A stretch of DNA of 32,000 nt. It comes from Cylindrospermopsis raciborskii Cr2010. Its GTDB lineage: Bacteria; Cyanobacteriota; Cyanobacteriia; Cyanobacteriales; Nostocaceae. Each line of letters starts with the position of its first letter. Within the stretch, counting starts at the first letter, position 1. Shown here piece after piece: positions 1 through 32,000 of the stretch. The position numbers and the translations under genes were made by a program. The stretch covers positions 600,001 through 632,000 of the forward strand of contig NZ_CP065936.1 in assembly GCF_003367075.2 (NCBI RefSeq), written 5' to 3'. Under the pieces are notes generated by a model that did not search any database, was not told where the DNA came from, and worked only from the letters and a program-made list of their open reading frames with translations.

Positions 1-1
1 A

Positions 2-826
2 CGTCGAACACTATGGATGGTAAGGGGGTTTATTTTTCTAATGTTGGCTTCAGCAATAAGTGGAGCTTTAAACCTCATTTTACTCAATTTTGTTTTAGAG
101 AAGCTAGTTATTGGTTGTGCAGTGGCCATGGCCGTATCATTACAGTTGGAATTTCGCCGGTTTCTAGAACAACTAGGAAGAGGGGAGTTTCGCCAGTTAT
201 TTCAACCTCACCGATTAACAGTAACTAAATCTGACAGCGTAATTGATGAAATTGTTGATTCTATCAAAGAACTTTCTAAAAATCGTATTGGTGCTTTATT
301 AATTTTGGAGACTACTGAACCTATCGATGAGCGGGACTTCTCAGTACCAGGAGTAAAGTTAAATGCACAAGTGTCTAAGGAACTTCTACAGACGATTTTT
401 CAGCCCAAAACCCTATTACACGATGGAGCAACTTTAATTCGGGGTTCACGGATTGTTTCATCAGGTATAATTTTACCACTCTCAGGACGTACGGCCTCCC
501 GTCAGTTGGGAACAAGACACCGAGCAGCTATGGGAATCACTGAGCGAGTGGAAAATTGTATTTGTGTTGTGGTATCAGAAGAAACTGGTTCTATTTCCCT
601 AGCGGAACGGGGAACTTTATATAGACCACTGACAATTAGGAAGCTAAAGGAGTCTCTGGAGGCTCGTTTTTCGACCACTGTGGATCGGGAAGTCGTTGCA
701 CCTGGTGTTTTCGGTTTAGTTAGTCAAATTGCTAGTCAAATTTTTAGATTTGTTTTCCGTTTATTTAGATTACCATTATCTTTTGCCAAAAAAATCAGAC
801 TGAAAAATGACAATACAACAAACTGA
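2..826 (+). CDS. cdaA: Diadenylate cyclase CdaA (c-di-AMP synthase), 5'-partial at the window edge
   Basis: DAC-domain motifs are present ([28 protein letters not shown]). The N-terminal part is hydrophobic. The frame stays open upstream of M17 to base 2 (..RTLW-MVRGF..), so the true start is probably outside the window. The 3' end overlaps the uppS start by 20 nt. Confidence 0.85.
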
Positions 827-1556
827 ACTTCTATATTTACCTCCCGATTTAAAACCAGAATTATTGCCTAAACATGTGGCCGTAATTATGGATGGCAATG
901 GTCGATGGGCTAAAGGCCAGGGCCTTCCTCGAATTATGGGTCACAAGCAGGGTGTGGACGCTCTTAAAAACTTGCTACGCTGTTGCAAGGATTGGGGTAT
1001 TCAAGCTCTAACTGCTTATGCTTTTTCCACGGAAAACTGGAATAGACCACATGAAGAGGTGGAATTTTTAATGACTCTTTTCCAAGGGGTGCTACGTCAG
1101 GAACTACGGGAAATGGTTGAAGAAAATGTGGAAATTCAGTTTGTTGGCAATTTACAAGCCTTACCTGTAGCACTACAGCGGGAAATCTCCCACTCTATGG
1201 CACAAACTCGTGGTAATCAAAGTATTAAGTTTACTGTGGCTACCAATTATGGTGGTAGACAAGAAATTGTACAAGCTTGTCAAGCTATTGCTCAAAAAGT
1301 TAAAGAGGGCCTATTAAACCCAGAGGAAATTTCTGAGGAGTTATTTGCTGGTCACTTGTACACAGCAGGAATTGCAGACCCAGATTTACTCATCCGCACC
1401 AGTGGAGAAATGCGTTTATCTAATTTCTTGCTTTGGCAAATGGCTTATGCAGAAATTTATATCACTGATACTTTATGGCCAGATTTTGACAGGAACCAAT
1501 TCCATCAAGCTCTACGTGCTTATCAACAAAGAGAACGACGGTTCGGTGGAGTATAA
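807..1556 (+). CDS. uppS: Undecaprenyl diphosphate synthase (isoprenyl transferase) UppS
   Basis: Classic cis-prenyltransferase motifs: [43 protein letters not shown]. Full length of 249 aa. Confidence 0.92.
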
Positions 1557-1558
1557 AA

Positions 1559-1825
1559 TCAAGGACCAGAAAAAACCGCTTGCTCTATATCTTTCCGACT
1601 TAGGGAATACCTAAAGGAACGTTGGATATCTTGACCATTTTCCCCCGCTTGGATATATCTTACTGTCAGCTGCTCAATATCTAGCCATAATTCTGCCTGC
1701 CATGTTTGCTTTTTTAACCGCCAACAATGTAGTTCTGTTTCGTCTTGTTGGCAACCCTGATGCTTTAACCACTCTTCAATTTGTGGTAAGGGATGATTGT
1801 ATAGGGGGGTCTCTGGGGATAACAT
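1559..1825 (-). CDS. Small conserved cyanobacterial protein (DUF3143-like), function unknown
   Basis: 88-aa ORF lying last in the minus-strand dnaK/dnaJ-like gene string. The DUF3143 assignment is recalled from family resemblance and was not computed. Confidence 0.5.
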   Translation of the reverse strand: MLSPETPLYNHPLPQIEEWLKHQGCQQDETELHCWRLKKQTWQAELWLDIEQLTVRYIQAGENGQDIQRSFRYSLSRKDIEQAVFSGP

Positions 1826-1849
1826 AGATAATTAAAAATCAATAAATCA

Positions 1850-2317
1850 CTATAGAGCAATGGAAAAACCTGGCTCACCTCTTATAAATGCTACTAAGAT
1901 TACCAGTATCAAACAACCTATTATTGTCAGAGCTAGTACAAGCAGTATAAATAGTTCTCCAGATGATAAAGGGCGATCGCTCGCCTCTAAATACATAGAC
2001 TTAGAATAATCATGGGGTTTGGGAATGGAATCATTGAAATTTGTAGGTGATGGAATAACCCCAAATCTGTAATAACCAATTTTTAAATCATAACTCAAAC
2101 GACGTTCAGGATTACTCAAAGTAGCATAAGCTTCGTTAATTTGCTGGAATTTAGCAGTAGCAACCTGATCGGGAAGTTCCGTAGTGTCTGGATGATAGTG
2201 TTTACTCATTTCCCGGTAAGCGCGGCGAATATCAATCACTGATGCCCAGGGGTGAAGTCCTAGCAAGGTGTAATAGTTAGGGCGATCGCTTTGTACTTCT
2301 TCTCCAGTTTGATTCAC
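1850..2317 (-). CDS. Membrane-anchored J-domain protein
   Basis: N-terminal J domain (YYTLLGL..AYREMSKHYHPDT with the HPD tripeptide). C-terminal hydrophobic helix (LFILLVLALTIIGCLILVILVAFI). Confidence 0.75.
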   Translation of the reverse strand: MNQTGEEVQSDRPNYYTLLGLHPWASVIDIRRAYREMSKHYHPDTTELPDQVATAKFQQINEAYATLSNPERRLSYDLKIGYYRFGVIPSPTNFNDSIPKPHDYSKSMYLEASDRPLSSGELFILLVLALTIIGCLILVILVAFIRGEPGFSIAL

Positions 2318-2396
2318 AGTTGTGGTTTACCTTAATTGCACTTGGCATTTAGAGAAGTATAACTTATTTCTTTCACTTAGTCAAGAACAAACCTAT

Positions 2397-3374
2397 CTAA
2401 GGTTTGAGCTTTAAGCTTTCTATTTCCCGTAACTTCTCATAAAGTTGTCTCTCCTGATCACTAATATTTTTGGGGGTGATGATTTGAATTTCCACTAGTT
2501 GGTCACCACGTTTACCATCTTCCATGGGATAACCTTTATTTGCCAACCGGAATCTTTGCCCAGACCTGACTGCGGGAGGAATAGTCATTTTTACTGGACC
2601 ATCTAAAGTAGGTGCTTCCACCTGGCCACCTAAAACCGCCTCACTGGGGGTTACAGGTACCTGACAAGAAATGTTAAATCCCTCCATTTTAAATAACGGA
2701 TGAGGTTCAACAGTAATTTTTAAATATAAATCACCTCCACTAATTCCCTGATTGCGTAAGCGGATAGTTTGTCCTGTGAGCATAGCAGGTGGCATAGTCA
2801 CTTCCAAAGATCGCCCATCTTCTAGGCGTATTCTCTCATTACCGCCTTGATAAGCCTTTTCTAAAGGCAAAGTCAATCTAGCTTCAATATCTTTAGGGGT
2901 AGTACGATTATTAACAGTATAAGCGACCTTGGTACGAGGATTACCAAAAGGGTCTTGAGTAGTTGTATTAGGGCTTTTCTTAGCCTCCTTACGACTGCTA
3001 ACACCTATAACCTGATTAATAAAACTTTCAAAATCTGGGAAATCAGCTGGATTGACACCCTGGTTACTAGATTCACTAGGGCGGTTAGTACCCCAGCTCT
3101 TAGACTTTGCAGCTGTTTTAGCACCTGTAAAACCTCTTTGTTGCCAGTAGCGACTAAACTGGTCATATTGAGATCTGCGAGCGGAATCGGAAAGTATTTC
3201 ATAGGCCTCCCCAATCATCTTAAACTTTTCCTCAGACTCCTTGTTACCGGGGTTGAGATCGGGGTGATACTGTCTAGCCAATCGACGATAAACCTTTTTA
3301 ATTTCTTCATTGGAAGCATCCTTGGTGACTCCCAAAATTTCGTAATAATCACGGAAATTCTGCAAATTTTGCAT
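2397..3374 (-). CDS. DnaJ-family co-chaperone lacking the zinc-finger domain (DnaJ3/CbpA-like)
   Basis: J domain (DYYEILGV..YRRLARQYHPDLNP) plus a DnaJ C-terminal beta-domain region. There are no CxxCxGxG repeats. It lies directly downstream of dnaK. Confidence 0.8.
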   Translation of the reverse strand: MQNLQNFRDYYEILGVTKDASNEEIKKVYRRLARQYHPDLNPGNKESEEKFKMIGEAYEILSDSARRSQYDQFSRYWQQRGFTGAKTAAKSKSWGTNRPSESSNQGVNPADFPDFESFINQVIGVSSRKEAKKSPNTTTQDPFGNPRTKVAYTVNNRTTPKDIEARLTLPLEKAYQGGNERIRLEDGRSLEVTMPPAMLTGQTIRLRNQGISGGDLYLKITVEPHPLFKMEGFNISCQVPVTPSEAVLGGQVEAPTLDGPVKMTIPPAVRSGQRFRLANKGYPMEDGKRGDQLVEIQIITPKNISDQERQLYEKLREIESLKLKP

Positions 3375-3429
3375 AATTAGTTATCAGTGCTGGGGTAGTA
3401 GGGGGAAACAGATATTTTGGTTGAGGGAT

Positions 3430-5499
3430 TTATAGCCAATCATCATCCTCGTCATCCCAATTATCCTGGTAACCGGGACGGGTGCGACGGGACTCGTTAT
3501 TATAGGATGGGGAGGAGCGGTTGTTTTGACCATAGTTCTGATCCCTAGTATTATCCCTACCATAGTCTCTGTTATAGGAACGGGATTCTCGATAGGGTTC
3601 TCTGGGATATTCTGGCTGTTTTTCTTTTTCACCCATGAAAATCTCCCGAATGGCGCCAAACAAGTCCTCATCTTCATCCTCAGCATAATACTCCCGCACT
3701 TCACGATTTAGCTCGTACAGAGCATCTTGTAGGTCTGAGTAAGCCTGGTCAATACCCCGGTCATCATTTTCTTTGAGACTTTCCCGCAGTTCACGACAAA
3801 TATTATCAATACGCTGACGACGGTTGCGGGCAAACTGCATACCCATTTCCAAAGCCACTTCTCTTAACTGTCGTTCTGCTTGTAAGATGAGAGCCTCAGA
3901 CCGAGTGCGTTTTTCCACTCTTTCTCTTCGCTCACGATCAACATCAGCAAACTTCTGAGCATCCTGAATCATTCTGTTAATTTCGGATTCACTTAAAGTA
4001 GAAGCACCTTGAATAGTAATACTTTGTTCCCTACCAGTGGTGCGGTCTAAAGCCATGACCTGCAAAATACCATTAGCATCTATATCGAAAGATACTTGAA
4101 TTTGAGGTATACCTCGAGGAGCGGGAGGAATGCCATATAACTTAAACCTTCCCAGGGATTTATTATCCGATGCCATTTCCCTTTCACCCTGAACTACATG
4201 AATTTCCACACTGTTTTGATTATTTTCTGATGTGGAAAAAATATCGGAGCGCCTAACGGGAATAGTAGTATTACGGGGAATCAGTTTTTTCATCAAACCG
4301 CCAATAGTTTCCAAACCTAGGGAAAGAGGAGTAACATCCAAAAGTAGAACGTCTTTCATTTCCCCAGCTAGAATCCCTGCTTGAATGGCCGCACCTACAG
4401 CTACTACCTCATCCGGATTAACATTCTCACTAGGTTCAATGCCAATTAAATCTCGCACTAGCTGCTTCACCATTGGCATTCGGGTAGATCCCCCAACTAA
4501 TACCACTTCTTCTATATCCACAGGTGAAATTCCGGCATCTTTAAGTGCCCGTTTAACTGGATTACGAATTCTGGTGAGTAAATCACTACATAAACCTTCA
4601 AATTGGGAGCGAGTCAGTCTAGTTTCCAGATGTTTTGGACCATCCTCTGTTGCAGTAATAAAAGGCAGATTAATATCCGTAACACTCACATTAGAAAGTT
4701 CAATTTTTGCCTTTTCCGCTGCTTCCATTAAACGTTGTAAAGCTTGTCTATCCTTTCTTAAATCTACCTCTTCTGTAGCTAAAAACTGTTCCGCCAACCA
4801 GTCTACTATTTTTTTGTCAAAATCATTACCACCTAACTGAGTATCACCACTAGTGGATTTAACCTCGAAAACACCATCACCCACGTCTAGGATAGAGACA
4901 TCAAAAGTGCCACCCCCCAAATCAAAAACGAGTATGGTTTCCAAATCACCTCGTTCTAATCCGTATGCTAGGGAAGCAGCAGTAGGTTCATTGAGGATAC
5001 GCAGCACCTCTAACCCAGCAATTCTACCAGCATCGCGGGTGGCTTGCCGTTGAGAATCATTAAAATAGGCAGGTACGGTGATTACCGCCCCAGTGACGGG
5101 TTGACCCAAATAGCGACTGGCATCAGTGGCCAATTTCTTCAACACCATTGCCGAAATTTCTTCCGGGGCAAAGTCCTTATTTAATCTGGGACAGGCAACC
5201 TTAATATTGCCCATTTCATCCTTACGAATGGTGTAGGGTACACGTTTAGAATCGGGATTCAGTTCTCCATATCTACGTCCAATAAATCGTTTAACAGCAA
5301 AAAACGTATTTTGGGGGTTGAGAACTGTTTGCCTTCTGGCCATTTGTCCTACAACTCTTTCACCTTCTTTGCTGAAACCTACAACTGAGGGAGTAGTTCG
5401 CATACCTTCAGCATTAGCAATCACCACCGGCTTGCCACCCTCCATTACGGCGACTACTGAGTTGGTTGTACCCAAGTCGATGCCGACTACCTTGCCCAT
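3430..5499 (-). CDS. dnaK: Hsp70 chaperone DnaK with a long charged low-complexity C-terminal tail (DnaK3-like)
   Basis: Hsp70 signatures are present: [29 protein letters not shown]. The 689-aa protein ends in a tail rich in R, D, N and Y (..[30 protein letters not shown]). Confidence 0.95.
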
Positions 5500-5599
5500 A
5501 GGTTTTTTTTCTCCTGTTTTCTGTTCAACTAGATTTATATGATATTATTCTATTATGCTTTCCCATTGTCCCCCGGTTGCTCGGCATCAATTGCCTAGG

Positions 5600-7303
5600 T
5601 CAACTAACGCCAAACACCGAACCCATAGTAGATTTGATGGAGTTTCCCGCATCTTTTAGGGTTTTGGTAATTGGGTGTTTAGACTGGAGAAACACCTTGG
5701 CGCAATTACGTCCAGGCATTCCCGAAATGGATCCACCAGGATGGGTTCCCGCACCTGTTAAAAATAAATTGTTAATAGGCGTTTTGTAATTGGCCAATTC
5801 CGGTAGGGGTCTAAAGAATACCATCTGGTCTAAGGTCATGTCAATATGGTAATAATTGCCTTTATAAGCTCCTAGTCTTTCCCCTAATTCTGCTGGACTT
5901 TCTACCCTTCTGGCAATGGTAGCGGTTTTTACATTAGGAGCATAAGTAGCCAACTTTTCCACCACTTTATCTGCTACCTGATTTTTTAACTCATCAGTCC
6001 AACCTGTTCCGTTTAAACCCTTACCCTGGGCGCTGGCAATTTGATAGGGGGCAAAAAATTCAATCCACACTGTGTGTTTTCCCGCTGGGGCTAAACTGGG
6101 GTCTAAAAAGCTAGGCACTACCACGTACATGGATGGGTTGCTGTCGGGAATTTCTCCTAAAGTGCATTTACTATGAGCTTGTTCCACATGGTGCATGGAG
6201 TCAGCAATTAGAATAGACCCAGCCAAATATTCATCTTTATGTTCGTGGTAGGGGAAACGCAAAGGCTCATCTAAGGCTAAATCTATCTTTAAAATAGTTT
6301 CATTATTGTTGACGATCCGTCTTGCCAATCTTTCTCGCAGTTGGGGATCTCCATCGTCTACTTCCGTGGGATCGACTAGTTGTAAAAACAATCGTTGAGC
6401 ATCAATGTTAGAAATTACTCCATACTTAGCACGATATTCCCTACCACCAGCTACACGTACCCCCACCGCTTCACCATTGTCAATTAGGACTTTTTCTACC
6501 AACTGGTCAGTGAGGATTTTACCTTGCTTGGCAGTAACTAAATTTACTAGCGCCTTGATTAAAGCACCCGTACCTCCCCGGGGTCTACTCATTCCTGGGT
6601 GGTGACGCATGGACATCATCATTACGCCTATGGCTAGGTTTTTTTGTGATGGTGGTGCTCCCAGTTCTGATGCTAATCTTGAGAGGGGAGCTTTTAAAAA
6701 CTCTTCATCAAACCATTCGTTTAAAATATCTTCTGCACTTGTAAGCATGGTGCGAATAAAATCTAAACTTTTTTGAGTAGAGCCAACAACCGAAAATAAA
6801 TCTTGGAATTTTTCCAGATTATAGTTACCAAAAATTTCTATGATTGATTTTGGTGGAGCATTGAAAATGGGGATCATGGCATTAATTACTCGTTGCCAAT
6901 ATTGAGTAAATTCTGCGTATTTTTTAGCGTCCTTTGGGTTGTACCTGGCGATTTCTGCACAGGTTTTTTCTAGGGATTTATGAGCTAGGAAGTACTTACC
7001 ATCTGGGTGGGGACAGAAAACCACTGGATCGCATTCTAGATATTCCAAACCATATTTTTCCAGCTCTAATTCTTCTACCACTGGACCTAGGTGAATAAAC
7101 TCATGGTCAATGGCACAAAGGTTAAATTTAAACCCTGGTGCTTGGTCTGGAATACATTCCTCCGTGGTAGCTGCACCACCGGGAACGGAACGCTTTTCTA
7201 GTAGTAGAACACTATAACCAGCTTTAAGTAGGTAAGCTGCACACACTAAACCATTGTGTCCAGCACCAATAATTATTACATCATATTCATCTTTATGGTT
7301 CAT
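5600..7303 (-). CDS. crtO: Phytoene-desaturase-family FAD oxidoreductase, CrtO-type beta-carotene ketolase-like
   Basis: N-terminal Rossmann motif DVIIIGAGHNGLVCAAYLLKAGYSVLLLEKRSVPGGAATTEE. At 567 aa, its length and N-terminal region resemble the cyanobacterial CrtO I recall. The family call is firm, but the ketolase activity is inferred. Confidence 0.6.
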   Translation of the reverse strand: MNHKDEYDVIIIGAGHNGLVCAAYLLKAGYSVLLLEKRSVPGGAATTEECIPDQAPGFKFNLCAIDHEFIHLGPVVEELELEKYGLEYLECDPVVFCPHPDGKYFLAHKSLEKTCAEIARYNPKDAKKYAEFTQYWQRVINAMIPIFNAPPKSIIEIFGNYNLEKFQDLFSVVGSTQKSLDFIRTMLTSAEDILNEWFDEEFLKAPLSRLASELGAPPSQKNLAIGVMMMSMRHHPGMSRPRGGTGALIKALVNLVTAKQGKILTDQLVEKVLIDNGEAVGVRVAGGREYRAKYGVISNIDAQRLFLQLVDPTEVDDGDPQLRERLARRIVNNNETILKIDLALDEPLRFPYHEHKDEYLAGSILIADSMHHVEQAHSKCTLGEIPDSNPSMYVVVPSFLDPSLAPAGKHTVWIEFFAPYQIASAQGKGLNGTGWTDELKNQVADKVVEKLATYAPNVKTATIARRVESPAELGERLGAYKGNYYHIDMTLDQMVFFRPLPELANYKTPINNLFLTGAGTHPGGSISGMPGRNCAKVFLQSKHPITKTLKDAGNSIKSTMGSVFGVS

Positions 7304-7390
7304 GTAGCCTTAATATACTATAATATATACTGCTTGTAGTTTACTGTAAGTATTATAACCCAAGTATCATAACTCAAAAATAGAGTTTTT

Positions 7391-7424
7391 GGGGAGGGGA
7401 GTTGACAAAAAAACTTCCCCCTCC
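7391..7424 (-). terminator. Imperfect GC-rich hairpin downstream of glgA (candidate terminator)
   Basis: GGGGAGGGGAGTT-N8-AACTTCCCCCTCC forms about 13 paired positions with one mismatch and two wobbles. It sits between the glgA stop (7452) and the crtO-like start (7303). The U-tract is not adjacent. Confidence 0.3.
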
Positions 7425-7451
7425 TAGCTTATATCACAAGATTTACCAAAT

Positions 7452-8933
7452 TTACCATTTGTGTCTTATCCAATCATAGATCTCTAAGTATTTTTCCCCG
7501 GGAAGATTCCAGGAGTAGTCATACTGCATACCCTGAATGGCTAACTTTTCAAACTCCTTTGGTTGGTCCTTCCATAGGTCAATAGCTCTACCCATGGCTG
7601 ACTCTAGGCCTTGCTCGTCTTGACTATAAAACACGTAACCATTACGCCTTTCTGGGGGTAGGGTTTCTTCGTGATCTCTGTCAAAAACTGTGTTTACTAA
7701 TCCACCCACACCTCTAACTATGGGAACTGTGCCATATTTTAACCCAATCATCTGAGTTAATCCACAGGGTTCATAATTACTGGGGACAACTATCATATCC
7801 GATCCTGCATAAATTAGATGGGATAGTTCTTCGTTAAATCCTAGTTCTAAATGAACATCTGGGTTACTATTTAAAAATTGTTTTTCATGTTGAAAATGAG
7901 CGTTGATTGCTGGTTCGGTGGCTGAACCTAAAAGTACAAATTGCGCTCCTTGATTTAGGGCATAATAAATGGCATGGTGGACAAGATGTACACCTTTTTG
8001 ATTATCCAAGCGACCAATATAGGCGATGATGGGTTTGCTATCATCATCCTGTAACATCAGTCGTTCTCGTAAGGCTTTTTTGTTATAGGCTTTTTGCTCA
8101 AAATCATCCCAGCTGTAACTATGGGGAATATAACGGTCAATTTCCCCATTCCAAAAGTCATAATCAATGCCGTTTAGAACTCCACTAAATTTGTCTTTTT
8201 GCAAATATAATGTGTGTCCTAATCCGCAACCTACTTCTGTGGTTTGTGCTTCTACAGCATGATTTGGTGAAACTGTGGTGATGGCATTGGCATAGTTGAT
8301 CCCCGCCTTCATAAAGTTGATGGCAAAGGGGTTAAAGTTGTCTCTTAATTTGTCGTACTGAAAGTAATATTCCGGTCGGTTTAAGTTGGTTGCTTCCAGG
8401 GTTTCTACACCCCCCATTCCCTGATGTTTGAAGTTGTGAATGGTGTAGCACACTCTTTGATATTCCATGCCATGGTATTTATAAATTTCATACAACATGA
8501 CAGGAATTAGTCCGGTTTGCCAGTCGTGACAATGAATTATGTCTGGTCTTTTATTACTCTGTAATAAAAACTCCAGGGCGGCTTTGCTGAAAAAGGCAAA
8601 TCGCATATTGTCATCATTACATCCGTAGTAACAACCCCTATTAAAGAAGTTGTCTTGGCTATGGGGTTGAATGAAGAAACACACTCTACCATGTACCCAA
8701 CCACAATATACTGAGCAGTGAATTGCTGCACCAAACCAGGGTACCCACAAGTTTAAATAAGCATCGTGTAATCCCCATACATGGTCATAGCGCATACAGT
8801 CGTACATGGGTAGTATTAGTTCAACTGTATTTCCCCTTCCTTCCAATTCCCTGCTAAGTCCGTAGACAACATCCCCTAACCCCCCAGCTTTAATTACTGG
8901 AGCGCATTCTGAGGCAATTTGTACTATGTACAT
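7452..8933 (-). CDS. glgA: Glycogen (starch) synthase, GlgA2 type
   Basis: MYIVQIASECAPVIKAGGLGDVV (the KxGGL motif). Strong end-to-end resemblance to cyanobacterial GlgA2, for example HCHDWQTGL and VPSNYEPCGLTQMIGLKYG. Confidence 0.92.
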   Translation of the reverse strand: MYIVQIASECAPVIKAGGLGDVVYGLSRELEGRGNTVELILPMYDCMRYDHVWGLHDAYLNLWVPWFGAAIHCSVYCGWVHGRVCFFIQPHSQDNFFNRGCYYGCNDDNMRFAFFSKAALEFLLQSNKRPDIIHCHDWQTGLIPVMLYEIYKYHGMEYQRVCYTIHNFKHQGMGGVETLEATNLNRPEYYFQYDKLRDNFNPFAINFMKAGINYANAITTVSPNHAVEAQTTEVGCGLGHTLYLQKDKFSGVLNGIDYDFWNGEIDRYIPHSYSWDDFEQKAYNKKALRERLMLQDDDSKPIIAYIGRLDNQKGVHLVHHAIYYALNQGAQFVLLGSATEPAINAHFQHEKQFLNSNPDVHLELGFNEELSHLIYAGSDMIVVPSNYEPCGLTQMIGLKYGTVPIVRGVGGLVNTVFDRDHEETLPPERRNGYVFYSQDEQGLESAMGRAIDLWKDQPKEFEKLAIQGMQYDYSWNLPGEKYLEIYDWIRHKW

Positions 8934-9071
8934 TCCTAGCCCTCACTTCACAAAACTTTATTTTTATTTAACTTCATTTAATATATAGTAATTATTACTC
9001 ATTTGTTTCTTTATTTTTATTGATTGAAACCGTGACTCGAGACTTGTTGGGGGAGCACCATCCCCCCGGGA

Positions 9072-10352
9072 CTAATCCATTAATATTGTTTTAGAAGCAA
9101 TTCTGGTTTTTTTCCGCTCTGCATCTGATAGTTCTTCTCCATTTTGCAGACGGGTCGCAGAACTCTGTAATACGGTTGCACCACGACTGTCACCAATTTG
9201 TAATGCTGTCTTGGCAGCTGTTTGTAACATGGTTATTGCTCCTGTGCGATCGCCTGATTCTAGTTTTGTTTCTGCGACTTGGGTTTGGCGATATTTGGCT
9301 AATGCTAAGACTGAGTTTAACACGTCTGGATTATTAGCTGGCTGGTAAGTTTTGGTAACATTAGCATAGACTGGAATAAGAGGTGAAAGGATAGCCTCTT
9401 TATTCACAGCAGGATTATCGTAACGAACTTGAATATGTCCAATTATTTGCTCACCTTCTGGCAAGCTACCTAAATAAATATTTGCTAACACTCTCCGTGT
9501 TCCGTCTTTCATTAAATCTCCCAACCGGAAGACAAAGGTGCCATTGAGTTCCGTGCTGATAGGTAATTCAATGGTTTCTGGAGCAACCTGGGCCACCGGT
9601 TTGAGGTCAGCTAATCGCACACCGGGAACCAGGGATAATAACAAATGGGCGTTAGTCAATCCCACGGATTGAATGCGTTTAAATATCCGGTTAAACTGCT
9701 CTATAGCGTTTTGCGGAGTTTCTATGTAAGCTAGAGTACCTCCGCCAGCATCGGCGATTTTTTCTAGCAGATCCTGATTCCATTCATCACCAAAGCCAAA
9801 GCTGTTAATGGTGAGATTGAGTTTGGCAGCTTTTTGTGCTAGTTCCAAACAGCGTTGATTGTCATTTGGTCCTATTTGTAACCGCCAAATTTTGAACCCA
9901 TTGTCACCATACCCATCTGTGAGCAGAAAGGCGTGAGAACAAGCACCTTTACTTCCTTTGAGTAGTTCGGTAATTCCCAGGGAAAGTCCCTCACCAATTA
10001 TGGTTCCTCCCCCAGCTTTTAGTTTGTTGTGTAGCTGAGATTTAATGGTTTTTGGGTCTTTAATTATCTGATTGGGAATAATTACTTCCCCACTCCCAGC
10101 AAAAGCCACAATGGCAATTCTATCCCCAGACTGGAGTTGGTCTATTAACTGCTCTACTGCATTAATTACCATGCTCATGGATTCACCATGCATAGACCCG
10201 CTTTTATCTAAAATCAGACACAAATTCAAGGGTAAACTGGTGTCTAGTTCATCAGCAATGGCTGAAATGGAAACTTCTAGTTGACGCTGACTATTGTCTT
10301 GGGAGGCGTCTATGTTAGTGTTGTTCAGTGCAGACAGTAGTTGAATTTTCAT
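9072..10352 (-). CDS. von Willebrand factor type A (VWA) domain protein, downstream paralog
   Basis: MIDAS motif DKSGSM..T..LLTDG. I moved the start to the ATG at 10352 (MKIQLLSALNNTNIDAS), which aligns with the N-terminus of the upstream paralog (MKVNLQPGVNNTNVDAS). The ORF-track start at 10493 would overlap the upstream gene by 134 nt. Confidence 0.75.
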   Translation of the reverse strand: MKIQLLSALNNTNIDASQDNSQRQLEVSISAIADELDTSLPLNLCLILDKSGSMHGESMSMVINAVEQLIDQLQSGDRIAIVAFAGSGEVIIPNQIIKDPKTIKSQLHNKLKAGGGTIIGEGLSLGITELLKGSKGACSHAFLLTDGYGDNGFKIWRLQIGPNDNQRCLELAQKAAKLNLTINSFGFGDEWNQDLLEKIADAGGGTLAYIETPQNAIEQFNRIFKRIQSVGLTNAHLLLSLVPGVRLADLKPVAQVAPETIELPISTELNGTFVFRLGDLMKDGTRRVLANIYLGSLPEGEQIIGHIQVRYDNPAVNKEAILSPLIPVYANVTKTYQPANNPDVLNSVLALAKYRQTQVAETKLESGDRTGAITMLQTAAKTALQIGDSRGATVLQSSATRLQNGEELSDAERKKTRIASKTILMD

Positions 10353-10359
10353 TGAAGGT

Positions 10360-11616
10360 TTATGTAGGGGTAGGATCCTGTAATACAGTTTTTGAGACAA
10401 TTTTGGTTTTCTTGCGATCGCTTGCTGATAAATCCTCTCCAGCTTGTAAACGAGTTGCAGAATTTTGTAGTACGGTCCCTGCATTAGCATCACCCATTTG
10501 CAAAGCTGTTTTTGCGGCCGCTTGTAACATAGTTGCTGCTCCCAAACGGTCTCCCTGCTGCAATCTATCTTCTGCTAACTGGGTTTGACGATACTTAGCT
10601 AAAGCCAGAATGTAATTTTGCACTTTTGGACTAATATTTTCTTGGTAGGTGCGTTCCACGTTCACATATAGTGGTAGATTTGGGGAATATAATCCGGTTT
10701 TGTCTACAGAAGGATCATCGTAACGTACTTGTACATTAGCGATCGCCTGTTGACCTTCGGGCAATTGTTCCAGATAAATATTAGTTAATATCACCCGTTC
10801 CACATCTTTCATTAAATCCCCTAATTTAACCCCAAACCGTCCATCTGGTTCCATTTGCACTGGTAATTCAATCGTATCTGGAGCCACCTGAGCAAAGGGT
10901 TTAAATTCAGCCAAACGCACATTTGGTGCTAGTGAAAGTAACAAATAAGCATTAGTCAACCCTACAGTTTGCATTCGCGTCAACAAGCTATCAAACTTGT
11001 CCATTGCCTGATCTGGGTGTTCAATATGAGATAAACTTCCCAGTCCAGCGTCAGAAATTTTCTCTAAAATATGTTGATTCCAATTATTGCCAAATCCCAA
11101 GGTGTTAACGGTCAAATTATAGTCAGCAGCTAACTGGGCAAATTTTAAACAGCGATTATTGTCACCATGTTCATTTTCGCCATCTGTGAGTAAAAAGGCC
11201 TGGGAAATAGTATCCTTTCTTCCCTTAGCCAACTCCTCGATTCCCAATCGCAATCCCTCATCAATAGATGTTCCCCCATTTGCTGACAGACGATTGATTT
11301 GTTGTTTAATGTGATCTCTATCTACAACATTTTGATTAGATAGTAATACTTCCGCTCGGTGATTAAACACTACAATGCTTAGTCTATCCTGATCCCTAAG
11401 TTTATCAACTAGCAACCAAGCAGCGCGTTTGACATTTTCCACAGGTTGGCCCTTCATGGAACCACTGTGGTCTAAAATCAAACATAGGTTTAAAGGAACT
11501 CTTGAATCTATAGTTTCTCCAATAGCGGAAACAGAGGTGGCCATCAGGCGTTGACTACCAGATTTACTAGCATCCACATTAGTATTATTGACACCGGGCT
11601 GCAAATTGACCTTCAT
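10360..11616 (-). CDS. von Willebrand factor type A (VWA) domain protein, upstream paralog
   Basis: MIDAS motif DHSGSM..GGTSI..LLTDGENE. The C-terminal helical repeat region is shared with the downstream paralog (ALAKYRQTQLAE..GDR.GA.TMLQ.AAKTALQ.GD..TVLQ.SATRLQ.GE.LS..RKKT). Confidence 0.8.
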   Translation of the reverse strand: MKVNLQPGVNNTNVDASKSGSQRLMATSVSAIGETIDSRVPLNLCLILDHSGSMKGQPVENVKRAAWLLVDKLRDQDRLSIVVFNHRAEVLLSNQNVVDRDHIKQQINRLSANGGTSIDEGLRLGIEELAKGRKDTISQAFLLTDGENEHGDNNRCLKFAQLAADYNLTVNTLGFGNNWNQHILEKISDAGLGSLSHIEHPDQAMDKFDSLLTRMQTVGLTNAYLLLSLAPNVRLAEFKPFAQVAPDTIELPVQMEPDGRFGVKLGDLMKDVERVILTNIYLEQLPEGQQAIANVQVRYDDPSVDKTGLYSPNLPLYVNVERTYQENISPKVQNYILALAKYRQTQLAEDRLQQGDRLGAATMLQAAAKTALQMGDANAGTVLQNSATRLQAGEDLSASDRKKTKIVSKTVLQDPTPT

Positions 11617-11860
11617 AAACCATTATCCTAAACAGATTATAATAAATAATTTCACACTCAAGTAGATGTAATACGGAAAAGTGTGGGAGAAAGGCTCCAA
11701 TCAAACTCCGCTGCACAAGATAATTCTAACCTCGACTGAGCCGATCCACCATTAACTAAATCTTGGAACTAATCTTGGTCGGTAAATAATTCACTAATCT
11801 GAGGATCGCGCTAGGATGTAATACATACAGTTAAGAATATAGACTCAGGCAATTTAGTTC

Positions 11861-12550
11861 ATGGAAACTTCTCCCATCAAAGCTGTCCAAACCTCCTACT
11901 ACAGCGACAACTGGTACCGTACACCACCACCAGACCTGGCCTCCCTATTGCTAAAGGAAAGAATAGTTTATCTGGGCACACCCTTGGTTTCTCCAGATGA
12001 ATATAAACGCCAAATGGGGGTTGATGTCACCAAGTTGATTATTGCCCAACTACTGTATCTCAAATTTGACAACCCAGACAAACCCATCTTTTTCTACATC
12101 AACTCTACAGGTACATCTTGGTACACTGGAGATGCTATTGGCTATGAAACGGAAGCCTTTGCCATTTGTGATACCATAGACTACATTAAGACTCCTGTAC
12201 ATACTATCTGTATTGGTCAGGCCATAGGTACAGCAGCACTTATTCTCTCCTGTGGGACTAAAGGGTTTCGTGCCAGTTTGCCCCATGCTACAATAGTTCT
12301 CAATCAACCTCGTAGCGGTACAAGAGGTCAGGCTACGGATATTCAAATTTATGCCAAGGAAGTCCTGGCCAACAAAGCAGCAATTCTAGACATTTTCTCC
12401 AAAAACACGGGACAGCAACCGGAAAAAATCTCTAAGGATATGGAAAGAATGTTCTATTTGACTCCACAAGCTGCCAAAGAATACGGTTTAATAGACCGTG
12501 TTTTAGAAAGTATGAAGGATTTGCCTAAACCCCTGCCCATCCCTGTTTAG
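11861..12550 (+). CDS. clpR: ClpR, a non-catalytic ClpP-like subunit
   Basis: ClpP fold, but all three catalytic residues are replaced: Ser to Gly (QAIGTAA), His to Asn (IVLNQP), Asp to Met (MERMFY). It has the ClpR-type N-terminus (YRTPPPDLASLLLKERIVYLG) and an insertion of about 9 aa after INS. Confidence 0.85.
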   Translation: METSPIKAVQTSYYSDNWYRTPPPDLASLLLKERIVYLGTPLVSPDEYKRQMGVDVTKLIIAQLLYLKFDNPDKPIFFYINSTGTSWYTGDAIGYETEAFAICDTIDYIKTPVHTICIGQAIGTAALILSCGTKGFRASLPHATIVLNQPRSGTRGQATDIQIYAKEVLANKAAILDIFSKNTGQQPEKISKDMERMFYLTPQAAKEYGLIDRVLESMKDLPKPLPIPV

Positions 12551-12604
12551 CACGAAAATAACCCCAATTGCTGCCCACATCTCTAGTCGTTTTTTCTTAC
12601 CCGT

Positions 12605-13249
12605 ATGTCCGTTAATGCCGCCCTCCGAGTCCCCTATAACATTCCCGGTAGTAATTCCTGGCAATGGGTAAATATATACACCCGTATGGCTCAGGAACGA
12701 ATTTTGTTTTTGAATCAGCCACTCACCACCGATCTGGCCAATTCTCTCATTTCTTCCCTGCTGTATCTTGACTCAGAGGACTCAAGCAAACCTGTCTACC
12801 TCTACATCAACTCTTTTGGTGATCCTGTTATGGCTGGTATGATTAGTGAGATGGCGGGAATGGAGTCCACTAATGCTTGTTTGGCAATTTATGATACTAT
12901 CCAACACGTTAAATCAGAAATTGTTACCATTTGCTTAGGACAAGCTGTATCCATGGCTGCTTTGTTGCTTTCCTCTGGTGCCAAGGGCAAACGGGTGAGT
13001 CTACCCCATTGCAGTATTGCTTTGGCACAGTTCCGCAGCGCTACCCGGGGTCAAGCTACGGATATTCAAGTGAATGCACAGGAGGTTCTACGCAAAAAAT
13101 CCCTGATTCTAGATATTTTTTCCCATAATACTGGACAGTCTCGCGAAAAAATCGCTCAGGATAGTGAGCGTATTTTTTACATGACCCCTCCAGAAGCTAG
13201 GGAATATGGGTTAATTGATCATGTCTTAGAAAATACTAAGCAGCTATAA
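12605..13249 (+). CDS. Second ClpR-like ClpP paralog with a partly degenerate catalytic triad
   Basis: ClpP fold. The Ser position is retained (QAVSMAA), but His is replaced by Ala (IALAQF) and Asp by Ile (SERIFY). An insertion of about 14 aa follows INS (FGDPVMAGMISEMAGMESTNACLAIYDT). Confidence 0.75.
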   Translation: MSVNAALRVPYNIPGSNSWQWVNIYTRMAQERILFLNQPLTTDLANSLISSLLYLDSEDSSKPVYLYINSFGDPVMAGMISEMAGMESTNACLAIYDTIQHVKSEIVTICLGQAVSMAALLLSSGAKGKRVSLPHCSIALAQFRSATRGQATDIQVNAQEVLRKKSLILDIFSHNTGQSREKIAQDSERIFYMTPPEAREYGLIDHVLENTKQL

Positions 13250-13296
13250 CCCACAGATAAAGTACATCTAAACCCTAATTATTCTATTAAACCGTC

Positions 13297-13881
13297 ATGC
13301 CCATTGGTATTCCCAAGGTTCCCTATCGTCTTCCTGGTAGTAATTACGAGCAATGGATTGATCTAGAGGATCGTCTATTTCGGGAGCGAATTATTTTCCT
13401 CACTGAAGAGGTGGATGATGGTATAGCTAATGCCATTGTTGCCTATCTACTTTACTTAGATTCCGATGATCAGACTAAGCCGATTTACCTGTATATCAAT
13501 TCCCCTGGTGGATCTGTAACTGCAGGAATGGCAATTTATGATACTATACAGTACATTAAATCGGAAGTCGTTACAATTTGTGTTGGTTTAGCTGCTTCCA
13601 TGGGATCATTCCTCCTAGCTGCTGGAGCGAAGGGTAAACGTTTAGCTCTACCCCATTCCCGAATTATGATTCACCAACCTTCCGGTGGTACTCGTGGCCA
13701 AGCTTCTGACATTGAAATCGAAGCTAGGGAAATTCTACGTATCCGTCATCAGCTCAACCAAATTTATGCTGACAATACTGGTCAAGTCCTATCTAAAATT
13801 GAAAAGGATATGGATAGGGATTTCTTTATGTCAGCCCAAGAAGCCAAAGAATATGGTTTAATTGACCGTGTGATCGAATAA
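13297..13881 (+). CDS. clpP: ATP-dependent Clp protease proteolytic subunit ClpP (ClpP3-like, catalytic)
   Basis: Intact Ser-His-Asp context: [25 protein letters not shown]. It is the third gene of the tandem clp cluster. Confidence 0.9.
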
Positions 13882-13927
13882 ACCACTTGGGGAATGGGGA
13901 CTTTACAACACCGGGGGTAAATTTGCT

Positions 13928-15142
13928 GTGTTAAACTACGATGTGATTGTCTGTGGAGCAGGTCCAGCCGGTACAACGGCAGCATGGATGGCAGCTAAAA
14001 CAGGACTTAAAGTAGCGCTAATTGAAAAGTACCCTCTACCACGTCACAAGACATGCGGTGGAGGAATGCCTGCTGTATTAGGGAATCTATTACCTGATTT
14101 AGTCCCGGAAGCAGTAGTGGCTTGTCAAGTCAACTATATGCGGCACACATGGAAGTTTGACCATCCAATTTTAGGTGCAATTAACCCACCGGGGAGCGAA
14201 CCAGAATTCAAGTTGTGGATGGTGCAGCGTTCAGTATTTGATAATGCCTTAGCGCGACAAGCAGCACAAGCAGGAGCGGATTTACGGGATGGACTAGCAG
14301 TTAAGTCTTTAGAAATTGACTCCCATGGTGTCATTGTTCGTGCCCGATCTTTTAAGAGTGATAGTGGAATAGGAGGGGGGGAATTTGTAGCTTATGCTCC
14401 TTATGTGATTGGAGCAGACGGAGCTAATGGGATCACAGCCAAAATAGCTAACTTGAGACGAGAGAGGACCATGGCCCTGGCCATGGAGGTGGAATACCCT
14501 TATAATTGGACGCAGGATCACCCCAAGGATCTACGTCCAGATGTGATCCACTTGGAATACGGTGCTGTTCCTAATGGCTATGGGTGGATCTTCCCGAAAG
14601 AAGACCATTTGAATGTGGGGGCGGGACTGTTTCGACCCGATCGCCGTGACTGTCGTAGTGACCACAGCATTCGTGACCAGCTCCAGCAGGCTATCTGTCA
14701 GTATCTAGACTTTATGGATATCTCTTACAACCCAGAATTAATCCGTTTTCATGGTCATCCTTTACCCATATGGGATGGTAGGGAAAAATGCCACACTCCT
14801 GATGGCAAAATTCTTTTAGCTGGGGATGCTGCGGGACTAATTAATCCCTTTTTTGGGGACGGAATTTTACATGCGGTTAAAAGTGGAATGCTTGCAGCTG
14901 AGTGCGTTGCTACAAACACCACTTCTAGTTATACCCAGCGAATTCACCATGAGTTTGCTGCTAACTTTGACGCGGCACTGCAAATGGCGCGATTTTACTA
15001 TCAATGGCCTCACTTTTGCTACCAGCAAATAGTTACTCGCCCCACCGCCACCCATATTGCCGCTCGTTTGCTCTATGGAGAAACTCCTTTCCATCAAATT
15101 GCGGAGCGAATGATAGGCAAAATGGGCGGTTTGATGTTTTAG
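13928..15142 (+). CDS. Geranylgeranyl reductase family FAD-dependent oxidoreductase (not ChlP-like)
   Basis: GTG start. The N-terminus reads YDVIVCGAGPAGTTAA..LIEK..KTCGGG, which is typical of the family. 404 aa. Confidence 0.7.
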   Translation: MLNYDVIVCGAGPAGTTAAWMAAKTGLKVALIEKYPLPRHKTCGGGMPAVLGNLLPDLVPEAVVACQVNYMRHTWKFDHPILGAINPPGSEPEFKLWMVQRSVFDNALARQAAQAGADLRDGLAVKSLEIDSHGVIVRARSFKSDSGIGGGEFVAYAPYVIGADGANGITAKIANLRRERTMALAMEVEYPYNWTQDHPKDLRPDVIHLEYGAVPNGYGWIFPKEDHLNVGAGLFRPDRRDCRSDHSIRDQLQQAICQYLDFMDISYNPELIRFHGHPLPIWDGREKCHTPDGKILLAGDAAGLINPFFGDGILHAVKSGMLAAECVATNTTSSYTQRIHHEFAANFDAALQMARFYYQWPHFCYQQIVTRPTATHIAARLLYGETPFHQIAERMIGKMGGLMF

Positions 15143-15190
15143 TACAATAGTAGAACTATTTAGGATTTGTTTATATTATATATGAGTATT

Positions 15191-15211
15191 CCCCGTACCT
15201 TCCGGTCGGGG
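15191..15211. terminator. Hairpin between convergent genes (candidate bidirectional terminator)
   Basis: CCCCGTACC-TTCC-GGTCGGGG forms about 8 bp with one bulge and a tetraloop. It lies between the stop of the 13928..15142 gene and the stop of rpsU. There is no clear U-tract. Confidence 0.3.
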
Positions 15212-15228
15212 AGTGCTTCAAACCGCTA

Positions 15229-15423
15229 CTACTTCAAGCGAGTTCTTTGCTGACGACGTTGCTTGTGTCTAGCTATTGCTTTTCGCTTTTCTTTTTCTAA
15301 TGGGGTTTCAAAATGACGGTTTTTGCGCATGTCCTGGAAAATTCCCGCTTTGGAAACTTCCCGCTTAAACCTACGCAAAGCTGACTCAATTCCTTCATTT
15401 TCCCCTAAAACTACTTGTGTCAT
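15229..15423 (-). CDS. rpsU: 30S ribosomal protein S21 (copy 1)
   Basis: [38 protein letters not shown] followed by a basic tail. It lies downstream of the rbp gene. Confidence 0.9.
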
Positions 15424-15561
15424 TATTGTTGCTCCTTTTTAGTTAATACTTACAAACTAGACAGTAAAAATGCCGAAGGCAAGTTCTAACAGGTACTGAA
15501 CTGAGTCCATAACCTTTACAACCCCATATTTAAAAATCTTTCCTTACAGGATTAATCAGGA

Positions 15562-15873
15562 TTAATAACGACGGTCGCGACCACCACCGCCAGAACGTCC
15601 TCCTCCCCAAGTACCCTGGGAAGATCTTTCTTCACGGGGTCTAGCCTTGTTTACTTTTAGTTGTCTACCCATCCATTCTGCACCATTTAAAGCATCAATT
15701 GCTGCGTTCTCTTCAGCTTCACTGGACATATCTACAAAACCAAACCCCCGTGGACGACCTGTTTCCTTATCAGTAGGTAGCTGCACTTTGCTCACGTTGC
15801 CATATTTAGAGAAAGCACTTTTCAGATCTTCTAATGTCACATCATAGGACAGGTTTCCAACATAAATCGACAT
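15562..15873 (-). CDS. RRM-type RNA-binding protein with a glycine-rich C-terminus (cyanobacterial Rbp)
   Basis: RNP2 motif IYVGNL and RNP1 motif RGFGFVDM, with a C-terminal [15 protein letters not shown] chose the ATG at 15873 ([10 protein letters not shown]) over the ORF-track start at 15891. Confidence 0.9.
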
Positions 15874-16049
15874 AAAGTAATGGTCTCCCAAACCGACAGT
15901 GTAGAGAGTTAGATTCGGAGAGACGCATTAAAGTAATTTTAAAACGAATTACTCAACCGAAAATAATTCTTTTATCCGTAAGTATAGCATAGTTTTTGGC
16001 GATGAACTTAAAAATGAGTAACATTTTCTCAAAAAGTTTTGCTTTAGTG

Positions 16050-16922
16050 CTATGTTGCAAATTCAGTTAATATTTCTTTGGCTTTCTGGGATAGTATTTC
16101 ATGTTCCGGAAAGTTACTAGCCAGTAAACAACCCCATTGGTTCACATCACCGGTGTTATATTCTAAGGGACTGCCATCTAAATGAGTAAATTTACCTCCT
16201 GCTTCCGTTAAAATTAGTTCGGGAGCAGCTATATCCCAGTCCTTGGGGGCGGACTTACCGGAGAGGGAAATGTAAACGTCTGCTTGTGCTTCAACAATAG
16301 CGGTCACTTTGCAACCCACACTACCAATAGCTTTTTGTTGTTTACAAGGAAGATTTGCCAGTAAATATTCTAACCTCTCATTTCTGTGAGAACGGGTGAC
16401 TACCAGAATTAAATCTTCTATTGTTTTGTTGTTAGTTACTTTTAGTTGCTGGCAGCCATTGGCTGTTTCCATAAAAGTACCACCACCTTTGGTAGCATAA
16501 TAGATTTTTTCTGCTTCTGGTATAGCTACAACTGCTAAAATTGCTCTGTTGTTTTGTACTAAAGCAATATGTAGGGCATATTCTCCGGTTTTACCAATAA
16601 AATCCTTTGTCCCATCTAGGGGGTCTATAATCCAAACCAATTCTGCAGGGTGTTGACCCGGTTGACTTTTATAAGTTTCTTCACAGATATAACCAAATTT
16701 TTCTTGACCAAAAGCTGCTTGCAACCGTGAGAGTATGTACTCACTAACTGCCAGATCTGCTATGGTTACAGGAGCATCCTGTTCATATTTAATATCTAGG
16801 TTTCCATCCCCCACGGTTCCCCGATAATAGGACCTGAGTAGGTTGGCTGCTCCCCAGCTGACTCCACGAGTGATTTTTAGTATGTGTTGTAAATCGATCA
16901 CGGTTTTTGCTCCTCCATCCAC
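16050..16922 (-). CDS. Inositol monophosphatase / CysQ-family phosphatase (3'(2'),5'-bisphosphate nucleotidase-like)
   Basis: Family motifs WIIDPLDGTKDF and WDIAAPELILTEAGG. An alternative GTG start at 16901 would give a GTGA start/stop overlap with the upstream kinase gene. Confidence 0.8.
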   Translation of the reverse strand: MDGGAKTVIDLQHILKITRGVSWGAANLLRSYYRGTVGDGNLDIKYEQDAPVTIADLAVSEYILSRLQAAFGQEKFGYICEETYKSQPGQHPAELVWIIDPLDGTKDFIGKTGEYALHIALVQNNRAILAVVAIPEAEKIYYATKGGGTFMETANGCQQLKVTNNKTIEDLILVVTRSHRNERLEYLLANLPCKQQKAIGSVGCKVTAIVEAQADVYISLSGKSAPKDWDIAAPELILTEAGGKFTHLDGSPLEYNTGDVNQWGCLLASNFPEHEILSQKAKEILTEFAT

Positions 16923-17764
16923 CGCCGTGTGCCAAATAGTTCACAGGATTTAGCTGCAATTTGACTGGCTAATGCCAAGGCCATGGTAAAACTAGATTGT
17001 AGAATGTAATGGCAAAAAGCACCATGGAAAATATCTCCAGCGCCCAAGGTGTCAACAGTTTTGATTTGAGGTACATGGATAGAACCTGTTTGACCAATGC
17101 TATAATACTCTATAGGTTTTTCTCCTTGGGTGATTGCTATATAGGGAATGTTAAATCCCATGAGATAGGTAAAAATATCTTGACGGGTTTCACATGGAGG
17201 AGGTTGAAAGTTGGCTGAACAAATGGCATAGTCGATATAGGGCAAAATTTCTTCCAGTCCTTCTTTCCAGCTACCTCCATCCATGACAATGGGAATGTTC
17301 TGATTTTTGGCCTTCATGACGAGGGTTTTACTGGCAACCATTTGATGTCCATCAATTAAAATTAGATCTATACCCTCTAATATGTTGCTGGGAATTGAGC
17401 TGATCTCCCCAGGACTTTTGACCGCATTCAGGGAAATTACTGCCCGCTCCCCTGTTTGTTGGGTAACAATAATTGAGGATACGGGAGGCGGTGTGTTTTT
17501 ATGAGGATCTAAGTCGATTATTTTGACTTCATAGTTGGCTAAGTCTGTGCTAATTAATTTTGTCAGATGATGGGAACCTAAAACACCTAAAATTGTAGAG
17601 TTATTATCTAGATAACTAAATGTAACGGAAGCGTTGGTTGCAGGCCCACCAGCTGCTACAGTATAGTCCATGGCAACTAATTTTTGATTATTCTTAGGTG
17701 GTGATTCGGCTAGATAAATTAGGTCCAGGGTGATTAAACCAATAAATAAAGCGGATTTTTTCAT
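16898..17764 (-). CDS. PfkB-family carbohydrate kinase (ribokinase-like)
   Basis: The N-terminal GLITLD region and the C-terminal DTLGAGDIFHGAF motif are typical of PfkB kinases. Confidence 0.8.
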   Translation of the reverse strand: MKKSALFIGLITLDLIYLAESPPKNNQKLVAMDYTVAAGGPATNASVTFSYLDNNSTILGVLGSHHLTKLISTDLANYEVKIIDLDPHKNTPPPVSSIIVTQQTGERAVISLNAVKSPGEISSIPSNILEGIDLILIDGHQMVASKTLVMKAKNQNIPIVMDGGSWKEGLEEILPYIDYAICSANFQPPPCETRQDIFTYLMGFNIPYIAITQGEKPIEYYSIGQTGSIHVPQIKTVDTLGAGDIFHGAFCHYILQSSFTMALALASQIAAKSCELFGTRRWMEEQKP

Positions 17765-17825
17765 CGGAAATCATAGGTTGTAAACCTGTTGATGGATAAA
17801 TATGAAATTTGGGTAAGCATTCTCA

Positions 17826-18692
17826 ATGAAATTTATGCAAGCTGAACCGAAACCAGGAACATTATATATCGTTGGTACTCCCATTGGAAATTTGGAGGAT
17901 ATGACCTTTCGGGCGGTACGAATTTTACAAGCTGTGGACATAATCGCAGCGGAAGATACTAGACATACAGGCAAATTATTACAGCATTTTCAAGTTCACA
18001 CCCCCCAAATCAGTTATCACGAACATAATCGCACTGGCCGCATTCCCGAAATTTTGACCTACCTACATTATGGTAAGGCGATCGCCTTGGTCAGTGATGC
18101 GGGAATGCCAGGAATTTCTGACCCGGGTCATGAGTTAATTACAGCTTGTGTAGCTGCAGGAATTGATGTTGTTCCCATTCCCGGTGCTACGGCGGCTATT
18201 ACGGCTTTAAGTGTTTCTGGATTGGCAACAAGTAAGTTTGTTTTTGATGGATTTTTACCAGCTAAGCGTCAGCATAGGCGAGAATATTTGGCAACCTTAT
18301 TAACGGAAACTAGAACTTTGGTGTTTTATGAATCACCCCATCGGTTAAGGGAGACACTGGAGGATTTGGGAGAGATTCTAGGTGGAAGTAGAACCATGGT
18401 GATGGCTAGGGAATTAACTAAATTATATGAGGAAATTTGGCGAGGAGACATAAAAGAGGCGATCGCCTATTACCGGGAAAAGGATCCCCAGGGGGAATAT
18501 ACTTTAGTAGTGGGGGGAGCATCACCAAGTCAACCTGAAATTACAGAAGCTCAACTGAGGGCTGAACTTTTAGAAATAATCAAACAGGGAGTGTCTCGCT
18601 CCCAGGCCAGCAGACAGTTGGCTCAAGAAACTTCTATTTCTCGCCGTTATTTGTACCAGTTAGCACTTTCTATTGACCAAGAGGGTGTTTGA
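17826..18692 (+). CDS. rsmI: 16S rRNA (cytidine1402-2'-O)-methyltransferase RsmI
   Basis: LYIVGTPIGNLEDMTFRAVRIL..DIIAAEDTRHTGKLL and SDAGMPGISDPG are characteristic of RsmI. Confidence 0.9.
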   Translation: MKFMQAEPKPGTLYIVGTPIGNLEDMTFRAVRILQAVDIIAAEDTRHTGKLLQHFQVHTPQISYHEHNRTGRIPEILTYLHYGKAIALVSDAGMPGISDPGHELITACVAAGIDVVPIPGATAAITALSVSGLATSKFVFDGFLPAKRQHRREYLATLLTETRTLVFYESPHRLRETLEDLGEILGGSRTMVMARELTKLYEEIWRGDIKEAIAYYREKDPQGEYTLVVGGASPSQPEITEAQLRAELLEIIKQGVSRSQASRQLAQETSISRRYLYQLALSIDQEGV

Positions 18693-18771
18693 AACCAGTT
18701 TGCAACCAGCTCGCTAGGTTTGGGGGTAATATGACTATGGATATTATTGATAAATTGAGGACAGAGCAAGA

Positions 18772-18951
18772 ATGACCCAAGTGGTTCTAGGAGAAAACGA
18801 AGGAATAGATTCAGCCCTACGTCGGTTCAAACGCCAGGTTTCTAAAGCTGGTATTTTAGCTGACGTTAAGTATCATCGTCACTTTGAGACCCCCCTGGAA
18901 AAGCGCAAACGGAAAGCTGTGGCCGCCAGACGGAAACGCCGTTTTAAATAA
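18772..18951 (+). CDS. rpsU: 30S ribosomal protein S21 (copy 2), absent from the ORF track because it is only 59 aa
   Basis: My manual translation gives [59 protein letters not shown]. The N-terminal half is almost identical to copy 1. ATG at 18772, TAA at 18949..18951. Confidence 0.85.
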
Positions 18952-18967
18952 GTTTATTATATAGCCC

Positions 18968-19000
18968 ACCTGCGATGCACCCTCAGTGGATGCCGCAGGT
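18968..19000 (+). terminator. Weak hairpin after rpsU copy 2
   Basis: ACCTGCG-N19-CGCAGGT, a 7-bp stem followed by the T-rich TAGCTTGTTGTGT. The loop is long, so support is weak. Confidence 0.25.
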
Positions 19001-19024
19001 TAGCTTGTTGTGTAATACACAAAT

Positions 19025-19219
19025 TTAAAAGCGCCACCATTTTGTTTGTAAGTAACTTAAAACACCAATTGCGATCGCCCCCAAAAATAATAGTCCAATG
19101 ACACCACCGGGTAGAAAAGTAATAATTCGTAAACCCCTAAGTATGAACAGGGCTATTCCCATACCTATAAGGATACCCACAAACTGAGTTAACTGACGAT
19201 TGAAAGAAGATTGTTTCAC
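19025..19219 (-). CDS. Small hypothetical membrane protein (two predicted TM helices)
   Basis: 64-aa ORF with two hydrophobic stretches (FVGILIGMGIALFIL and GGVIGLLFLGAIAIGVL). I recognise no homology. Confidence 0.4.
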   Translation of the reverse strand: MKQSSFNRQLTQFVGILIGMGIALFILRGLRIITFLPGGVIGLLFLGAIAIGVLSYLQTKWWRF

Positions 19220-19330
19220 TTAACTATATCCTGAAACTGATTCTGCTCAAATCATATCCAGAAAATCCACTCAGCAGACTGTAATTAATTGGAGAAGTAT
19301 TTAACAACTATTGTAGCTAGGCGGAAGTAT

Positions 19331-19837
19331 ATGTTTTTGAGTCAAGACAAACATAAATCACTCATAGATGGGAAAATACTAGTACAAACTCGTTCCCATA
19401 ATGGTTGGGGTGGTGCAGTGACTGCTTCTATGTATTTACCCTTAGTGCGTTCTTATGTGTGGGATAAAATAACAGAATATCCACGTTGGGTACAGTATTT
19501 TCCCGATTTGACAAAAAGCGAACTTATCTTTCAGGGAGATGTCAAGTTTTTGTACCAGCGCGCCCGAAAAGCATTTTTATTTTTTACAGCTGAAGTAGAG
19601 ATTTATCTAAGTGTAGTAGAAGTTTTGGGAAAGCAAATACAGTTTAAGATGGAGAGAGGAACATTTGAAGATTTTCATGCCAACCTACAATTTCAGGATA
19701 TGGGGAATGGTACCTTACTAATATATACGGTAGAAGCAACACCAAATATTCCTATTCCCTCCATGCTAATTGAACAGGGAATGTCCTGGGGATTACCGGA
19801 TAACCTGCGCAAAATGCGACAATTTTTGTGTAGTTGA
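19331..19837 (+). CDS. SRPBCC (cyclase/dehydrase-like) family protein
   Basis: The size and sequence pattern resemble cyanobacterial cyclase/dehydrase proteins. I preferred the ATG at 19331 over the TTG at 19289. Confidence 0.55.
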   Translation: MFLSQDKHKSLIDGKILVQTRSHNGWGGAVTASMYLPLVRSYVWDKITEYPRWVQYFPDLTKSELIFQGDVKFLYQRARKAFLFFTAEVEIYLSVVEVLGKQIQFKMERGTFEDFHANLQFQDMGNGTLLIYTVEATPNIPIPSMLIEQGMSWGLPDNLRKMRQFLCS

Positions 19838-19846
19838 GTGTGACAA

Positions 19847-22462
19847 TTAACCAGGAACTACCAGAGGTGAACCACGGAAAACTAAACGTTCGTTTTGGAC
19901 ATCGACAAAAATTGTATCCCCCTCATCAAATTCACCCCGCAAGATGGCCTTAGCGATTTTAGTTTCTAACTCTCGCTGCAGGGCACGTTTGAGTGGTCTA
20001 GCACCATATACAGGGTCGTACCCAACTTCTGCTAAAAAGTCAAGAGCGGATCCAGAAAGTTCTAGAGACATTTTCCTGTCAGTTAATCTTTGTGTGAGTC
20101 TTTCTACCTGTAGTTGTACAATTTTCCGTAACTCCGACTTTTGCAAACTGTGGAAAATAATAATTTCATCAATACGATTGAGAAATTCAGGACGAAAACT
20201 ATTTCTCATGGTTTCCATGACTCGATGGCGCATTTCATCGTAGCGGGAATCATCTCCAGCAACATCAAGAATATATTGGGAACCGATGTTACTAGTCATG
20301 ATAATAATGGTATTTTTAAAATCCACGGTTCGACCTTGGGAGTCAGTCACCCGACCATCGTCTAGGATTTGCAGAAAAATATTAAATACATCTGGGTGAG
20401 CTTTTTCAATCTCATCAAATAAAATTACCGCATAGGGACGACGACGAATAGTTTCTGTCAGTTGTCCACCTTCTTCATAACCAACATAACCGGGAGGCGC
20501 ACCAATTAACCTAGAAACTGTATGCTTCTCCATATATTCTGACATGTCAATTCTCACCATGGATTCTTCTGTGTCAAACATATAAGCAGCTAGGGCCTTG
20601 GCTAATTCTGTTTTACCCACACCCGTGGGTCCTAGGAAAATAAAACTGGCAATGGGACGATTGGGATCTGCAAGTCCTGCACGGGAACGTTGAATCGCAT
20701 CCGCTACGGCAGTTACAGCTTCAGCTTGTCCAACTACGCGCTGATGCAGTTCTTCTTCTAAATGCAATAATTTTTCTTTTTCTGATTCGACTAATTTGCT
20801 AATAGGAATACCAGTCCACTTAGAAATGACTTCTGCAATATCCCCGGGAGTCACTTCTTCTCGTAATAAAGATTTACCGGTTCTTTGGGTATTAGCCAGT
20901 TCGGTTTCGATGTTTTCCAATTGTCGATTGAGATTAGCCAGGTTGCCATATTTCAACTCAGCAGCACGATTAAGATCATAATTTCTTTCTGCTTGTTGAA
21001 TTTCTAAATTAATCTTATCAATATCCTCCTTAATTGATTGAATTTTGGTGATAATATCTTTTTCCGACTGCCATTGAATCCTCAGAACCGCCTGCTCTTC
21101 TTTGAGATCAGCCAGCTCTTTTTCTAGTCTTTCTAAACGCTCACGAGAAGCAGGATCACTTTCCTTTTGTAAAGACAACTTCTCCATTTCCAATTGGAGA
21201 ATTTTGCGATCAATTTCGTCTAATTCCTCCGGTTTAGAGGTAATTTCCATTTTTAATCTAGCAGCAGCTTCATCCACTAAATCAATAGCCTTATCTGGTA
21301 AAAAGCGATCGCTAATATAACGACTAGATAAAGTAGCAGCAGCAACCAAAGAACTATCAGAAATTCTCACGCCGTGATGCACCTCATACCTTTCCTTTAA
21401 CCCTCTGAGAATAGAGATTGTATCTGGCACATCTGGTTGATCAACATAAACCTGTTGAAAGCGTCTTTCCAAAGCTGCATCTTTTTCAAGATATTTCCGA
21501 TATTCATCCAAAGTTGTAGCTCCAATACAGCGCAATTCGCCTCGTGCCAACATTGGTTTTAAAAGGTTCCCCGCATCCATTGCTCCTTGGGTAGCACCTG
21601 CACCAACAACCGTGTGAATCTCATCTATAAATAATACAATATTACCACCAGATTCGGTAACTTCCTTTAATACGGCCTTGAGTCTTTCTTCAAATTCACC
21701 CCTAAACTTGGCGCCAGCAATTAAAGCTCCCATATCCAAAGCGATGAGTTTTCTATCTTTTAAAGATTGGGGTACATCCCCGGCGACTATTCGTTGAGCT
21801 AAGCCTTCAGCAATAGCTGTCTTACCCACTCCTGGTTCACCAATTAATACAGGATTATTTTTAGTTCTGCGGGAGAGAATTTGAATAGTTCTCCTAATTT
21901 CATCATCCCGACCAATTACCGGATCTAGCTGACCTTTTTTAGCTGCTTCTGTGAGGTCACGGCCATATTTTTCCAGTGATTGATATTTTCCCTCTGGACT
22001 TTGATCTGTCACTTTTTGACTCCCTCGAATTTGCTTAATAATATTTTTTAATTTTGCTTCATCCAGACCCGCTTCTTGCAGTAGATTTTTGCCAAATCGA
22101 TCATCTCTACAATATCCCAACAATATATGCTCTACAGAAATATATTCATCTTTGAATTCCTGACGATATTTTTCTGCCCGATCCAATAATGTATCTAAGC
22201 TCCGTCCTAAATATACGGATGTGCTAGATCCTGATACTTTAGGCTGACGAATAATAAATTGCTCAGTATAATCTGTGATTTTTTTAATATTGGTTCCAGC
22301 TTTAGTAAAAATTGCATTTCCCAATCCATCTTGTTCTAACAAGGCTTTCATTAAATGCTCACTTTCTAGCTGCTGCTGTTGGTACTGTTTGGCTATATCA
22401 GGAGTATGAGCAATAGCTTCCCAGGCTTTTTCTGTAAATTGGTTAGGATTATTTGGCTGCAT
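19847..22462 (-). CDS. clpB: AAA+ disaggregase ClpB
   Basis: 871 aa with two Walker A sites ([10 protein letters not shown] and [12 protein letters not shown]), a long middle coiled-coil domain and a Clp N-domain. Confidence 0.95.
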
Positions 22463-22596
22463 ATTTTTTCATAAATCATAAATAACTCTGTCTAATTTTA
22501 ATGGGGGATTGAGCTGTTTTGGGATCGGTCTTCCTGGTCCGATCGTGTAGTATTATCCCAATGGGTACAAAACACAAATGTGATACTTCGGTCTTT

Positions 22597-23754
22597 TTAA
22601 GTTGAGGACGTGGTTTTTAACTGCGGATTAACAGTCTTTTGTGGCAAGTAACCCTCCACTAAACAGTCACAACCGATAGTACGCCAATTAACCCGTTCTA
22701 AAACTAAAGATTCAGTCATAGAACTCAAACCCAGGTCGCCAACGGGCGTAGGCGCGTCTATGCCACCAATGATTTTGGGAGCAATAAAAGCCAGGACTTT
22801 TTGCACTGCATTTTCAGCAATTGCTCTTGCAGCTAGAGTTCCTCCACATTCCCACAGCACGGTACAAAAGCCACGCTCATACAGATGAGCCATTACCAGT
22901 CCCGGTGTTAATAGAGGTAGTTCCAGCACTTCTACACCCTTTTGGAGTAACATTTGCTGAAAATCAGGTGAACTACCTTCCTGGGTCAATACCAAGGTAG
23001 GAGCTACCCTGGTGTCCCAAAGATGGGCATTTTCTGGCAAATTCAAACTGGCACTCATCACCACTCGTAAGGGGTTATATCCTGTTTGTTGGTGAGTTGT
23101 TAAGTGGGGATTATCTCGTCTCACCGTGTTACCACCAACAATTACAGCATCACAAGCTGCTCTGAGTTGATGAACTTCGCTGCGGGCTTGACTGTTTGTA
23201 ATCCAAGTGCTGTGTCCAGAATTACTAGCAATTTTGCCATCTAAGGTCATGGCATACTTCAAAATGCCTAAAGGTTTTTTGTGTAGAACACGATGGACAA
23301 AACCTTCATTTAGTTTCTGACAAGCTTCTTCTTCTACTCCTATAATTACCTCTATACCTGCTGCACGCAGTCTAGCAATACCAGCACCAGCTACCAATGG
23401 GTTAGGATCAACCATCCCCACCACTACCTTAGCCACACCCGCGTTAATTAAAGACAGAGAACAGGGAGGAGTCCTTCCATAATGATTACAAGGTTCCAGA
23501 CTCACATAAATAGTAGCTCCACGAGCCCTTTCCCCAGCAGCTCTCAAGGCAAAAACTTCCGCATGGGGCTCACCAGCACGAGGATGAAAACCTTCGCCGA
23601 CAATTTCTCCATCTTTGACCACCACTGCTCCCACTAGGGGGTTGGGTGAAGTGCGTCCCAAAGCTAATCGTGCCAGTTCTAAACACCTTTGCATCATTAG
23701 GGCGTCAAACTCGCTATCTAATATATTTGATGGTACTGTGAGTGGGGTTAACAT
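22597..23754 (-). CDS. ribD: Bifunctional riboflavin biosynthesis protein RibD (deaminase/reductase)
   Basis: Deaminase zinc motif HAEV..LEPCNHYGRTPPC, plus a C-terminal reductase domain (KYAMTLDGKIA). Confidence 0.9.
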   Translation of the reverse strand: MLTPLTVPSNILDSEFDALMMQRCLELARLALGRTSPNPLVGAVVVKDGEIVGEGFHPRAGEPHAEVFALRAAGERARGATIYVSLEPCNHYGRTPPCSLSLINAGVAKVVVGMVDPNPLVAGAGIARLRAAGIEVIIGVEEEACQKLNEGFVHRVLHKKPLGILKYAMTLDGKIASNSGHSTWITNSQARSEVHQLRAACDAVIVGGNTVRRDNPHLTTHQQTGYNPLRVVMSASLNLPENAHLWDTRVAPTLVLTQEGSSPDFQQMLLQKGVEVLELPLLTPGLVMAHLYERGFCTVLWECGGTLAARAIAENAVQKVLAFIAPKIIGGIDAPTPVGDLGLSSMTESLVLERVNWRTIGCDCLVEGYLPQKTVNPQLKTTSST

Positions 23755-23797
23755 CAGCTATTTTCCACCTGATAAATACATGATGAATTACGAGTTA

Positions 23798-24436
23798 TTA
23801 ATTACGAGTTAACTTAATAATTTTTTGCCACCAATGATTAAGAGGGTAATACACTACAGGGGCCCAAAGACTGCTGAGAATAGCAGAAGAAAGAGTAGAT
23901 CTCTGGTAGTATATCCAGATATCCTCAATCATCTGGAAACAATTAGGTTTACAACTATTATTCGTGAAGAATAACTGAACAACAAAAACAGTATTTGATA
24001 TAAGAACCATAATAAATACTATGAGGGCGATGGAAATAAAATCCTCCTGAATAAAACGGTGTTTTTGCAGTCGACTAGTTAATATTCCTACAATTGCTAG
24101 GCTTACAGTGTGGGAAGGATGAGGAGATGTTAAAGCATCTTGCAACAACCCCATAATTATACCCGCGAATGCACCAGAAATTGCAGGACGTTTCACACTC
24201 CAAGCGACTAACCAAATTAATGCCCAGTTGGGTGCTATTCCCAACAGCTCCATACCCAAAAATCTGGTTGGTGACATTAATAGACATAAAAGCACAGATA
24301 TAAATATAATTACCCAGTTTAAACCTTGTCGTGACCATGGATACCAGTACTTCAGTGGAGGAATTAAGGGCTTAGATTGTTGGTATTTTTTGGTTGAATT
24401 GAGATTTTTAGCACTAAAAAATCCAGAAATTTTCAT
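23798..24436 (-). CDS. mreD: Rod shape-determining protein MreD (probable)
   Basis: Polytopic membrane protein immediately downstream of mreC in an mreB-mreC-mreD order. The start codon is uncertain. Confidence 0.65.
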   Translation of the reverse strand: MKISGFFSAKNLNSTKKYQQSKPLIPPLKYWYPWSRQGLNWVIIFISVLLCLLMSPTRFLGMELLGIAPNWALIWLVAWSVKRPAISGAFAGIIMGLLQDALTSPHPSHTVSLAIVGILTSRLQKHRFIQEDFISIALIVFIMVLISNTVFVVQLFFTNNSCKPNCFQMIEDIWIYYQRSTLSSAILSSLWAPVVYYPLNHWWQKIIKLTRN

Positions 24437-24467
24437 TGTTTTACCAGATTGATGAGATTCTGTTTAA

Positions 24468-25274
24468 TTATTTATTGCTCTGGTTATCATTAGAGTTGTT
24501 TGGTATTCCCTCCAGATTATCGGGTACGTGGGGATAGATTGTCACCCAGTCCAAGTAACGAATTGGTGGAAACAATTCCACTTTAGCTAACGGGGCTGGC
24601 AATTTCTTTAAATCTAAAGACTTTATTTTCCCCACCGGTTCCCCGGGTGGAAATTTTCGACTGTAGGTGGAAGTGGATACTAGATCCCCTATCTTAATAT
24701 TAGGGACCTTCTCGTAAAACTCTAACACCCCCTCCCCGGAATAATCACCCCGCAAAATACCTTTAGCTGCAGTTCGACTAATAGTTACTCCTACTTGACT
24801 TGTGGCATCGCTAATTAATACAATACGGCTAGTATGGGGAGTAACTGTCCGCACTAAACCCACTAGCCCGCCTTCTGCTTTGACTACAAAACCAGGTTTA
24901 ATTCCTACTTGTGCTCCCCTATTTACAGTTACTTGTTGCCACCAATGATCTGCACTGCGTCCCACTACTCTTGCTACTACTGGGCGATTGGAAGTGCCCC
25001 CCTTCTCTACATAGCCCAGTAAATTTTGTAGTCTTTGGTTTTGGGTTTGTAATTCCACTATGCGAGTTTGTAACTCCATGAGTTTGGCATCGCGAATTTT
25101 ATTCTCCGCATGATTACTAGATTGCAAAGTAGTTAAAGGAAAGATAAAAGATTGGTATAGCTCCATTAATAATTCACCATTTGTCTCCTTCAATGTCCAA
25201 GCACCACTCAATATCAAACCTAATAATGCTAGTTGCAATGTTTTATGTTCCCACCAACGCTTTATAGTAAACAT
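24468..25274 (-). CDS. mreC: Rod shape-determining protein MreC
   Basis: N-terminal TM helix, a coiled-coil (LQTRIVELQTQNQRLQNLL) and beta-barrel repeats (GLVGLV..VLISD). It lies downstream of mreB. Confidence 0.85.
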   Translation of the reverse strand: MFTIKRWWEHKTLQLALLGLILSGAWTLKETNGELLMELYQSFIFPLTTLQSSNHAENKIRDAKLMELQTRIVELQTQNQRLQNLLGYVEKGGTSNRPVVARVVGRSADHWWQQVTVNRGAQVGIKPGFVVKAEGGLVGLVRTVTPHTSRIVLISDATSQVGVTISRTAAKGILRGDYSGEGVLEFYEKVPNIKIGDLVSTSTYSRKFPPGEPVGKIKSLDLKKLPAPLAKVELFPPIRYLDWVTIYPHVPDNLEGIPNNSNDNQSNK

Positions 25275-25376
25275 TTGTACCTTAAATTAACATGTAATGG
25301 ATTAGTCAGTCAGTGTTTTAGTAAAAAACAGTACCCATCAAGCATTTCAATAATGATTTTCACCTTTATTATTACT

Positions 25377-25427
25377 TAGTGGATACTATCCAATTACAAT
25401 AATTTAGATGGATCCAGGTATCCACTA
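25377..25427 (-). promoter_or_regulatory. Nested hairpin in the mreB-mreC intercistronic region
   Basis: TAGTGGATAC (25377..25386) pairs perfectly with GTATCCACTA (25418..25427), giving 10 bp. An inner ATCCA/TGGAT pair adds to it. It starts 18 nt downstream of the mreB stop. Confidence 0.35.
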
Positions 25428-25444
25428 GGCTAGCATTAAGACTT

Positions 25445-26521
25445 CTACGTGTTACGCGACCTTCCACTAAATACACGTTCAAGCTGCTTAAAGTTTTCCA
25501 AGACACGTCCAGTTCCCAAGACTACACAGCTCAATGGATCCGCAGCTATGTGGGTTACTATACCAGTTTCATGACTAATTAGTGTATCTATGCCTTTAAG
25601 TAGTGCACCGCCTCCTGCTAACATAATTCCTCTATCAATAATATCGGCTGCCAGTTCTGGAGGCGTTCTTTCCAGAGTGCGTTTAACTGCTTCTACTATA
25701 ATTGCTAATGGTTCTAGCATGCTTTCACGTACTTCTTGCCCTTGCACTGTGACTGTTCTTGGCAATCCAGAAAGCAAGTGGAGACCTCGAACTTCCATAG
25801 TCCCCTGATCTTCATCACTGGTGGGATAGGCCGAACCAATGCGGATTTTAATTTCTTCTGCTGTTCTTTCCCCAATTACCAGATTATGAACTTTCTTCAT
25901 GTACTGAGTGATGGAATCGGTCAGCTCATCACCAGCAATCCGAACTGACTCGCTGACCACTGTTCCCTGCAAGCTAAGTACAGCTACTTCTGTAGTTCCC
26001 CCACCAATATCGATAATCATATTACCAGTGGGCTCTGCTACTGGCAAACCAGCACCAATAGCTGCTGCTACTGGTTCATCAATTAGATATACTTCTCTGG
26101 CCCCTGCTTGAGTAGCTGCATCCATAACAGCTCTTCTCTCCACTCCCGTTACTCCACTGGGAATGCCAATGACAATCCTCGGGAGGAGCAGAGGTTTCCC
26201 ATCATTTACCCTTTGAATGAAGCTTTTTAACATTAGCTCGGCTGTGTCAAAGTCGGCTATAACACCATCACGAAGGGGTCGAACTGCCGTAATATTGCCT
26301 GGAGTTCGGCCCAGCATTCTTTTGGCATCCTCTCCCACTGCTAAGGCTATTTTTTCATTATGATCAATCGCCACTACTGATGGTTCCTGTAATACTATGC
26401 CTTTACCAGACACATATACTAAGGTGTTAGCTGTACCGAGATCGATACCCATATCCCATGACGAGCGGAAGTTTCTAAAGAAAGGAACCACGCTTATGCC
26501 CCCAAATTTCATTAATTTCAA
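25445..26521 (-). CDS. mreB: Rod shape-determining actin homolog MreB
   Basis: GIDLGTANTLVYV, DIGGGTTEVAV and MLAGGGALLKG. The exact start is uncertain and may be shorter than the ORF-track N-terminus. Confidence 0.93.
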   Translation of the reverse strand: MKLMKFGGISVVPFFRNFRSSWDMGIDLGTANTLVYVSGKGIVLQEPSVVAIDHNEKIALAVGEDAKRMLGRTPGNITAVRPLRDGVIADFDTAELMLKSFIQRVNDGKPLLLPRIVIGIPSGVTGVERRAVMDAATQAGAREVYLIDEPVAAAIGAGLPVAEPTGNMIIDIGGGTTEVAVLSLQGTVVSESVRIAGDELTDSITQYMKKVHNLVIGERTAEEIKIRIGSAYPTSDEDQGTMEVRGLHLLSGLPRTVTVQGQEVRESMLEPLAIIVEAVKRTLERTPPELAADIIDRGIMLAGGGALLKGIDTLISHETGIVTHIAADPLSCVVLGTGRVLENFKQLERVFSGRSRNT

Positions 26522-26762
26522 TGTTAACAGTTAGGTGTTATTATTCTGGATCTCAGACACATCCTAGCCTAACTCCAGTTGATCAGACTATTTTTCCAGT
26601 AATTTTCTCGACATTTTCAGCAATTAGTCACAGGCATCTCCTTTACTCTATTCTTAACTTACTGAGTACAACCGCAAAATTGGGGAGAATATTCTCCCAA
26701 GAATTAACTACCATATTTTATGGGTTTTCACAAGAAAATCTCCCGCCTCGATAACGATTAAA

Positions 26763-26791
26763 TTGTCAATACCACATTTGTTTGTTATAAT
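26763..26791 (+). promoter_or_regulatory. Near-consensus sigma70-type promoter upstream of ssb
   Basis: TTGTCA (26763..26768), a 17-nt spacer, then TATAAT (26786..26791). This is 43 nt upstream of the ssb ATG. Confidence 0.4.
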
Positions 26792-26833
26792 GTAACCGCA
26801 TTTCTTTTTGGAAACAAGGTAACGGTAACACGA

Positions 26834-26897
26834 ATGAGCATTAATGTTGTCACTCTGGTGGGACGTGCTGGCGGCGATCCCAGTATCAAGTATTTTG
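26834..26897 (+). CDS. ssb: Single-stranded DNA-binding protein, exon 1 (codons 1-21 plus the first base of codon 22)
   Basis: The ATG at 26834 gives MSINVVTLVGRAGGDPSIKYF, the canonical SSB N-terminus. Without splicing, the frame hits a stop 4 codons past the junction (..GATR*). Confidence 0.8.
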
Positions 26898-27637
26898 GTG
26901 CGACCCGTTAAATGGGAAACCAAGCCCTAGCCTGGAAACCATTACAAGGATGTGGCTGTGTGCCTACTTCACCTTGAAACTTAGCTCCTGAGAGGGTGAG
27001 ATTTCTAAGCAATGTGAGAAAACTATAACAAATGTCAAGAAATGCTCATAGATTAAAATCTTTAACAAGCTTCTTAGAACTTCAATTCCCTCCTTCTAGA
27101 TGCCAGAAGATGCAACGCCCCCACTTTTGGGACTGACAATCACCAAGGGTGAAGCGGGGAGTAAAGGAGGTAACTTTGAACCTGGCAAGGAATCCCTCCG
27201 AGCAGAGATGGGTATGAGTAAGGTAATCTGAATCTATGTTGGAGCCGTCGTTATTGATATCAGCCTACACAGGTTATTGGCTGTGCCAAAAGGCAAGGAT
27301 TTGGGCTAGGCAATCCAAAATTTGACCTAGGGCATTCCCGCATAAACCCGGCGGATAGTAGGACTCTAACCCCATCGTCAAGCAGGAGCTAGGAACGGGA
27401 TAACCCCCCAATTTCTCTCTCAATTTTCTATTGCTGAGTAGGGAGTCACCCGCATGATTTTGGGGGGAGGGATTGGCTCAGAAGCCAAGGCCTTTGGGAA
27501 AGCCAAAGGATATGCAGACAGAGCCACAATAACTCAAAATACGTCCCATTGAGTTATTGAGGAGCCGTGTGCGGTGAAAGTCGCATGCACGGTTTTGAAG
27601 CAGAGGTAACCAGGGTGACCTGTTTATCGACTGTAAC
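26898..27637 (+). mobile_element. ORF-less group II intron (ribozyme only) inside ssb
   Basis: The 5' end is GTGCG (26898). Domain V is GAGCCGTGTGCGGTGAAAGTCGCATGCACGGTTT (27562..27595), with the AGC triad and a GAAA loop. A 9-bp hairpin (27529..27557) sits where a minimal domain IV would be. The 3' end is ..CTGTAAC. No ORF of 60 aa or more lies inside on either strand. Confidence 0.8.
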
Positions 27638-27936
27638 AGTCGGGAACTGTTAAGTGCGATTTGACTTTAGCAGTTAATCGCAGAACTCGTAATAGTGACC
27701 AACCAGATTGGTTTAATCTGGAAATCTGGGGCAAAACAGCAGAGGTGGCTAATAATTATGTCCGCAAAGGTGCATTAATTGGTATTAAGGGTTTTCTTAA
27801 GTTTGATACCTGGAGCGATCGCCAGACCGGTACAAACCGTTCTAAGCCCGTCATTCAAGTAGAACAACTAGAATTACTAGGTTCTAAACGAGATAGCGAA
27901 GCTGGGATGGCTGATACAGCAGCGGAGAACTTTTAA
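27638..27936 (+). CDS. ssb: Single-stranded DNA-binding protein, exon 2
   Basis: Joining G(26897) to AG(27638..27639) makes GAG (Glu) and reads ..KYF-E-SGTVKCDLTLAVNRRTRNSDQPDWFNLEIWGKTAEVA.. in frame. The spliced CDS is 363 nt (120 aa), a short OB-fold-only SSB. The ORF track reports only a TTG-started fragment from 27661. Confidence 0.85.
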
Positions 27937-27950
27937 TCACTAAAAAGTTA

Positions 27951-27976
27951 GGCAGACGGGAACTTACCAGTCTGCC
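27951..27976 (+). terminator. Hairpin downstream of ssb
   Basis: GGCAGAC-N12-GTCTGCC, a 7-bp GC-rich stem followed by ATCTGTATTTATTC. It lies between ssb and the convergent tRNA. Confidence 0.4.
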
Positions 27977-27993
27977 ATCTGTATTTATTCAAG

Positions 27994-28067
27994 GGCGAAC
28001 GATGGGACTTGAACCCACGAGTGGTGGAACCACAATCCACTGCCTTAACCACTTGGCTACGCTCGCC
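27994..28067 (-). tRNA. tRNA-His (anticodon GUG) with a genomically encoded G-1
   Basis: I folded the cloverleaf by hand. The acceptor stem is GCGAGCG/CGTTCGC and an extra 5' G pairs with C73. The anticodon arm is GTGGA-TTGTGGT-TCCAC and the T arm is GTGGG-TTCAAGT-CCCAT. No CCA is encoded. Confidence 0.9.
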
Positions 28068-28172
28068 ACCAACTCTTCTAAATTAACACGACCACATGAA
28101 AAAGATCAAGTTCCTTAGTAAAAATTCATCTTTTTTGTTAAATTAATCAGAAAGTACCTCTTTTCCTTAGAT

Positions 28173-28553
28173 ATGAAACTCTCTGTGATCATCATATCTC
28201 TAAGTGCACTGGCAATAGCTGGTTTGGGAGTAACTATGGCCCATACCAATCCCAGGGAAGTGACTTATCAGGAATACGCAGTTAAAAAAATAACTACTGT
28301 TCTCAAGACTGACGGTTGTCAGAAAGTGCCGATTTTCTTGCGCAACCTGGTTAAGTTTGACTGTAATCAGCTGGTTGATTCCGCTAAGTCACAGATTAAG
28401 GATGTGGTGGTTGCTACTACAAAAAGACAAAACTATGTTTTGCTGAGTATATATATCACCAACTTAAAAATTCACAACTCCCTACCAGGTTACACTTTTG
28501 AGACCCTGGGGGCGTTCAATAGTTTTTACACCTATAGAGTAAAACAGGAGTAG
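28173..28553 (+). CDS. Hypothetical membrane-anchored protein (possibly DUF4359-like)
   Basis: 126-aa ORF with an N-terminal hydrophobic helix (VIIISLSALAIAGLGV). The family assignment is from memory only. Confidence 0.45.
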   Translation: MKLSVIIISLSALAIAGLGVTMAHTNPREVTYQEYAVKKITTVLKTDGCQKVPIFLRNLVKFDCNQLVDSAKSQIKDVVVATTKRQNYVLLSIYITNLKIHNSLPGYTFETLGAFNSFYTYRVKQE

Positions 28554-28564
28554 GAAGTAAGAAT

Positions 28565-28753
28565 TTATACATTTACGGTGATGCTCTCAATTTGTTTAGC
28601 GGCTTTTTCCCATTGTTTAGCAGTATCTTCATCTTTCCAGTGAGTGCGGAGGTTTTCCGCTTTTTTATGGCAAATTCGTTCTAAGATCTCTAAAACTGCG
28701 GCCAGTGTGAGTTGATCAACCAAATGTTCTATAGCGTGGCTTGGTTCATTCAT
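28565..28753 (-). CDS. Small hypothetical protein
   Basis: 62-aa ORF, predicted helical and charged, with no recognisable motif. Coding status is uncertain. Confidence 0.3.
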   Translation of the reverse strand: MNEPSHAIEHLVDQLTLAAVLEILERICHKKAENLRTHWKDEDTAKQWEKAAKQIESITVNV

Positions 28754-28790
28754 AAAAACCTCTTGTAAAGTATAAAATCTATAAGATCTA

Positions 28791-29522
28791 ATGTCATCAG
28801 CTTACCTTTTAGTATCCCACGGTAGTAAGGACTCTCGACCAAACTTAGCCATAGAAGAACTAGCAAGGTTATTGTTTGAGAAACTAAACGCTGGAGAAGA
28901 TCCAGAAAAGCACCTAGTAGGTGTAGGCACTTTAGAATTCAATAGTCAGCCATTAAGTGGACAAATAAAGGATTTTGCCCAAAAGGCTGTAGTTTGTAAT
29001 TGCAAGTCTATTCAAGTCATACCTTTGTTTCTCCTACTGGGGGTCCACCTGATGTCAGATCTTCCCATGGAGGTGAAACTGGCCCAAGATTCTGTAGGGA
29101 ATGACCTCCCCATTAAAATTAAACCATATTTAGGTAGTCATGCCATGATGTGGAAATTATTGGCCGTGGGAATGGCTCAAATATCAGCAGAAGCATTCAT
29201 TCTTTTAGCCCATGGTAGTAGGCGTGCAAATTCTCATCATCCTGTAGAAACCATTGCCAACAATTTAAGTGCATTTAGCGCCTATTGGTCAGTTTCTCCC
29301 AGCTTGGAAGCTAGAGTTATAGACCTGGTGAGTACTGGTTATCAACGGATTGGCATCTTACCATACTTTCTCTTTTCCGGAGGGATTACGGATGAGATTG
29401 TCATTATGGTGGAAAGGTTAACATTAAAATTTCCAGAAATCAAGTTAGAGTTAGCCTCACCTTTGGGAGTAACTTCCCAATTAGTTGATATAATCTGGGA
29501 TTTAGCAATACAAGAGGAATAA
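28791..29522 (+). CDS. cbiX: Sirohydrochlorin chelatase, CbiX family (two-domain form)
   Basis: Duplicated CbiX signature: LLVSHGSKDSRP in the N-terminal half and ILLAHGSRRANS in the C-terminal half. It lies directly upstream of cobA. Confidence 0.8.
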   Translation: MSSAYLLVSHGSKDSRPNLAIEELARLLFEKLNAGEDPEKHLVGVGTLEFNSQPLSGQIKDFAQKAVVCNCKSIQVIPLFLLLGVHLMSDLPMEVKLAQDSVGNDLPIKIKPYLGSHAMMWKLLAVGMAQISAEAFILLAHGSRRANSHHPVETIANNLSAFSAYWSVSPSLEARVIDLVSTGYQRIGILPYFLFSGGITDEIVIMVERLTLKFPEIKLELASPLGVTSQLVDIIWDLAIQEE

Positions 29523-29526
29523 ATTT

Positions 29527-30288
29527 TTGGGTAAGGTGTATTTAGTTGGTGCTGGACCTGGTGATCCAGGACTGATGACTCTCAAGGGTAAGGGTTTATT
29601 AGAACGTGCTAACGTGGTTGTCTATGATGCGTTGGTTAGTCCACAAGTTTTGGACATGATTAGTCCCCAAGCAGAAAAAATAGATGCTGGTAAGCGGATG
29701 GGAAGACATTCACTCTTACAGGAGGAAACTACTCAACTACTTATAGAAAAAGCCCAAGAACATGAAATTGTCGTGCGATTGAAGGGAGGCGACCCTTTTA
29801 TTTTTGGGCGTGGTGGCGAGGAAATGGCTGAGTTGATAGCTGGGGGAATTAGCGTAGAAGTTGTTCCAGGGATTACCGCTGGTATTGCAGCAGCAGCTTA
29901 TGCTGGCATTCCCTTGACCCATCGTCTGTATAGTTCTTCTGTGACATTTGTTACTGGACATGAAGCCATGGGTAAGTACCGACCAGCGGTCAATTGGCAA
30001 GCAATTGCCCAAAGTTCAGAAACTATTGTGATTTATATGGGTATGCACAATCTTCCCTATATCCTGGAACAGTTGATGGGGGTAGGAATGAGTTCACAAA
30101 CTCCTATTGCTTTAGTTCGCTGGGGAACTCGTCTGGAGCAGGAAGAATTAATCGGTGAGTTGGGAACCATTATTCAACAAGTGGCAAAAACGGGATTTAG
30201 CGCTCCAGCTATAGCTGTTATTGGCTCAGTAGTAAAAATGCATGGTGTTTTATCCGTTCATCAGGGAGTTTTGAAACCGTCTAATTGA
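29527..30288 (+). CDS. cobA: Uroporphyrinogen-III C-methyltransferase (SUMT)
   Basis: VYLVGAGPGDPGLMTLKG, VVRLKGGDPFIFGRGGEE and VVPGITAG. The ORF track gives a TTG start. Confidence 0.9.
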   Translation: MGKVYLVGAGPGDPGLMTLKGKGLLERANVVVYDALVSPQVLDMISPQAEKIDAGKRMGRHSLLQEETTQLLIEKAQEHEIVVRLKGGDPFIFGRGGEEMAELIAGGISVEVVPGITAGIAAAAYAGIPLTHRLYSSSVTFVTGHEAMGKYRPAVNWQAIAQSSETIVIYMGMHNLPYILEQLMGVGMSSQTPIALVRWGTRLEQEELIGELGTIIQQVAKTGFSAPAIAVIGSVVKMHGVLSVHQGVLKPSN

Positions 30289-31207
30289 TGTTTTCAAAAA
30301 TCACTTTCATTAACTCATCTTGATTGAAGGGTTTACCCAAACAAGCAGTAGCTCCTACTAGTCTAGTTATAATTTTATTGATTAAGTTATTTTTCTTGGT
30401 TACTAGGATTATTGGTATGCCTTTTGAAGAGAACTGTTTGCATAATAATAAACCAATACCATAGCTGCTGAGCTTGGGCATGGTTACATCCAGAATAATC
30501 ATGTCCGGTCTGATGACAGAAACTCCCATCACATCTGGGTCTGTTATATCTATTATGTTAAATATTGTTTGATTTAATAGTTTTCTAATATAGTTTAACA
30601 ATACTATATTTTGACTAGCACAAGCAATTGTATAGGTTGGGGAAAGATTTTGGGGATCCAGACCAGATTCTTCTCGGGAAACATGGATTTCTGATTTGTA
30701 CTTTTGCACCAAGGAATTGACGTTCAAGTGGCAGAATTTGGGTAGGGGATCTAAAAAGCTTTGAGGAATAAATTCATAGCTCCCTTGGTCAATTTCAAAA
30801 AATGATTCTAAAAACTCTAATACTAATTGTTCAATCAGTATCCCTGCCTCTACAAGGCTAATATACTGCTCATCCACTAACCAGCAAATGGCTAAATAGT
30901 CCGCATGGGAAATAGTCTGATTTTGTACACATTGTTCCACAAAATTCTCTAACTGCTCATTAATCCTCATCAGATTAGAATTTTGCCAACTTAACCGCTG
31001 CAAATTTCGATAAATCGGCTCCCAGATGTTTTCTGACCGACTAGCGTAAACAAGGTGACCTTCTTGTAAATATATTGACCAGGTTCCAGAAGGGCTAAAA
31101 ACTTGCAAACAACCGGTGGTAGAGTCGTTGACAATTTTCACTAGTATAGATAGAGGTTGTATTTTTTGAAAAAATCTATATCTATTAATAGGGATAGTAG
31201 TTGACAT
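30281..31207 (-). CDS. PatA-type regulator: N-terminal PATAN (DUF4388-like) domain plus an atypical C-terminal receiver domain
   Basis: The N-terminal pattern GCLQVFSPSGTWSIYLQEGHLVYAS is typical of PATAN domains. The C-terminal REC domain keeps the Asp (IILDVTMP), Thr (ILVTK) and Lys (LGKPF) positions, but the acidic DD pair reads SQ (IACASQN). I preferred the ATG at 31207 over the TTG at 31234. Confidence 0.7.
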   Translation of the reverse strand: MSTTIPINRYRFFQKIQPLSILVKIVNDSTTGCLQVFSPSGTWSIYLQEGHLVYASRSENIWEPIYRNLQRLSWQNSNLMRINEQLENFVEQCVQNQTISHADYLAICWLVDEQYISLVEAGILIEQLVLEFLESFFEIDQGSYEFIPQSFLDPLPKFCHLNVNSLVQKYKSEIHVSREESGLDPQNLSPTYTIACASQNIVLLNYIRKLLNQTIFNIIDITDPDVMGVSVIRPDMIILDVTMPKLSSYGIGLLLCKQFSSKGIPIILVTKKNNLINKIITRLVGATACLGKPFNQDELMKVIFENIN

Positions 31208-31370
31208 AATTTGTGAGTACGAGTGTAAATACAAAACTTAACAACACCTGTTAATTATTTCCTTTATCTTCTCTCCCCTATTTATAGCAAAATTAGCGTG
31301 GAATTTTGCTATGATTTGCACAGGATGCTGGCAAAATGGCAAGAACATCGCAAATCACTATTCACTAATT

Positions 31371-32000
31371 GTGGTTAAAATTCATCTTTCTATTACGCAA
31401 AAAACCCAACGATTAGACCGTTATTTGTCATCTGTAATACCAGATCTATCTCGTTCTCGAATTCAAGACCTAATTGAACAAGGTTATGTCCAGGTAAATG
31501 GAAAAGTCTGTTACTCCAAGAATATTACCCTGGATGGGGGAGAATATCTGGAAGTAGAAATTCCCCCAGTGCAAGCTGCTCAACTAGTAGCACAAGATAT
31601 TCCCCTGGATATTCTCTACGAAGATGAACAATTACTAATTCTCAATAAACCCGCAGGTTTAGTGGTTCATCCAGCACCGGGTCATTTGGAAGGTACGCTA
31701 GTTCATGCTCTGTTGGCCCACTGTCCTAATTTACCAGGAATCGGAGGTGTGCAACGACCCGGTATTGTACATAGGCTTGACAAAGATACTACAGGAGCAA
31801 TTGCCATTGCAAAAACAGACATTGCTTACAAACAATTACAATTACAGTTACAATCTAAGATAGCAAGAAGGGAATATTTAGGAGTAGTTTATGGTGCGCC
31901 TAAAAGTGAAAGTGGGACAATAGACCTACCCATTGGTCGTCACCCTCAGCAGCGGAAAAAAATGGCCATAGTTCCAGTAGAGCAGGGAGGTAGAAATGCA
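31371..32000 (+). CDS. rluD: RluD/RluA-family 23S rRNA pseudouridine synthase, 3'-partial (runs off the window)
   Basis: My manual translation gives ..QRLDRYLSSVIPDLSRSRIQDLIEQGYVQVNGK (S4 domain) ..LNKPAGLVVHPAPGH..GIVHRLDKDTTGAI (catalytic HRLD motif). It is absent from the ORF track because there is no stop in the window. The start is either the GTG at 31371 or the ATG at 31311. Confidence 0.85.
   Translation, partial: MVKIHLSITQKTQRLDRYLSSVIPDLSRSRIQDLIEQGYVQVNGKVCYSKNITLDGGEYLEVEIPPVQAAQLVAQDIPLDILYEDEQLLILNKPAGLVVHPAPGHLEGTLVHALLAHCPNLPGIGGVQRPGIVHRLDKDTTGAIAIAKTDIAYKQLQLQLQSKIARREYLGVVYGAPKSESGTIDLPIGRHPQQRKKMAIVPVEQGGRNA

Follow-up and report, generated by a model that had tools for sequence, protein, structure and literature searches.

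Meng, Wang and Liu are said to have described, in 2005, group II introns lacking ORFs and lying within conserved DNA-replication and DNA-repair genes of Trichodesmium, a filamentous cyanobacterium whose genome also holds an IEP and many related copies of these introns. ORF-less introns are likewise found in chloroplasts and plant mitochondria, where they sit in conserved genes as immobile, splicing-only elements that have been inherited vertically for a long time and are selected to splice. In Thermosynechococcus elongatus, the TeI3 introns (CL/IIB1) go back to a parent with an ORF that lost part of its domain IV in one internal deletion, domain IVa and remnants of the ORF being left in place; their 17 copies lie mostly outside genes, have kept good EBS/IBS pairing, and owe their mobility to IEPs encoded in the same genome (Mohr et al. 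2010, PMC2882425). According to a review, almost every ORF-less intron known from bacteria has related IEP-encoding introns alongside it in the genome; the single exception is C.te.I1 of Clostridium tetani, an ORF-less intron in a genome without any IEP gene. The same review cites a trans-splicing IEP in a cyanobacterium.

We analyzed a stretch of 32,000 nucleotides of Cylindrospermopsis raciborskii Cr2010, a member of a bloom-forming cyanobacterial genus (contig NZ_CP065936.1, positions 600,001 to 632,000; hereafter the window), in which a short ssb gene beside mreB very probably contains a group II intron, putatively of the chloroplast-like/IIB type, that is functional and serves splicing only. 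Like the Trichodesmium introns, it is ORF-less and interrupts a conserved gene of DNA replication or repair in a filamentous cyanobacterium, although in Trichodesmium there are many related copies and an IEP in the same genome. It shares with TeI3 a cyanobacterial host, putatively the CL/IIB type, well-kept EBS/IBS pairing and an origin by one internal domain IV deletion from an ORF-containing parent; unlike TeI3, it lacks domain IVa, lies within a conserved gene at one fixed position and is without a known partner IEP. The resemblance to C.te.I1 lies in being splicing-only and possibly in independence from an IEP, whereas the class and the host differ and C.te.I1 is known for alternative splicing. 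With the chloroplast and plant mitochondrial introns it has in common immobility, a splicing-only state and, presumably, long vertical inheritance in a conserved gene under selection to splice, and putatively also the chloroplast-like lineage; it differs from the organellar introns in its free-living bacterial host, in a ribozyme that is fully intact rather than degenerate, and in having no known dedicated host splicing factors. ORF-less group II introns of cyanobacteria are already known. The literature searched describes no intron in ssb and, for Cylindrospermopsis and Raphidiopsis, no group II intron of any kind, and the paper on the CS-505 and D9 genomes mentions neither introns, nor RTs, nor ssb.

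Both parts of the ssb gene are on the forward strand. Exon 1 (26834..26897, 64 nt) comprises 21 codons and the first base of the Glu22 codon, and exon 2 (27638..27936, 299 nt) extends from the last two bases of that codon through the stop codon. The ATG at 26834 starts MSINVVTLVGRAGGDPSIKYF, and the unspliced frame hits a stop 4 codons into the intron; when 26834..26897 and 27638..27936 are joined, the resulting 363 nt are in frame and encode a 120-aa SSB. Residues 3-102 of this spliced product matched positions 1-104 of the 104-position Pfam SSB model (PF00436) with an E-value of 2.5e-26, and the NCBIfam equivalog for the short cyanobacterial SSB, PRK07459 (NF005674), scored 196 bits against a cutoff of 161. 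Among 5.8 billion proteins searched there were intact 120-aa Nostocales orthologues, in Sphaerospermopsis, Dolichospermum, Nostoc, Nodularia and other genera, that are 73-84% identical with 100% length coverage, and in an alignment of 14 sequences Y20, F21, E22, S23 and G24 at the junction were invariant and free of gaps. Since the orthologues are continuous and invariant over the junction, the exon boundaries proposed by the sequence-only reading are exact. That reading had placed the SSB N-terminus at 26834 and joined it in frame across the intron into a 120-aa OB-fold protein, and it had asked that the product be compared with intact cyanobacterial SSBs; Pfam, NCBIfam and the orthologue alignment all bear this out, the sequence running through KYF-E-SGT without a gap. 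SSB homologues covering only part of the query were considered as possible intron artefacts and rejected, as they are intact proteins with differing C-termini.

The same reading had seen only a TTG-started 91-aa fragment at 27661 as callable, and gene callers indeed report either this SSB piece (27661..27936) or no ssb at all. The ssb gene of Tolypothrix is likewise fragmented or missed in public annotation. Upstream of exon 1, a promoter-like site at 26763..26791 (forward strand; TTGTCA, a 17-nt spacer and TG-n-TATAAT, 11 of 12 matches) ends about 43 nt before the ssb ATG; it is a consensus match only, and such sites are no commoner in this region than shuffling leads one to expect.

Judged by its ends and its domains, the 740 nt between the exons (26898..27637, forward strand) is a complete ORF-less group II intron, putatively of the IIB/CL type, running from GUGCG to AAC. 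Its boundaries fit the group II rule, with GUGCG at 26898-26902 for GUGYG and the AAC ending at 27637 for AY. The Rfam covariance model RF00029 (Intron_gpII) matched 27560..27637 with 58.9 bits (E 2.6e-9; gathering score 40), and its model position 77 aligned to the last base of the intron, which places the end of the match right on the 3′ splice site. When 26700..27800 was scanned permissively, the Rfam domain V/VI models alone matched and those for domains I-IV gave no match; the comparative evidence on domains I-III was therefore taken from relatives. In the resulting model of the domains, with I-III drawn from the family consensus and V/VI from Rfam, domain I spans 26904..27399, with a closing stem at 26904-09/27394-99 and a second stem at 26980-91/27382-93, and carries lineage-specific insertions at 26910-26979 and an A+T-rich hairpin at about 26997-27087. 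Domain II (27404..27467) and domain III (27474..27526) follow in the consensus fold and are linked by J2/3 (27468..27473), in which G27470 is the gamma base and pairs with C27637. In domain V (27562..27595) the AGC triad lies at 27563-65, the loop is GAAA and 2 nt are bulged; domain VI (27599..27634) is capped by a GUGA loop, and its bulged branch-point adenosine is A27630, which stands 7 nt before the 3′ end (CUGUAAC follows it) and is conserved in the ssb-homing lineage described below. The GUGCG start, the AAC end and the near-consensus domain V with its AGC and GAAA had all been noticed beforehand, and both the RF00029 match and the fold agree with them. Between domains III and V, only a domain IV remnant of 33 nt is left (27527..27559). 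The hairpin proposed here with 9 bp is real, but its stem is in fact 11 bp long (27527-37/27549-59) and encloses an 11-nt loop. Domain IV contains no IEP coding sequence and the longest ORF wholly inside the intron has 49 aa, as expected from the earlier description of an intron without an ORF.

The upstream domains are supported by comparison across the family. An RNAalifold consensus of 72 non-redundant family 5′ parts yielded 136 pairs arranged as domains I, II and III, which were 91% canonical, compared to 36-45% when the partners were slid by 1-3 columns. Compensatory double changes were present in 106 of the 136 pairs, the window intron forms 121 of them, and most of the consensus helices also appear in the single-sequence minimum-energy fold. 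The pairing with the 5′ exon was equally well defined: CAAAAU (27316-27321), in the loop of the EBS1 hairpin (27306..27330, with a stem that covaries across the family), is fully complementary to IBS1, AUUUUG, at exon positions -6 to -1 (26892..26897), and EBS2, UUGAUAU (27254..27260), pairs with IBS2, GUAUCAA, at exon positions -15 to -9 (26883..26889), the core UAUCAA of which is kept in Raphidiopsis brookii D9. Both EBS elements occupy positions that, in homologous introns, pair with the differing exons of those introns. When complementarity was scored against 5′ exon positions -6 to -1 for EBS1 and -14 to -9 for EBS2, 80 distinct introns reached means of 5.54 and 5.01 out of 6 with their own exons, compared to 4.55 and 4.04 with shuffled exons, and the observed values were reached by none of 1000 exon shuffles. 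The EBS1 and EBS2 that had been picked out from complementarity within this one locus are thus upheld by their family positions and by the shuffle test. The window intron and its D9 orthologue form 6 of 6 pairs at EBS1 and 6 of 6 at EBS2; the copies of Tolypothrix and Hydrococcus, which were transferred recently, have EBS/IBS mismatches. In J2/3, the base on the 5′ side of GAUUG (G27470) and the final base of the intron covary, the pair being G-C in three of six lineage members and A-U in the other three, although this gamma-gamma′ covariation may represent one evolutionary event. The first base of the 3′ exon is A in all members of the ssb lineage, and EBS3-IBS3 gives no covariation signal.

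Relatives of the intron are numerous and mostly encode a protein. Plasmids of Pseudanabaena, Gloeothece and Nostoc contain, by blastn, sequence homologous to intron positions of about 250-635, which annotated ltrA genes (RT/maturase) directly follow, and in species-representative genomes at least 120 loci, almost all cyanobacterial, match the domain III pattern. Among the matches listed, IEP coding sequence follows domain III at 101 of these at least 120 loci (tblastn), and domain V comes about 90 nt downstream at one of them only, the same ssb locus of R. brookii D9, where tblastn gave no match to the lineage IEP after domain III. The listed matches also include three further ORF-less copies in which about 180 nt separate domain III from domain V (a Stenomitos MAG has two of them, a Leptolyngbya plasmid the third), and seven more loci without a downstream IEP match, six of which have no domain V-like motif within 2.6 kb while the other (L068) has one about 1.1 kb downstream. 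Scanning metagenomes for further ORF-less copies in which domain IV keeps the ancestral CACGG strand gave 0 matches, and a phage collection yielded nothing beyond a 30-nt domain V match.

The closest relative among the matches listed is an intron of Hydrococcus rivularis (80.6% identity over intron positions 1-639), which carries an IEP and sits in an ssb-like gene after ...VMLVGRCGQEPDLKFF. The 5′ 635 nt of the window intron align with IEP-bearing introns of Hydrococcus, Tolypothrix, Laspinema, Planktothrix, Xenococcus and Coleofasciculus, and proteins 72-98% identical to the Hydrococcus IEP were found in Tolypothrix, Xenococcus, Symploca, Laspinema, Planktothrix, Coleofasciculus and others. 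All five of the loci inspected for such IEPs lie in ssb; in this lineage the intron follows ...AA(A/G)TA(T)TT(T/C)G and precedes a 3′ exon whose first base is A, at the same codon as in the window, and in Tolypothrix and Coleofasciculus the host is the mreB-adjacent ssb orthologue. As the lineage homes to exactly this codon, the insertion in ssb reflects its target and is not an accident. These introns constitute a previously undescribed ssb-targeting lineage. The ssb gene, only about 360 nt long, holds introns at three different codons in different cyanobacteria, sometimes two of them together. The IEPs of Hydrococcus and Tolypothrix, members of different orders, are only about 2% different, which indicates that the full-length intron has moved recently.

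The full-length ssb introns measure 2.37-2.43 kb and encode IEPs that are 562-583 aa long and contain the domains RVT_N, RVT_1 and GIIM. The solved structure closest to this IEP, which the sister introns encode and the window intron does not, is T.el4h (6ME0), a CL/IIB1 protein (E 2e-103). The full-length introns at Glu22 have the site, the architecture of domains I-III, V and VI, the placement of both EBS1 and EBS2 and the domain IV basal stem in common with the window intron, and differ from it in possessing the RT/maturase; the window copy has no ORF and about 29 additional nt in a domain I hairpin. The domain IV basal stem is conserved with compensatory changes, as GGUAACUCAG/CUGAGUUAUU in Tolypothrix and GGUGAUUUGG/CCAAAUCACU in Laspinema, and appears in the window as AAUAACUCAA/UUGAGUUAUU. 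In the relatives it encloses domain IVa and the 1.69-kb RT/maturase ORF, whereas in the window the interior of the stem is replaced by 11 nt. These comparisons show the window intron to be a derivative of the ssb-homing retroelement lineage from which the ORF and domain IVa have been deleted. Its ancestor was a mobile intron homing between the G and the AG of the Glu22 codon in cyanobacterial ssb, and one clean deletion removed domain IVa together with the whole RT/maturase ORF (about 1.69 kb), leaving the basal stem of domain IV behind.

We then consider how this copy is distributed and how it has changed. The locus is 99.1-100% identical in NCBI assemblies that include ACYA01, which we take to be Cylindrospermopsis raciborskii CS-505, the 3.8-Mb chromosome CP091284.1 and several metagenomes, and the ssb and intron region is 99.7-100% identical in 12 Cylindrospermopsis assemblies or metagenomes. 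The ORF-less copy was present in every Cylindrospermopsis assembly examined and in R. brookii D9 (ACYB01), at a single fixed position in all 13 genomes or contigs examined; having no ORF, it does not qualify as a mobile retroelement. With no IEP it would have no mobility of its own, and its presence in all the Cylindrospermopsis assemblies examined and in D9 points to vertical inheritance. Between the window and D9, 15 of the 740 intron positions (2.0%) are different, none of them in domains V and VI, while 16-22% of third codon positions differ in ribD, mreD, mreC and mreB, so that change in the intron has been 8-10 times slower than at synonymous sites nearby. The flanking intergenic regions differ by 6% and 18%, and the first and second codon positions of mreB by 2.1%. 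The exons of D9 stay open with 5 amino-acid changes in 120, and exon 1 differs at 9.4% of its positions, although this figure stands for only 6 changes in 64 nt. The divergence of 2.0% in the intron against 16-22% at third positions indicates that the intron is constrained and, as far as these comparisons reach, splicing-only; this is the pattern expected of an RNA that must fold and splice, unlike that of a dead insertion.

The genes of the window are core housekeeping genes only (dnaK/dnaJ, clpP genes, clpB, ribD, mreBCD and genes of the cobalamin pathway), and no reverse transcriptase gene lies within its 32 kb. The host ssb adjoins mreB, as alr0088 adjoins mreB (all0087) in Anabaena 7120, where Alr0088 is a truncated, OB-fold-only SSB-like protein and All4779 has been proposed as the major SSB. 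Because its position and its length class are the same, the window ssb is most likely the orthologue of Alr0088, and it may not necessarily be the main SSB of the cell. The inference that the cell's SSB supply hangs on splicing is tempered if the host is a short SSB of the Alr0088 type.

From the continuity of the exons and the constraint on the sequence we infer that the intron is spliced in vivo. Transcription would start upstream of exon 1, EBS1 and EBS2 would hold exon 1 by pairing, and the 5′ splice site would be attacked by A27630, the bulged base of domain VI; ligation of the exons would then restore GAG and give rise to the 120-aa OB-fold SSB. Selection for splicing would hold the whole ribozyme nearly invariant. 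In the introns that have been studied, domain IVa is the main anchor of the maturase, and its loss could result in poor splicing unless it is compensated. A poorly expressed ssb might be tolerated if it is not the main SSB, but this would leave the strong conservation of the intron unexplained. It is very improbable, in our estimate, that the intron is dead and the interrupted ssb paralogue a pseudogene. The gene callers, with their 91-aa fragment or nothing, would fit such a state, and a second, typical SSB may make this gene dispensable; however, an intron changing 8-10 times more slowly than neighbouring synonymous sites, with domains V and VI unchanged and 121 of 136 consensus pairs intact, argues otherwise, as do exons that are open and in frame in two species and EBS1 and EBS2 sequences that match the exon perfectly.

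If the intron does splice, the question is whether it receives help from an IEP, and we hold the two possible answers to be about equally probable. A maturase could be supplied in trans by another group II intron or a free-standing IEP gene, as in Trichodesmium and Thermosynechococcus, and we give this close to an even chance. It is the usual state of bacterial ORF-less introns and, according to the review, has been demonstrated experimentally in a cyanobacterium; some IEPs are promiscuous 'drivers' (PMC2882425), and filamentous cyanobacteria often carry many introns of this family, which numbers at least 120 loci, almost all cyanobacterial. On the other hand, the sequences examined contain no such gene, the binding site in domain IVa has been lost, and each genome region examined has one copy of the intron at a fixed position. 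These small genomes may instead have no maturase gene, with splicing proceeding without any group II IEP, by self-splicing or with general host RNA chaperones; this we consider a serious possibility that falls somewhat short of an even chance. Domain IV is down to 33 nt with domain IVa gone, unlike in the trans-dependent ORF-less introns of T. elongatus, which keep domain IVa (PMC2882425), and unlike in the three other ORF-less family members, which retain about 180 nt between domains III and V. Neither Cylindrospermopsis nor Raphidiopsis is found among the named protein clusters at least 72% identical to the lineage IEP (best 120 matches), although a non-cognate IEP would fall outside those best 120 matches. 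The lack of an RT gene in the window points in the same direction, and neither genus occurs in the supplementary files of two prokaryote-wide censuses of introns and RTs, which is at most a weak argument. C.te.I1 provides a precedent, although the review shows how nearly universal the company of related IEP-encoding introns is among bacterial ORF-less introns. The more far-reaching proposal, that Cylindrospermopsis and Raphidiopsis encode no group II maturase and that the intron splices alone or with general host factors, is offered tentatively, and we regard it as rather unlikely.

Recognising the intron recovers a complete 120-aa gene that is mis-annotated in public records of Cylindrospermopsis and Raphidiopsis. 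The points of interest are the full loss of domain IVa, long, probably vertical persistence under strong constraint, and membership in a lineage that targets ssb. A non-mobile intron has persisted across 16-22% synonymous-type divergence with 2% change, a situation resembling that of organellar introns but found in the ancestral phylum of chloroplasts. The lineage offers a natural series of full-length mobile, truncated-IEP and ORF-less copies in which the fixation of retroelements as splicing-only introns can be studied. If these genera did lack a maturase, the intron may also be locked in place, since clean intron loss requires reverse transcriptase. Among bacterial group II introns it would then be only the second that is independent of an IEP, and none before it would have been shown to be maintained by purifying selection within a conserved gene throughout a clade of genus level; it would represent a free-living cyanobacterial counterpart of the splicing-only introns of chloroplasts.

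The peripheral, A+T-rich hairpin of domain I varies in length among the introns inserted at the Glu22 codon of ssb, as those of Cylindrospermopsis and Raphidiopsis carry about 29 nt more than those of Tolypothrix and Hydrococcus (approximately window 27022..27050), and the Coleofasciculus intron lacks the entire hairpin. A promoter-like match inside this hairpin (window 27032-27059) was weak, at 9/12, and did not rise above chance. In public gene calls, ssb at the Cylindrospermopsis locus is either annotated as a 91-aa SSB fragment or left uncalled, and in Tolypothrix a 91-aa fragment is called downstream of the intron-encoded protein (IEP); short ORFs of 43 aa and 32 aa within the intron are occasionally called (L001, L003, L136-L139).

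Convergent with ssb in the window lies a tRNA-His (GUG) gene on the minus strand (27993..28066). The alignment with R. brookii D9 stops within this gene, at about 28040, and the downstream neighbourhood of ssb therefore differs between R. brookii D9 and the window genome. Elsewhere in the window, the minus strand encodes a 109-aa RRM-domain RNA-binding protein (15565..15891; PF00076, 4e-23). Proteins with this domain are candidate general RNA chaperones, but nothing ties the one encoded here to the ssb intron. Three tandem Clp protease paralogues, all with strong PF00574 matches, are found on the plus strand at 11861..13881.

Some cyanobacterial ssb genes contain two group II introns. The second one interrupts the codon for Glu/Lys50 in Laspinema (L144 4865..about 6335) and Xenococcus (L146 4676..about 7285), where WFNL or WFKL precedes it, and the Glu57 codon in Coleofasciculus (L148 4875 onward), following KTA. 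Since these second introns lie at codon 50 or 57, in addition to Glu22, the 360-nt ssb has three intron sites. The Laspinema second intron has no more than a 219-aa RVT_N remnant, and that of Xenococcus encodes a 586-aa IEP with HNH.

Besides the ssb intron, at least three further members of the wider family are ORF-less, one on a plasmid of Leptolyngbya sp. Cla-17 and two in a single Stenomitos MAG (L049, L103, L125); they retain about 180 nt from domain III to domain V, and their exons are similar to those of ORF-containing Stenomitos relatives. Although the family is otherwise cyanobacterial, its domain III pattern was also found in assemblies that bear other labels (L060, L076, L082, L101, L116, L126), namely Rickettsia, Candidatus Megaera, Rickettsiaceae, Saccharibacteria, Pedobacter and a proteobacterium. 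The exons of L060 and L101 are near-identical (…AATATTTTGA…). These occurrences could reflect either transfer or bin contamination.

The Hydrococcus rivularis ssb intron resides in another ssb paralogue, and its exon pairing is imperfect. The locus has two upstream ORFs which, by eye, resemble DNA polymerase III delta and delta'. The IEP of this intron (L088 6175..8000) is 98% identical to that of the Tolypothrix ssb intron (L136 3001..4692). Such identity between hosts belonging to the Pleurocapsales (Hydrococcus) and the Nostocales (Tolypothrix) implies recent horizontal transfer.
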